Positions 1-64,000 of a stretch of 64,000 bases of DNA are shown in pieces. The translations under genes were made by a program, and so were the position numbers. Positions within the stretch are counted from its first letter, which is position 1. Each line of letters starts with the position of its first letter. The notes under the pieces are model-generated. The model had not been told where the DNA came from. It ran no database searches and saw only the letters and a list, made by a program, of their open reading frames with translations. The stretch lies in assembly GCF_057098645.1 (NCBI RefSeq), contig NZ_CM169472.1; one strand, given 5' to 3'.

Positions 1-296
1 GGCTGCGTTATGCCGATTCAGCCCGCGTCGTTAATGAGGCGCGCCCGCATTCCGATTTACCGTCAAAAGCTGCGGCGATGGTACGTGAAAACGTCATTGC
101 TCAGTTGGCTAATTTGCAAACTCATCCATCGGTGCGCCTGGCGCTCGAAGAGGGGCGGATCGCCCTGCACGGCTGGGTCTACGACATTGAAAGCGGCAGC
201 ATCGCAGCGTTTGACGGCGCAACCCGCCAGTTTGTGCCACTGGCCGCTAATCCTCGCGTTTGTGCCATACCGCTACGCCAACCGACCGCAGCGTAA
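1..296 (+). CDS. cynT: Cyanate-inducible carbonic anhydrase CynT, C-terminal part (5' end outside window; reading frame begins at base 3)
   Basis: Frame-3 translation ...[65 protein letters not shown]... matches the CynT C-terminus; followed by cynS and cynX as in the cyn operon. Confidence 0.85.
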
Positions 297-308
297 CCTT
301 ATTTTTAA

Positions 309-797
<489 letters not shown>

Positions 798-829
798 CAG
801 CCATGCGTAACCATCAAAAGACGTTCACG

Positions 830-1984
830 ATGCTGCTGGTTCTGGTGCTGATTGGTCTTAATATGCGACCACTGCTCACCTCCGTCGGGCCACTGCTACC
901 GCAATTGCGCCAGGCAAGCGGAATGAGCTTTAGCGTGGCTGCCCTGTTGACCGCTCTGCCGGTGGTTACCATGGGCGGGCTGGCGCTGGCCGGAAGCTGG
1001 CTTCATCAGCATGTCAGCGAACGTCGCAGCGTCGCCATCAGTTTGTTACTGATTGCCGTCGGTGCATTGATGCGTGAGCTTTACCCCCAAAGTGCGCTGC
1101 TGCTTAGCAGCGCACTGCTCGGTGGGGTGGGGATCGGCATCATTCAGGCAGTGATGCCTTCGGTGATTAAACGGCGGTTTCAGCAGCGCACGCCACTGGT
1201 GATGGGGCTGTGGTCCGCGGCTCTGATGGGCGGCGGTGGACTTGGTGCCGCCCTGACGCCCTGGTTAGTTCAACATAGCGAAACCTGGTATCAAACACTC
1301 GCCTGGTGGGCGCTGCCTGCCGTTGTTGCGCTCTTTGCCTGGTGGTGGCAAAGCACCCGCGAGGTCGCCTCTTCCCACAAGACAACAACCACTCCGGTTC
1401 GCGTGGTTTTCACTCCTCGCGCGTGGACGCTGGGTGTTTACTTCGGTCTGATTAACGGTGGTTACGCCAGCCTGATTGCCTGGTTACCCGCCTTCTATAT
1501 TGAGATTGGTGCCAGCGCGCAGTACAGCGGTTCCTTGCTGGCATTGATGACGCTTGGGCAAGCCGCAGGAGCTTTGCTGATGCCTGCTATGGCTCGCCAT
1601 CAGGATCGGCGCAAACTTTTGCTGTTGGCACTGGCGTTACAACTGGTGGGTTTCTGCGGCTTTATCTGGCTGCCGCTGCAATTGCCGGTATTGTGGGCGA
1701 TGGTGTGTGGGTTAGGTCTGGGCGGCGCGTTTCCGCTCTGTTTGCTGCTGGCGCTCGATCACTCTGCGCAACCGGCTATTGCTGGCAAGCTGGTGGCGTT
1801 TATGCAGGGGATCGGTTTTATCATCGCCGGGCTTGCCCCGTGGTTTTCTGGTGTGCTGCGTAGTATCAGCGGCAATTACCTGATGGACTGGGCATTTCAT
1901 GCGCTGTGCGTCGTTGGGCTGATGATTATAACCCTGCGTTTTGCACCAGCACGTTTTCCGCAGCTGTGGGTCAAAGAGGCATGA
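830..1984 (+). CDS. cynX: Cyanate transporter CynX (MFS), about 384 aa
   Basis: ORF 803..1984 is a multi-TM MFS protein; recognised N-terminus MLLVLVLIGLNMRPLL begins at the internal Met at 830. Confidence 0.88.
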   Translation: MLLVLVLIGLNMRPLLTSVGPLLPQLRQASGMSFSVAALLTALPVVTMGGLALAGSWLHQHVSERRSVAISLLLIAVGALMRELYPQSALLLSSALLGGVGIGIIQAVMPSVIKRRFQQRTPLVMGLWSAALMGGGGLGAALTPWLVQHSETWYQTLAWWALPAVVALFAWWWQSTREVASSHKTTTTPVRVVFTPRAWTLGVYFGLINGGYASLIAWLPAFYIEIGASAQYSGSLLALMTLGQAAGALLMPAMARHQDRRKLLLLALALQLVGFCGFIWLPLQLPVLWAMVCGLGLGGAFPLCLLLALDHSAQPAIAGKLVAFMQGIGFIIAGLAPWFSGVLRSISGNYLMDWAFHALCVVGLMIITLRFAPARFPQLWVKEA

Positions 1985-2013
1985 TGCGACGCTTGTTTCT
2001 GCGCTTTGTTCAC

Positions 2014-2074
2014 GCCGGATGCGGCCTACGTAGGTCACTGAATTTGTAGGCCTGATAAGCGAAGCGTATCAGGC
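2014..2074. repeat. REP-type palindromic element between convergent cynX and lacA
   Basis: gccggatgcggcctacg...gtaggcctgataagcgaagcgtatcaggc, the typical REP consensus. Confidence 0.6.
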
Positions 2075-2086
2075 AATTTTTATAAT

Positions 2087-2698
2087 TTAAACTGACGATT
2101 CAACTTTGTAATCTCTGAAATAATATTGCTTATCCCGGTCGTTTATTTCGCGAATAACCCGGCAAGGAACGCCAGCAGCCACGACGTTTGGTGGAATGTC
2201 TTTTATGACGACACTACCCGCGCCAATAACAGAATTATCCCCGATGGTGACGCCAGGATTAATGACCACATGACTTCCGATCCAGACGTTATTGCCAATC
2301 GTTATCGGAAAAGAGTACATCTCACCGTTTTTTCTCAATTCATGGTGTACAGGGTGTCCCGTAACGGAAAGAGTAACATTGGGTGCAATCAATACGTTAT
2401 CACCGATCGTTACCGTGTAGTCGTCTACAATGGTTAAATTGAAATTTGCATAAAAATTGCGGCCTATATGGATGTTGGAACCGTAAGAGAAATAGACGGG
2501 TGGTTCTACCCAGGCGTTTTCCCCTACCGTGGCAAACATTTCTTTAATCAGGCTTTCTCTTTTTTCAACTTCTGATGGATGCGAGTGATTAAACTCATAC
2601 ATTAACGTTTTCCCACGAAGTCTTTTTTCCGGTAAGCCTTCGCACATATCGGTAAATAGCTTGCCTGCTTTTATTCTTTCGGTCATTGGCATGTTCAT
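2087..2698 (-). CDS. lacA: Galactoside O-acetyltransferase LacA, 203 aa
   Basis: Hexapeptide-repeat acetyltransferase; recognised start MNMPMTERIKAGKLF is internal to the longer ORF 2087..2749. Confidence 0.93.
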   Translation of the reverse strand: MNMPMTERIKAGKLFTDMCEGLPEKRLRGKTLMYEFNHSHPSEVEKRESLIKEMFATVGENAWVEPPVYFSYGSNIHIGRNFYANFNLTIVDDYTVTIGDNVLIAPNVTLSVTGHPVHHELRKNGEMYSFPITIGNNVWIGSHVVINPGVTIGDNSVIGAGSVVIKDIPPNVVAAGVPCRVIREINDRDKQYYFRDYKVESSV

Positions 2699-2763
2699 TG
2701 CGATCATTCCGTTATGATATGTTGGTCGGATAAGGCGCTCGCGCCGCATCCGACATTAATTGC

Positions 2764-4062
<1,299 letters not shown>

Positions 4063-4068
4063 TTATTA

Positions 4069-7181
<3,113 letters not shown>

Positions 7182-7187
7182 TCACAC

Positions 7188-7250
7188 AACATACGAGCCG
7201 GACGCATAAAGTGTAAAGCTTGGGGTGCCTAATGAGTGAGCTGACTCACA
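7188..7250 (-). promoter_or_regulatory. lacZ promoter: -10 TATGTT, -35 TTTACA and CAP site
   Basis: Minus strand gctTTACActttatgcgtccggctcgTATGTTgtgtg; CAP palindrome ttaatgtgagtcagctcactcatta further upstream. Confidence 0.8.
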
Positions 7251-7265
7251 TTAATTGCGTTGCGC

Positions 7266-8348
7266 TCACTGCCCGCTTTCCAGTCGGGAAACTTGTCGTG
7301 CCAGCTGCATTAATGAATCGGCCAACGCGCGGGGAGAGGCGGTTTGCGTCTTGGGCGCCAGGGTGGTTTTTCTTTTCACCAGTGAGACGGGCAACAGCTG
7401 ATTGCCCTTCACCGCCTGGCCCTGAGAGAGTTGCAGCAAGCGGTCCACGCTGGTTTGCCCCAGCAGGCGAAAATCCTGTTTGATGGTGGTTAACGGCGGG
7501 ATATAACACGAGCTGTCTTCGGTATCGTCGTATCCCACTACCGAGATATCCGCACCAACGCGCAGCCCGGACTCGGTAATGGCGCGCATTGCGCCCAGCG
7601 CCATCTGATCGTTGGCAACCAGCATCGCAGTGGGAACGATGCCCTCATTCAGCATTTGCATGGTTTGTTGAAAACCGGACATGGCACTCCAGTCGCCTTC
7701 CCGTTCCGCTATCGGCTGAATTTGATTGCGTGTGAGATATTTATGCCAGCCCGCCAGACGCAGACGTGCCGAGACAGAACTTAATGGACCCGCTAACAGC
7801 GCGATTTGCTGGTGACCCAATGCGACCAGATGCTCCACGCCCAGTCGCGTACCGTCTTCATGGGAGAAAATAATACTGTTGATGGGAGTCTGGTCAGAGA
7901 CATCAAGAAATAACGCCGGAACATTAGCGCAGGCTGCTTCCACAGCAGTGGCATCCTGGTCATCCAGCGGATAGTTAATGATCAGCCCACTGACGCGTTG
8001 CGCGAGAAGATTGTGCACCGCCGCTTTACAGGCTTCGACGCCGCTTCGTTCTACCATCGACACCACCACGCTGGCACCCAGTTGATCGGCGCGAGATTTA
8101 ATCGCCGCGACAATTTGCGATGGCGCGTGCAGGGCCAGACTGGAGGTGGCAACGCCAATCAGCAACGACTGTTTCCCCGCCAGTTGTTGTGCCACGCGGT
8201 TGGGAATGTAATTCAGCTCCGCCATCGCCGCTTCCACTTTTTCCCGCGTTTTCGCAGAAACGTGGCTGGCCTGGTTCACCACGCGGGAAACGGTCTGATA
8301 AGAGACACCGGCATACTCTGCGACATCGTATAGCGTTACTGGTTTCAC
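7266..8348 (-). CDS. lacI: Lactose repressor LacI, 360 aa, GTG start
   Basis: VKPVTLYDVAEYAGVSYQTVSRVVNQASHVSAKTREKVEAAMAELNYIPNRVAQQLAGKQS...; the ORF track extends three codons upstream, the recognised start is the GTG at 8348. Confidence 0.96.
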   Translation of the reverse strand: MKPVTLYDVAEYAGVSYQTVSRVVNQASHVSAKTREKVEAAMAELNYIPNRVAQQLAGKQSLLIGVATSSLALHAPSQIVAAIKSRADQLGASVVVSMVERSGVEACKAAVHNLLAQRVSGLIINYPLDDQDATAVEAACANVPALFLDVSDQTPINSIIFSHEDGTRLGVEHLVALGHQQIALLAGPLSSVSARLRLAGWHKYLTRNQIQPIAEREGDWSAMSGFQQTMQMLNEGIVPTAMLVANDQMALGAMRAITESGLRVGADISVVGYDDTEDSSCYIPPLTTIKQDFRLLGQTSVDRLLQLSQGQAVKGNQLLPVSLVKRKTTLAPKTQTASPRALADSLMQLARQVSRLESGQ

Positions 8349-8383
8349 ATTCACCACCCTGAATTGACTCTCTTCCGGGCGCT

Positions 8384-8412
8384 ATCATGCCATACCGCGA
8401 AAGGTTTTGCGC
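8384..8412 (-). promoter_or_regulatory. lacI promoter (-35 GCGCAA, -10 CATGAT)
   Basis: Minus strand gaatggcgcaaaacctttcgcggtatggcatgatagcgcc, identical to the classical lacI promoter; the -10 overlaps the stop codon of the upstream GlxA-like gene. Confidence 0.75.
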
Positions 8413-9338
8413 CATTCGGCGGGGCTGACGCCGAAGTGAGATTTAAAATGCTGACGCCAGGTCACAGGTGAGAGAAAACCCACCTCAGCCGCTATCCGCT
8501 CAACGGGCAACTGACTGGATCCCAACAGTTCCTGGCTACGGCGTAAGCGTTCAGTAATGAGCCATTCGGCGATACTCGAACCGGTCGCTTTCATAAAATG
8601 GCGAGTTAATGTGCGGCGACTCATCATTACTCGCTGCGCCAGCGAGTCGAGATCATGCTGTTGCGCAATGTTTTGCCGCAGGTAATCCAGCAGGAGATTA
8701 ATGCGTTCATCATGGGTATTTTTCGGCACTGGTTGCTCAATAAACTGCGCCTGACCGCCAGTGCGATATGGCGGTACGACCATCCGTCGGGCAATATGGT
8801 TAGCATAGTCGCTGCCAAAATGTTGCCGAACAATATACAAACAGCAATCCAGCGCCGCGGCAGTACCGGCAGAGGTAATAATGCCGTCATCGTCTACGTA
8901 CAACGCGTTAATATCCAGATGTGTTTGTGGAAAACGTGCCTGAAATTCACGCTCGAACTCCCAGTGTGTGGCGGCACGCTTATTTTTCAGTAAACCTGCA
9001 TAGCCGAGCACAAACGTGCCCAGGCAAAGCCCGACAATCTGTGCGCCGTTATCCCGTGCGGTCGTTAAGGCTTCCAGCAGTTTTTGTGGCGGTTTTTGTG
9101 TAATTGTTCCCCAGTAAGGAATTATCACAATATCCGCCTGGATGACTGCGGTATAGTCATGGGTGGCGGTTACGGAAAACCCATCGGCAGAGTCCACGTT
9201 TCCCGGCTTTTCAGCGCAGATAATTACGTGAAAGTGTTTTTTCTCCGCCATTTTTTCGCTAAATACGATAAACGGTACGGAAAGGTGAAAAGGACTAAAA
9301 CCGGCAACGGCGATAATGGCAACAGTTAGCGGGCGCAT
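8385..9338 (-). CDS. GlxA-family transcriptional regulator (N-terminal DJ-1/PfpI-like domain, C-terminal AraC-type HTH), 317 aa
   Basis: N-terminus VAIIAVAGFSPFHLSVPFIVF is a class-I glutamine-amidotransferase-like fold; C-terminus ...RRTLTRHFMKATGSSIAEWLITERLRRSQELL... is an AraC-type helix-turn-helix. Confidence 0.8.
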   Translation of the reverse strand: MRPLTVAIIAVAGFSPFHLSVPFIVFSEKMAEKKHFHVIICAEKPGNVDSADGFSVTATHDYTAVIQADIVIIPYWGTITQKPPQKLLEALTTARDNGAQIVGLCLGTFVLGYAGLLKNKRAATHWEFEREFQARFPQTHLDINALYVDDDGIITSAGTAAALDCCLYIVRQHFGSDYANHIARRMVVPPYRTGGQAQFIEQPVPKNTHDERINLLLDYLRQNIAQQHDLDSLAQRVMMSRRTLTRHFMKATGSSIAEWLITERLRRSQELLGSSQLPVERIAAEVGFLSPVTWRQHFKSHFGVSPAEWRKTFRGMA

Positions 9339-9357
9339 AACACTCTTTATCTCCGAA

Positions 9358-10134
9358 TTAGAATGTCAACGTTTCACCATCTTCTGGTACGTTTACAAAT
9401 TCGATAATTTGATTATCTCTGGCGTATTCCTTGAGCGCATCACGCGTCAGCAAACAGTGGTTTACGGCCTCCATATGTGTCGCGACAATTTGCGCTTCTG
9501 GCAGGGTAAAATGTGTTTTGAGAATATCTTCTGCTCCCATAATTATCGCGCCATGCCCCAGAACATGCGCAAATCCGGCATTCAACACAACCACTTCTGG
9601 TTGGAAAGTTAGCATTGTAGCCTCGACGTCGTCACGCCAGAGGGTATCGCCAGCCAGATAGAGCGTTTTCTCTGTCGGGTGCTGGAAAACAACGCCGCAG
9701 GCTGCGCCTAAACGCTTCGCCATAGCCGGGTCGGCATAGGTGCGATCGGAGCCGTGCTGCCCTGTCGTTTTATGCAGAGTAATATCGCCAAATTTAGTCT
9801 CGTCGGTAAGTACGGTAAGATGCGTAAATCCCTGTTTATTCAGTGATTCAGCATCTTGCTCATTTTGCACATAAATCAGTTTATCTTTAGGGACGACGCG
9901 GGAGGCTGTTTCGTCCCAGTGATCTTCATGCAAATGGGTCACGATTAGGGCGTCAACGTTGAGTAACGTTGTTAAATCGCACGGTAATTCTACCGTTGGA
10001 TTGCGGATTTCTGCGCGTGCCGTTCCGGCAAAACCCGGATAACTTCCTTTAGGCGCGAGTAACGGGTCGATAAGAAATGTTTTGCCAGCGTATTGGATAA
10101 TTTGGGTGGCATTACGAATTTGCGTAATTTTCAT
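9358..10134 (-). CDS. Metallo-beta-lactamase-fold hydrolase, about 258 aa
   Basis: HxHxDH motif (THLHEDHWDE) and downstream His/Asp ligands; likely ATG start at 10134 (the ORF track begins four codons earlier at a GTG); 19 bp upstream of the GlxA-like gene on the same strand. Confidence 0.8.
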   Translation of the reverse strand: MKITQIRNATQIIQYAGKTFLIDPLLAPKGSYPGFAGTARAEIRNPTVELPCDLTTLLNVDALIVTHLHEDHWDETASRVVPKDKLIYVQNEQDAESLNKQGFTHLTVLTDETKFGDITLHKTTGQHGSDRTYADPAMAKRLGAACGVVFQHPTEKTLYLAGDTLWRDDVEATMLTFQPEVVVLNAGFAHVLGHGAIIMGAEDILKTHFTLPEAQIVATHMEAVNHCLLTRDALKEYARDNQIIEFVNVPEDGETLTF

Positions 10135-10248
10135 GATTTGCCCCACATCACAGTATTGATGTCATTAGCGTAGCGTGCAGCCCGTACTGTGCATGTGGGC
10201 AAATGGGCGAATAACGATGAGAATGGGCCAATTTACACATTGGCGTAA

Positions 10249-11082
10249 CTAGCGTAAATGCACGCCGCTTCGCCGTCCGGCCACCAGAATAGCCTGCGAT
10301 TCAACCCCTTCTTCGATCTGTTTTGCTACCCGTTGTAGTGCCGGAAGATGCTTTTCCGCTGCTTGTTCGATGGTCATTGCGCTCGCCATATACACCAGAT
10401 TCAGACAGCCAATCACCCGCTGTTCACTGCGCAGCGGTACGGCGATAGAGGCGATCTTTTCCTCCTGATCCCAGCCGCGGTAGTTCTGTCCGTAACCCTC
10501 TTTGCGCGCGCGCGCCAGAATGGCTTCCAGCTTTAACGGTTCCCGTGCCAGTTGATAGTCATCACCGGGGCGGGAGGCTAACATTTCGATTAATTCCTTG
10601 CGTTCTTGTTCCGGGCAAAAGGCCAGCCAGGTCAGGCCCGAGGCGGTTTTCAGAAGCGGTAAACGTCGCCCGACCATTGCCCGGTGAAAAGATAATCGGC
10701 TGAAACGATGGGTGGTTTCGCGTACCACCATTGCATCAACATCCAGCGTGGACACATCTGTCGGCCATACCACTTCGCGCAACAGATCGCCCAGCAGTGG
10801 GGCCGCCAGTGCAGAAATCCACTGTTCGTCACGAAATCCTTCGCTTAATTGCCGCACTTTGATGGTCAGACGAAAACTATCATCGGAGGGACTACGCCGG
10901 ACATATCCCTCTTCCTGCAGCGTCTCCAGCAGTCGCCGCACAGTGGTGCGATGCAGGCCGCTGAGTTCCGCCAGCAGCCCGACGCTGGCACCGCCGTCAA
11001 GTTTATTTAACATATTTAATAACATTAGACCGCGGGTTAAGCCGCGCACGGTTTTGTATTCCGTCTGCTCATTGTTCTGCAT
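10249..11082 (-). CDS. mhpR: IclR-family activator MhpR, about 277 aa
   Basis: MQNNEQTEYKTVRGLTRGLMLLNMLNKLDGG...; the ORF track extends to 11196, the recognised start is the internal Met. Confidence 0.92.
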   Translation of the reverse strand: MQNNEQTEYKTVRGLTRGLMLLNMLNKLDGGASVGLLAELSGLHRTTVRRLLETLQEEGYVRRSPSDDSFRLTIKVRQLSEGFRDEQWISALAAPLLGDLLREVVWPTDVSTLDVDAMVVRETTHRFSRLSFHRAMVGRRLPLLKTASGLTWLAFCPEQERKELIEMLASRPGDDYQLAREPLKLEAILARARKEGYGQNYRGWDQEEKIASIAVPLRSEQRVIGCLNLVYMASAMTIEQAAEKHLPALQRVAKQIEEGVESQAILVAGRRSGVHLR

Positions 11083-11114
11083 ATTAATTGACATTTCTAT
11101 AGTTAAAACAACGT

Positions 11115-11131
11115 TGTGCACCTGGTGCACA
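11115..11131. promoter_or_regulatory. Perfect palindrome in the mhpR–mhpA divergent region (candidate MhpR operator)
   Basis: tGTGCACCtGGTGCACa between mhpR and mhpA. Confidence 0.6.
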
Positions 11132-11272
11132 TTCGGGCATGTTTTGATTGTAGCCGAAAACACCCTTCCTATACTGAGCGCACAATAAAAAATCATTTAC
11201 ATGTTTTTAACAAAATAAGTTGCGCTGTACTGTGCGCGCAACGGCATTTTGTCCGAGTCGTGAGGTACTGAA

Positions 11273-12937
11273 ATGGCAATACAACACCCTGACATCCAGC
11301 CTGCTGTTAACCATAGCGTTCAGGTGGCGATCGCTGGTGCCGGTCCGGTCGGGCTGATGATGGCGAACTATCTCGGCCAGATGGGCATTGACGTGCTGGT
11401 GGTGGAGAAACTCGATAAGTTGATCGACTACCCGCGTGCGATTGGTATTGATGACGAGGCGCTGCGCACCATGCAGTCGGTCGGCCTGGTCGATAATGTT
11501 CTGCCGCACACTACGCCGTGGCACGCGATGCGTTTTCTCACCCCGAAGGGCCGCTGTTTTGCTGATATTCAGCCAATGACCGATGAATTTGGCTGGCCGC
11601 GCCGTAACGCCTTTATTCAGCCGCAGGTCGATGCGGTGATGCTGGAAGGGGTGTCGCGTTTTCCGAATGTGCGCTGCTTGTTTTCCCGCGAGCTGGAGGC
11701 CTTCAGTCAGCAAGATGACGAAGTGACCTTGCACCTGAAAACGGCAGAAGGGCAGCGGGAAACGGTCAAAGCCCAGTGGCTGGTAGCCTGTGACGGTGGA
11801 GCAAGTTTTGTCCGTCGCACCCTGAATGTGCCGTTTGAAGGTAAAACTGCGCCAAATCAGTGGATTGTGGTAGATATCGCCAACGATCCGTTAAGTACGC
11901 CGCATATCTATTTGTGTTGCGATCCGGTGCGCCCGTATGTTTCTGCCGCGCTACCTCATGCGGTACGTCGATTTGAATTTATGGTGATGCCAGGAGAAAC
12001 CGAAGAACAGCTGCGTGAGCCGCAAAATATGCGCAAGCTGTTAAGCAAAGTGCTGCCTAATCCGGACAATGTTGAATTGATTCGCCAGCGTGTCTACACC
12101 CACAACGCGCGACTGGCGCAACGTTTCCGTATTGATCGCGTACTGCTGGCGGGCGATGCCGCGCACATCATGCCGGTATGGCAGGGGCAGGGCTATAACA
12201 GTGGCATGCGCGACGCCTTTAACCTCGCATGGAAACTGGCGTTGGTTATCCAGGGGAAAGCCCGCGATGCGCTGCTCGATACCTATCAACAAGAACGTCG
12301 CGATCACGCCAAAGCGATGATTGACCTGTCCGTGACGGCGGGCAACGTGCTGGCTCCGCCGAAACGCTGGCAGGGTACGTTACGTGACGGCGTTTCCTGG
12401 CTGCTGAATTATCTGCCGCCAGTAAAACGCTACTTCCTCGAAATGCGCTTCAAGCCGATGCCGCAATATTACGGCGGTGCGCTGGTACGTGAGGGCGAAG
12501 CGAAGCACTCTCCGGTCGGCAAGATGTTTATTCAGCCGAAAGTCACGCTGGAAAACGGCGACGTGACGCTGCTCGATAACGCGATCGGCGCGAACTTCGC
12601 GGTAATTGGCTGGGGATGCAATCCACTGTGGGGGATGAGCGACGAGCAAATCCAGCAGTGGCGCGCGTTGGGCACACGCTTCATTCAGGTGGTGCCGGAA
12701 GTGCAAATTCATACCGCACAGGATAACCATGACGGCGTACTACGCGTGGGGGATACGCAAGGTCGCCTGCGTAGCTGGTTCGCGCAACACAATGCTTCGC
12801 TGGTGGTGATGCGCCCGGATCGCTTTGTTGCCGCCACCGCCATTCCGCAAACCCTGGGCAAGACCCTGAATAAACTGGCGTCGGTGATGACGCTGACCCG
12901 CCCTGATGCCGACGTTTCTGTCGAAAAGGTAGCCTGA
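11273..12937 (+). CDS. mhpA: 3-(3-hydroxyphenyl)propionate hydroxylase MhpA, 554 aa
   Basis: FAD-binding N-terminus [29 protein letters not shown]; first gene of the mhp operon. Confidence 0.96.
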
Positions 12938-12938
12938 T

Positions 12939-13883
12939 ATGCACGCTTATCTTCATTGTCTTTCCCACTCGCCGCTGGTGGGGTATGTCGACCCGGCACA
13001 AGAGGTACTCGATGAGGTCAATGGCGTGATTGCCAGCGCCCGCGAGCGTATTGCGGCTTTCTCCCCTGAACTGGTGGTGCTGTTTGCGCCAGATCACTAC
13101 AACGGCTTTTTCTATGACGTGATGCCACCGTTCTGTTTAGGCGTTGGAGCGACGGCAATTGGTGATTTCGGCAGTGCGGCAGGAGAGCTGCCCGTGCCTG
13201 TGGAGCTGGCGGAGGCCTGTGCGCATGCCGTCATGAAGAGCGGGATCGATCTTGCCGTTTCTTACTGTATGCAGGTGGACCACGGGTTCGCCCAGCCGCT
13301 GGAGTTCCTGCTCGGTGGGCTGGATAAGGTGCCAGTTCTGCCTGTGTTCATCAACGGTGTCGCCACGCCGCTGCCCGGTTTCCAGCGTACCCGCATGTTG
13401 GGTGAAGCCATTGGACGTTTCACCAGCACTCTCAATAAACGCGTGCTGTTCCTGGGTTCCGGTGGGCTTTCCCATCAGCCGCCGGTGCCTGAACTGGCGA
13501 AAGCCGATGCCCATATGCGCGACCGTCTGTTGGGGAGCGGGAAAGATTTACCCGCCAGTGAGCGCGAATTGCGTCAGCAACGGGTGATTAGCGCCGCTGA
13601 GAAGTTTGTTGAGGATCAGAGAACTCTGCATCCGCTCAACCCGATTTGGGATAACCAGTTCATGACTTTGCTGGAGCAGGGACGCATACAGGAACTGGAT
13701 GCCGTCAGTAACGAAGAGCTTTCCGCCATTGCCGGAAAGTCGACACATGAAATCAAAACCTGGGTCGCCGCTTTTGCCGCTATTTCTGCATTTGGCAACT
13801 GGCGTAGCGAAGGGCGTTATTACCGCCCAATCCCGGAGTGGATTGCCGGATTTGGCTCGTTAAGCGCCAGAACAGAGAACTGA
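12939..13883 (+). CDS. mhpB: 2,3-dihydroxyphenylpropionate 1,2-dioxygenase MhpB, 314 aa
   Basis: [19 protein letters not shown]...; extradiol dioxygenase in operon position. Confidence 0.96.
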
Positions 13884-13900
13884 ATTTGCAGGAGAAGATG

Positions 13901-14767
13901 ATGAGTTATCAGCCACAAACCGAAGCCGCCACCAGCCGTTTTCTGAATGTAGAAGAAGCGGGTAAAACGCTGCGCATCCATTTTAATGACTGCGGACAAG
14001 GCGACGAAACCGTTGTCCTGCTGCATGGTTCCGGCCCGGGTGCTACTGGCTGGGCGAACTTCAGCCGCAATATCGATCCGCTGGTAGAGGCGGGCTATCG
14101 GGTGATCCTACTGGATTGTCCGGGTTGGGGCAAGAGCGATTCGATCGTTAATAGTGGTTCACGATCGGATCTTAATGCGCGCATCCTGAAAAGTGTGGTG
14201 GATCAACTGGATATCGCCAAAATCCACCTGTTGGGCAACTCGATGGGCGGCCATAGTTCTGTGGCGTTCACCCTTAACTGGCCGGAGCGCGTCGGCAAAC
14301 TGGTGCTGATGGGCGGCGGTACGGGCGGCATGAGTTTGTTTACGCCGATGCCAACCGAAGGTATTAAGCGACTGAATCAGCTTTATCGTCAGCCGACTAT
14401 CGAAAACCTGAAACTGATGATGGATATCTTCGTTTTTGATACCAGCGATTTGACCGACGCCCTGTTTGAAGCGCGCCTGAATAATATGCTGTCGCGCCGC
14501 GATCACCTGGAAAACTTCGTTAAGAGCCTGGAAGCCAATCCGAAACAGTTCCCTGATTTTGGCCCACGTCTGGCGGAAATCAAAGCGCAAACCCTGATTG
14601 TCTGGGGGCGCAACGACCGCTTTGTGCCGATGGATGCGGGGCTGCGTCTACTGTCCGGCATTGCTGGTTCTGAACTGCATATCTTCCGCGACTGTGGTCA
14701 CTGGGCGCAGTGGGAACATGCCGATGCTTTCAATCAACTGGTGCTGAATTTCCTCGCACGTGCTTAA
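13901..14767 (+). CDS. mhpC: 2-hydroxy-6-ketonona-2,4-dienedioate hydrolase MhpC, 288 aa
   Basis: Alpha/beta hydrolase with GNSMGG nucleophile motif; start [14 protein letters not shown] preceded by RBS caggagaag; the ORF track extends upstream to 13838. Confidence 0.93.
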
Positions 14768-16529
<1,762 letters not shown>

Positions 16530-16533
<4 letters not shown>

Positions 16534-17543
16534 ACGGTAAAAAACTTTATATCTCGGACGTCACGTTGCGTGACGGTATGCACGCCATTCGTCATCAGTA
16601 TTCGCTGGAAAACGTTCGCCAGATTGCCAAAGCACTGGACGATGCCCGCGTGGATTCGATTGAAGTGGCCCACGGCGACGGTTTGCAGGGTTCCAGCTTT
16701 AACTATGGTTTCGGCGCACATAGCGACCTTGAATGGATTGAAGCGGCGGCGGATGTTGTGAAGCACGCCAAAATCGCGACGTTGTTGCTGCCAGGAATCG
16801 GCACTATTCACGATCTGAAAAATGCCTGGCAGGCTGGCGCGCGGGTGGTTCGTGTGGCAACGCACTGTACCGAAGCTGATGTTTCCGCCCAGCATATTCA
16901 GTATGCCCGCGAGCTCGGAATGGACACCGTTGGTTTTCTGATGATGAGCCATATGACCACGCCGGAGAATCTCGCCAAGCAGGCAAAGCTGATGGAAGGC
17001 TACGGTGCGACCTGTATTTATGTGGTGGATTCTGGCGGTGCGATGAACATGAGCGATATCCGTGACCGTTTCCGCGCCCTGAAAGCAGTGCTGAAACCAG
17101 AAACGCAAACCGGCATGCACGCTCACCATAACCTGAGTCTTGGCGTGGCGAACTCTATCGCGGCGGTGGAAGAGGGCTGCGACCGAATCGACGCCAGCCT
17201 CGCGGGAATGGGCGCGGGCGCAGGTAACGCGCCGCTGGAAGTATTTATTGCCGCCGCGGATAAACTGGGTTGGCAGCATGGGGCCGATCTCTATGCGTTA
17301 ATGGATGCCGCTGACGACCTGGTGCGTCCGTTGCAGGATCGACCGGTACGAGTCGATCGCGAAACGCTGGCGCTGGGATACGCTGGTGTTTACTCCAGCT
17401 TCCTGCGTCACTGTGAAACGGCGGCGGCGCGTTATGGCTTAAGCGCGGTGGATATTCTCGTTGAGCTGGGCAAACGCCGGATGGTTGGCGGCCAGGAGGA
17501 TATGATCGTCGACGTGGCGCTGGATCTGCGCAACAACAAATAA
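16530..17543 (+). CDS. mhpE: 4-hydroxy-2-oxovalerate aldolase MhpE, 337 aa
   Basis: [25 protein letters not shown]...; 4-bp overlap with mhpF. Confidence 0.96.
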
Positions 17544-17585
17544 TATTGACTGCCGAGAACGTGCATTTTGTATGCCCATCCCAGC

Positions 17586-17945
<360 letters not shown>

Positions 17946-18019
17946 ATTAAATAGTTCTGATTACGCGGCTGGCAATGTATCAGTCGCGATTCACCTGCAC
18001 TCGCAACGAGGTTCATCTT

Positions 18020-19231
18020 ATGTCGACTCGTACCCCTTCATCATCTTCATCCCGCCTGATGCTGACCATCGGGCTTTGTTTTTTGGTCGCTCTGATGGAA
18101 GGGCTGGATCTTCAGGCGGCTGGCATTGCGGCGGGTGGCATCGCCCAGGCTTTCGCACTCGATAAAATGCAAATGGGCTGGATATTCAGCGCCGGAATAC
18201 TCGGTTTGCTACCCGGCGCGTTGGTTGGCGGAATGCTGGCGGACCGTTATGGTCGCAAGCGCATTTTGATTGGCTCAGTTGCGCTGTTTGGTTTGTTCTC
18301 GCTGGCAACGGCGATTGCCTGGGATTTCCCCTCACTGGTCTTTGCGCGGCTGATGACCGGTGTCGGGCTGGGGGCGGCGTTGCCGAATCTTATCGCCCTG
18401 ACGTCTGAAGCCGCGGGTCCACGTTTTCGTGGGACGGCAGTGAGCCTGATGTATTGCGGTGTTCCCATTGGCGCGGCGCTGGCGGCGACACTGGGTTTCG
18501 CGGGGGCAAATTTAGCATGGCAAACGGTGTTTTGGGTAGGTGGTGTGGTGCCGTTGATTCTGGTGCCGCTATTAATGCGCTGGCTGCCGGAGTCGGCGGT
18601 ATTCGCTGGCGAAAAACAGGCTGCGCCACCACTGCGTGCGTTATTTGCGCCAGAAACGGCAACCGCGACGCTGCTGCTGTGGCTGTGTTATTTCTTCACT
18701 CTGCTGGTGGTTTACATGTTGATCAACTGGCTACCGCTGCTTTTGGTGGAGCAAGGATTCCAGCCATCGCAGGCGGCAGGGGTGATGTTTGCACTGCAAA
18801 TGGGTGCGGCGAGCGGGACGTTAATGTTGGGCGCATTGATGGATAAGCTGCGTCCAGTAACCATGTCGCTACTGATTTATAGCGGCATGTTAGCTTCGCT
18901 GCTGGCGCTTGGAACGGTGTCGTCATTTAACGGTATGTTGCTGGCGGGATTTGTCGCGGGGTTGTTTGCGACAGGTGGGCAAAGCGTTTTGTATGCCCTG
19001 GCACCGTTGTTTTACAGTTCGCAGATCCGCGCAACAGGTGTGGGAACAGCCGTGGCGGTAGGGCGTCTGGGGGCTATGAGCGGTCCGTTACTGGCCGGGA
19101 AAATGCTGGCATTAGGCACTGGCACGGTCGGCGTAATGGCCGCTTCTGCACCGGGTATTCTTGTTGCTGGGTTGGCGGTGTTTATTTTGATGAGTCGGAG
19201 ATCAAGAATGCAGCCGTGTGCCGATGCCTGA
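18020..19231 (+). CDS. mhpT: 3-hydroxyphenylpropionate transporter MhpT (MFS), 403 aa
   Basis: MSTRTPSSSSSRLMLTIGLCFLVALMEGLDLQAAG...; the ORF track extends upstream to 17975. Confidence 0.93.
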   Translation: MSTRTPSSSSSRLMLTIGLCFLVALMEGLDLQAAGIAAGGIAQAFALDKMQMGWIFSAGILGLLPGALVGGMLADRYGRKRILIGSVALFGLFSLATAIAWDFPSLVFARLMTGVGLGAALPNLIALTSEAAGPRFRGTAVSLMYCGVPIGAALAATLGFAGANLAWQTVFWVGGVVPLILVPLLMRWLPESAVFAGEKQAAPPLRALFAPETATATLLLWLCYFFTLLVVYMLINWLPLLLVEQGFQPSQAAGVMFALQMGAASGTLMLGALMDKLRPVTMSLLIYSGMLASLLALGTVSSFNGMLLAGFVAGLFATGGQSVLYALAPLFYSSQIRATGVGTAVAVGRLGAMSGPLLAGKMLALGTGTVGVMAASAPGILVAGLAVFILMSRRSRMQPCADA

Positions 19232-19332
19232 CGCGCCTTATTAAGCAGGGGCGAAAGGGAATTGCCCCCAATACACCCACGGCGTTTACAGGTATACTCG
19301 CTAAAAATTATTCAGCGGGTTTGGAAACATAG

Positions 19333-19872
19333 ATGGCAAAACTTACCTTACAAGAGCAGTTGCTCAAAGCAGGATTAGTCACCAGCAAAAAAGCGGCGAA
19401 GGTCGAGAGAACGGCGAAAAAATCGCGAGTTCAGGCGCGTGAAGCTCGGGCTGCGGTAGAAGAAAATAAAAAGGCACAGCTTGAGCGTGATAAACAGCTT
19501 AGCGAACAGCAAAAACAAGCGGCGTTGGCGAAAGAATATAAAGCTCAGGTGAAGCAGCTTATTGAAATGAACCGGATCACCATTGCCAATGGCGATATTG
19601 GTTTTAACTTCACTGACGGCAATCTGATTAAGAAGATTTTTGTCGATAAGCTCACACAGGCGCAGTTGATTAATGGTCGTCTGGCGATTGCCCGCTTGTT
19701 GGTCGATAACAATAGCGAAGGTGAATACGCAATTATTCCCGCCAGCGTTGCCGATAAAATTGCTCAGCGTGATGCCAGCAGTATTGTGTTGCACAGCGCG
19801 CTCAGTGCCGAAGAGCAGGATGAAGACGATCCGTATGCCGACTTCAAAGTGCCTGATGATTTGATGTGGTAA
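19333..19872 (+). CDS. yaiL: Uncharacterised Lys/Glu-rich protein YaiL, 179 aa
   Basis: MAKLTLQEQLLKAGLVTSKKAAKVERTAKKSRVQ...; position matches yaiL between mhpT and frmB. Confidence 0.88.
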   Translation: MAKLTLQEQLLKAGLVTSKKAAKVERTAKKSRVQAREARAAVEENKKAQLERDKQLSEQQKQAALAKEYKAQVKQLIEMNRITIANGDIGFNFTDGNLIKKIFVDKLTQAQLINGRLAIARLLVDNNSEGEYAIIPASVADKIAQRDASSIVLHSALSAEEQDEDDPYADFKVPDDLMW

Positions 19873-19888
19873 ACATAGATAAGTCGTG

Positions 19889-19990
19889 CGCAGATGCCTG
19901 ATGCGACGCTATGCGCGTCTTATCATGCCTACGGCTTACGGGCGAAATGTAGGCGGATAAGGCGTTCTCGCCGCATCCGGCAGTCGAGCA
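19889..19990. repeat. REP element pair between yaiL and frmB
   Basis: gcctgatgcgacgct...gtcttatcatgcctacgg...gtaggcggataaggcgttctcgccgcatccggca. Confidence 0.7.
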
Positions 19991-19996
19991 CTATTA

Positions 19997-20830
19997 TCAA
20001 CGCATATTCAGTTTATTGGCGTGGTAGGCAATATGCTCGCCAATAAAACTGGAGACAAAATAATAGCTGTGGTCGTAACCCTCGTGATAACGGATTAACG
20101 TCTTGATATTCATCTCCTGGCAGATCTTTTCAAGATTTGGAGTCCGCAGCTGTTCTGCGTAAAAATCATCACTCAACCCCTGATCAACCATGATTTCCGC
20201 AACGCGTTGACCTTGTGAAATAAGACTCACCGGATCGTAATCCAACCAGGCCTCTTTATTTTCACCAAGATATGCGGCAAAGGCTTGCTGTCCCCACGGT
20301 ACTTGCGATGGGGAGACAATGGGCGAAAACGCCGAGACGCTGACATATTCATCTGGGTTACGTAACGCCAGCACCAGCGCGCCCAGCCCGCCCATAGAAT
20401 GACCAGAGATAGACTTTTTGGTCGTTGCCGGAAAATGATGCATCACTAAATCCGGCAGTTCGTTGCGGATATAGTCATACATTTTGTAATGTTCATTCCA
20501 CGGCGCTTGCGTCGCGTTCAGGTAAAACCCGGCACCTTGCCCGAGATCGTAACGGTCAGCATCTGCGACATGACTGCCTCGCGGACTGGTGTCCGGCGCA
20601 ACAACAATAATGTTGTGCTCAGCCGCGTAACGCTGCATCCCCGATTTAGTAATGAAATTCTGCTCGTTGCAGGTCAGGCCTGAAAGCCAGTACAGCACCG
20701 GCAATTTTTCATTCGCGGCTTTTGGTGGGAGATAGACGCCGACATTCATTTCACATTTCAGTGATTGGGAATAATGCCGATACACATTTTGCCAGCCGCC
20801 AAAGCTGGCATGTTTTTCAATGAGTTCCAT
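19997..20830 (-). CDS. frmB: S-formylglutathione hydrolase FrmB, 277 aa
   Basis: MELIEKHASFGGWQNVYRHYSQSLKCEMNVGVYLPP...; esterase D family with GHSMGG motif. Confidence 0.95.
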   Translation of the reverse strand: MELIEKHASFGGWQNVYRHYSQSLKCEMNVGVYLPPKAANEKLPVLYWLSGLTCNEQNFITKSGMQRYAAEHNIIVVAPDTSPRGSHVADADRYDLGQGAGFYLNATQAPWNEHYKMYDYIRNELPDLVMHHFPATTKKSISGHSMGGLGALVLALRNPDEYVSVSAFSPIVSPSQVPWGQQAFAAYLGENKEAWLDYDPVSLISQGQRVAEIMVDQGLSDDFYAEQLRTPNLEKICQEMNIKTLIRYHEGYDHSYYFVSSFIGEHIAYHANKLNMR

Positions 20831-20922
20831 CAGTCATTATCTCACGGTTAATCCCCCGGACGGCTGCCCGGGGAGAGTATTAAGAACCCCGTCTGAAGTG
20901 GACGGGGTAAACCAGCGGGAAA

Positions 20923-22062
<1,140 letters not shown>

Positions 22063-22066
22063 TCAG

Positions 22067-22342
22067 CTATTTAAGATAGGCACGAACCAGTTCAATAGTG
22101 TCGTCAACGGATTGGCTGACTTCGCGGCTGTAGCAGTCATTTCGGTCAAACGTTTCCCGGATATGGCTTTCAAGCACTTCTGCCATCAGCCCATTAGCCG
22201 CGCCCCGAACGGCAGCGATCTGTTGGAGTATGGCACGGCATTCGGCATCACCCTCCAGCGACCGTTCCAGAGCATCAATCTGCCCTCGAATACGACGAAC
22301 TCGAGTAAGGACCTTTTTCTTCTCTTCCGGAGTACTGGGCAT
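22067..22342 (-). CDS. frmR: Formaldehyde-responsive repressor FrmR (CsoR/RcnR family), 91 aa
   Basis: [53 protein letters not shown]...; the ORF track extends seven codons upstream. Confidence 0.93.
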
Positions 22343-22368
22343 TTCGCACCTCATCATCTGCACGCAAT

Positions 22369-22417
22369 ATACTATAGGGGGGTATGCTATATGTCAATAC
22401 ATACCCCCCTATAGTAT
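22369..22417. promoter_or_regulatory. Candidate FrmR operator: inverted repeat with G6/C6 tracts upstream of frmR
   Basis: ATACTATAGGGGGGTAT-(15 nt)-ATACCCCCCTATAGTAT; TACT-G6/C6-AGTA architecture typical of RcnR/FrmR-family operators. Confidence 0.7.
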
Positions 22418-22501
22418 ATAACACTGGAGAATAATTGTTGTCCGAAGCCTAACCAGGTGAACGGTCCCTCAAGACAGATGGGGACCGTTTATGTGCTATT
22501 T

Positions 22502-23548
22502 TTATGCCGCATCCGCTAAAACAAACATCCCGTAAGGATGGATTTCGAGGTAATAGTGCTCACCAATATCGGGCTGTAAACGGGTGGCGTTTACTTGTAA
22601 TAAAATCTCCTGTCCATGCCACTCTACGGTCACTTCGTACTGCGGCCCCATGTAGGCGACATGGCGAATAACACAACGCTGACTCTCTTCGCCGTGATTG
22701 CTTAAGGTGATGGCTTCCGGGCGAACGCCGACGGTGCCGCTACCTTGCGCCGGGAAATGCGCCGCGCGCGGCAGGCGATAACCGTAGATATCGACATACT
22801 CTTCGCTAAAGTTCGCCGGGAACAGGTTGGCGTCGCCCATAAAACTTGCCATAAATCGGGAGGCTGGCTGACGATAGAGATCCTGCGGTGAGCCAATCTG
22901 CATGATGTGACCTTTATTCATCACCAGCACAGTGTCGGACACCGCGAAAGCTTCACTTTGATCGTGAGTGACGTAGAGCGACGTGATATTAAACTGCTTT
23001 TGCAGCTCGCGGATCTTATCGCGCATACTGCGGCGCAGGTTGGCATCGAGGTTACTTAACGGCTCATCAAACAGCAGCACCTTTGGCTTGAGGATCAACG
23101 CGCGGGCCAGTGCCACACGCTGTTGCTGACCACCGGAAATCTGATCGACATAGCGGTCCTCGAAGCCTTCCAGATCCACCATTGCCAGCGCCTCCTTCAC
23201 CCGCTGTTTCACTTCGCTACGCGACACGCCAAGCATCTTCAGCCCGTAGCCAACGTTTTCACCCAGCGACATATGCGGGAACAGAGCGTATGACTGAAAC
23301 ACCATGCAGATATCGCGCTGTTGAATGGAACGATGCGTGACATCTTCGCCATCAATAAAAATTTGCCCTTCGCTCGGTTTTTCCAGCCCGGCAACCAGAC
23401 GCAAAATGGTGGTTTTGCCACAGCCGGAAGGACCGAGCAGCGTCACCATTTGCCCTTGTGGAATGGTGAGATTGATATTGTCGATAACCGTATTACTGCC
23501 GAATCGTTTAGTGACGTTGCGCAGTTCAACAAAATTTTTCTGACTCAT
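22502..23548 (-). CDS. afuC: ABC transporter ATP-binding subunit, AfuC/FbpC-like, about 348 aa
   Basis: Walker [10 protein letters not shown], signature [15 protein letters not shown], Walker B LLFDEP; likely start [12 protein letters not shown] with RBS ggagcg; the ORF track extends to 23560. Confidence 0.88.
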
Positions 23549-23559
23549 AGTGCGCTCCA

Positions 23560-25638
23560 TTACGCCTGGTTTTTGGCTTTAGAACGGGAGATACGAGCTT
23601 CTCCGATCAGCCAGTCAAAGAGGAAAATAATCGCCAGCATCACCACGATCAGAATCGAACCATAGGCGATGGCTACGCCATATTCGCCGTCTTCAACGCG
23701 GTTAAGAATGTAGGCGGTTGCCACGCGGGTGTCCGGCGTGACGAGAAAGACGATGGCGCTGACCGTCGTGATGGCCCGCACAAAGCTGTAGATCAGGGCC
23801 GAGAGAATGGCCGGGCGCAGCAGCGGCAGTAAAATGTGCGTAATGGTTCGCAGTGAACCCGCGCGCAGGCTGAGTGAGGCTTCATCCAGCGATTTGTCGA
23901 TCTGCCCCAGGCCTGCAATCCCGGCGCGAATACCCACCGGAACGTTACGCATCACCATCGAGATAATCACAATTGCCGCCGTTCCGGTGAGATAAACCGG
24001 AGCGCTGTTAAAGGCAAGAATATACGAAACGCCCGCCACCGTACCCGGTACGGCAAAGCACAGCATGGTGGTGAACTCGATGGTCTTTTTGCCTTTGAAT
24101 TGTTGACGCACCACCACCCAGGCGATGAGCAGGCCAAAGATAGCGGTAATGGGAGCGGCAATCCCGGCGTAGAGCAGGGTATCCAGCAGTGAAGGCCACG
24201 CGCCGTCGCTCATTCCCTGACCAAATAGCTTGATAAAGTTATCCAGCGTCAGGGTGTAGTCCACGCCCCAGTTCACCGTGAAGCTGCCGTAGAAAATGCT
24301 GCCGTAGAGCAGGGCGTTAAAGGCAATCCATATCGCAAGTATGGCGACCACGCTCCATACCAGGGTGACCGGTAGCGGCTGGACGTCGCCACGGTAGGAT
24401 TTGCCGGAAACCGTGACGTAAGAGCGTTTACCAATCCACATATACTGGATGCAGAACACCAGCAGCGAGAACAGCAGCAGGAAAGCGCCAAGGGTGCTGG
24501 CGGCCTGATAATCCAGCTGCGAGCCGGTAATATAGAAGTAAATTTGCGTCGCCAGTACGTCGAAGTTACCGCCAAGTACCAGCGGGTTACTGAAATCAGC
24601 CAGTGACTGTACCACGACGATTAAAAAGGCATTGGCGAGTGCGGGCTTCAACAACGGCACAAACACGCCGTTAAAGGTTTGCCAGCGGCTGGCGCGCAGG
24701 GTGTAGGAGGCCTCTTCCAGCGAGGGATGAATGGTTTTAATGGCCCCGTCGAGGATCATAAATGCCATTGGCGTGAATGCCAGAACCTGTGCCAGCCAGA
24801 TCCCGGTAAAACCGTACAGCCAGTTGGTGTTGGTCAGCCCAAACCACTCCACCATAAATTCCGTAACATAGCCGGAGCGCCCCATCATGAGCGTCACGCC
24901 TAAGCCGACCACAAACGGTGGCGTAACGATGGGCAAAATGGAAAAGATGCGACCAATAATGGCGCTGCGTTTAGCGATGCGCGTGGTATAAATCGCCAGC
25001 ACCAGGCCGAAGAAAGTACAGCCTATCCCCACCGCTATCGACAAGACGATAGAGTTGACGATCACCTGAACAATATGTGCCTGCGAGAGCACGGTCATAA
25101 ACGCCAGCGGGGCGAACTCTCCCGCGTCGTTGGTGAACATCGGGATAAAAATGGCGATGCTCGGCCAGACGATAAAAATGCCAATCAGCGCCACAATCGC
25201 AATCAGTGAGCCGATCACGAAGCGGTCGCCACCCAGCCATTCGAGGCGGGTTAAGGCCAGCGTCATAATCGCGCCTAGTTCGACAAACAGCACGATGGCG
25301 GCGTAGCCTAAACCGCGTCCAACCACGGTGGCGCTGATGACGATAAACGCCATACAGAGCAATGCCCAGCCGGCATCGAAATAATGACGGCTACGTTGTT
25401 CGCGCGTGGCCTCACTAAACGGGCGGACCAGCAACAGGCTCGGGAGTAAATACCACAGCCAGCTGATATTAAAATGCGACCAGCCGTACGCCCCGAGGAT
25501 CTCATCACTCGTGGACTCCAGCAGGCCATAATCGAGGCTCCAGCTCGGCAACAGGACAAATGCCAGCCAACCCAGCAAAACCCAAAGGAAAATCGCATCC
25601 CGCTTTTTCACGGGATGGAGTGCAAGTGTCTGTGACAT
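23560..25638 (-). CDS. afuB: ABC transporter fused double permease, AfuB/FbpB-like, 692 aa
   Basis: Two tandem multi-TM permease halves; its stop overlaps the longest afuC ORF. Confidence 0.85.
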
Positions 25639-25706
25639 AGCAGTTCCGGTATGGTTGGCCGGGGCAGGCGTCTGCGCTGCACCCGGAAAATACGCCTAAT
25701 GCGGGT

Positions 25707-26738
25707 TTATTTACCCATCTTCACTTCGCTGACCCATTTATTAATCAATGCCTTACGAACATCCGTGGAACCATATTTATCCATGTCGTAGTTGATTAAT
25801 TTCAGGTCGTCGAGCTTCAGTGAATTTGGCGACGTTTCGGCGGTGGTATTGGTCAGGATCTGATAAGACTTCCCTTTCTTCCACGCCAGTTCCTGAGCTT
25901 CTTTTGATAATACCCAGTCCACAAACAGTTTGGCGTTGTCGAGGTTGCGCGCGCCTTTCAGAATGCTGACGCCGCCAATTTCGTAGCCTGTACCTTCACA
26001 CGGGGAAATCAACTCCAGCGGCGCGCCCTGTTCTTTTTCCAGCGAGTAGTCATGCAGGAAGCCAATACCAATCGCCGTTTCGCCACGGGCGGCGTTACGT
26101 GCCGGGGCTATGCCTGATTTGGTGTACTGAGAGACGTTGGCGTTCAGTTGTTTTAGATAATCAAAGGCCTGATCTTCCCCCCACAGCTGCGCAAAAGTAG
26201 CCAGGGCGGTGTAGGCAGTACCGGAACTTTGCGGATCGGCAATTTGAATTTCGCCTTTATATTCCGGTTTGGTGAGATCTTTCCAGCACTTCGGCACCGG
26301 CAGGTTTTTCTCTTTCAGACGATCGGTGTTTACGCCAAAACCGAGGATCCCCACATAAACGGCAGAGGACAGATTCCCTTTCACTTTTGCCGGATCGCGG
26401 AATTTCTCCATGATCTGCTCAAGGTTAGGGGATTTATACGCCTGTAGCAGGCCCATCTCGCCAGCCTGCGATTGCGGGTCTAAAGTGCCGCCGTACCAGA
26501 CGTCAGCCTGGGGGTTTTTCTTTTCAGCATCGACTTTTGCCAGGGTGCTTCCGGAACCGTTGCGGATAAACGAGGTTTTTACATCATATTTCTCGCCAAA
26601 CGCTTTGGTTTCGGCCTCACACATTTCATTGGTGGCGCTGCAATAGACCACCAGCCGGCCTTTTGCCTGCGCGGCACCCGTTAAAGTCGCCAGCGCAACG
26701 GCAGAAGCAATCAGAGTAGAGGTAAAGGTCATTTTCAT
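25707..26738 (-). CDS. afuA: Periplasmic substrate-binding protein, AfuA/FbpA-like, about 343 aa with signal peptide
   Basis: MKMTFTSTLIASAVALATLTGAAQA signal peptide followed by a type-II binding-protein fold; the longer ORF (to 27065) overlaps the upstream gene and is an artefact. Confidence 0.85.
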   Translation of the reverse strand: MKMTFTSTLIASAVALATLTGAAQAKGRLVVYCSATNEMCEAETKAFGEKYDVKTSFIRNGSGSTLAKVDAEKKNPQADVWYGGTLDPQSQAGEMGLLQAYKSPNLEQIMEKFRDPAKVKGNLSSAVYVGILGFGVNTDRLKEKNLPVPKCWKDLTKPEYKGEIQIADPQSSGTAYTALATFAQLWGEDQAFDYLKQLNANVSQYTKSGIAPARNAARGETAIGIGFLHDYSLEKEQGAPLELISPCEGTGYEIGGVSILKGARNLDNAKLFVDWVLSKEAQELAWKKGKSYQILTNTTAETSPNSLKLDDLKLINYDMDKYGSTDVRKALINKWVSEVKMGK

Positions 26739-28051
26739 TGTTTTATCCTTCGAGCGTGAGTGGTGGTGATGCCCGCCATCAGTAACGGCATCAGCAGTAA
26801 ACCCATAAGTACTGCGGCGACCGAGAGTAAACTGAACATTCCCGGCCAGCCGTAGCGTTCGATGACCAGCGACAGCGGCCAGCCTGCCAGCGCCGCGCCA
26901 AGGTAAGCGAACAGGCCGAGAAATCCGGTGATTGAACCCGCCGCAGCTTTGTGCCCACACTCCACCGCCGCAAGTCCAATCAGCATTTGTGGGCCAAAGA
27001 CGAAAAAGCCCACGGTAAAAAAGCACACTGCCAGCAGAGCGTAGTGATGAACCGGTGCCAGCCACAGTGCGGCGACTGACACCATCAACCCCAACGTGAA
27101 CAGCAAAATCATTGGCGCTCGTTGCCCGCTAAACAGCAAATCCGATCCCCATCCGGCAAATAACGCGCCGAGTAAGCCGCCCACTTCAAACAGCATTACC
27201 GTGGCGTTGGCGCTGAGCAGGTTGACACCGTGGCTTTCCGTCAGCCAGATATTGCCCCAGTCGTTAAGCGCAATCCGGATCACATAAACCAGTACATAAG
27301 AGACGCCCAGTAGCCAGATCAGCGGATTTTGCAGCATGGTGGTGCGCAACATTTGCCACAGCCCCATCGGCGGACTTTGTTGTTCCTGACGTAACTCCAG
27401 CGGATCGTGACGCCAGTGACCAACTGTCGGTAATCCCTCTTCCTGGGGCGTGCCTTTGAGTTGTAGCGTTAACCAGATCCCTAATGCCATGCTGATTATC
27501 CCCGGTGTCAGCATCGCGGCCTGCCAGCCCCACCAGTGGGCGGCAAAGGCGCTAATCAGCGGAATAATCGCTCCGCCAATGTTGATCGACATATTCCAGC
27601 AGCCCCACCAGAAACCGCGCTCATTGCGTGAGTACCAGTGGGTCAGCAAGCGGGCACACGGTGGCCATCCCCAGCCCTGAAAAAAACCGTTCAGTGTCCA
27701 GACCACAAGCAGAAGCGTAAGTGATTCGCCAAAGGCAAACACCACGTTCAATAACCCGGTGGCGAACAAGCCGACGCCCATAAAACCGCGTTGTCCATGG
27801 CTGTCATGCCACAGTCCGGCGGTAAATTTCGACAATCCGTAGCTGAGATAAAACAGCGAACCCAGCAGGCCAATGTCGCCTTTATCCAGTCCGAGGTCGG
27901 TTTGTAGCGCCGGAAGGACGTAATTCACGCTTTTTCGCGTCAGATAAAATGCGGCGTAGCCAATAATCATGCACATCAGCAATCGCGGACGTAATGTCCG
28001 GTAGCATTGATTAATTTCTCTCGCTGAACGCGCGTGCATGGTTGTCTCCAT
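26735..28051 (-). CDS. UhpC-like sugar-phosphate sensor/transporter (MFS, organophosphate:Pi antiporter family), 438 aa
   Basis: ...YAAFYLTRKSVNYVLPALQTDLGLDKGDIGLLGSLFYLSYGLSKF... resembles UhpC/UhpT/GlpT; its stop TGA overlaps the afuA start ATG (cAATGAaa). Confidence 0.82.
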   Translation of the reverse strand: METTMHARSAREINQCYRTLRPRLLMCMIIGYAAFYLTRKSVNYVLPALQTDLGLDKGDIGLLGSLFYLSYGLSKFTAGLWHDSHGQRGFMGVGLFATGLLNVVFAFGESLTLLLVVWTLNGFFQGWGWPPCARLLTHWYSRNERGFWWGCWNMSINIGGAIIPLISAFAAHWWGWQAAMLTPGIISMALGIWLTLQLKGTPQEEGLPTVGHWRHDPLELRQEQQSPPMGLWQMLRTTMLQNPLIWLLGVSYVLVYVIRIALNDWGNIWLTESHGVNLLSANATVMLFEVGGLLGALFAGWGSDLLFSGQRAPMILLFTLGLMVSVAALWLAPVHHYALLAVCFFTVGFFVFGPQMLIGLAAVECGHKAAAGSITGFLGLFAYLGAALAGWPLSLVIERYGWPGMFSLLSVAAVLMGLLLMPLLMAGITTTHARRIKQ

Positions 28052-28123
28052 GTTGCTGACTATATGAAAATGAAAGTGAAAGGGGATGAGAGAAAATCCG
28101 GGATACCTAAGACTTTTTCCTGG

Positions 28124-29665
28124 TTATCCGGCGATTTGTTGCAAAAATGTGGGCAAGTTAACAATTACCCGCGTGCCGTGCTGTTTTTCGAGCGTTAAGT
28201 CGCCGCCCAGGGCGCTGACGCGCTCACGCATCCCCTGAATGCCAAATCCGGCCATTTTCCCGCTGGCGATCCCCACACCGTTGTCGCTGACTTCCAGATG
28301 CAATACCTCTCCCTGCTGGCGCAGGATAATCGTCACTTCGCTGGCTTCGGCGTGTTTACAGACGTTATTGAGCAACTCCTGTAATAACCGATACAAGGTA
28401 AAGCGCACCGTTTCGTTTTCTGGTGTGGAGTTCAGTTGATAGGCAAACTGGCAATGAATGCCGCGTTCACTAAAGGCAAATTCATTAATCAGATGCAACA
28501 ACGCTTCGCGAAATGTCAGTTCATCAAGCGCGGGAGGCCGCAACTGGCGCAGCAATTGGCGGGTGGAGAGATGAATGCGGCGGGCGAGCTCATTGATTTG
28601 GCTGGCTGCGGATTGAATTTGCGCCGGATCACGCGCCCGCTTCACCAGTTGCGACTGGATCTGAATGGCGGTGATGTTCTGACCGATTTCGTCGTGCAGC
28701 TCTCGCGCCAGGTTTTTTCGCGTGTCCTCCTCGGTGTGGATCAGCTTTTCCGCCAATGCCCGCCGCGCTGCCAGCTCGGCCTCCAGCCGTTGTCGGTAAT
28801 GGTGCAGGTTTAGCGCCAGATGTTGCTGGCGACTGATGGCAATGCCCAGGCCAATTCCCAGCAAGGCCTGGGTCGCGAGGAAAATCTCCAGCTCCACCAG
28901 GTTACTAAAGCCCACGCCAACCTGGCGGGCGATGGTGATCATCATGCTGCCCAAAAGCCCGGAGAGTACGCCACCTTGCCAGCCAAATTTCCACGCCATC
29001 ACCACATTGGGCAAAAAGACCACGATCAACAGCAGACGTTCAATTTCAGGTGACAGCACCATCTGAGTGCCGATACCAATAATAAAAAACAGGCTACACC
29101 AGATGATTAAAGAGGTACGCAAGGGGGGATTATGCGTATCGAGTCCCAGGAGCTGGTAGCGATGCTGCTGGCGCAGAAACTCAAAGATAAGATAGACAAA
29201 CGGCGTCAGTAATACGCCGCCGGTAAATGAGGTCAAACCCGGCAGCATTATTGGGCCTGACATAAAAGGGGAGAGCAGGGCGGTATTCAACAATGAAGCT
29301 GCCGTGACAGTGGCTAACAGCAACGTCAGACGCTGCCAGTAAAGTGGAAAACGGTGCCAGAAGTTTTGTGCAAGGAGGGCAGGAAACAGGCTAATAACCG
29401 GCGTTGCCAGCATGAGATAACCGTTCAATAGCTGTTCACTATGGAGCCAGAACATCATCAGCAAAGGGGGGAGCACCAACGCAGGCCAGTAGCGGCGAGA
29501 GAGCAAAATAACAAGGGCGAGATAAACTCCCTGCGGGAGAAACAACACCGCCTGTTGACCGTTATTGGTCAGATAAAAGCTGAGCGTCCACAGCATCAGC
29601 CAGCCGGTTCCCCAGGCCAGCACAATAAACAGCGAAATCACCCAATGACGAAGATTGCGCGACAT
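28124..29665 (-). CDS. UhpB-like membrane sensor histidine kinase, 513 aa
   Basis: Multi-TM N-terminal domain, H-box ELHDEIGQNITAIQIQ and C-terminal HATPase region; start ATG overlaps the stop of the upstream regulator (TAATG). Confidence 0.85.
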   Translation of the reverse strand: MSRNLRHWVISLFIVLAWGTGWLMLWTLSFYLTNNGQQAVLFLPQGVYLALVILLSRRYWPALVLPPLLMMFWLHSEQLLNGYLMLATPVISLFPALLAQNFWHRFPLYWQRLTLLLATVTAASLLNTALLSPFMSGPIMLPGLTSFTGGVLLTPFVYLIFEFLRQQHRYQLLGLDTHNPPLRTSLIIWCSLFFIIGIGTQMVLSPEIERLLLIVVFLPNVVMAWKFGWQGGVLSGLLGSMMITIARQVGVGFSNLVELEIFLATQALLGIGLGIAISRQQHLALNLHHYRQRLEAELAARRALAEKLIHTEEDTRKNLARELHDEIGQNITAIQIQSQLVKRARDPAQIQSAASQINELARRIHLSTRQLLRQLRPPALDELTFREALLHLINEFAFSERGIHCQFAYQLNSTPENETVRFTLYRLLQELLNNVCKHAEASEVTIILRQQGEVLHLEVSDNGVGIASGKMAGFGIQGMRERVSALGGDLTLEKQHGTRVIVNLPTFLQQIAG

Positions 29666-30294
29666 TAATGCCCCGCCAGCAGATGGTGGTCGAGCGCAAA
29701 ATGTACCAGTTCAATGGTGCTATGGCAGTTCAGTTTTCCCAGCACATTGGCGCGATGCACATGTACCGTTTTATGACTGAGTTCGAGTTTAAAGGCGATC
29801 TCTTTAACGCTGTCTCCTTTGACCAGTAAATCAAACACTTCACGTTCTCGTGGGGTGAGAATTTCCAGCGCCTGGGCGGGTTGCCCGCCGCCGCGTAAAG
29901 CCCGAATCGCATCGGCACAGAGATAATGCCCGCCCAGCCCGACCGAGCGCACCGCCTGTACTAACTCTTCCGGCCCACAGCGTTTGGTTAAATACCCGCT
30001 GGCACCGGCATCCAGCGCGCTTTGCACAAAGGTTGGCGCGTCATAAATGCTAAGAATAATGGCGCGAAATTGCGGTTTTTGTGCACGCAGGCGCTTAAGC
30101 AAACTGAGGCCGTTTTCGTCCGGCATGGCAATATCAATGACGGCAACATTGACGTCATCACGGATTAATGCCGACCATGCCTGCGCGGCACTACTGTACT
30201 GACCAATGACCTCCAGATCGTCTTCCAGAGAGAGTAATTGTGCGAAGCCAGAGCGCACCACCACATGGTCATCCACCAGCACTACCCGAATCAT
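29665..30294 (-). CDS. UhpA-like response regulator (NarL/FixJ family, LuxR-type HTH), 209 aa
   Basis: MIRVVLVDDHVVVRSGFAQLL... receiver domain with Asp in VAVIDIAMPD; C-terminal HTH ...KEIAFKLELSHKTVHVHRANVLGKL. Confidence 0.87.
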   Translation of the reverse strand: MIRVVLVDDHVVVRSGFAQLLSLEDDLEVIGQYSSAAQAWSALIRDDVNVAVIDIAMPDENGLSLLKRLRAQKPQFRAIILSIYDAPTFVQSALDAGASGYLTKRCGPEELVQAVRSVGLGGHYLCADAIRALRGGGQPAQALEILTPREREVFDLLVKGDSVKEIAFKLELSHKTVHVHRANVLGKLNCHSTIELVHFALDHHLLAGH

Positions 30295-30596
30295 ACTTTT
30301 CTTCTCTTATTATCTAATTCTCCTATCATGCATCACGGCGCGGCGCTGGCAATCAACCAGCGACAGATATGGAATGGATGTAACAAAATGGCAATAATTT
30401 GCCGGAGCGCGCACATCTTATCTGGCTTGTGAACCGGCGGGATACGTTCGCCAAAACCGCAAAATGCGCAAACTCGCTAACCATTGCCGATTTTTTTCTA
30501 AAAACGCTTTGTTCTTAACAAGACCTTTTAATTCCTTTATCAAACTGACCCGCAACGAAATACTGCTCCCATAACAAGACAGGGGAGCAGACAATC

Positions 30597-31559
30597 ATGG
30601 CAATTTCATCGCGTAACACTCTTCTTGCCGCACTGGCATTCATCGCTTTTCAGGCGCAGGCGGTGAACGTCACCGTGGCGTATCAAACCTCAGCCGAACC
30701 GGCGAAAGTGGCTCAGGCCGACAACACCTTTGCTAAAGAAAGCGGAGCAACCGTGGACTGGCGTAAGTTTGACAGCGGAGCCAGCATCGTGCGGGCGCTG
30801 GCTTCTGGCGACGTGCAAATCGGCAACCTTGGTTCCAGCCCGTTAGCGGTTGCAGCCAGCCAACAGGTGCCGATTGAAGTCTTCTTGCTGGCGTCAAAAC
30901 TGGGTAACTCCGAAGCGCTGGTGGTAAAGAAAACTATCAGCAAACCGGAAGATCTGATTGGCAAACGCATCGCCGTACCGTTTATCTCCACCACCCACTA
31001 CAGCCTGCTGGCGGCGCTGAAACACTGGGGCATTAAACCCGGGCAAGTGGAGATTGTGAACCTGCAGCCGCCCGCGATTATCGCTGCCTGGCAGCGGGGA
31101 GATATTGATGGTGCTTATGTCTGGGCACCGGCGGTTAACGCCCTGGAAAAAGACGGCAAGGTGTTGACCGATTCTGAACAGGTCGGGCAGTGGGGCGCGC
31201 CAACGCTGGACGTTTGGGTGGTGCGCAAAAATTTTGCCGAGAAACATCCTGAGGTCGTGAAAGCGTTCGCTAAAAGCGCCATCGATGCTCAGCAACCGTA
31301 CATTGCTAACCCAGACGTGTGGCTGAAACAGCCGGAAAACATCAGCAAACTGGCGCGTTTAAGCGGCGTGCCGGAAGGTGACGTGCCGGGGCTGGTGAAG
31401 GGGAATACCTATCTGACGCCGCAGCAACAAACGGCAGAACTGACCGGACCGGTGAACAAAGCGATCATCGACACCGCGCAGTTTTTGAAAGAGCAGGGCA
31501 AGGTCCCGGCTGTAGCGAATGATTACAGCCAGTACGTTACCTCGCGCTTCGTGCAATAA
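30597..31559 (+). CDS. tauA: Taurine ABC transporter periplasmic binding protein TauA, 320 aa
   Basis: MAISSRNTLLAALAFIAFQAQAVNVTVAYQTSAEPAKVAQAD... Confidence 0.95.
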   Translation: MAISSRNTLLAALAFIAFQAQAVNVTVAYQTSAEPAKVAQADNTFAKESGATVDWRKFDSGASIVRALASGDVQIGNLGSSPLAVAASQQVPIEVFLLASKLGNSEALVVKKTISKPEDLIGKRIAVPFISTTHYSLLAALKHWGIKPGQVEIVNLQPPAIIAAWQRGDIDGAYVWAPAVNALEKDGKVLTDSEQVGQWGAPTLDVWVVRKNFAEKHPEVVKAFAKSAIDAQQPYIANPDVWLKQPENISKLARLSGVPEGDVPGLVKGNTYLTPQQQTAELTGPVNKAIIDTAQFLKEQGKVPAVANDYSQYVTSRFVQ

Positions 31560-31571
31560 AAGGAGGCGCAG

Positions 31572-32339
31572 ATGCTGCAAATCTCTCATCTTTACGCCGA
31601 TTATGGCGGCAAACCGGCACTGGAAGATATCAACCTGACGCTGGAAAGCGGCGAGCTACTGGTGGTGCTGGGGCCGTCCGGCTGCGGTAAAACCACCCTG
31701 CTGAATCTGATTGCCGGTTTTGTGCCTTATCAGCATGGCAGCATTCAACTGGCGGGTAAGCGTATTGAGGGACCGGGAGCAGAGCGTGGCGTAGTTTTTC
31801 AGAATGAAGGGCTACTACCGTGGCGCAATGTACAGGACAACGTGGCGTTCGGCCTGCAATTGGCAGGTATAGAGAAAATGCAGCGACTGGAAATCGCGCA
31901 CCAGATGCTGAAAAAAGTGGGGCTGGAAGGCGCAGAAAAACGCTACATCTGGCAGCTTTCCGGTGGTCAACGTCAGCGGGTGGGCATTGCCCGCGCGCTG
32001 GCGGCGAATCCCCAGCTGTTATTACTCGATGAACCGTTTGGTGCGCTGGACGCCTTCACCCGCGACCAGATGCAAACCCTGCTGCTGAAACTCTGGCAGG
32101 AGACGGGCAAGCAGGTGCTGTTGATTACCCACGATATAGAAGAAGCGGTGTTTATGGCGACTGAACTGGTTCTGCTTTCATCCGGCCCTGGACGTGTGCT
32201 GGAGCGGCTGCCGCTCAACTTTGCTCGCCGCTTTGTTGCGGGAGAGTCGAGCCGCAGCATCAAGTCCGATCCACAATTCATCGCCATGCGCGAATATGTT
32301 TTAAGCCGCGTATTTGAGCAACGGGAGGCGTTCTCATGA
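31572..32339 (+). CDS. tauB: Taurine ABC transporter ATPase TauB, 255 aa
   Basis: Walker [25 protein letters not shown]. Confidence 0.95.
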
Positions 32340-33163
32340 GTGTGCTCATTAATGAAAAACTGCATTCGCGGCGGCTGAAATGGCGCTGGCCGCTCTCGCG
32401 TCAGGTGACCTTAAGCATTGGCACGTTAGCGGTTTTACTCACTGTATGGTGGACGGTGGCGGCGCTGCAACTGATTAGCCCGCTGTTTTTGCCGCCGCCG
32501 CAACAAGTACTGGCAAAACTGCTCACCATTGCCGGACCGCAGGGATTTATGGACGCCACGCTGTGGCAGCATCTGGCAGCCAGCCTGACGCGCATTTTGC
32601 TGGCGCTACTCGCGGCGGTGTTGATCGGTATTCCGGTCGGGATCGCCATGGGGCTAAGCCCGACGGTGCGCGGCATTCTGGATCCGATAATCGAGCTTTA
32701 TCGTCCGGTGCCACCGCTGGCTTATTTGCCGCTGATGGTGATTTGGTTTGGTATTGGTGAAACCTCGAAGATCTTACTGATCTATTTAGCGATTTTTGCA
32801 CCGGTGGCGATGTCGGCGCTGGCGGGGGTGAAAAGCGCGCAGCAGGTTCGCATTCGTGCTGCCCAGTCGCTGGGTGCCAGCCGTGCGCAGGTGCTGTGGT
32901 TTGTCATTTTGCCCGGCGCACTGCCGGAAATCCTCACCGGATTACGTATTGGTCTGGGTGTGGGCTGGTCTACGCTGGTGGCGGCGGAGCTGATTGCCGC
33001 GACGCGCGGTTTAGGATTTATGGTTCAGTCAGCGGGTGAATTTCTCGCGACTGACGTGGTGCTGGCGGGGATCGCGGTGATTGCGATTATCGCCTTTCTT
33101 TTAGAACTGGGTCTGCGCGCGTTACAGCGCCGCCTGACGCCCTGGCATGGAGAAGTACAATGA
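32336..33163 (+). CDS. tauC: Taurine ABC transporter permease TauC, 275 aa
   Basis: Multi-TM permease; 4-bp overlap with tauB. Confidence 0.95.
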
Positions 33164-34011
33164 GTGAACGTCTGAGCATTACCCCGCTGGGGCCGTATAT
33201 CGGAGCACAAATTTCGGGTGCCGACCTGACGCGCCCGTTAAGCGATAATCAGTTTGAACAACTTTACCATGCGGTACTGCGCCATCAGGTGGTGTTTCTG
33301 CGCGATCAAGCCATTACGCCGCAGCAGCAACGCGCGCTGGCCCAGCGTTTTGGCGAACTGCATATTCACCCTGTTTACCCTCATGCCGAAGGGGTTGACG
33401 AGATCATCGTGCTGGATACCCATAACGATAATCCGCCAGATAACGACAACTGGCATACCGATGTGACATTTATTGAAACGCCACCCGCAGGGGCGATTCT
33501 GGCAGCGAAAGAGTTACCTTCGACCGGCGGCGATACGCTCTGGACCAGCGGTATTGCGGCCTATGAGGCGCTCTCTGTTCCCTTCCGCCAGCTGCTGAGC
33601 GGGCTGCGTGCGGAGCATGATTTTCGTAAATCGTTCCCGGAATACAAATACCGCAAAACCGAAGAGGAACATCAACGCTGGCGCGAGGCGGTTGCGAAAA
33701 ATCCGCCGTTGCTACATCCGGTGGTGCGAACGCATCCGGTGAGCGGTAAACAGGCGCTGTTTGTGAATGAAGGCTTTACTACGCGAATTGTTGATGTCAG
33801 CGAGAAAGAGAGCGAAGCCTTGTTAGGCTTTTTATTCGCCCATATCACTAAACCGGAGTTTCAGGTGCGCTGGCGCTGGCAACCGAATGATATTGCGATT
33901 TGGGATAACCGTGTGACTCAGCACTATGCCAATGCGGATTACCTGCCACAGCGGCGGATTATGCATCGGGCGACGATTCTTGGGGATAAACCGTTTTATC
34001 GGGCGGGGTAA
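33160..34011 (+). CDS. tauD: Taurine dioxygenase TauD (alpha-ketoglutarate dependent), 283 aa
   Basis: [57 protein letters not shown]...; His-X-Asp iron motif (WHTDVTF). Confidence 0.96.
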
Positions 34012-34019
34012 TACAAGAG

Positions 34020-34078
34020 TGGACGGTCCCCTCGCCCCCTTGGGGAGAGGGTTAGGGTGAGGGGGCGTTCACCGTACT
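34020..34078. repeat. GC-rich imperfect palindromic element between convergent tauD and hemB
   Basis: ggacggtcccctcgcccccttggggagagggttagggtgagggggcgttcaccg; G/C-tract near-palindrome of a kind common between convergent enterobacterial genes. Confidence 0.4.
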
Positions 34079-34117
34079 TTCAACAGGTTAACTCCCCCTT
34101 TCTGAGAGGAAACAAAA

Positions 34118-35092
34118 TTAACGCAGAATCTTCTTCTCAGCCAAATCCAGCGCAAAGTAGCTGAAAATCAGATCCGCACCCGCACGCTTAATCGAACCTA
34201 AGCTTTCGAGCACCACTTTCTCTTCATCTATAGCACCCGCCAGCGCGGCGAACTTAATCATCGCGTACTCACCGCTCACCTGATACGCGCCAATCGGCAA
34301 TTCAGTACGTTCACGCAGCTCACGCACGATGTCGAGGTACGCTCCAGCAGGTTTAACCATCAGGCAGTCTGCGCCCTGGGCTTCATCCAGCAGTGACTCA
34401 CGAATCGCCTCACGACGGTTCATTGGGTTCATCTGATAGCTTTTGCGGTCGCCTTTTAATGCGCTTCCGGCAGCTTCACGGAACGGACCATAAAAGGAGG
34501 AGGCGAACTTGGTCGAATACGACATAATCGCCGTATCTTTAAAGCCAGCAGCGTCCAGCGCCTGGCGAATCGCCTGTACCTGGCCATCCATCGCGGCGGA
34601 AGGGGCGATGAAGTCTGCACCTGCAGCAGCTGCAACCACGGCTTGCTTGCCTAAATTTTCCAGAGTCGCGTCGTTATCGACGCCATGCTCGCACAGCACA
34701 CCGCAGTGACCGTGAGAAGTGTATTCACAGAAGCAGGTGTCTGACATGACGATCATTTCTGGCACGGTCTGCTTGCAGATGCGCGACATACGCGCCACCA
34801 GTCCATCTTCCCGCCAGGCATCGCTGCCGGTTTCATCGGTATGGTGAGAGATGCCAAAAGTCATCACGGAACGAATACCGGCGTTGGCGATGCGTTCAAT
34901 TTCGCGTGCCAGATGTTTCTCTGGAATGCGCATCACGCCTGGCATGGCTTCAACGGCTTTGTAGTCGTCAATTTCTTCTTCAACAAAGATCGGCAACACC
35001 AGGTCGTTAAGGCTAAGTGTTGTCTCTTCAAACATAGCGCGCAGCGCAGGAGATTTGCGCAGGCGACGAGGGCGTTGGATTAAGTCTGTCAT
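34118..35092 (-). CDS. hemB: Porphobilinogen synthase HemB, 324 aa
   Basis: [39 protein letters not shown]...; the ORF track extends to 35125. Confidence 0.95.
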
Positions 35093-35616
35093 GGTCTGCC
35101 TGATGTTTGTGGAATCGAGGGGCATAGTATACCTGAAGCAGGGTAGGGATGTTTTACGAAAGTTGTCGCGATGTTGACAAGAAGAGAATGGAAGAGAGGC
35201 CAGGACATCTTTTTAATAGAAATAGCAATGATATTATATTCACTGTAAATATTTTTAATTTTTATTTATAGATGCCGGTTATTATTTTTACTGATTTGGT
35301 TGAACTGCCAAAAATTGAATTGCTTAAAGTTCATTGTTTATTGATACATTATTTATTTGATTTGTTGTTTTGATATTTTCAGGATCTATGGTTCAAAATT
35401 AATGATTTCATTAACGTGTTGAAATACAGTGTTTTTGTCAGCCTATTCTTTGTGTGTATAGATGTTTTTATATATGTCCACAATCGGACTTAGGGGAAAG
35501 AATAATTGAACCATTCCTCTATAACGCCGCATAATCGTAAACGCGAAACATAAGATGTTTTCTATGCATTGATAATTGATGGATCAACTTATTACGTCCC
35601 TGAGGAGGGATGACAA

Positions 35617-38526
<2,910 letters not shown>

Positions 38527-38527
38527 A

Positions 38528-39216
<689 letters not shown>

Positions 39217-40374
39217 TCAGGATGCGGGGATAACCAACGGTTTATTCCCGCTTAGCTCGGTCACCAGGTCATTGATGCCATCGCTCATATTTTTAAAGCG
39301 CGTCAATGGCGAACGAGTGACCACCACAAACGCGCCAATATTCTTCTGCGGGATCATCGCCATATAGGTAATGAAACCTCCACCACCACCTGTCTTCTGA
39401 ATAATCCCCGGACGACCCTCTTTCGGGGCCATATATACCCAGCCTAAACCAAGCGCATCCGCTTTGCCGGGGACATCCATGCCAATCACTTTCGTAAACT
39501 GCGCGCGCTGATAAATCAACGTCTGCATGCGATCTGCCTGGTTACTGCGCTGATAAAAATCAGATGACAAATACTGCTGCATCCAGCGCATCATATCGCC
39601 AGGCGTGGAATAGACGCCGCCGCTGCCAATTGCCGCCAGCGTGTTATTGCATGGACTGGCACCGCGCTCTGCAACCATTAAACGGCGGCACTGATCCGGT
39701 GAGGGGGTGTAGGTGGTGTCTTTCATCCCCAATGGACGGGTAATCTGCTCTTCAAACAACTGGGTATAAGGCTTGCCGGACGCATTCGCCAGTGCATCTG
39801 CCAGCAGGTCGAACGCAAGGTTAGAGTACGCCGCCTGACTGCCTGGCGCGGCTTTCAGCTTCGCCGTAGAAAGGTATTTCCAGCGTTGCTCGCGCGTTGG
39901 CCAGACAAACACCGGACGATGTGCCGCGCCACCGGGCTGTTCACGGGGCAGGGCGCTGGTATGGGTTGCCAGATTGACCAGCGTAATGGGCGTCCCATTG
40001 TAGGTTGGCACGCGTGCGCCTGGCGGAGCATATTTACTTAGCGGATCGTTTAACGTCACTGTCCCCTGGTCGAGCAATTTCACCAGCATCTCACTGGTCA
40101 TTAGCTTGGTGAGGGAAGCAATACGCACGACCGAATCCAGCTGCGGGCGAACGTTATTACCAGGTCGCGTTTCGCCATAACTGCGAAAGACGCGCTGGTT
40201 ACCGTCGATAACAACCAGCGCCATCCCCGTGGCACCGCTGCCGTAAAAAATATGATCGGCATAACGATCGACAATATCAGAGGCAAACTCCGGTTCAGTG
40301 ATCGGCTGCGCCGCATGGACGGAGGTCAATGACGCCGCACACAGCACGGCAGAAAAAAGCAGACTACGTTTCAA
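39217..40374 (-). CDS. ampH: Penicillin-binding protein AmpH (class C beta-lactamase fold), 385 aa
   Basis: MKRSLLFSAVLCAASLTSVHAAQPITEPEFASDIVDRYADHIFYGSG...; SxxK motif IASLTK. Confidence 0.94.
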   Translation of the reverse strand: MKRSLLFSAVLCAASLTSVHAAQPITEPEFASDIVDRYADHIFYGSGATGMALVVIDGNQRVFRSYGETRPGNNVRPQLDSVVRIASLTKLMTSEMLVKLLDQGTVTLNDPLSKYAPPGARVPTYNGTPITLVNLATHTSALPREQPGGAAHRPVFVWPTREQRWKYLSTAKLKAAPGSQAAYSNLAFDLLADALANASGKPYTQLFEEQITRPLGMKDTTYTPSPDQCRRLMVAERGASPCNNTLAAIGSGGVYSTPGDMMRWMQQYLSSDFYQRSNQADRMQTLIYQRAQFTKVIGMDVPGKADALGLGWVYMAPKEGRPGIIQKTGGGGGFITYMAMIPQKNIGAFVVVTRSPLTRFKNMSDGINDLVTELSGNKPLVIPAS

Positions 40375-40725
40375 CGGTGGTGTCCATAAATTGAATGAAG
40401 GTAACTGAGCGTATTTATACTACTCATTGATGGATTGCAAAGGGCGAATTAGTGCAATAATAGTGTTAAAAACGTAACGGCGCGTAAACACGATCTTTTT
40501 CCTGCTCACCAATGCCTGCATTTGTGATCCTGCGCGTGTTAATCCGCTTATGTAAACAATCTTTGGTTTGTGAAATCCGTCGAAACAATTCTTATGGTCA
40601 GGCTGGCGAACTAAGCGCCTTGCTATGGGTCACAATGGGCGGTTTCATTTGGCTGACGCTTTGTAGTGGTCATGCGGTTAATACACAGCAGTTGTTAAAA
40701 CGATAAGAAGTTAGCAGGAGTGCAT

Positions 40726-41946
40726 ATGTTTAAGTCTTTTTTCCCAAAGCCGGGAACGTTTTTTCTCTCGGCCTTTGTTTGGGCATTGATTGCCGTTATC
40801 TTCTGGCAAGCCGGTGGGGGTGACTGGGTGGCGCGTATCACCGGAGCTTCCGGGCAGATCCCGATTAGCGCCGCCCGTTTCTGGTCGTTGGATTTCCTGA
40901 TTTTTTACGCTTACTACATTGTTTGCGTAGGACTTTTTGCATTGTTCTGGTTTATCTACAGCCCGCACCGTTGGCAATACTGGTCAATACTCGGTACTGC
41001 ACTGATCATCTTCGTCACCTGGTTTTTGGTGGAAGTCGGGGTTGCCGTCAACGCCTGGTATGCACCGTTCTATGATCTGATTCAAACCGCGCTAAGTTCG
41101 CCGCATAAAGTCACTATCGAACAATTTTACCGCGAAGTGGGCGTCTTTCTGGGGATTGCGCTGATCGCGGTAGTGATCAGTGTGCTGAATAACTTCTTTG
41201 TCAGTCACTACGTGTTCCGCTGGCGTACGGCGATGAACGAATATTACATGGCGAACTGGCAACAACTGCGTCATATCGAAGGCGCCGCACAGCGTGTGCA
41301 GGAAGACACCATGCGTTTTGCTTCAACGTTGGAGAATATGGGTGTCAGTTTTATCAATGCCATCATGACGTTGATCGCCTTCCTGCCGGTGCTGGTAACG
41401 CTCTCCGCGCATGTGCCGGAGCTGCCGATTATCGGGCACATTCCGTATGGTCTGGTGATTGCCGTTATCGTCTGGTCGCTGATGGGGACCGGATTGCTGG
41501 CAGTGGTAGGGATCAAACTGCCGGGGTTGGAGTTTAAAAACCAGCGAGTAGAGGCTGCCTACCGTAAAGAGCTGGTTTATGGTGAAGACGATGCCACGCG
41601 CGCGACGCCGCCAACGGTACGCGAGCTGTTTAGCGCCGTACGGAAAAACTATTTCCGCCTCTATTTTCACTATATGTATTTCAACATCGCCCGCATTCTC
41701 TATTTACAGGTCGATAACGTTTTCGGTTTGTTCTTGCTGTTTCCGTCAATTGTTGCCGGTACGATTACGCTCGGCCTGATGACGCAGATTACCAACGTTT
41801 TTGGTCAGGTTCGCGGTGCTTTCCAGTACCTGATTAACTCATGGACCACACTGGTTGAGTTGATGTCTATCTACAAACGTCTGCGCAGCTTTGAACATGA
41901 GCTGGATGGTGACAAAATTCAGGAAGTAACCCATACCTTGAGCTAA
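40726..41946 (+). CDS. sbmA: Peptide antibiotic/microcin transporter SbmA, 406 aa
   Basis: [32 protein letters not shown]... Confidence 0.95.
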
Positions 41947-41958
41947 AAAGGAGAAGTA

Positions 41959-43053
41959 ATGTCGCGCGTCAATCCTCTATCTTCGCTGTCATTGTTGGCG
42001 GTTCTGGTTTTAGCGGGGTGTAGTAGTCGGGCTCCGCAACCGTTGAAAAAGGGCGAAAAAGAGATAGATGTGGCGAGCGTCGTGCGGCAGAAGATGCCTG
42101 CGAGCGTGAAAGACCGCGATGCCTGGGCGAAAGATCTCGCCACCACCTTTGAAAGTCAGGGGCTGGCACCGACGCTGGAAAACGTCTGCTCGGTGCTGGC
42201 GGTGGCGCAGCAGGAGTCAAATTATCAGGCAGATCCGGCCGTTCCGGGCTTAAGCAAGATCGCCTGGCAAGAGATTGACCGTCGTGCTGAACGGATGCAC
42301 ATTCCTGCTTTTCTGGTTCATACCGCGCTAAAAATCAAATCGCCAAACGGCAAAAGTTATAGCGAACGGTTAGATTCGGTGCGTACAGAAAAGCAATTGA
42401 GCGCGATTTTTGACGATCTGATCAGCATGGTGCCAATGGGGCAGACGCTGTTTGGTTCGCTTAATCCGGTGCGCACCGGTGGGCCGATGCAGGTCAGCAT
42501 TGCTTTTGCCGAACAGCATACCAAAGGGTATCCGTGGAAAATGGACGGTACAGTCCGTCAGGAAGTCTTTAGTCGCCGCGGCGGGTTGTGGTTTGGTACT
42601 TACCATTTACTGAATTATCCCGCCAGTTATAGCGCACCGATATACCGTTTTGCTGATTTTAACGCTGGCTGGTACGCCAGCCGTAATGCCGCGTTTCAGA
42701 ACGCGGTCAGTAAGGCCAGCGGCGTGAAGCTGGCACTGGACGGTGATTTAATTCGTTACGACAGTAAAGAACCCGGGAAAACCGAACTGGCAACGCGCAA
42801 ACTGGCGGCAAAACTGGGGATGAGCGACAGCGAAATTCGTCGTCAGCTAGAGAAAGGTGACAGCTTCTCTTTTGAGGAGACGGCGCTGTACAAGAAAGTT
42901 TATCAACTTGCCGAAGCGAAAACGGGTAAATCACTCCCCCGCGAAATGTTGCCTGGCATTCAACTGGAAAGCCCGAAAATCACCCGCAACCTGACTACGG
43001 CCTGGTTTGCGAAGCGCGTAGACGAACGGCGGGCGCGTTGTATGAAACAGTGA
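41959..43053 (+). CDS. yaiW: Lipoprotein YaiW, 364 aa
   Basis: MSRVNPLSSLSLLAVLVLAGCSSRAP... with lipobox LAGC; immediately downstream of sbmA. Confidence 0.93.
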   Translation: MSRVNPLSSLSLLAVLVLAGCSSRAPQPLKKGEKEIDVASVVRQKMPASVKDRDAWAKDLATTFESQGLAPTLENVCSVLAVAQQESNYQADPAVPGLSKIAWQEIDRRAERMHIPAFLVHTALKIKSPNGKSYSERLDSVRTEKQLSAIFDDLISMVPMGQTLFGSLNPVRTGGPMQVSIAFAEQHTKGYPWKMDGTVRQEVFSRRGGLWFGTYHLLNYPASYSAPIYRFADFNAGWYASRNAAFQNAVSKASGVKLALDGDLIRYDSKEPGKTELATRKLAAKLGMSDSEIRRQLEKGDSFSFEETALYKKVYQLAEAKTGKSLPREMLPGIQLESPKITRNLTTAWFAKRVDERRARCMKQ

Positions 43054-43111
43054 TCAAACAGGAATGTCATGCCAGATAAGGCGTTTTAGGCCGTATCTGG
43101 CAACGTAAATC

Positions 43112-43420
43112 TTACTGGCGGCGATGTCGCCAGTGCAGCCATAGCGCCACCACTGCAAAAATGAGGCAGCCTACTAAAAACGGGATCAGCCCGAAAATGG
43201 TGCCGACACCTAAACCAATTTCCACCCGTGGGCGACCTGTTTCCTGGACCTGCATTAAACGCTCATAGACGCCGGGCGCATGCACTAACAGGTTCAGCAA
43301 TTGCGCCCCAGCCCAAAAGCAAAACAGCACAAACAACGCATAGGCAATGTTGCCAGGCGTTGAAGAGGCATTGCGATATTTTCCGCTAAACAGCGATTTT
43401 GACAGGGTGAAATCAGCCAT
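43112..43420 (-). CDS. yaiY: Inner-membrane protein YaiY, 102 aa
   Basis: [42 protein letters not shown]... Confidence 0.9.
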
Positions 43421-43679
43421 AAAAACCTCCGGAAGTCATCTGCTTCTCTTCTGGTGTGATACCAGCGGCTTATGGCAAGTCTGACAGGTCATTTAGATTG
43501 TCAATATCAGAATCATGGTAAATTGATGTTGGGAATATTCCCGAAGCGTGAATCTTCGCTGCGAGTCACAAAATAGCAACTTTAAGTTAAATTTATTAAC
43601 AATTGCGAAAATGTTGTCTACACCACAGACGGTTGTTACAGAATATGCAAGGATGTTGTTTTTCGTTAACGGAGCAGCC

Positions 43680-43892
43680 ATGAATCTGCCTGTAAAAATC
43701 CGCCTTGACTGGCACTACTATGCGTTCGCCATTGGCCTTATATTCATTCTTAATGGCGTGGTGGGGTTACTGGGATTTGAAGCAAAAGGTTGGCAGACCT
43801 ATGCCGTCGGTCTGGTGACGTGGGTGATTAGTTTCTGGCTGGCGGGGTTGATTATTCGTCGTCGCGATGAAGAAACTGAAAACGCCCAATAA
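43680..43892 (+). CDS. yaiZ: Small membrane protein YaiZ, 70 aa
   Basis: MNLPVKIRLDWHYYAFAIGLIFILNGVVGLLGFEAKGW... with RBS aacggag; the ORF track extends upstream to 43548. Confidence 0.85.
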   Translation: MNLPVKIRLDWHYYAFAIGLIFILNGVVGLLGFEAKGWQTYAVGLVTWVISFWLAGLIIRRRDEETENAQ

Positions 43893-43915
43893 GAATATTA
43901 TCGGGCGTTAAAATA

Positions 43916-45010
43916 TTACATTGTGGTTTTCAATGCGTTATCCGCAGCGTGACGCTCCAGCGCCAGCTCAATCAAACGTGTGATCAGATCGGTGTAACCC
44001 AGACCGCTGGCTTGCCACAGCTTCGGATACATACTGATGTTGGTGAAGCCAGGCAGTGTGTTGATCTCGTTGATCACCACTTCGTTCTCTGGGGTTAAAA
44101 ACACGTCTACACGCGCCATGCCTGCGCATCCCAACGTCTGATAAGCCTGAACGGCAATCGCCCGGATCTTATCGTTGATTTCTGGCGCAATGGCTGCCGG
44201 AACTACCACTTTCGCGCCATCTTCGTCAATGTACTTGGTGTCGTAGGCATAGAAATCGCTGGTGAGTACGATCTCGCCACAGGTGCTGGCTTGCGGATTG
44301 TCGTTGCCCAGAACTGCGCATTCGATCTCACGACCTTTGATCCCTTGCTCAACGATCACTTTATGATCGAACTCGAACGCCAGATCGACGGCAATTGCGT
44401 ACTGTTCTTCACTGGTTACTTTGCTGACACCAACAGAAGAGCCCTGATTAGCCGGTTTTACAAACAGTGGTAACCCCAGTTTAGACTCCACTTCGGCAAA
44501 ACTGATGTTGTGACGATTAGCGCGCGTCAGGGTAATAAATGGCGCAATGTTCAGCCCGGCATCGCGTAGCAGATGTTTGGTGACATCTTTATCCATACAG
44601 GCTGCTGAAGCCAGAACATCAGAACCTACAAACGGTAAATTGGCGACCCGCAGCATTCCCTGCAAGGAACCATCTTCGCCCAGCGTACCGTGGACAATCG
44701 GGAAAATGACATCCACCGTCGGCAACGGCTGACCGTTTTGCGCGTCGATAAGCTGATGCTCATGTTTACCTGGCACCTGGGCGAGGCTGGTCGCCGAAGG
44801 GCGCAACGCAATATGGGCAGGATCGTCTGCATTTAGCAGATAATTGCTGGCATCGCTGACGTGCCATTGCCCTTGTTTATCAATGCCCAGCAGCACAACG
44901 TCGAAGCGACTTTTATCAATGGCATCGACAATGTTTTTTGCCGATTGCAGAGACACTTCATGTTCCGCTGATTTACCACCAAAAACGATTCCTACCCGCA
45001 GTTTTTCCAT
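43916..45010 (-). CDS. ddlA: D-alanine—D-alanine ligase A, 364 aa
   Basis: [50 protein letters not shown]... Confidence 0.96.
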
Positions 45011-45472
45011 CTTAAAAACCTATCCCGTCTAACACAAAGTGCATACATTACCACGACAAAACGGGGGATTCGCGGCCTTCTGAAAGATTGTTGCAATCTT
45101 CTGCTGACAAAGCGTGCAACGTACTGGTGAAGAAAGTGTGTTATCTCAAAGATGTGCGCAAGATCACAAAAATGATGAACGGGAAGCTAATTTATTCCTG
45201 GCTTAAATGGCAATGCGGTGAGTTTTTTTCTCTTAATTATAAGTTAACGAAGAGAATATATTCCATAACTTTTATTTATAATAAAGGTTGATAATTAAAA
45301 GCCTATATTTTGTGTGGGTAATTATTTAAATAAGAGAAACGTTTCGCTGGTAATCAAACAAAAAATATTTGCGCAAAGTATTTCCTTTGTCATAAAAATA
45401 ATACTTCCAGACACTATGAAGTTGTGAAACATAATGTTAACTTCTCCATACTTTGGATAAGGAAATACAGAC

Positions 45473-45733
45473 ATGAAAAATCTCATTGCTGAGTTGTTAT
45501 TTAAGCTTGCCCAAAAAGAAGAAGAGTCGAAAGAACTGTGTGCGCAGGTAGAAGCTTTGGAGATTATCGTCACTGCAATGCTTCGCAATATGGCGCAAAA
45601 TGACCAACAGCGGTTGATTGATCAGGTAGAGGGGGCGCTGTACGAGGTAAAGCCCGATGCCAGCATTCCTGACGACGATACGGAGCTGCTGCGCGATTAC
45701 GTAAAGAAGTTATTGAAGCATCCTCGTCAGTAA
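45473..45733 (+). CDS. iraP: Anti-adapter protein IraP, 86 aa
   Basis: [59 protein letters not shown]... Confidence 0.93.
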
Positions 45734-45753
45734 AAAGTTAATCTTTTCAACTG

Positions 45754-45771
45754 CTGTCATAAAGTTGTCAC
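45754..45771 (+). promoter_or_regulatory. Pho box upstream of phoA
   Basis: CTGTCATAAAGTTGTCAC, direct 7-bp repeats with 4-bp spacer, about 60 bp upstream of the phoA GTG start. Confidence 0.8.
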
Positions 45772-45833
45772 GGCCGAGACTTATAGTCGCTTTGTTTTTA
45801 TTTTTTAATGTATTTGTACATGGAGAAAATAAA

Positions 45834-47249
45834 GTGAAACAAAGCACTATTGCACTGGCACTCTTACCGTTACTGTTTACCCCTGTGACAAAAGCCCGGA
45901 CACCAGAAATGCCTGTTCTGGAAAACCGGGCTGCTCAGGGCGATATTACTGCACCCGGCGGTGCTCGCCGCTTAACGGGTGATCAGACCGCCGCTCTGCG
46001 TGATTCTCTTAGCGATAAACCTGCAAAAAATATTATTTTGCTGATTGGCGATGGGATGGGGGATTCGGAAATTACTGCCGCACGTAATTATGCCGAAGGT
46101 GCGGGCGGCTTTTTTAAAGGTATCGATGCCTTACCGCTTACCGGGCAATACACTCACTATGCGCTGAATAAAAAAACCGGCAAACCGGACTACGTCACCG
46201 ACTCGGCTGCATCAGCAACCGCCTGGTCAACCGGTGTCAAAACCTATAACGGCGCGCTGGGCGTCGATATTCACGAAAAAGATCACCCAACGATTCTGGA
46301 AATGGCAAAAGCCGCAGGTCTGGCGACCGGTAACGTTTCTACCGCAGAGTTGCAGGATGCCACGCCCGCTGCGCTGGTGGCACATGTGACCTCGCGCAAA
46401 TGCTACGGTCCGAGCGCGACCAGTGAAAAATGTCCGGGTAACGCTCTGGAAAAAGGCGGAAAAGGATCGATTACCGAACAGCTGCTTAACGCTCGTGCCG
46501 ACGTTACGCTTGGCGGCGGCGCAAAAACCTTTGCTGAAACGGCAACCGCTGGTGAATGGCAGGGAAAAACGCTGCGTGAACAGGCACAGGCGCGTGGTTA
46601 TCAGTTGGTGAGCGATGCTGCCTCACTGAATTCGGTGACGGAAGCGAATCAGCAAAAACCCCTGCTTGGCCTGTTTGCTGACGGCAATATGCCAGTGCGC
46701 TGGCTAGGACCGAAAGCAACGTATCACGGTAATATTGATAAGCCCGCAGTCACCTGTACGCCTAATCCGCAACGTAATGACAGTGTACCAACCCTGGCGC
46801 AGATGACCGACAAAGCCATTGAATTGTTGAGTAAAAATGAGAAAGGCTTTTTCCTGCAAGTTGAAGGTGCGTCAATCGATAAACAGGATCATGCTGCGAA
46901 TCCTTGTGGGCAAATTGGCGAGACGGTCGATCTCGATGAAGCCGTACAACGGGCGCTGGAATTCGCTAAAAAGGAGGGTAACACGCTGGTCATAGTCACC
47001 GCTGATCACGCCCACGCCAGCCAAATTGTTGCGCCGGATACCAAAGCTCCGGGCCTCACCCAGGCGCTAAATACCAAAGATGGCGCAGTGATGGTGATGA
47101 GTTACGGGAACTCCGAAGAGGATTCACAAGAACATACAGGCAGTCAGTTGCGTATTGCGGCGTATGGCCCGCATGCCGCCAATGTTGTTGGACTGACCGA
47201 CCAGACTGATCTCTTCTACACCATGAAAGCCGCCCTGGGGCTGAAATAA
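45834..47249 (+). CDS. phoA: Alkaline phosphatase PhoA, 471 aa, GTG start
   Basis: [51 protein letters not shown]...; active-site region [12 protein letters not shown]; the ORF track extends upstream to 45765. Confidence 0.96.
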
Positions 47250-47255
47250 AACCGC

Positions 47256-47292
47256 GCCCGGCAGTGAATTTTCGCTGCCGGGTGGTTTTTTT
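47256..47292 (+). terminator. Hairpin plus T-tract immediately downstream of phoA
   Basis: cccggcag-tgaattttcg-ctgccggg followed by tggttttttt. Confidence 0.55.
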
Positions 47293-47367
47293 GCTGTTAG
47301 CAACCAGACTTAATGGCAGATCACGGGCGCATACGCTCATGGTTAAAACATGAAGAGGGATGGTGCT

Positions 47368-47688
47368 ATGAAAATTACATTACTGGTTACCTTGCTTTTC
47401 GGTCTGGTTTTTTTAACCACCGTCGGTGCTGCCGAGAGAACCTTAACCCCACAACAACAGCGTATGACCTCCTGTAATCAGCAGGCGACGGCACAGGCGT
47501 TGAAAGGGGATGCTCGTAAGACCTACATGAGTGATTGCCTGAAGAACAGCAAGTCTGCGCCTGGTGAAAAAAGTTTGACGCCACAGCAGCAAAAGATGCG
47601 CGAATGTAATAATCAAGCAACGCAACAATCACTGAAAGGTGATGATCGTAATAAGTTTATGAGCGCCTGCCTCAAGAAAGCCGCCTGA
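47368..47688 (+). CDS. psiF: Phosphate-starvation-inducible protein PsiF, 106 aa
   Basis: MKITLLVTLLFGLVFLTTVGAAERTLTPQQQRMTSCNQQATAQALKGD...; internal duplication; the ORF track extends six codons upstream. Confidence 0.93.
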   Translation: MKITLLVTLLFGLVFLTTVGAAERTLTPQQQRMTSCNQQATAQALKGDARKTYMSDCLKNSKSAPGEKSLTPQQQKMRECNNQATQQSLKGDDRNKFMSACLKKAA

Positions 47689-47704
47689 TACCTGATAGTG
47701 CTAA

Positions 47705-47745
47705 CGGGTGAGCTACTAAAATGGCTCACCCGAAATTTCATACTT
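47705..47745 (+). terminator. Candidate psiF terminator hairpin
   Basis: cgggtgagc-tactaaaatg-gctcacccg followed by aaatttcatacttc (weak U-tract). Confidence 0.45.
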
Positions 47746-47789
47746 CTGCCTTTAGCTCCGTCTCTATAATTTGGGAAAATTGTTTCTGA

Positions 47790-48905
47790 ATGTTCCCAAA
47801 AATAATGAATGATGAAAACTTTTTCAAAAAAGCGGCGGCGCACGGGGAGGAACCTCCTTTAACTCCTCAAAACGAACATCAGCGGTCCGGGCTGCGCTTC
47901 GCCCGTCGCGTCAGACTACCCCGTGCGGTTGGCCTGGCTGGCATGTTCTTACCGATTGCTTCAACGCTGGTTTCACACCCGCCGCCGGGCTGGTGGTGGC
48001 TGGTGTTGGTCGGCTGGGCGTTCGTCTGGCCGCATTTAGCCTGGCAGATAGCGAGCAGGGCCGTCGATCCGCTTAGCCGGGAAATTTACAACTTAAAAAC
48101 CGATGCAGTATTAGCGGGAATGTGGGTAGGCGTAATGGGCGTAAACGTGCTGCCTTCCACCGCGATGTTGATGATTATGTGTCTGAATTTGATGGGGGCA
48201 GGCGGCTCCCGTCTGTTTGTCGCGGGTCTGGTGTTGATGGTGGTTTCCTGCCTTGTCACCCTCGAGCTGACGGGCATTACCGTGTCGTTCAATAGCGCGC
48301 CGCTGGAATGGTGGCTCTCCCTTCCCATTATTGTCATTTATCCTCTGCTGTTTGGCTGGGTCAGCTACCAGACGGCAACCAAACTGGCGGAACATAAACG
48401 CAGGTTGCAGGTCATGAGTACCCGCGACGGCATGACGGGCGTGTATAACCGACGTCATTGGGAAACTATGTTACGCAATGAATTTGATAACTGTCGGCGG
48501 CATAATCGCGATGCAACGTTACTGATTATCGATATCGACCATTTCAAGAGCATCAACGATACCTGGGGCCATGATGTGGGCGATGAAGCGATTGTGGCGC
48601 TTACCCGACAGTTACAAATTACCCTGCGCGGTAGCGATGTGATTGGTCGGTTTGGCGGCGATGAGTTTGCGGTAATCATGTCCGGTACGCCAGCTGAGAG
48701 CGCCATTACCGCCATGTTACGGGTGCATGAAGGGCTAAACACGTTACGCTTGCCGAATACGCCACAGGTAACTTTACGGATTAGTGTGGGGGTTGCACCG
48801 CTGAACCCACAAATGAGTCACTATCGTGAGTGGTTGAAATCGGCAGATTTGGCGCTTTACAAAGCAAAGAAAGCCGGACGTAACCGCACCGAAGTGGCGG
48901 CCTGA
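47790..48905 (+). CDS. dgcC: Diguanylate cyclase DgcC (AdrA/YaiC), 371 aa
   Basis: MFPKIMNDENFFKKAAAHGEEPPLTPQNEHQRSG...; membrane MASE2-type N-terminus and GGDEF domain (RFGGDEF). Confidence 0.94.
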   Translation: MFPKIMNDENFFKKAAAHGEEPPLTPQNEHQRSGLRFARRVRLPRAVGLAGMFLPIASTLVSHPPPGWWWLVLVGWAFVWPHLAWQIASRAVDPLSREIYNLKTDAVLAGMWVGVMGVNVLPSTAMLMIMCLNLMGAGGSRLFVAGLVLMVVSCLVTLELTGITVSFNSAPLEWWLSLPIIVIYPLLFGWVSYQTATKLAEHKRRLQVMSTRDGMTGVYNRRHWETMLRNEFDNCRRHNRDATLLIIDIDHFKSINDTWGHDVGDEAIVALTRQLQITLRGSDVIGRFGGDEFAVIMSGTPAESAITAMLRVHEGLNTLRLPNTPQVTLRISVGVAPLNPQMSHYREWLKSADLALYKAKKAGRNRTEVAA

Positions 48906-48921
48906 CGTCCGGCAAAAGTCA

Positions 48922-49731
48922 TCAGGATTTGCTGAGTTTTTCTGATTTTTCCATACACTTCGTCATCGCTTCGATCACTGCGGCACGGAAGCCTTTCTCT
49001 TCCAGTACGCGTACCGCTTCAATGGTGGTGCCTCCCGGTGAGCAGACCATATCTTTCAGTGCTCCCGGATGTTCTCCCGTTTCCAGCACCATTTTTGCGG
49101 AACCCATTACCGCCTGAGCGGCAAATTTATACGCCTGAGCGCGTGGCATCCCGCCCAGCACGGCGGCGTCGGCCATCGCTTCGATAAACATAAATACGTA
49201 GGCTGGCGAAGAACCGCTCACACCGACCACCGGGTGGATCATCGGCTCAGCAATCACTTCCGCTTCGCCAAAGCAGCGGAAAATATTCAGCACATCAGCG
49301 GTATCTTCTGGGGTTACCAGCGCGTTTGGCGTTACGGAGGTCATCCCGGCATTAACCAGCGCGGGAGTGTTCGGCATGGCGCGGATAATTTTCCGGTCAT
49401 GGCCCAGCGCGCGGGCAAGCTGGTCGAGTGTGATACCTGCAGCAATAGAAACGACCAGAGAGTCTTTATTCAGGCTGGAGGTGATTTCGCTAAGCACTTT
49501 AATCATGATGCCAGGTTTAACGGCGGCAAAAATGATGTCAGCGATTTGCGCCACTTCTTGCGCCGATTCTGCGGCGTTGATGCCGAACTGGTCATGCAGG
49601 GCGGCGACTTTATCCGGGGAGGGGGTGTATACCCAGATTTGCCCTGGAAGCACCTGACCGCTGGCAATCAGACCGCCGAGAATGGCTTTTCCCATATTGC
49701 CGCAGCCAATAAAACCGATTTTCTTTTCCAT
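48922..49731 (-). CDS. proC: Pyrroline-5-carboxylate reductase ProC, 269 aa
   Basis: [42 protein letters not shown]...; the ORF track extends to 49839. Confidence 0.95.
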
Positions 49732-49850
49732 TGCCTCACTCCTGCCGTGAAATTCATTGTTTTGATAATCGCTGGCAGAAGCATAAACAGAACTATGCCG
49801 GAAGGCAAAAGCGCGACACAATAGAGGATTACCCAACAAAGGATGACTTT

Positions 49851-50309
49851 ATGACAATTTGGGTGGATGCCGACGCGTGTCCCAATGTAATTAAAGAGAT
49901 TTTGTATCGCGCGGCGGAACGTATGCAGATGCCGCTGGTACTGGTAGCAAACCAGAGTTTACGCGTGCCGCCATCGCGATTTATTCGTACGCTGCGCGTC
50001 GCGGCAGGTTTCGACGTTGCCGATAACGAAATTGTCCGGCAGTGTGAAGCGGGCGATTTGGTGATCACCGCAGATATACCTTTGGCTGCTGAAGCCATCG
50101 AGAAAGGCGCTGCGGCGCTTAATCCGCGCGGTGAACGTTACACGCCAGCGACCATTCGTGAGCGCCTGACGATGCGCGATTTTATGGATACCTTACGTGC
50201 CAGTGGGATCCAGACCGGCGGACCAGATAGCCTTTCACAACGTGACCGCCAGGCCTTTGCCGCGGAGCTGGAGAAGTGGTGGCTGGAAGTGCAACGTAGT
50301 CGTGGCTAA
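49851..50309 (+). CDS. yaiI: UPF0178-family protein YaiI, 152 aa
   Basis: [35 protein letters not shown]...; the ORF track extends upstream to 49731. Confidence 0.9.
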
Positions 50310-50440
50310 ATGTAATTTATTATTTACACTTCATTCTTGAATATTTATTGGTATAGTAAGGGATGTATTGAGATTTTCACTTTAAGTGGAATTTTTTCTT
50401 TACAATCGAAATTGTACTAGTTTGATGGTATGATCGCTAT
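50310..50440 (+). promoter_or_regulatory. aroL control region: TyrR boxes and a TrpR operator-like site
   Basis: TGTAATttattaTTTACA (50310..50327) and TGGAATtttttcTTTACA (50387..50404) fit TGTAAA-N6-TTTACA; tGTACTAGTTtgatggta (50413..50430) resembles the TrpR operator; -10 tatgat. Confidence 0.7.
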
Positions 50441-50491
50441 TCTCATGACACCGGCTTTCGCCGCATTGCGACCTATTGGGGAAAACCCACG

Positions 50492-51016
50492 ATGACACAA
50501 CCTCTTTTTCTGATCGGGCCTCGGGGCTGTGGTAAAACAACGGTCGGAATGGCCCTTGCCGATTCGCTTAACCGTCGGTTTGTCGATACCGATCAGTGGT
50601 TGCAATCACAGCTCAATATGACGGTCGCGGAGATCGTCGAAAGGGAAGAGTGGGCGGGATTTCGCGCCAGAGAAACGGCGGCGCTGGAAGCGGTAACTGC
50701 GCCATCCACCGTTATCGCTACAGGCGGCGGCATTATTCTGACGGAATTTAATCGTCACTTCATGCAAAATAACGGGATCGTGGTTTATTTGTGTGCGCCA
50801 GTATCAGTCCTGGTTAACCGACTGCAAGCTGCGCCGGAAGAAGATTTACGGCCAACCTTAACGGGAAAACCGCTGAGCGAAGAAGTTCAGGAAGTGCTGG
50901 AAGAACGCGATGCGCTATATCGCGAAGTTGCGCATATTATCATCGACGCAACAAACGAACCCAGCCAGGTGATTTCTGAAATTCGCAGCGCCCTGGCACA
51001 GACGATCAATTGTTGA
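50492..51016 (+). CDS. aroL: Shikimate kinase II AroL, 174 aa
   Basis: [38 protein letters not shown]... Confidence 0.96.
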
Positions 51017-51056
51017 TTTTCGAGCGCCTATACTTAACGTTCATCCCGTGAAATAA

Positions 51057-51257
<201 letters not shown>

Positions 51258-51514
51258 CCGCATCAGACTGCTCGGAAGGGATTCTGAGTGCCACTACAAG
51301 GGATCTGCGTCACATTTTTCATAATTCATGTTTTTCTAATAATTAGAATATTAAACAATAACAATCCATTACTGGAATCATTTGGAATCTTTACATTATG
51401 CCGTGCACGTCTGCTGCTACGCTTTTTGTCATTTGTAGCACAAGTAAGTGTCAGCAGTGGTGCTTAACACTTGCCCGGTAATTAACGACGAAATAAAAGT
51501 AAGGTGGATGAACA

Positions 51515-52192
51515 ATGAGTGCGTCGTTGGCGATCCTGACCATCGGCATTGTACCTATGCAGGAAGTTTTGCCGCTCCTGACGGAATACATTGACGAAGA
51601 TAATATTTCCCATCATAGCCTGCTGGGGAAGTTAAGTCGTGAAGAAGTGATGGCGGAGTACGCGCCAGAAGCAGGCGAAGACACCATTCTCACATTATTA
51701 AATGACAACCAGCTGGCCCATGTTTCGCGTCGTAAAGTGGAGCGAGACCTGCAAGGTGTGGTTGAAGTGCTCGATAATCAGGGTTATGACGTCATTTTAT
51801 TAATGAGTACAGCAAACATTAGTAGTATGACTGCGCGTAATACGATCTTTCTTGAGCCGTCGCGAATATTGCCTCCACTGGTTTCCTCTATTGTTGAAGA
51901 TCATCAGGTGGGGGTTATCGTTCCGGTTGAGGAGATGCTGCCCGTTCAGGCGCAAAAATGGCAAATTTTGCAGAAATCGCCGGTATTTTCATTGGGTAAC
52001 CCCATTCATGATTCAGAACAAAAAATCATTGATGCCGGGAAAGAATTACTGGCAAAAGGGGCTGATGTCATCATGCTGGATTGTTTAGGATTTCACCAAC
52101 GTCATCGCGATTTACTGCAAAAACAGCTCGATGTTCCTGTCTTGCTGTCTAACGTATTGATTGCACGGCTAGCTGCGGAATTACTGGTGTAA
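51515..52192 (+). CDS. aroM: Protein AroM, 225 aa
   Basis: [49 protein letters not shown]... Confidence 0.93.
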
Positions 52193-52263
52193 TTTTGCGT
52201 GACAGCCAGCGCCTCTGGCCCCTATAGTGAAGTAGATGTTCAACTACCAGACAGGGCCAGTTT

Positions 52264-52548
52264 ATGCTTCAAAGTAATGAGTACTTTTCCGGCAAAGTGA
52301 AATCGATCGGCTTTTCCAGCAGCAGCACTGGTCGCGCCAGCGTGGGTGTTATGGTTGAAGGCGAATACACCTTCAGCACCGCTGAGCCGGAAGAAATGAC
52401 GGTAATCAGTGGCGCGCTGAATGTGTTACTGCCTGACGCGACCGACTGGCAAGTGTATGAAGCCGGTTCGGTGTTTAATGTTCCCGGTCACAGTGAGTTT
52501 CATCTGCAAGTTGCCGAACCCACCTCTTATCTGTGCCGCTATCTGTAA
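52264..52548 (+). CDS. ppnP: Pyrimidine/purine nucleoside phosphorylase PpnP (YaiE), 94 aa
   Basis: [94 protein letters not shown]. Confidence 0.94.
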
Positions 52549-52691
52549 TTCCTCGCCTTCCCCTTGAACGGGAGGGCATTTTTCTGAAATATCCTCTCTT
52601 TAACCCATAATAATATTTCCTTTGCTGCGATTTTTTCAATTTCCGATATATTCATAATTCATCAAGGTTGATATAAATATCATTGAAGATT

Positions 52692-54971
52692 ATGAATAGA
52701 ATTAATATATTGGTCATCTGTATGGTCGTATTTTTTATGACTGGCAATGCATGTGCCACAGAGTGGATCAGTAGCGAGGACCTTATCACCTCTGACTTTC
52801 ATCTTATGACGGCAGATGAGCGCAACGTGGTTAAAGCGGCAACCGACGATAGTATGGAAGCTGCTTATATGCTAAAAGATAATATCCGCTGGTATTATCA
52901 TAATGGTGACCTATCATTACCCGCTAACTTCAGCAATCAAAATAAACTGGTGGTGAACGGTAATTTAACGATTTCCGGCGATTATGATGATTATCTGTCA
53001 GGTAATGGTCATCTGATTGTATTAGGTAATGTTATTGTCGATAACTTTATTAATCATGATTTCGCGTATGTCAAAGGACAGATGACAGCGAAAGGTTTAG
53101 TTTATGCTGATTACAATGATCATAACTTTGAAGTGATGAAGGGAATTAGTGCGCGAGGCATTATTGTTTCCGATAAAGCAACGCAATTTGAAGTCATTAA
53201 AGCTGAATTTTATATCAATGAAGATGGAAGTGGTGAAGGATATAACTGGGATGAGAATATTCAAAAAGCCTATTCACTGGTGACTGCCGATCTTTATGAT
53301 CACACTGAAATCGAAACCGATAACATTTCCAATGCGTATCCTGACTATGATAGCGTCGCAGACAACATCGTTCAGGGTTTACCGCTTTTTCGAGATAAAG
53401 CCGCTCCTGAAATTAATGAGAAATTAAAATGGATTGAAACGGGGAAACTCGATAATTTCCCAGCGAATAAAATAAAGCATCAAGATCCACTGGTGGTACG
53501 TTTTTTGACTCATACAGAGAGTTTATCACCCGCCGTTATGCTGCAACTGTTACAGCACCCCGATGACCAGACGCGTGAATCGATGGCGCAGTCCTGGCCC
53601 GCTCAACAGATGCATTTGCTTACCGATGAATTAATTAAAGATGAGGCTGTTGCCAGAGGGCTGGTTAAAAACAGTAATATTTCCGCCGATGTGAATAAAA
53701 AATTAATGTCTGTACCCGTCGAGAGCGTACAGCTGGAGCAGGCCAGACAGGATAATCTTTCTCCAGATATTGTTGCGTCGTTAAGTCATAGCCCCTTTCT
53801 CAGTGTACGCAAGACATTACTCAGCCATTACGATTACGCCTGGCTGGTTCCGACTGCAGTGGCCGATGAGTTGATAAATAACGAAGACCCGGAGTTACGT
53901 GAAAGAATTACCGGAGCAGATTTAACCGCACAACAAGCAGTGATGTTGAGTAAAGATAAATCACTGAAAGTTCGTGAAGCATTAGCCCGGACGCTTACTG
54001 AATTAAAAATTACCCAACTGTCAGCAACCCTGCGTACAGAGGATATTGAACGTATCGCAGAACAAATGTATCTGGATAATAAAGAAAATAAAAATATCGT
54101 AAAAGCGTTATTGATAGCGTTGCCGGAGATGCGTCAACTGTCTCTGGCAAAAGAAGATGTGCACAATTTGCGCGAAGGTGCGCGTTATCTGACATCGAAG
54201 GACGTGATTAGTTATCTATTGACTCAGCATGATGTTCCCACCGTCTGGGATGAGCTGGCACGCGATAAATTATTGCCGCTGGAATATAAGAAACAGTTAT
54301 GGCAACGCACATTAAATTTAATGATGAGCAAACGGCAAGAAGATCAAGAGCAAGCCTACGAAGTACAGCTGGCGCTGATTGATAATGGTGTTGTTGACGA
54401 AGAGATGTTAAATAATGCCATTGATTTACTGGTTGATTTACCCGCTGAATACCGCTATCGAATGCGTAACCAATTATTTGATAATAAAGATTTACCTTCC
54501 GGAATTATCAACAAACTCGATCAACAGTATCGCTTCAACTCTGACTGGGCGCTGGCTGTTGTCAGTATGAAAAATAGCACCCGTAGGCAAAGTGAAAGAG
54601 GATTACACCGCTGGAACCATGAGGATAGCGATATTTTTGCGGAACTGGCGACGATAAAAGATAAATCAGATGATGAATGGTGGCGTGCATTGCTGCAAAG
54701 TCGCAATGATCATTTGCGCCAAACGGCATTACGCAACGCACATACCCCGGCGTCGTTGTTAACGACATTGACTGAGTCTCAGGATCGGTCGCTGGCTATT
54801 AATAATCCACAGCTGGCTGCCGATGTGAAAACGGTGTGGCTAAAAGAGGATCCATCATTGCTTTTATTTGTCGATCAACCCGATCTTTCGCAGTTACGGG
54901 ATTTAGTGAAAACCGGGGCAACGCGGAAAATTCGCAGTGAAGCGCGTCACCGGCTTGAGGAAAAACAATGA
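52692..54971 (+). CDS. Secreted repeat protein of unknown function, about 759 aa (signal peptide, Gly/Asn/Asp-rich N-terminal domain, long array of helical Leu/Arg/Glu-rich repeats)
   Basis: Signal peptide MNRINILVICMVVFFMTGNACA; recurring segments such as SPAVMLQLLQHPDDQTRESMAQ, LSVRKTLLSHYD, SLKVREALARTLTEL, HLRQTALRNAHTPASLLTTL; AT-rich codon usage; the ORF track start at 52683 is a TTG, the first ATG is at 52692. Confidence 0.7.
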   Translation: MNRINILVICMVVFFMTGNACATEWISSEDLITSDFHLMTADERNVVKAATDDSMEAAYMLKDNIRWYYHNGDLSLPANFSNQNKLVVNGNLTISGDYDDYLSGNGHLIVLGNVIVDNFINHDFAYVKGQMTAKGLVYADYNDHNFEVMKGISARGIIVSDKATQFEVIKAEFYINEDGSGEGYNWDENIQKAYSLVTADLYDHTEIETDNISNAYPDYDSVADNIVQGLPLFRDKAAPEINEKLKWIETGKLDNFPANKIKHQDPLVVRFLTHTESLSPAVMLQLLQHPDDQTRESMAQSWPAQQMHLLTDELIKDEAVARGLVKNSNISADVNKKLMSVPVESVQLEQARQDNLSPDIVASLSHSPFLSVRKTLLSHYDYAWLVPTAVADELINNEDPELRERITGADLTAQQAVMLSKDKSLKVREALARTLTELKITQLSATLRTEDIERIAEQMYLDNKENKNIVKALLIALPEMRQLSLAKEDVHNLREGARYLTSKDVISYLLTQHDVPTVWDELARDKLLPLEYKKQLWQRTLNLMMSKRQEDQEQAYEVQLALIDNGVVDEEMLNNAIDLLVDLPAEYRYRMRNQLFDNKDLPSGIINKLDQQYRFNSDWALAVVSMKNSTRRQSERGLHRWNHEDSDIFAELATIKDKSDDEWWRALLQSRNDHLRQTALRNAHTPASLLTTLTESQDRSLAINNPQLAADVKTVWLKEDPSLLLFVDQPDLSQLRDLVKTGATRKIRSEARHRLEEKQ

Positions 54972-55423
54972 CACAACGCCCCTGGAGCAAGTTACAGCGG
55001 GAGAACTATGACTTACTGACGCCAACGATCAACCTGCACATTCACTGTACCCGTTATCCCATGCGCAGCCAAAATGGTGGAAGCACCGATTTACCGCGTT
55101 ATTGGATCACGTTGGATAAAAACGTGATCTGGGATTACCCGAAAGACTTTATTGCAGGTAACGGTGGAGTGCGTAATTTTCACGGTGAAACTTGCTGGTA
55201 TCCTTACCTGACGGATATTTGTCCAATTTCTGATTTATTGCGTGAATATATTGACACCCCAAAAGCGGAGCTGTTAACAAAACAATTTACCAGCGATAAA
55301 TGGGGGTTAGTGAATATTCTGCGTGCTGCTGACAGGCGAATAGGGATGAGACGATTCGATCAGTTACGGCGTAAAACGCATAATATTGCTGCGCTAAAAA
55401 TTATTGCCCGCCGTAGCGAATAA
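54968..55423 (+). CDS. Hypothetical 151-aa protein translationally coupled to the upstream repeat protein (possibly the ykiA position)
   Basis: MTQRPWSKLQRENYDLLTPTINLHIHCTRYPMRSQNGG...; start ATG overlaps the upstream stop (caATGAca); RBS gagga; contains several Cys/His residues; no signal peptide. Confidence 0.65.
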   Translation: MTQRPWSKLQRENYDLLTPTINLHIHCTRYPMRSQNGGSTDLPRYWITLDKNVIWDYPKDFIAGNGGVRNFHGETCWYPYLTDICPISDLLREYIDTPKAELLTKQFTSDKWGLVNILRAADRRIGMRRFDQLRRKTHNIAALKIIARRSE

Positions 55424-55448
55424 TTATATGCCTGGTGTGGCTTCGTAC

Positions 55449-55482
55449 GCCGGATAAGACGCGGCAGGCGTCGCATCCGGCA
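55449..55482. repeat. REP element between the 151-aa ORF and rdgC
   Basis: gccggataagacgcggcaggcgtcgcatccggca. Confidence 0.7.
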
Positions 55483-55500
55483 TTAAAGGAAAATCAGCAA

Positions 55501-56412
55501 TTAACGTTGTGCTTCACCACCTAATCCTTCAATCAGGTTTTGAATTAACGCTGCCAGTTCACCAGTCATCAGGATGAAATCGGCATCAAAACGCTGGGCG
55601 AAATCTTCACGGTCGATATCTTCGTTTTGATCGCGCAGCTCGTCGCAGAACTTCAGACGCTTGAGCGAACCATCGTCGCACATCACAAACTGAATGCGCT
55701 GCTGCCAGTCGAGCGCCAGTTTAGTCACCACTTTTCCGGCTTCAATGTGATTGGTGATCTCTTCGCTGGTCAGATCTTGTTTCTTCGCGCGGATCACTCC
55801 GCCATCTTCCAGCAACGATTTCAGCTCGGCTTCATCAAGCAGCTGGAAGCCCTGTGCCGCACTACCGGAACGTACCCATTCGGTCAGCGTCAGTTCAATC
55901 GGGTTTTCCATGCTCAATGGTACAACCGGTAACGACCCCAGGCTTTTACGCAGCAGTGCCAGCGTATCTTCCGCTTTTTTGGCACTGGCGCAGTCCACCA
56001 TAATCAAACCATTAACCGTGTCGATCCACATCATTGTCTGGCTAAAACGGCTGAAAGCACGCGGCAGCAGAGAGTGCAGCACTTCGTCTTTCAGCGAATC
56101 TTTTTCGGTTTTCTTCAGCTTACGCGCCTGTTCCGCTTCCAGTTTGGCGATTTTCGCTTCCAGCGCCTGTTTAATCACCGGAGACGGGAGGATTTTTTCT
56201 TCTTTGCGTGCGCAGATAACAATTTGACCATTGGCAACGTGCGTTAACGCATCGCTGTGCGATCCCATCGGAGGAACCCAGCCCATCTTCGCCATGTCCT
56301 GGCTGCCGCATGGGGTAAATGCCATCGAGGCTAGCTGTTTTTCCATCTCTTCTGCACGCAGCGAAATCTCGCGGCTAAGACGGTAAACCATTAAATTTTT
56401 GAACCACAGCAT
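55501..56412 (-). CDS. rdgC: Recombination-associated protein RdgC, 303 aa
   Basis: [48 protein letters not shown]...; the ORF track extends to 56484. Confidence 0.95.
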
Positions 56413-56536
56413 GATAATTTCCACGGCCTTGTCGTTAAATTTAGCGGGCATGATAACGAATTGTCGGCGGCCTTGCATTGCCAATCCGGTTGTCCGTCTC
56501 TACGCTATTGATATTGAAAAAAATAAGGAGAGTACC

Positions 56537-57445
56537 GTGCGTATAGGTATCGATTTAGGCGGCACCAAAACTGAAGTGATTGCACTGGGCGATGCAGGGG
56601 AGCAGTTGTACCGCCATCGTCTGCCCACGCCGCGTGATGATTACCTGCAGACTATTGAAACGATCGCCACGTTGGTTGATATGGCGGAGCAGGCGACAGG
56701 GCAGCGCGGAACGGTAGGTATGGGCATTCCTGGCTCAATTTCGCCTTACACCGGTGTGGTGAAGAATGCCAATTCAACCTGGCTCAACGGTCAGCCATTC
56801 GATAAAGACTTAAGCGCGCGGTTGCAGCGGGAAGTGCGGCTGGCAAATGACGCCAACTGTCTGGCGGTTTCAGAAGCAGTAGATGGCGCGGCAGCGGGAG
56901 CGCAGACGGTATTTGCCGTGATTATCGGCACGGGATGCGGCGCGGGCGTGGCATTCAATGGGCGGGCGCATATCGGCGGCAATGGCACGGCAGGTGAGTG
57001 GGGACACAATCCGCTACCGTGGATGGACGAAGACGAACTGCGTTATCGCGAGGAAGTCCCTTGTTATTGCGGTAAACAAGGTTGTATTGAAACCTTTATT
57101 TCGGGCACGGGATTCGCGACGGATTATCGTCGTTTGAGCGGACATGCGCTGAAAGGCAGTGAAATTATCCGCCTGGTTGAAGAAAGCGATCCGGTAGCGG
57201 AACTGGCATTGCGTCGCTACGAGCTGCGGCTGGCAAAATCGCTGGCACATGTCGTGAATATTCTCGATCCGGATGTGATTGTCCTGGGGGGCGGGATGAG
57301 CAATGTAGACCGTTTATATCAAACGGTTCCGCAGTTGATTAAACAATTTGTCTTCGGCGGCGAATGTGAAACGCCGGTGCGTAAGGCGAAGCACGGTGAT
57401 TCCAGCGGCGTACGCGGCGCTGCGTGGTTATGGCCACAAGAGTAA
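56537..57445 (+). CDS. mak: Fructokinase/manno(fructo)kinase Mak (ROK family), 302 aa, GTG start
   Basis: [36 protein letters not shown]... preceded by RBS aaggagag; the ORF track extends upstream to 56399. Confidence 0.93.
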
Positions 57446-57465
57446 AAAACGTAGGCAATTGGCGC

Positions 57466-57562
57466 ATCATGCCTGATGCGACGCTTGCCGCGTCTTATCA
57501 GGCCTACAAAATGTGCCAGAACCGCGTAGGGCGGATAAGGCGTTCACGCCGCATCCGGCAAT
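57466..57562. repeat. REP element pair between convergent mak and araJ
   Basis: atcatgcctgatgcgacgcttgccgcgtcttatcaggcctac...gtagggcggataaggcgttcacgccgcatccggca. Confidence 0.75.
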
Positions 57563-57587
57563 AAGCAACGCGCTCCGTGACTGCAAT

Positions 57588-58772
57588 CTACCCCAGAGGT
57601 TTCGCCAGCACCGGAGTATCCGCCGCTTGCTGGCGCTTATAGCGACCATACAGCAGCAATGACGACATCGCAGCAAACGAAAGCAGGGCGGCAGGCAGCG
57701 CCACGTAATTATATGCCAGCCCCAGCGTCAGTATCATACCTCCGCAATATGCGCCGACGGCGCTACCGAGGTTAAACGCTATTTGCCCACCTGCGGCACC
57801 TAATAACTCTCCGCCTTTGGCATTTTGCAGTAACAATATTTGCAGAGGTGCTGAAAGGGCAAATAATCCCGCGCAACAAATAAAAGCAAAAATAAGCGAC
57901 GTTGTTTTCATGCCGCCGCAGAAAAAGAGCATCAGCAGTGCCAGTACAATGATAAAGTCAGTCACTGCTGCAATGCGCAGTGGTGAATAACGTCCTGAAA
58001 TCCTGCCACTTAGCATATTTCCCAGCACCATCCCTAGCCCAACTAACATCATAATAAAGGTCATCGCCGTTTCCGAAAAACCGGAAATAAACATCATGTA
58101 TGGCTTTACGTAGCTGAACCAGGCAAACACACCTGCGTTGCCAAACATGGTGGCGGCGAAAATTAACCACGGGGCCGGGCTGCGCAAAAAGTGAAATTGT
58201 TCGCGCAGCTTTCCTTTCGCCTCGTCGCGAATATCCGGCACCCAAAAATAGACCGATGCCATCACCGCAATATTAAAAACAGCGATCAATAAAAAGGTGT
58301 AACGCCAGCTAAATTCCTGACTTAAATACGTTCCCAGCGGAATGCCCAGCAAATTGGCGACTGTCATCCCGGAAACCATCCCCGCCACGGCGGCGGTGAC
58401 TTTTCCGGGTTTGATAATTTTCGATAACACGATCGCGCCGACGCCAAAAAATGCGCCATGCGGAAAGCCGGAAACCAGGCGACCAATGGCAAGCATCAGG
58501 TAAGACGAAGAGAGCGTGAACATGGCGTTACCAATGACGCACAACGCCACCAGAAACAACAAGATATGTTTGAGTGAGTAGCGGCTGGAAAAGAGTGCGA
58601 TGATTGGCGCACCGACCACCACCCCCAGCGCATAATACGAGATCATATGCCCGGCGGCAGGAATCGAAATTCCTACGTTATGCGCCAGCTCCGTGAGCAC
58701 GCCCATAATGCCAAATTCGGCCATCCCCAAACCAAACGTGCCCAGAGCCAAAGATAAAATGACTTTTTTCAT
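57588..58772 (-). CDS. araJ: MFS transporter AraJ, 394 aa
   Basis: MKKVILSLALGTFGLGMAEFGIMGVLTELAHNVGISIPAAGHMISYYALGVVVG...; the ORF track extends to 58856. Confidence 0.94.
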   Translation of the reverse strand: MKKVILSLALGTFGLGMAEFGIMGVLTELAHNVGISIPAAGHMISYYALGVVVGAPIIALFSSRYSLKHILLFLVALCVIGNAMFTLSSSYLMLAIGRLVSGFPHGAFFGVGAIVLSKIIKPGKVTAAVAGMVSGMTVANLLGIPLGTYLSQEFSWRYTFLLIAVFNIAVMASVYFWVPDIRDEAKGKLREQFHFLRSPAPWLIFAATMFGNAGVFAWFSYVKPYMMFISGFSETAMTFIMMLVGLGMVLGNMLSGRISGRYSPLRIAAVTDFIIVLALLMLFFCGGMKTTSLIFAFICCAGLFALSAPLQILLLQNAKGGELLGAAGGQIAFNLGSAVGAYCGGMILTLGLAYNYVALPAALLSFAAMSSLLLYGRYKRQQAADTPVLAKPLG

Positions 58773-58897
58773 ACCACCATCACAACCACCAGAACGGCTA
58801 CTAATCACCGTAGCCAATAAAGTGATAGCTTGCAGGATAACGACCAGCGAGGCCAAGAGATAATTCGCCCCTCTGTATTCATTATCCTGCTGAATAG

Positions 58898-61800
58898 TTA
58901 TTTCACTGCAAACGCACTTTCCAGTTCGCTGTAGCCCAGGCCGTTGATCTTTTTCACTTTGATCTGCACCGGAATACGCTCTTTCATCGCTTCTACGTGG
59001 CTAATCACACCGATGGTTTTGCCACTGGCGTTCAGGGCATCCAGCGCATCAAGGGCGGTATCCAGCGTTTCGCTATCCAGCGTGCCAAAACCTTCATCAA
59101 GGAACAGCGAGTCAATACGCGTTTTATGGCTGACCAGATCTGAAAGCGCCAGCGCCAGCGCCAGACTGACGAGGAAACTTTCGCCGCCAGAAAGGGTACG
59201 GGTGTCACGTACCGCATCTGCCTGCCAGGTATCAACAACCTCGACTTCCAGCGCTTCGCTGGCTTTGCGCTGTAACAGATAGCGCCCGTGCAGTCGGGTA
59301 AGTTGCTGATTAGCGAGATGGACTAAATTATCCAGCGTCAGCCCCTGGGCAAACTTGCGGAATTTATCGCCCTCTTTGGAACCTATTAGCGAATTCAGAT
59401 ATCCCCAGTCCTCAACCTGCTGCGTCATTTGAGCAATTTGCTGCATTAAGGTTTGTTGTTGCTGACGGTTATCTGCATCCTGCTTCAGCTGCTGGCGAAT
59501 CTCGCCTTGACTCGTGGTGTTTTCACGCAACTTTTGGTGAGTTTGCGCTAACTCTTGCTGAATCTGCTCCACCGTCACAGTGAGAGCCAACCCGTCAGGT
59601 CGGTGTTGCTGATGCTGTGCCAGCGTTTCTGCTGTCTGAGTGACCAGCGTTTGCGCCTGACGGCGCTGGTTTTCCAGATTCTGCTTGAGCTGTTCCAGCT
59701 GCGTTAGTGTTTGTTCATCCATTAGCGCCGCAAGGAACGCCTGCTGATCGTCAAAGACGCTGGCCTGTAGCGCGGTGTCAAACTGCGCCTGGGCTTTTTG
59801 CAGACTTTGCGCCGCCAGAACGTCCTGTTGCTGTAACGTCTGCTGCTGGCTGTGTAATGCGAGACATTGTTCATGTACCTGCCGCCAGTTTTCCAGTACC
59901 ACAGTTTCTTCGCAGTGCGGGAGTTCATCACTTTGCGGCAACGTTTCCAGAATCGGCGTCAGCTGCTGAATACGGTTTTGCAGCGCAGTTAATTCGTTCT
60001 GGCGATGCTGCCAGCTCTGCGCTTCTTGTTGACGTGTCGCCAACCAGCTCTCTTCTTCATCTTCCTGTGGCACTGTCAGTGCATAACCCGCCAATGCCGT
60101 TAAGAGTTGCTGCTGGCGTTGTTCAATTTGCTGTTGATACTGGATAATTTGCTGATTATGCGCGGCAATCTGCCCTTGTAATTCATGCCGTTGGCTGAGT
60201 AACCGCAGCTGGCGTTCGTGCTCATCTTGTGCATCCAGCCACGGTTGAATATCGTCCTGTGGCTGCAACGTGATATTGAGGCTGGCCGTGACGGCTTGCC
60301 ATTGTTGAGTAAGTGCTTGCTCATCTTGTCGGAGGCTTTGCGCTTCGTTTTCATCACGCTGAAGCTGCTTTGTTAAGGCGTCCAGTTGCCCACGTAGCGT
60401 CGCACCTTCTTCACCGAGCTTTTTAACTTCGTTTTCCAGCGCCAGTAATCGAGACTGATTAACACCAGGCTCCAGCGCCTGATACGCCTCGACCGCCGGG
60501 TGGCTGGTGGAACCACAAAGTGGGCAAGGCTGACCCGCCTGTAACTGTGCACGTTGAGCTTCCAGCGTTTTGATGCGCGCTTCCTGCTCGCAAATGGTTT
60601 TGACATCGGCAAGTTGCTGCGTCTTTTCTTTATAACGCTGGCGCATTTCGTTAAGTGCGGCATTACGTTGCGTCTGTTCCAGAGTGACATTCTGGATAGT
60701 GACCATTAACTGCGCCAGACGTTTTTGTTGGGGAACAATCTGCCCATGCAGCGCGACCAGGCGCTGACGCAGTGGGCGTTGCTCGGCATGTTGCGCCAGG
60801 GCGCTAGCAACTTCATCGGCGGTTAACGTCAACGTGATCGCCGCAAGCGTATTAAGTTTTTGCTCAGCATGGGTTAACTGTTGCTGCCATTGCCGCAGAT
60901 GCTCGCGATCGCTGGTTTGTTGGGAGAACTGCGCACGCCAACCCGCCAGTTCGTTGTTCCACTGACGGAAGCGGTCGTGTTCCTGTAACCAGGTATTCAG
61001 GCTTTGTTGCTGCTGCTGTAATTCTGCTGACTGCTTCGCCGCGTGGTGGCGAATGCTCGCGCGAAGCGCCATTGTGCTCTGTAAGCGAGTATTTACTTCT
61101 TCAATCTGCTGGCGAGTATGCGCCAGCGCCGCGCTGTGTTCTGCGATGCGTTCCCAGTGCGGACGAAGATTTCGTGCCGGTTGTGCCAGACTGAGCGCCG
61201 CCAGTTGAGGTTGCGCTTTTTCTTCTTCGGCTAACGCCTGTTGCAAGGCCTGCTGACGGCGGCTGGCTTCTTGCTGCAATTCGTCCAGACGCGTTAACCA
61301 GTTTAGTGATTGTTGTTCTTGCTGCTGCGCGGTAAGTAACAGTTTTTCTTCGTCAGTAAGTACCTGCAAACTCGCTGTCAGCGATTGCACTTGTTCTGGC
61401 GTGAGCAACGCGACGCCGCTGGCCTGTGCTTGCAGCTTCTCCAGCTCAGTGCGGGCCGATTTGTGCTGCTCAAAAACCATCGCCGAGATTTGCCCGTAGA
61501 TTTCAGTGCCAGTTAACTCCTCGAGCAATTCCGCGCGTTCTTTGGGTTTGGCATTCAGGAAGGCAGCAAATTGCCCCTGCGAAAGCAGCATCGAACGGGT
61601 GAAGCGCCCGTAATCCAGCCCGGTTAACGTCGCTGTCAGTTCCAGCTTATCTTTCACTTTGTCGGCGAGAATTTTGCCGTCGGCGCAGCGCGCCAGCTCT
61701 ACGCGTGGCACCTGCAAATTACCGTCGGGTTGGTTACGCGCCCGATTCTGGCTCCAGAACGCGCGATACGCTTCACCTTTCACTTCAAACTCCACCTCCG

Positions 61801-62041
61801 CCAGACATTCAGCGGTATCGCGGGTCATGAGATCATTTTGCGATTGTGAAACGTTAGAGAGACGCGGAGTTTCGTGATACAGCGCCAGACAAATGGCGTC
61901 CAGCAGGGTAGTTTTCCCCGCACCGGTTGGGCCGGTAATGGCAAACAGCCCGTTGCTGGCGAACGGCTCGCGGGTGAAATCAATCTTCCATTCGCCTTTT
62001 AATGAGTTCAGGTTTTTCAGGCGCAGGCTGAGAATTTTCAT
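58898..62041 (-). CDS. sbcC: Nuclease SbcCD subunit C (SMC-like ATPase), 1047 aa
   Basis: [55 protein letters not shown]...; long coiled coil with central CPLCGS zinc hook; C-terminal ABC signature. Confidence 0.97.
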
Positions 62042-63240
62042 GCTTCGGATTCTCCGGCGAGGGTATGCAACGTCGTGGTGAAAAGATGCTGCAGACGTTG
62101 CTGCTGCGATTCCTCCAGTTCTTCCAGTGCCAGACGGCGATTGAACACCTCTTCGACGCTGAGTTCGCTGAGGGTTTCACGCTGTTGGCTGGCTAACACA
62201 CGCTCGCGCTGTTCACGACTCCGGCGTACCAGCAATACTTCAACAGGCAATGATTCGGTTAATGCCTGGATTTTGCGCTGAATATCATGCAGATACTCAT
62301 CAGTAGTGATTTCGATATCCAGCCAGACAGGCGGCTCCTGTGATACATCGCGCCACTGTTCCAGCTGTGCGGTAATCGACGCCAGATCGCCTTTCAGCAC
62401 CGCCATGGGTTGCGTTACCGGTACGTTCAGGTTTTCCACGCTCTCTAATTTGCCGTTTGAAAATGTCACCAGATGGACATATTTACTCTTTCCGCATTCA
62501 TCAAAACTCAGTGGAATGGGGGAGCCGCAATAGCGAACATGTTCCATGCCGCCAATAATCTGTGCGCGGTGAATATGCCCGAGCGCGATGTAGTCGGCTG
62601 GTGGAAAGTTTTGTGCCGGAAACGCGTCCAGCGTGCCAATATAAATGTCACGCACGGCGTCACTTTTACTGGCCCCCACGGTCGTTAAATGTCCCGTGGC
62701 GATGATGGGCAGAGGCTGATCGCCGCGCAGTTTGCAGGCATCGGCATAGTGTTGTTGGTAATAATCGGTAATCGCTGCCAGTAAATGCTGCTGTTTTTCA
62801 ATACCGTTAAGCCCCGCCTGGCTGGTAATAATGTCACGCGGACGTAAAAACGGAATGGGGCACAGCACGGCGCCTGGCGTCCCGTCGCGACGAGGCAAGA
62901 TTTGCGGCGCATGTCCGGCGCTGGCGACCACGGTAGTATTGAGGAACGCCATGATATCGCGCGATTCATTCAGCGTGGCGACCGAGTCATGGTTTCCTGC
63001 CAGTACCACCAGATGACAGCCAGTTTGCTGTAAATTGACAACAAAACGGTTGTATAACGTGCGGGCGTAACTGGGCGGCGAGCCGGTATCGAAAACATCA
63101 CCAGCAACAATAATCGCATCCACCTGATGGGTTTGTGCTGTTTCCAGCAGCCAGTCAAGAAAAGCCTGATGTTCAGCTTCGCGGCTTTTACTGTAGAAGT
63201 TCTGGCCGAGATGCCAGTCTGAGGTGTGAAGGATGCGCAT
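62038..63240 (-). CDS. sbcD: Nuclease SbcCD subunit D (Mre11-like phosphoesterase), 400 aa
   Basis: [51 protein letters not shown]...; 4-bp overlap with sbcC; the ORF track extends to 63282. Confidence 0.96.
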
Positions 63241-63348
63241 AACGGTTCCCTGGCGAAAAAGCATGGGCGCGATTATACCCAAACAGATGTGCCATTTGCT
63301 TTTTTCTGCGCCACGGAAATCAATAACCTGAAGATATGTGCGACGAGC

Positions 63349-63392
63349 TTTTCATAAATCTGTCATAAATCTGACGCATAATGACGTCGCAT
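63349..63392 (+). promoter_or_regulatory. Pho boxes in the phoB promoter
   Basis: ttttCATAAATCTGTCATAAATCTGACGCATAATGACGTCGC, tandem CTGTCAT-type repeats, about 40 bp upstream of the phoB ATG. Confidence 0.8.
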
Positions 63393-63428
63393 TAATGATC
63401 GCAACCTATTTATTACAACAGGGCAAAT

Positions 63429-64000
63429 CATGGCGAGACGTATTCTGGTCGTAGAAGATGAAGCTCCAATTCGCGAAATGGTCTGCTTCGTGCTCGAACA
63501 AAATGGCTTTCAGCCGGTCGAAGCGGAAGATTATGACAGTGCTGTGAATCAACTGAATGAACCCTGGCCGGATTTAATTCTCCTTGACTGGATGTTACCT
63601 GGCGGCTCCGGTATCCAGTTCATCAAACACCTCAAGCGCGAGTCGATGACCCGGGATATTCCAGTGGTGATGTTGACCGCCAGAGGGGAAGAAGAAGATC
63701 GCGTGCGCGGCCTTGAAACCGGCGCGGATGACTATATCACCAAGCCGTTTTCGCCGAAGGAGCTGGTGGCGCGAATCAAAGCGGTAATGCGCCGTATTTC
63801 GCCAATGGCGGTGGAAGAGGTGATTGAGATGCAGGGATTAAGTCTCGACCCGACATCTCACCGGGTGATGGCGGGCGAAGAGCCGCTGGAGATGGGGCCG
63901 ACAGAATTTAAACTGCTGCACTTTTTTATGACGCATCCTGAACGCGTGTACAGCCGCGAGCAGCTGTTAAACCACGTCTGGGGAACTAACGTGTATGTGG
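63429..64000 (+). CDS. phoB: Phosphate regulon response regulator PhoB, N-terminal 190 aa (3' end outside window)
   Basis: [72 protein letters not shown]... Confidence 0.96.

Follow-up and report, generated by a model that had tools for sequence, protein, structure and literature searches.

Pho boxes upstream of phoA and phoB in a 64-kb stretch of the Escherichia coli chromosome, and the transcription of psiF behind phoA

Introduction

The genes phoA and phoB, both of which lie in the stretch of DNA studied here (64 kb in all, hereafter the window), are preceded by TGTCA-type repeats, and the locus raises the question of whether these repeats are PhoB binding sites of the Pho regulon, which bases belong to them, and how psiF, which follows phoA, could be expressed from behind a terminator-like hairpin. 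In the known arrangement, a dimer of phosphorylated PhoB is bound to two 11-bp tandem repeats, with the TGTCA tract contacted in the major groove and the A/T-rich bases in the minor groove; PhoB fills the -35 position and brings sigma-70 polymerase to the promoter, with strict requirements on spacing. The original prediction, made from the letters of the sequence, regarded one element before phoA and a longer series of repeats before phoB as canonical PhoB sites, and it held that some read-through of the phoA hairpin would be needed if psiF were to be expressed together with phoA.

Materials and Methods

The binding motif was taken from the 59 instances given in Table 1 of a PhoB ChIP-seq study of E. 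coli K-12 (Fitzgerald et al. 2023, PMC10294691). An 18-column log-odds matrix was built from 56 of these sites, the three instances that lie in the window having been removed, and both strands were scanned (about 128,000 positions). Chance rates were obtained from 200 dinucleotide-preserving shuffles of the window, and Pho-box half-sites were reported from a cut-off of 3 bits.

Results

The window and its genes

The window is E. coli chromosomal DNA with 99.9% identity to O145:H28 strains; E. coli O145 RM9872 is colinear with its whole length (19 mismatches in 64 kb), and the 2.4 kb around the phoA site were matched in 5,425 of 5,426 complete E. coli genomes. According to the annotation of RM9872 and K-12, the genes are arranged in the order cynT, cynS, cynX, lacAYZI, the mhp genes, the frm genes, a sugar-phosphate/ABC transporter cluster, tauABCD and hemB, and further on ddlA (minus strand), iraP, phoA, psiF, adrA/dgcC and proC, followed at the far end by sbcC and sbcD (both on the minus strand) and phoB. 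The features that bear on the Pho sites are collected in Table 1.

Table 1. Coordinates of the Pho-related features in the window and of the three best matrix matches.
Feature	Position	Strand	Remarks
phoA Pho box	45754..45775	+	18-mer CTGTCATAAAGTTGTCAC at 45754-45771; 22-bp PhoB-dimer footprint ends at 45775
phoA -10 hexamer TATAGT	45782..45787	+	read from the sequence; without -35 consensus
phoA CDS (alkaline phosphatase)	45834..47249	+	GTG start, 1416 nt
Intrinsic-terminator-like hairpin and T7	47255..47284 and 47286..47292	+	5 nt past the phoA TAA
psiF CDS	47368..47688	+	ATG start; probable distal gene of a phoA-psiF transcription unit
phoB activator Pho box	63349..63370	+	TTTTCATAAAT CTGTCATAAAT; tracts TTTCA at 63350 and TGTCA at 63361; 21.5 bits
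phoB -10 hexamer CATAAT	63377..63382	+	read from the sequence; flanked by the CGTCA tract pair of the repression site
Weak PhoB site for autorepression, overlapping the phoB -10	63365..63393	-	two antisense CGTCA tracts 5 bp apart; core 63372-63386
phoB CDS	63430..64000	+	ATG start; first 571 nt, truncated by the window end
Matrix match, rank 1	63350-63367	+	TTTCATAAATCTGTCATA; 21.5 bits; 0.00 equal hits per shuffled window (0/200)
Matrix match, rank 2	45755-45772	+	TGTCATAAAGTTGTCACG; 19.9 bits; 0.01 equal hits per shuffled window
Matrix match, rank 3, inside phoB	63532-63549	-	ATTCACAGCACTGTCATA; 16.4 bits; 0.29 equal hits per shuffled window

Some parts of the window deserve a separate remark. 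The mechanical call of open reading frames extended phoA by 45765-45833 to a TTG within the Pho box; the K-12 and O145 annotation has the gene begin at its true start, the GTG of 45834. At 52692-55423 lie intact genes of the DUF2773 (2.28 kb) and SF0329 families, where the K-12 counterpart consists only of the ykiA pseudogene and ykiD, and the distance between phoA and phoB is therefore about 2.2 kb greater than in K-12. On the minus strand of 22502-30294, the annotation of O145 RM9872 places an FbpC-like ABC transporter, a UhpC-like receptor, a MASE1 histidine kinase and a response regulator, a cluster which we take to resemble the AfuABC sugar-phosphate uptake island and whose content presumably differs from that of K-12 at this place. 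Three tandem REP-type elements between mhpE and mhpT (17646-17923) matched naRNA4 of Rfam (RF02564), and an Rfam scan of the whole window gave no match at the phoA or phoB loci, REP-type naRNA4 being found elsewhere only.

Matrix scan and comparison with K-12 ChIP-seq

A Pho-box matrix scan had been proposed as a check on the two sites, and it placed the phoB box first and the phoA box second in the window (Table 1). The training sites have a median of 15.2 bits and a maximum of 23.7, so that both boxes fall in the range of sites bound in vivo. When the K-12 peak centres 417093, 401676 and 417245 are converted to window coordinates, they come to lie at 63381, 45763 and 63533, which are the top three matrix loci, and for this stretch of the chromosome no further ChIP-seq peaks are given in Table 1 of the K-12 study (PMC10294691). 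Because the top three matches are the three peaks, a matrix blind to these sites recovers exactly those occupied in vivo in K-12. The phoA and phoB box sequences are both listed in that table as in vivo PhoB sites (PMC10294691) and are identical to K-12; to this extent the view that both are canonical PhoB sites was borne out, but it had overlooked the third ChIP-seq site, on the minus strand inside phoB, whose sequence (ATTCACAGCACTGTCATA) matches that of the motif at K-12 peak 417245.

Weaker matches of 13-15.5 bits, at 8874-8891, 7095-7112, 30379-30396 and 47367-47384, were considered as PhoB sites and rejected, since about 0.5 to 4 such matches are expected by chance. The one at 8874-8891 (plus strand, GGTAATAATGCCGTCATC, 15.5 bits, about 0.5 equal matches by chance) lies within a GlxA-family regulator gene that we assume to be absent from K-12, and for this reason K-12 ChIP-seq would not cover it. 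The match at 7095-7112 (plus strand, AGTCACGACGTTGTAATA, 15.2 bits) is antisense to the 5' end of lacZ, in what we take to be the classic M13 sequencing-primer region, with presumably one synonymous base different from the K-12 sequence; no K-12 ChIP-seq peak is listed for it. The match at 47367-47384 (minus strand, 13.25 bits) covers the psiF start codon, is at chance level and has the wrong orientation for activation of psiF. Table 1 of the K-12 study (PMC10294691) contains no PhoB-bound region in 332492–401676; K-12 may or may not carry the sequences of these lower hits.

The phoA promoter

Before phoA, the 18-mer CTGTCATAAAGTTGTCAC was found on the plus strand at exactly the coordinates originally given for it, and the window holds no second match when up to 3 mismatches are allowed (0.01 expected by chance). 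Its TGTCA tracts begin at 45755 and 45766, and the exact core TGTCA-N6-TGTCA occurs once in 64 kb, at phoA (0.08 expected). From the 18-mer it is 10 bp to the hexamer TATAGT and 62 bp to the phoA GTG; we take this hexamer (45782-45787) to be the phoA -10 of the classical phoA promoter literature. PMC8601176 gives the same 18-mer, letter for letter, as the phoA PHO box.

According to published work on the same sequences, the affinity of the phoA box is below that of the phoB box (Kd ~0.6 uM for phoA), and the weaker binding has been explained by G/C at minor-groove positions (AAAG and GGCC); the matrix scores of 19.9 bits for phoA and 21.5 bits for phoB follow the same order as these affinities. 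Despite its weaker box, the output of phoA is very high and comes later in starvation. In K-12, deletion of phoB lowers phoA RNA from 310,112 to 1,548 counts, i.e. 200-fold (PMC10294691 Table 1), and a microarray study of EHEC O157:H7 found phoA to be 131-fold Pi-dependent and 59-fold PhoB-dependent.

Upstream, the iraP stop codon is separated from the phoA Pho box by only 20 bp (45734-45753), and no terminator-like hairpin was seen between the two, so that some iraP transcription could enter phoA. In K-12 RNA-seq, iraP itself is only ~2.4-fold PhoB-dependent.

The two promoters are built alike: the boxes both lie on the strand of their own gene, and in each of them 16 bp lead from the start of the proximal TGTCA to the -10 hexamer (TATAGT at phoA, CATAAT at phoB). 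A sigma-70 consensus scan found no -35/-10 pair at phoA or at phoB, a null that does not count against either promoter, as it is to be expected of activator-dependent promoters without a -35 element. In repeat architecture, matrix score, placement and direction with respect to the -10, and lack of a -35, both have the sequence characters of PhoB-activated promoters.

The phoB promoter: activator box and autorepression site

The tandem repeat described before phoB is real, but its unit was given somewhat loosely: the 14-mer CTGTCATAAATCTG, supposed to be repeated, occurs exactly only once (63360-63373), the copy that precedes it reads TTTTCATAAATCTG, and the exact tandem unit is the 11-mer TCATAAATCTG, present in two copies (63352-63373). 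The box itself has the form TTTCA-N6-TGTCA. The extent of the canonical sites also has to be revised, in that 63349-63370 is the activator box, whereas 63371-63392 belongs to a weak antisense autorepression site overlapping the -10. A published EMSA probe (AATGCGACGTCATTATGCGTCAGATTTAT) aligns to 63365-63393 on the minus strand with 0 mismatches (PMC6194859), and this site binds PhoB~P weakly, with a Kd of 4.9 uM (Gao and Stock 2018, PMC6194859).

Taken literally, the original prediction would make 63349-63392 a single array of four Pho-box repeats on the same strand, all of them activating, and there is some basis for this, as TTTCA at 63350, TGTCA at 63361 and a TGACG tract at 63372 follow one another in steps of 11 bp, and Gao and Stock noted an additional plus-strand half-site adjoining the box (PMC6194859). 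However, we found no plus-strand half-site of at least 3 bits in 63370-63392, whereas the minus strand gives half-sites of 5.5 and 3.2 bits in the autorepression stretch, and the spacing of the last two tracts, which straddle the -10, is 10 bp and not 11. In mutants built with the -10 left intact, moreover, mutation of both tracts relieved the fall of phoB promoter activity that is seen at high PhoB, and improvement of one tract made the fall deeper (PMC6194859). A uniform activating array is thus very improbable, and we retain the division into an activator box and an autorepression site, from which it follows that the phoB promoter is under positive autoregulation and, coupled to it, under negative feedback. 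Deletion of phoB in K-12 reduces phoB RNA from 32,731 to 34 counts (about 960-fold; PMC10294691 Table 1).

Identity to K-12 and conservation

The phoB upstream region and gene start are identical to K-12 in 209 of 209 aligned bases, and at phoA the identity extends without a break from 45753 over box, spacer, -10 and leader to the GTG and into the gene. The sole difference from K-12 in the two promoters is A→T at 45752 (CAACAGCTGTCAT to CAACTGCTGTCAT); it falls outside the box, as the 22-bp PhoB site of phoA begins two bases further downstream. The T allele is rare, 26 of 5,261 E. coli records being exact over 45740–45800, with the closest O145 strains among these. Among complete E. coli records, a 61-base segment of the phoB promoter is identical in 5,389 of 5,424, and a 43-base segment of phoA, from the box to about +1, in 4,659 of 5,420. 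Three variant strains carry single-base changes at the beginning of the second phoA repeat (TTGTCAC to CTGTCAC or TTTTCAC), one of them with two additional base changes directly past the phoA box.

For the K-12 sequence, which is identical, the literature documents PhoB occupancy in vivo, dependence of expression on PhoB, and autorepression. With binding and regulation in vivo carried over from that sequence, we regard the phoA and phoB sites as the classical E. coli promoters of the Pho regulon, a reading to which we give a probability of about 0.97. That the matches are chance look-alikes without function in this strain is hardly conceivable, as their scores are far above those of all or nearly all shuffles, their sequences are identical to K-12 sites that have been bound and mutated, and they are nearly invariant among ~5,400 E. 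coli genomes.

Transcription of psiF

Between the last base of the phoA stop codon (47249) and the psiF ATG (47368) lies the gap of 118 bp that had been claimed, and the hairpin (47255-47284) with its T7 does precede psiF, as had also been said. The stem of the hairpin counts 13 bp, 9 of them G-C, and closes on a loop of 4 nt (-28.5 kcal/mol, z = -5.8; 0 of 200 shuffles were as stable), and both hairpin and T7 are identical to K-12. As a G+C-rich stem-loop followed by a U tract and located after a stop codon, it has the sequence features of an intrinsic (Rho-independent) terminator.

In K-12, DESeq2-normalised counts of psiF fall from 36,626 and 28,610 in the wild type (~32.6k) to 852 and 659 when phoB is deleted (~0.76k), so that psiF is 43-fold PhoB-dependent as against 200-fold for phoA. 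Expressed as reads per base in the wild type, psiF reaches ~102 and phoA 219, a ratio of 0.46; provided that psiF lacks a separate promoter, termination at the phoA hairpin would be incomplete because psiF is read at about 0.46 of the phoA density. In the phoB deletion the order is reversed, with 2.35 reads per base for psiF against 1.09 for phoA, and this higher basal density may reflect some weak PhoB-independent transcription of psiF.

These figures could also be accommodated if psiF were driven by its own PhoB-dependent promoter, located in the 118-bp gap or in the 3' end of phoA, with the hairpin stopping essentially all phoA transcripts. The hairpin and T7 form, after all, a well-formed intrinsic terminator, the basal density of psiF exceeds that of phoA, and the match of 13.25 bits over the psiF start codon might be taken for a binding site. 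That match, however, is misoriented, and ~4 matches of at least 12 bits are expected per window by chance; the gap contains no plus-strand Pho box (best matrix score -0.63 bits), no sigma-70-like promoter was found by consensus scan on the plus strand of 45436-47900, the K-12 study reports no PhoB-bound region between 401676 and 417093 (PMC10294691 Table 1), and the literature treats phoA-psiF as one operon. A separate PhoB-dependent promoter therefore seems unlikely to us.

The simplest reading is that transcription reaches psiF by read-through, past a leaky phoA terminator. The two genes are on the same strand, no PhoB site precedes psiF, and psiF induction is PhoB-dependent, as would be the case in a phoA-psiF operon. 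The original proposal that psiF needs read-through fits the gap without a Pho box, the absence of a K-12 peak and the 43-fold induction, and these data suggest the read-through step itself. Expression of psiF in this way would explain the literature name phoA-psiF for the unit. A literature search returned no paper that maps the phoA 3' end or a bicistronic phoA-psiF RNA, the papers found on phoA-psiF giving the operon name only, and the strength of the hairpin (-28.5 kcal/mol) sits slightly awkwardly with an apparent read-through of 46%.

The base at 45752 lies within the A/T-rich spacer of a weak third half-site (CTTTTCAACtG, 45743-45753), which is in phase with the phoA box, its TTTCA (45745-45749) being placed exactly 11 bp before the first phoA TGTCA. 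One could speculate that the T at 45752 alters the cooperative loading of PhoB~P, and through it when or how strongly phoA-psiF is induced in the EHEC-related lineage, and, separately, that the phoA hairpin is a tuned partial terminator which fixes phoA:psiF at ~2:1; both ideas are long shots.

Discussion

The features of the window can be combined into a scheme of the following kind. When phosphate is limiting, PhoB is phosphorylated by its sensor kinase PhoR, and two 11-bp direct repeats, each made up of TGTCA followed by A/T-rich bases, are then bound head-to-tail by a PhoB dimer. These repeats take the place of the -35, and bound PhoB recruits sigma-70 RNA polymerase to a promoter that is otherwise weak and has only a -10. 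The box at 45754-45775 would drive phoA in this manner, and transcription passing the leaky hairpin and T7 (47255-47292) would probably express psiF as well, while the box at 63349-63370 would provide positive autoregulation of phoBR, and the antisense site over the -10 (63365-63393) would allow high levels of PhoB~P to shut the phoB promoter down.

All elements of this scheme, namely the phoA box, the phoB box, the autorepression site, the intragenic phoB site and the phoA-psiF unit, are already known in E. coli. The value of the analysis is that of a positive control only: two of the best-characterised binding sites of a response regulator were placed to the exact base, and an independent matrix derived from ChIP-seq recovered all three in vivo PhoB sites of the 64 kb as its top three matches. 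No new question is raised, the fine structure of the phoB promoter and the intragenic site having been published before.

Compared with known systems, the phoA promoter equals that of K-12 (CTGTCATAAAGTTGTCAC) from 45753 on and differs from it by the A-to-T change at 45752, and the K-12 phoBR promoter, with its activator box and autorepression site (Gao and Stock 2018), shows no detectable difference from the window. The site inside phoB (ATTCACAGCACTGTCATA) equals the K-12 motif and is comparable to the transcriptionally inert intragenic PhoB sites described by Fitzgerald et al. (2023), although, unlike for these, its effect cannot be assessed even in K-12, where the phoB deletion removes the site. 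The pstS promoter box (TGTCATAAAACTGTCATA), which lies outside the window, has the direct-repeat architecture in common with the phoA and phoB boxes, but it is nearer to the consensus and has the top ChIP score, 38 as against 20 for phoA and 11 for phoB (PMC10294691).

Follow-up and report, generated by a model that had tools for sequence, protein, structure and literature searches.

Which regulators control aroL in this genome, and from which sites do they act? The initial annotation placed at 50310-50440 of the window (the whole 64,000-nt stretch of DNA that was analysed) an aroL control region with two TyrR boxes and a TrpR operator-like site, and it named scans with TyrR and TrpR matrices as the check. 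We conclude that the region is very probably the promoter-operator of the aroL(-yaiA-aroM) unit, with a sigma-70 promoter, three TyrR boxes and one TrpR operator predicted from the sequence and acting by the published mechanism. It is a well-characterised regulatory region, already known. Repression of aroL(M) by both TyrR and TrpR in E. coli had been published (PMC5343134), and the sites were appropriately offered as supporting annotation rather than as novelty. The value of the present analysis lies in a correct annotation, which supplies exact coordinates for the promoter and its operators (three TyrR boxes and one TrpR site), and in the observation that a tool-free reading is able to recover a real, experimentally characterised operator set.

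The locus and its promoter

The locus had been named correctly, since RefSeq shows yaiI followed by aroL. Of 5426 complete E. coli genomes, 5425 match region 50200-50600 with identities of 95-100%; O157:H7 and many further strains are identical to it (100%). The source strain is a non-K-12 E. coli. Gene order in the neighbourhood is adrA, proC, yaiI, aroL, yaiA, aroM, ppnP. The yaiI-aroL intergenic spacer (50310-50491) is 182 bp long and has 35% GC, with values of 26-35% across the region. It differs from that of K-12 MG1655 at a single position, 50363 (A here, G in MG1655), which lies immediately 5' of the weak TyrR box 2 and outside the 18-bp cores; the two sequences agree in every box, in the TrpR site and in the promoter hexamers. 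Earlier studies reportedly described the K-12 aroL operator as three TYR R boxes with a single TrpR site (DeFeyter et al. 1986, Heatwole & Somerville 1992, Lawley & Pittard 1994). The genes and the expression signals are as follows.

49731-50309, plus strand: yaiI open reading frame (ORF list; RefSeq yaiI annotation in identical DNA)
50307-50309, plus strand: yaiI stop codon TAA, 1 base 5' of TyrR box 3
50406-50411, plus strand: aroL -35 hexamer TCGAAA (sigma-70 consensus scan)
50426-50434, plus strand: extended -10 TGgTATGAT, with TG before the hexamer at 50429-50434 (sigma-70 scan)
50440-50442, plus strand: predicted transcription start, placed 6-8 nt downstream of the -10 hexamer
50479-50484, plus strand: Shine-Dalgarno-like GGGGAA for aroL (direct reading; GGGGAA or GGAGAA kept in all aligned species)
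50492-51016, plus strand: aroL coding sequence, shikimate kinase II, 174 aa (ORF; RefSeq 'shikimate kinase AroL')

The sigma-70-like promoter matches consensus at 9 of 12 positions with a 17-bp spacer, and it is the only match in 50150-51100. We searched the same DNA for other control elements. There was no terminator-like site between yaiI and aroL, and the IHF consensus WATCAANNNNTTR had no match with at most one mismatch in 50310-50491. In 50200-50600 no Rfam family was found beyond a chance-level GcvB match (15.5 bits vs a gathering threshold of 42, E=0.37), and therefore no riboswitch or leader RNA. Lawley and Pittard, in 1994, reportedly considered looping between the boxes, with a possible IHF site.

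Two minor observations belong here. A 16-codon upstream reading frame (50445-50495) begins some 4 nt downstream of the predicted transcription start, and its TGA stop overlaps the aroL ATG (ATGA). It was considered as a leader peptide and rejected: its ATG is ACG in E. albertii and is absent in Citrobacter and Superficieibacter, so that the frame is probably not a real leader peptide. Elsewhere in the window, the REP-type repeat cluster naRNA4 (Rfam RF02564) is present on the minus strand at 17646-17923 as three copies in tandem, with scores of 69.6-90.2 bits; these copies are the only Rfam matches at gathering level in the window.

Two strong TyrR boxes upstream of aroL

The TyrR box consensus is the palindrome TGTAAA-N6-TTTACA, which gives 12 scored positions. 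A strong box has at least 10 matches of 12 and a weak box fewer than 10, and an invariant G-N14-C (G2 and C17) is needed for TyrR binding (PMC4374768). Two boxes had been claimed for the spacer, and both were found, with one and two mismatches respectively.

50311-50328: TyrR box 3 (distal, strong), TGTAATTTATTATTTACA, 11/12, G-N14-C present
50387-50404: TyrR box 1 (proximal, strong), TGGAATTTTTTCTTTACA, 10/12, G-N14-C present

Box 3 is the sole consensus match with one mismatch in the 64-kb window, and box 1 is one of four with two mismatches. The two boxes are 76 bp apart from start to start, and box 1 ends 1 bp before the -35 hexamer. A repeat search that used no motif recovered the same pair, as a 22-nt direct repeat (82%) spaced 76 bp.

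To score the boxes independently of this locus, we built a symmetric TyrR matrix from eight strong boxes (aroF, which contributes two, tyrP, aroP, mtr, aroG, tyrR and folA), with aroL excluded. The operators were located in MG1655 promoter regions, and matrix variants were made with or without four weak boxes. Box 3 scored 21.0-21.2 bits (rank 1 of 63,979 window positions) and box 1 scored 14.6-17.0 bits (rank 2-3 of 63,979). Known boxes scored leave-one-out gave 12.8-20.9 bits when strong and 6.6-7.5 bits when weak, so that the TyrR scan proposed as a check, at 21.2 and 17.0 bits, bears out both boxes. Taken alone, box 1 is not significant window-wide against the top scores of shuffled windows (mean about 14, 95th percentile about 17.5).

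Three sites in the window have at least 10 of 12 matches together with G2 and C17, and two of them lie here, 76 bp apart. Of 2000 windows simulated with a Markov model, 0.65% held a pair of such sites no more than 100 bp apart. Because the arms of the TyrR box and the spacer are both AT-rich, we also shuffled the 182-bp spacer itself with its dinucleotides preserved, and two separate strong boxes arose in 1 of 20,000 shuffles (0.005%).

TyrR-like sequences are also found elsewhere in the window. The third site with a strong-box sequence, 61080-61097 (TGTAAGCGAGTATTTACT, 10/12 with G-N14-C), lies inside a 1047-aa minus-strand ORF (58898-62041); it is most likely a chance match, since 64 kb should hold about 1.7 sites of this kind. 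The TyrR-like matches at 35455-35472 and 11184-11201 lack the G-N14-C pair. The first of these falls in an AT-rich, 490-bp divergent intergenic region (35126-35616), bounded by ORFs of 335 aa on the minus strand and 962 aa on the plus strand. The TyrR-like matches of that region (35455-35472, 35463-35480 and 35253-35270) are without the invariant C17 or G2, and several near-matches to the IHF consensus occur there as well; the TyrR-like matches look like an effect of AT-richness rather than TyrR sites.

A weak box between the strong boxes

A third TyrR box, which the initial annotation did not list, is found between the other two.

50364-50381: TyrR box 2 (weak), TGTATTGAGATTTTCACT, 8/12, G-N14-C present

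With 7.5 bits, box 2 is the third-best match to the TyrR matrix in the spacer (rank 24-51 of 63,979 in the window), a score at the level of the known weak boxes (6.6-7.5 bits leave-one-out). Box 2 starts 23 bp (2.19 helical turns) upstream of box 1 and 53 bp (5.05 turns) from box 3, and it thus lies beside a strong box on about the same face of the helix. A spacing of 23 bp between strong and weak box is common to aroL, aroF, tyrP and aroP, and the probability of a site this good at this exact position is about 0.002-0.003. Within E. coli, the N6 spacer of box 2 varies between GAGATT and AAAATT. In four other species box 2 is not conserved: the two Citrobacter match 9-11 of 18 positions, which is background, and none was detected in Superficieibacter. 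Among the five species compared, the weak middle box therefore appears confined to E. coli. The site at 50364-50381 is presumably 'box 2' in the numbering of Lawley & Pittard 1994. That study (J Bacteriol 1994) reportedly described three boxes at aroL, of which 1 and 3 were essential and 2 dispensable.

A TrpR operator-like site over the -10 region

A TrpR operator is an 18-bp palindrome akin to GTACTAGTTAACTAGTAC, both halves of which have a CTAG core. The candidate at aroL fills the spacer between the -35 and -10 hexamers.

50414-50431: predicted TrpR operator, GTACTAGTTTGATGGTAT, matching GTACTAGTTAACTAGTAC at 13/18 positions (9/9 in the left half and 4/9 in the right)

The string given earlier, tGTACTAGTTtgatggta, covers 50413-50430, and the full 18-bp TrpR-type site covers 50414-50431. 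The assertion that a TrpR-like site overlaps the -10 region is confirmed: the site overlaps the extended -10 (50426-50434), covering its TG (50426-50427) entirely and the -10 hexamer TATGAT by 3 nt. The two halves are very unequal. The left half, GTACTAGTT, matches at all nine positions and has CTAG; the right half, TGATGGTAT, matches at four of nine and lacks it. Known TrpR operators match the consensus at 14-17 of 18 positions, compared with 13 of 18 at aroL. The sequence GTACTAGT occurs once in the 64 kb, in the aroL TrpR site.

The TrpR matrix was built from four sites only, the trpO, aroH, trpR and mtr operators, with aroL excluded. As an 18-mer, the site scored 14.5 bits on this four-site matrix (rank 2 in the window), and known operators scored 15.5-21.4 bits leave-one-out; its score was reached in 18% of shuffled windows. 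As a 24-mer, it scored 20.3 bits (rank 1), with known operators at 17.0-20.2 bits leave-one-out, and none of 200 shuffles reached it. The TrpR scan proposed as a check was thus favourable for the 24-mer and fell just under the range of known operators for the 18-mer. When the spacer alone was shuffled by dinucleotides (20,000 times), a TrpR match of at least 13 of 18 appeared in 0.5%. As the four-site matrix is small, the sequence by itself makes a good, though not an overwhelming, case for TrpR.

One other site in the window scores as well. A near-palindrome at 29703-29720 (GTACCAGTTCAATGGTGC) equals the aroL site in TrpR matrix score (rank 1-2). It is located within coding DNA, close to the 3' end of a minus-strand ORF of 209 aa that adjoins one of 513 aa, and it is probably a chance match.

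Conservation of the sites across genera

Orthologues of aroL were sought by scanning a genome collection with the coding pattern GGNCCNCGNGGNTGYGGNAARACNAC (GPRGCGKTT). Among the matches listed, four were usable Enterobacteriaceae aroL loci (L030, L050, L057 and L108), from four species; the matches listed were otherwise largely P-loop genes of GC-rich Actinobacteria and Elusimicrobia. The AroL proteins are 93% identical to that of the window in E. albertii, 72-74% in two Citrobacter and 57% in Superficieibacter electus. In E. albertii, box 3 is identical to the window (18/18) and the TrpR site matches at 17 of 18 positions. For the more distant species the comparison with the window is as follows.

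Citrobacter (two species): spacer outside the sites 49-54% identical; box 3 16-17/18; box 1 15-16/18; TrpR site 17/18
Superficieibacter: spacer outside the sites 29% identical; 10/12 at the place of box 3; 11/12 at the place of box 1; TrpR site 17/18

In E. albertii, Citrobacter and Superficieibacter, the strong boxes and the TrpR site thus persist while the surrounding DNA diverges. All four other species (4/4) have a box with 9-11 of 12 matches at the place of box 1. The geometry is also kept. Across the five species the strong boxes are spaced 76, 76, 75, 75 and 74 bp, and the distance from box 1 to the TrpR site is 27, 27, 28, 28 and 27 bp. Two strong boxes at 74-76 bp and a TrpR site are therefore conserved out to Superficieibacter.

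The TrpR site calls for some care, as it lies over promoter elements. The TATG core of the -10 is conserved in all aligned species, and the TrpR site could owe part of its conservation to the -10 and extended -10 that it overlaps. All five species nevertheless retain GTACTAG(T), the left half, E. albertii with one T-to-C change at its eighth base. Because this half sits in the little-constrained promoter spacer, an operator is favoured over mere promoter conservation. Independent matrices, chance controls and cross-genus conservation support the prediction that the boxes behave as TyrR boxes and that the GTACTAG-containing site behaves as a TrpR operator. The cross-genus pattern is in line with a published regulon reconstruction in which both regulators control aroL, TyrR in 10 Enterobacteriales genomes and TrpR in 4 (PMC5343134).

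Which regulators act, and at what

The control of aroL by TyrR is well documented. Knock-down or mutation of tyrR raises aroL expression in E. coli (including bioRxiv 10.64898/2025.12.20.695731), and aroL is up 4.7-fold in a Y. pestis tyrR mutant. The part of TrpR is less settled. The dual repression assumed in the initial annotation is stated for both proteins in the literature (PMC5343134), but its TrpR half met with no trpR effect in a 2025 preprint, where a CRISPRi single-cell screen and a P_aroL reporter found tyrR alone to regulate aroL, with no non-additive interaction between tyrR and trpR (bioRxiv 10.64898/2025.12.20.695731).

These data raise the question of whether the TrpR-like sequence is a working operator in vivo at all; its conservation might reflect promoter function, with aroL under TyrR alone. 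Beyond the preprint, this reading draws on the 4/9 match of the right half-site, on the 18-mer score slightly under the leave-one-out range of known operators, on the overlap of the 3' part of the site with TGgTATGAT, and on the RegPrecise-type reconstruction, where TrpR controls aroL in only 4 genomes (PMC5343134). It does not explain why GTACTAG(T), in the promoter spacer, is kept in five species including Superficieibacter, where background identity is about 29%, nor the uniqueness of GTACTAGT in 64 kb. Genetics and footprinting are also said to have shown TrpR binding and an effect of tryptophan on aroL that needs tyrR+, which the design of a tyrR knock-down, or rich medium, could mask. 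We regard control by TyrR alone as unlikely.

A TrpR operator with a modest role is the reading we prefer. The contribution of TrpR is predicted to be weak and conditional, the left half-site alone being canonical, and the null result for trpR in the 2025 preprint fits both a degenerate right half-site and such a role. Because the right half-site is degenerate, repression by TrpR would depend on TyrR at box 1, 27 bp upstream. Lawley and Pittard reportedly found in 1994 that the effect of tryptophan on aroL requires tyrR+, and reportedly saw sensitivity to an insertion of 4 bp placed between the TrpR site and box 1.

If aroL is governed by TyrR alone, as the 2025 CRISPRi data suggest, the conserved GTACTAG element, kept at a constant 27-28 bp from box 1 across genera, could serve another purpose than as a physiological TrpR operator, for example as an unrecognised contact for the TyrR hexamer or RNA polymerase or as the site of another regulator. 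We hold this to be very unlikely.

A different possibility concerns the TyrR boxes, which might mainly act as a roadblock to transcription reading through from yaiI rather than on the aroL promoter. Box 3 does begin one base past the yaiI stop codon, the yaiI frame ends inside box 3 in some E. coli, and the scan for an intrinsic terminator-like site in the DNA separating the two genes was negative. Box 1, however, abuts the -35 hexamer, the TrpR site overlaps the -10, the distances from boxes to promoter are conserved, and the geometry is that of standard occlusion, also seen at aroF, all of which makes a roadblock highly improbable as the main function. Finally, a chance origin of the boxes in an AT-rich spacer, without regulatory role, could appeal to the low GC content of the region (26-35%) and the AT-rich arms of the consensus, to matches with three mismatches that are no more frequent in the window than in shuffles (32 vs 23.8 +/- 4.7) and to good-looking sites inside genes such as 61080-61097, but it is effectively refuted, and left with next to no probability, by the composition-matched shuffles (1 in 20,000), by the conservation of boxes and spacing across genera while the flanks diverge, and by a location directly upstream of an experimentally placed TyrR regulon gene.

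Proposed mechanism and comparison with known operators

Strong boxes bind TyrR dimers alone and weak boxes depend on a strong box next to them, and tyrosine with ATP turns TyrR into a hexamer in contact with several sites (PMC4374768). At aroLM and aroF, Tyr-mediated repression is described as a block of RNA polymerase by the TyrR hexamer (PMC10170061). Relative to the predicted transcription start, the sites in the window are centred at -121.5 (box 3), -68.5 (box 2), -45.5 (box 1) and -18.5 (TrpR). On this arrangement, TyrR dimers would occupy the strong boxes, and when tyrosine and ATP are available a TyrR hexamer would engage boxes 1, 2 and 3 together, bending or looping the AT-rich DNA of about 35 bp between boxes 3 and 2. 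The complex would cover the DNA up to the -35 hexamer and deny access to RNA polymerase. Tryptophan-bound TrpR on the operator in the spacer and -10 would add a smaller repression.

A close parallel is the aroF-tyrA operator, which shares the three-box layout and the described hexamer block (PMC10170061). Its outer boxes are 75 bp apart, compared with 76 bp at aroL; the spacings are 52+23 bp at aroF and 53+23 bp at aroL, so that an adjacent strong/weak pair at 23 bp is found in both. Boxes start at -164, -112 and -89 from the ATG in aroF (locus L003) and at -181, -128 and -105 in aroL. The order of the boxes differs: strong, strong, weak at aroF, where the weak box is proximal, and strong, weak, strong at aroL, where it is in the middle. 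Unlike aroL, aroF is without a TrpR operator.

TyrR boxes and a TrpR operator occur together at one other promoter, that of mtr, which is co-regulated by both proteins. It has a strong and a weak TyrR box upstream, spaced 30 bp compared with 23 bp at aroL, and its TrpR operator, GTACTCGTGTACTGGTAC, lies near the core promoter. The roles differ: mtr is activated by TyrR and has TrpR as its dominant repressor, whereas at aroL TyrR is the dominant repressor and TrpR is minor (bioRxiv 10.64898/2025.12.20.695731). At trpO, the operator of trpEDCBA, as at aroL, the TrpR site overlaps the -10 region, and the trpO half-site GAACTAGTT shares the CTAG core with the aroL left half. However, trpO is a near-perfect palindrome (17/18), whereas the aroL site (13/18) has a degenerate right half without CTAG, and much weaker autonomous TrpR binding than at trpO is therefore predicted.

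Natural variants within E. coli

We compared six E. coli sequences chosen across the identity range. Substitutions fall in the spacers of the boxes or between the sites, and not in the box arms. Neither the pattern of conservation nor the natural variants described here change the current understanding of TyrR/TrpR regulation.

Two kinds of variant touch box 3. The yaiI stop codon is polymorphic in E. coli, being TAA, TGA or CAA (region 50307-50315; loci L136 and L137). Where the codon is CAA, yaiI runs on for two more codons to a TAA inside the left arm of box 3, and its coding sequence therefore overlaps the operator. In E. coli 18AR0366 (L138, 2180-3000), an IS1A element has inserted between boxes 3 and 2 and duplicated a 9-bp target, TAGTAAGGG, equivalent to 50354-50362 of the window. 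The insertion puts about 0.8 kb between box 3 and the other two boxes. The IS1 and stop-codon variants are potential ready-made test strains for the model of a TyrR hexamer that loops the DNA.

Follow-up and report, generated by a model that had tools for sequence, protein, structure and literature searches.

Between ppnP and rdgC, Escherichia coli K-12 has only the short ykiA, whereas the 64,000-nucleotide stretch of DNA analyzed here (the window; contig NZ_CM169472.1 of assembly GCF_057098645.1) has two complete genes, encoding products of 759 and 151 residues. The locus raises the questions of whether the long form was acquired or retained, and whether its two genes encode a functional pair. 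An earlier note, made from the sequence alone, had left open accessory acquisition or lineage-specific retention, had suggested, among other roles, that the products are effector and partner, and had implied that the large protein has no counterpart in K-12. We find that retention stands and acquisition does not, that the pairing is not supported, and that K-12 itself encodes a full-length paralog, YdbD. The unit consists of members of already known families (YdbD/DUF2773 and SF0329) and is not a new kind of system; both genes already carry RefSeq family names, that of gene 1 being 'DUF2773 domain-containing protein', although YdbD is itself poorly understood.

Gene 1 occupies the ORF 52683/52692..54971 on the plus strand (52692..54971 and 759 aa when counted from the ATG used by RefSeq), and gene 2, which codes for an SF0329-family protein of 151 aa without a signal peptide, lies on the same strand at 54968..55423. 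The left boundary of the unit is the intrinsic terminator of ppnP (52555..52584, plus strand), found in a terminator scan as a GC-rich hairpin at 52555-52577 followed by a T-run (RNA folding energy -15 kcal/mol, z -2.2), and the right boundary is a REP element at approximately 55442..55483, between gene 2 and the convergent rdgC. The REP core GCCGGATAAGACGC at 55449 has 13 matches within the window against 0.06 expected, and BLAST finds copies of the element near araJ. An AT-rich promoter and 5' leader (52585..52691, plus strand) precede gene 1, the spacer at 52549-52691 having a GC content of 0.336. The genes meet in a coupling junction (54957..54971, plus strand), in which a Shine-Dalgarno sequence, GAGGA, at 54957-54961 lies inside the 3' end of gene 1 and is followed by the gene 2 ATG at 54968 and the gene 1 TGA at 54969-54971; stop and start overlap by 4 nucleotides as ATGA, and the same overlap is annotated in alleles that are 93-98% identical. 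The two ORFs with their translational coupling, the hairpin and REP boundaries, and the AT-richness of the segment had all been described in the earlier note and are reproduced here: GC is 0.425 in gene 1 (0.389 in its N-terminal 240 codons) and 0.452 in gene 2, as compared with 0.519 for the whole window, and just 0.6% of 2280-bp windows across the 64 kb reach a GC content as low as that of gene 1, with the minimum at 52601.

All but two of the 5426 complete E. coli genomes contain the flanks (5424); the counts fall to 446 for the interior of gene 1 and to 920 for that of gene 2. In most E. coli, K-12 among them, only fragments of the unit are left. Most of the 446 gene 1 carriers are O157:H7, O145 or related strains, and this distribution, together with the location of gene 1 in the lowest-GC stretch of the window, could be taken to indicate that the module is an accessory islet which the O157/O145 lineage alone gained by horizontal transfer. 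However, the locus occupies the same insertion site, with the same flanks and gene order, in E. albertii as well as in the lineages of Escherichia sp. MOD1-EC7003 and Escherichia sp. E4930, and neither integrase, tRNA nor direct-repeat boundaries were found within 52200-55700. The dS values of both genes are also similar to those of the neighboring housekeeping genes aroM, ppnP and rdgC (in the comparison of E. coli with E. albertii, 0.91 for the SF0329 gene, and 0.82, 0.49 and 0.52 for the flanking genes), and the short alleles hold relics of both genes with a common deletion junction. We consider recent acquisition as an islet to be extremely improbable, although an ancient transfer into the Escherichia ancestor is possible and would explain the low GC content.

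Alignment of the locus across E. coli genomes places the indel boundaries of the K-12-type genomes at 52691..54629 and 55000..55361. The first deletion, whose end points were obtained by BLAST and by reading the junctions of deleted loci, removes the gene 1 start codon and residues 1 to ~646 and leaves the junction filler CTCCAG; the second lies between the short repeats AGTTACAGCG and AGTTACGGCG and fuses SF0329 residues 1-11 to residues 136-151. The junction GAAGAT-CTCCAG is common to the K-12-type and C5-type loci, which are set apart by further deletions. Escherichia sp. MOD1-EC7003 has the first deletion together with an intact SF0329 gene, as expected of an intermediate, E. albertii has lost gene 1 through a deletion with other end points and kept SF0329, and in Escherichia sp. 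E4930 gene 1 persists (74% identity) and SF0329 carries an internal deletion of independent origin. At least five separate deletions have eroded the locus. Since remnants of both genes and a common junction are found in the short alleles, these derive from the long form, as deletion derivatives with nested junctions; the comparisons thus indicate that the locus is ancestral and not newly acquired, an old Escherichia transcription unit that has been lost piecemeal. Where intact, both genes are under purifying selection, dN/dS being 0.15-0.28 among intact gene 1 alleles in informative pairs, and for gene 2 0.08-0.19 in informative pairs and 0.076 against E. albertii.

As the earlier note stated, K-12 has only a short ykiA here, and both K-12 genes at the locus can be recognized as deletion relics of the intact parents present in the window: the pseudogene ykiA shares locus and promoter region with gene 1 and equals its residues ~646-759, and the 27-aa ykiD is the in-frame product of the second deletion. 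Up to position 52690 the upstream region shows 98.7% identity with its K-12-type counterpart, and the promoter and leader common to the two forms are nearly unchanged in K-12, where they constitute the ykiA promoter region. BglJ-RcsB activates this promoter in K-12, as measured on the relic locus, and the same BglJ-RcsB paper includes rhsA and rhsB among the putative targets and draws a tie to intercellular competition. The YkiD relic has been detected in K-12, showing that the downstream start is used there (PMC6001520). Two K-12 annotations of orphan genes are thereby explained: the BglJ-RcsB target ykiA ('of unknown function') as a relic of a 759-aa YdbD paralog that is predicted to be exported, and ykiD, a detected 'small protein', as a relic of an SF0329 gene. 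It follows that K-12 work on the BglJ-RcsB regulon and on small proteins dealt with remnants, and what the ykiA promoter controls is best asked in strains such as O157:H7 or O145.

The gene 1 product is predicted to begin with a Sec-type signal peptide (residues 1-22, 52692..52757, plus strand), in agreement with the earlier note's description of a secreted protein. The N-terminus, MNRINILVICMVVFFMTGNACA followed by TE, reaches a 10-residue Kyte-Doolittle maximum of 3.5, the cleavage predicted between ACA and TE is a heuristic call from hydropathy, and in the AlphaFold (AF2) model residues 2-16 form a separate low-confidence helix that is detached from the fold. The same heuristic scores 31 of 49 full-length homologs as signal-peptide-like, and two more once the start codon is shifted upstream. 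The Gly/Asn/Asp-rich domain that had been estimated at about 200 residues is shorter in the model, which has a bactofilin-like beta-solenoid of roughly 110 residues (68-176, 52893..53219, plus strand), built from ~16 short strands and modelled for the most part at a pLDDT of more than 90, and then a linker. In alignments the beta-solenoid is the best-conserved part of the family (G72, G90, G96, Y98, D100, V110 and G112). The same domain stands at the head of cytoplasmic proteins of 1000-1200 aa, and we note that in these cytoplasmic cousins of the YdbD/YkiA family it is fused to TPR arrays.

Beyond the linker the AF2 model, with a pLDDT of 91.5 as a whole, is an alpha-solenoid (residues 241-758, 53412..54965, plus strand), and the earlier suggestion of leucine-rich-repeat-variant (LRV) or HEAT-like repeats is borne out at the level of the family. 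The family profile matches PDB 1LRV with an E-value of 6.4e-13, Pfam LRV or LRV_2 match 4-6 of 39 family members at E<=0.001, a number that rises to 14 with the limit at E<=0.1, and HEAT_2 also matches members; the E. coli sequence alone has diverged too far for a Pfam LRV match and gives HEAT only at E 8.5, and Foldseek with the gene 1 model returns generic HEAT/ARM solenoids only. DUF2773 (PF10971) matches residues 679-759 over the full length of the model (E 2.1e-40), and these last 81 residues of the solenoid fall inside the stretch that survives as K-12 ykiA; the Pfam domain is simply the tail of the LRV solenoid. An exhaustive HMMER search yields 171 representatives of the family, most of them 750-800 aa in length and most with signal peptides, in which the conserved columns are mostly solenoid Gly, Leu and Tyr. 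As the earlier note had stated, no catalytic motif is apparent: neither an enzymatic nor a toxin domain was found with Pfam, NCBIfam, PADLOC or PHROGs. The product would thus be a Sec-exported, non-catalytic protein in which a short bactofilin-like beta-solenoid precedes an LRV alpha-solenoid of ~500 residues, and from this fold and the absence of catalytic features it may be a periplasmic scaffold that binds an envelope protein or polymer.

The protein encoded by gene 2 matches NCBIfam NF049912 with 87.5 bits (cutoff 60) over residues 6-148 and Pfam PF25753 with an E-value of 1.4e-19. The family has no solved structural relative. A word-index search finds 522 SF0329 homologs, which share 50-65% identity and span Proteobacteria, Bacillota, Bacteroidota and Spirochaetes, and an alignment of 32 sequences from several phyla has 28 invariant columns, including His26, Asp56, Asp110, Asp122 and Arg124, with Cys27 nearly invariant and a strongly basic C-terminal helix. 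One identical 160-aa Bacteroidales protein recurs in 810 blocks of the indexed collection, and in the four Bacteroidales places shown its neighbors include co-directional genes of the SMI1_KNR4/SUKH_6, Imm17, Imm21, Imm44 and DUF4261 families. A full-length tyrosine recombinase lies upstream in three of these places, and in the remaining one there is a short integrase-domain gene at the contig edge. Conjugation genes are present in one of the four. Array GC is 0.372, 0.363 and 0.384 in three places and 0.491 in the other, the last being one with a full-length recombinase, and the place at 0.384 being the one without; in three of the four places recombinase GC is 0.50-0.54 as against 0.36-0.38 for the arrays. 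A Pfam census of 79 neighbors of 24 diverse SF0329 loci returned DUF4240 (3), DUF6985 (2), SUKH_6, Imm51, DUF4304, DUF4261 and DUF4272. A link between SF0329 and DUF4304 is suggested by two Foldseek hits, and a profile comparison with a DUF4304-like-looking neighbor gave nothing. By analogy with this company, gene 2 probably encodes an immunity-type protein that neutralizes an incoming interbacterial toxin, and residence as an immunity-type cassette in Bacteroidales arrays is the first functional lead for the SF0329 family.

The two products could nevertheless form a cognate functional pair, whether an effector with its partner, a sensor with its transducer, or a toxin with its immunity protein, and several observations are in keeping with this: the ATGA overlap and the internal Shine-Dalgarno sequence are kept in alleles that differ by up to 7%, the E. 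albertii relic retains a similar TAATG junction, and both genes diverge in step with one another and with their flanks. Such a pair is quite improbable, however, as Escherichia shows all four possible states (both genes, the large only, the small only, and neither), SF0329 is intact and under strong purifying selection in E. albertii without gene 1, and gene 1 is intact without an intact SF0329 in E4930. All eight of the gene 1 relatives examined outside the locus are without an adjoining SF0329 gene, a tblastn search with gene 1 over the SF0329 loci of other genera found no relative, and the gene 1 product has no recognized toxin or enzymatic domain. Direct contact of the two products is also unlikely because one is predicted to be exported and the other has no export signal. 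The genes are not an obligate pair and are neighbors in Escherichia only. A somewhat different possibility is that both are defensive, encoding periplasmic and cytoplasmic orphan immunity proteins within one BglJ-RcsB-regulon operon and so covering toxins of either compartment. The immunity genes that accompany SF0329 and the competition-linked rhsA and rhsB targets would suit this explanation, as would a distant cytoplasmic relative with the same N-terminal domain that is encoded directly upstream of a Tle1-like T6SS lipase gene. The Tle1-like neighbor is a single case, though, the other relatives of gene 1, including YdbD, lie among housekeeping genes, and no toxin gene is nearby; we see little prospect that both genes are defensive. 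In size the 759-aa product also lies well above the known periplasmic immunity proteins.

The immunity assignment of SF0329 itself has to be weighed against the possibility that the protein is a small conserved enzyme, or a factor that binds nucleic acids or ribosomes, whose gene happens to ride on mobile DNA. Conservation as exceptional as 50-65% identity across four phyla, the invariant residues with the near-invariant Cys27 and the basic helix, the many loci in Clostridia and Campylobacter where the gene lies among ordinary genes, and the only partial tracking of host GC by gene GC (r 0.47) are all compatible with such a role. On the other hand, SF0329 is found repeatedly inside arrays of recognized immunity families, behind a full-length tyrosine recombinase in three of the four Bacteroidales places, it was absent from the phage genomes searched and matched no PADLOC defense model, and no known catalytic fold was detected. 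We regard this alternative as fairly unlikely. Two further observations speak against the immunity reading: the conservation of SF0329 is far above that of typical immunity proteins, and in the loci examined it was never seen next to a recognizable toxin gene. For gene 1, one could also imagine that the YdbD/YkiA family is an exported bactofilin-like module, forming a scaffold or a cytoskeleton-like element in the periplasm, in which the beta-solenoid polymerizes or caps a polymer, the LRV solenoid is a docking arm, and control responds to envelope stress, through sigma-E for YdbD and BglJ-RcsB for gene 1. The strong conservation of the beta-solenoid, the signal peptides of most members and the cytoplasmic cousins with TPR arrays would be in keeping with this, but we hold it too to be improbable.

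The explanation that we favor as a whole, with somewhat better than even confidence, is that of an old and decaying unit comprising an exported YdbD-paralog scaffold and an independently acting SF0329 immunity-type protein. In a strain with the intact gene, expression of gene 1 would require BglJ-RcsB to activate the AT-rich and otherwise silent ykiA promoter, and in the periplasm the exported product would bind a protein or polymer of the envelope as a scaffold. The cytoplasmic SF0329 protein would neutralize an incoming interbacterial toxin; in other bacteria its gene travels by itself or as one cassette of an orphan-immunity array headed by a recombinase. Although transcribed together in Escherichia and coupled in translation through the ATGA overlap, the two genes would each act, and are each lost, independently.

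Among known proteins, the closest comparison for gene 1 is K-12 YdbD (b1407), with 28% identity over 740 columns in BLASTP (E 4e-80; residues 36-757 against 41-768, 95% of the length). The two are of similar length (770 and 759 aa) and have in common an N-terminus resembling a signal peptide, the order of beta-solenoid before alpha-solenoid, and a C-terminal DUF2773. YdbD differs in its locus (pdxI-ydbD-ynbABCD), in having no SF0329 gene downstream, and in its retention, being kept at >=80% coverage in 3834 of 5426 genomes as opposed to 443 for gene 1. The data on YdbD are indirect: sigma-E activation induces it 3.9-fold, it has been called 'induced by methylglyoxal', and it affects fitness despite an abundance of ~6 copies per cell (PMC2731931, PMC5053530). 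Its RefSeq name is 'DUF2773 domain-containing bactofilin'. The Bactofilin model (PF04519) matches it only weakly and below significance (E 0.048), and does not match the gene 1 product at E<=10. Bactofilins, which are cytoplasmic polymer-formers, resemble gene 1 in having a compact beta-solenoid of ~110 residues made of short strands, predicted with high confidence, but in gene 1 this domain stands between a predicted signal peptide and a long alpha-solenoid, to which it is fused. The Azotobacter vinelandii LRV protein (1LRV) is cytoplasmic and has an Fe-S domain. It shares the repeat type with the gene 1 family, but has 244 aa, whereas the gene 1 product is three times longer, with a predicted signal peptide and a beta-solenoid at its head. 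For SF0329 the nearest known system is the rAID-1 clusters of Bacteroidales, whose published criteria include a GC content of <=41% and >44% identity to a reference recombinase (Ross et al., bioRxiv 10.1101/471110). In base composition, low against that of their recombinases, three of the four Bacteroidales SF0329 arrays agree with this description, and the likeness extends to a leading recombinase in three of four places and to SUKH and Imm neighbors in all four. The E. coli locus, in contrast, has neither recombinase nor array, and consists of a single SF0329 gene behind an unrelated protein that is predicted to be exported.

The region is 99.9% identical to that of E. coli O145 strain RM9872, and the architecture described in the earlier note was fully reproduced from the sequence. 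Downstream of the end of ppnP at 52548 there is a hairpin (52555–52577; −15 kcal/mol, z −2.2) with a T-run after it; the promoter region (52549–52690) is common to the window and K-12. Gene 1 (52692–54971) encodes a 759-aa DUF2773-domain protein and gene 2 (54968–55423) a 151-aa protein of the SF0329 family; a GAGGA at 54957–54961 precedes the ATGA in which the gene 1 stop and the gene 2 start overlap, and a REP element (approximately 55442–55483) lies between the unit and the convergent rdgC. The REP core has 13 matches in the window against 0.06 expected; seven of them lie at 17608–17922, in tandem, with alternating orientation and a spacing of roughly 100 bp, resembling a BIME-type array. 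The AT-richness of the segment is also evident: GC content is 0.425 in gene 1 (0.389 in its first 240 codons), 0.452 in gene 2, and 0.336 in the upstream spacer, compared with 0.519 for the window, and the GC minimum among all 2280-bp windows of the entire 64 kb is at 52601. The earlier note describes the gene pair correctly: it is intact and already named in databases, but uncharacterised.

The flanks of the locus are present in 5424 of 5426 complete E. coli genomes, the interior of gene 1 in 446 (443 of them nearly full length), and the interior of gene 2 in 920. Gene 1 carriers are mainly O157:H7, O145, and their relatives, together with scattered strains having alleles that are 93–99% identical. 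K-12-type loci are collinear with the window to position 52690, have the filler CTCCAG, and resume at 54630; a second gap runs from approximately 55000 to 55362. The observation that K-12 has only the short ykiA at this position can now be explained, as locus alignment identifies ykiA and ykiD as what the two deletions leave behind. RefSeq flags ykiA as a DUF2773 fragment without an N-terminus, and YkiD (MTQRPWSKLQR-KTHNIAALKIIARRSE), which has been seen as a protein in K-12 (PMC6001520), corresponds to SF0329 residues 1–11 joined in frame to residues 136–151.

Other strains and species show different stages and forms of loss. Strain C5 has the first junction as in K-12-type genomes and has also lost the ykiA relic, while its SF0329 gene is frameshifted but kept; Escherichia sp. 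MOD1-EC7003 has the first deletion and an intact SF0329 gene. The synteny is the same in E. albertii, where gene 1 has been deleted with different ends, leaving ATGAATAG and the last ~30 codons, and the SF0329 gene remains whole (85% identity). In Escherichia sp. E4930, gene 1 is intact (74% identity) and the SF0329 gene carries its own internal in-frame deletion. This deletion leaves a YkiD-like 21-codon ORF, MRLRRKTHNIAALKIIIRRSE (about 5277–5342 of the E4930 locus, L103), whose K-12-type counterpart is at 2835–2918 of locus L002; as the two deletions are independent, the SF0329 core was removed twice, and both times its start and its basic C-terminal tail stayed in frame. Strains GDSC2227PM, CUWW06, and E200086 add independent inactivations of the intact locus: two have an IS1 inserted in gene 1, and in one both genes are annotated as frameshifted, possibly through sequencing error.

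Two origins had been proposed for the module, horizontal acquisition and lineage-specific retention, and it is the second that stands. Between E. coli and E. albertii, dS of SF0329 is 0.91, with 0.82, 0.49, and 0.52 for flanking genes, and dN/dS is 0.076; for gene 1, dN/dS between intact alleles is 0.15–0.28. The shared site, the dS values, and the deletion junctions show that the gene pair is older than the split of these Escherichia species. As judged by sequence comparison, the pair is inherited together with its flanks, and intact copies evolve under purifying selection; at least five deletions, each a separate event, have worn the locus down. Its low GC content may be a trace of a much older transfer, but recent transfer is rejected by the E. 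albertii synteny, the flank-like dS, and the nested deletion relics.

The two genes have the same orientation and overlap with no terminator between them, so that co-transcription is likely in E. coli, as is the coupled translation suggested previously and expected from the ATGA overlap and the GAGGA. It is a different matter whether the products, a periplasmic repeat protein and a cytoplasmic partner, act as an effector/partner pair. Either gene persists under selection without the other, the two adjoin in no genus besides Escherichia, and the gene 1 product is predicted to be exported while the gene 2 product is not; independent survival, Escherichia-only adjacency, and one-sided export thus leave the effector/partner model unsupported. 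When contexts of gene 1 relatives were sampled protein by protein, neither a conserved neighbour nor SF0329 was found beside them at any of eight loci outside this one, ydbD (see below) included.

The predicted Sec signal peptide of the gene 1 protein is upheld, as its N-terminus (MNRINILVICMVVFFMTGNACA) scores as such by hydropathy and is detached from the main fold in the AlphaFold model (pLDDT 91.5, pTM 0.81). The remainder is predicted to form a beta-solenoid of short strands (68–176), a linker, and an alpha-solenoid (241–758), in agreement with the LRV- or HEAT-like helical repeats proposed earlier; a 39-sequence family profile matches the LRV protein 1LRV (E 6.4e-13), and Pfam LRV_2, LRV, and HEAT_2 match individual family members. 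Searched against the PDB with Foldseek, the complete model retrieved only generic HEAT/ARM solenoids (TM 0.13–0.30). Conserved columns are chiefly solenoid Gly, Leu, and Tyr, plus R234 and D265, and no domain library searched reports an enzymatic domain, consistent with the absence of a catalytic motif noted before. There was no match in PADLOC, and those in PHROGs were insignificant.

DUF2773 (residues 679–759) is the only Pfam domain recognised in this protein, and it falls inside the part that persists as ykiA in K-12. We note that PF10971 (81 positions) covers just the last 81 residues of a 759–770-aa protein, and full-length or domain-wise models would be preferable to the present family definition. 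A word-index search returned six matches, as for an Escherichia-only orphan, a view overturned by exhaustive HMMER searching, which yielded 171 family representatives (35 with E below 1e-30), many of them 750–800 aa long with 24–35% identity. Of 49 full-length members, 31 score as having a signal peptide; in two close relatives one appears once the start codon is placed further upstream than called, and about ten members are truly cytoplasmic. Three proteins of 1000–1200 aa combine a gene 1-type N-terminal domain with C-terminal TPR repeats. In a single instance (L093, 1136–7174), a 1012-aa cytoplasmic protein, whose gene 1-type N-terminal beta-solenoid is accompanied by LRV repeats and a TPR tail, is encoded directly upstream of a protein of 889 aa that bears a Tle1-like T6SS lipase domain.

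A full-length paralog, YdbD, was exposed because tblastn searches of PLSDB hit chromosomes mislabelled as plasmids (NZ_OL790696.1, NZ_CP141089.1, and NZ_CP134663.1, labelled E. coli plasmids and evidently chromosomes at 4.8–4.9 Mb). YdbD aligns end to end with the gene 1 protein (28% identity, E 4e-80), and ydbD is present at ≥80% coverage in 3834 genomes. RefSeq names its product 'DUF2773 domain-containing bactofilin'; its domain matches are DUF2773 and a weak Bactofilin (E 0.048). YdbD is induced 3.9-fold upon sigma-E activation and is described as methylglyoxal-induced (PMC2731931), and it scored as important for fitness although present at about six copies per cell (PMC5053530). In E. coli KE47 (L098, 3881–7863) ydbD is directly upstream of ynbA-ynbB. 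The paper describing ykiA names the ynbABCD promoter as a further target of BglJ-RcsB, so that each of the two paralogs has a physical link to this regulon.

The gene 2 protein matches NF049912 (87.5 bits) and PF25753. Word-index searching finds 522 SF0329 homologs at 50–65% identity in Enterobacterales, Photobacterium, Campylobacter, Leptospira, Bacteroidales, Clostridia, and others, and an alignment of 32 sequences has 28 invariant columns. SF0329 matches no PADLOC defence model. It was not found in the phage collection and is nearly absent from plasmids, which led us to discard an origin from phages, from anti-defence, or from plasmids. No partner is conserved across phyla among the neighbourhoods compared, and the recurrent neighbours in Campylobacter and Ruminococcus are explained by the relatedness of those genomes. 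Two Foldseek matches at ~30% identity hint that SF0329 may be a diverged DUF4304, but hhalign against a DUF4304-like-looking Campylobacter neighbour gave a probability below 1%, and we do not claim the link. Literature searches on SF0329, DUF2773, DUF4304, and DUF4240 turned up no relevant papers.

A Pfam census of 79 SF0329 neighbours at 24 loci includes DUF4240, DUF6985, SUKH_6, Imm51, DUF4304, DUF4261, and DUF4272. In the index of the assembly collection, one identical 160-aa Bacteroidales SF0329 protein occurs in 810 blocks, suggesting that it has spread among gut Bacteroidales very recently. Its neighbours in the four places shown include SMI1_KNR4/SUKH_6, Imm17, Imm21, Imm44, and DUF4261; a full-length tyrosine recombinase is upstream in three of the four, and in three of four the array GC is 0.36–0.38, with recombinases at 0.50–0.54. 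One place has conjugation genes (relaxase, TraG, and MobC) beside SF0329. In Leminorella grimontii (L014/L004) small co-directional genes, including one for a WGR+DUF4240 protein, precede SF0329, an islet that is an enterobacterial likeness of the Bacteroidales polyimmunity arrays.

The value of these findings is explanatory: K-12 ykiA and ykiD are identified as relics of intact parent genes, the large gene is linked to YdbD, and SF0329 gains a testable functional lead. Because its neighbours in rAID-1-like arrays are immunity genes, we infer an immunity-type function, although SF0329 is more conserved than is typical of immunity proteins and no cognate toxin was seen. The Bacteroidales SF0329 arrays resemble in their architecture the orphan-immunity clusters published as rAID-1 (bioRxiv 10.1101/471110). 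Gene 1 and gene 2 are new members of known families and do not constitute a new kind of system.
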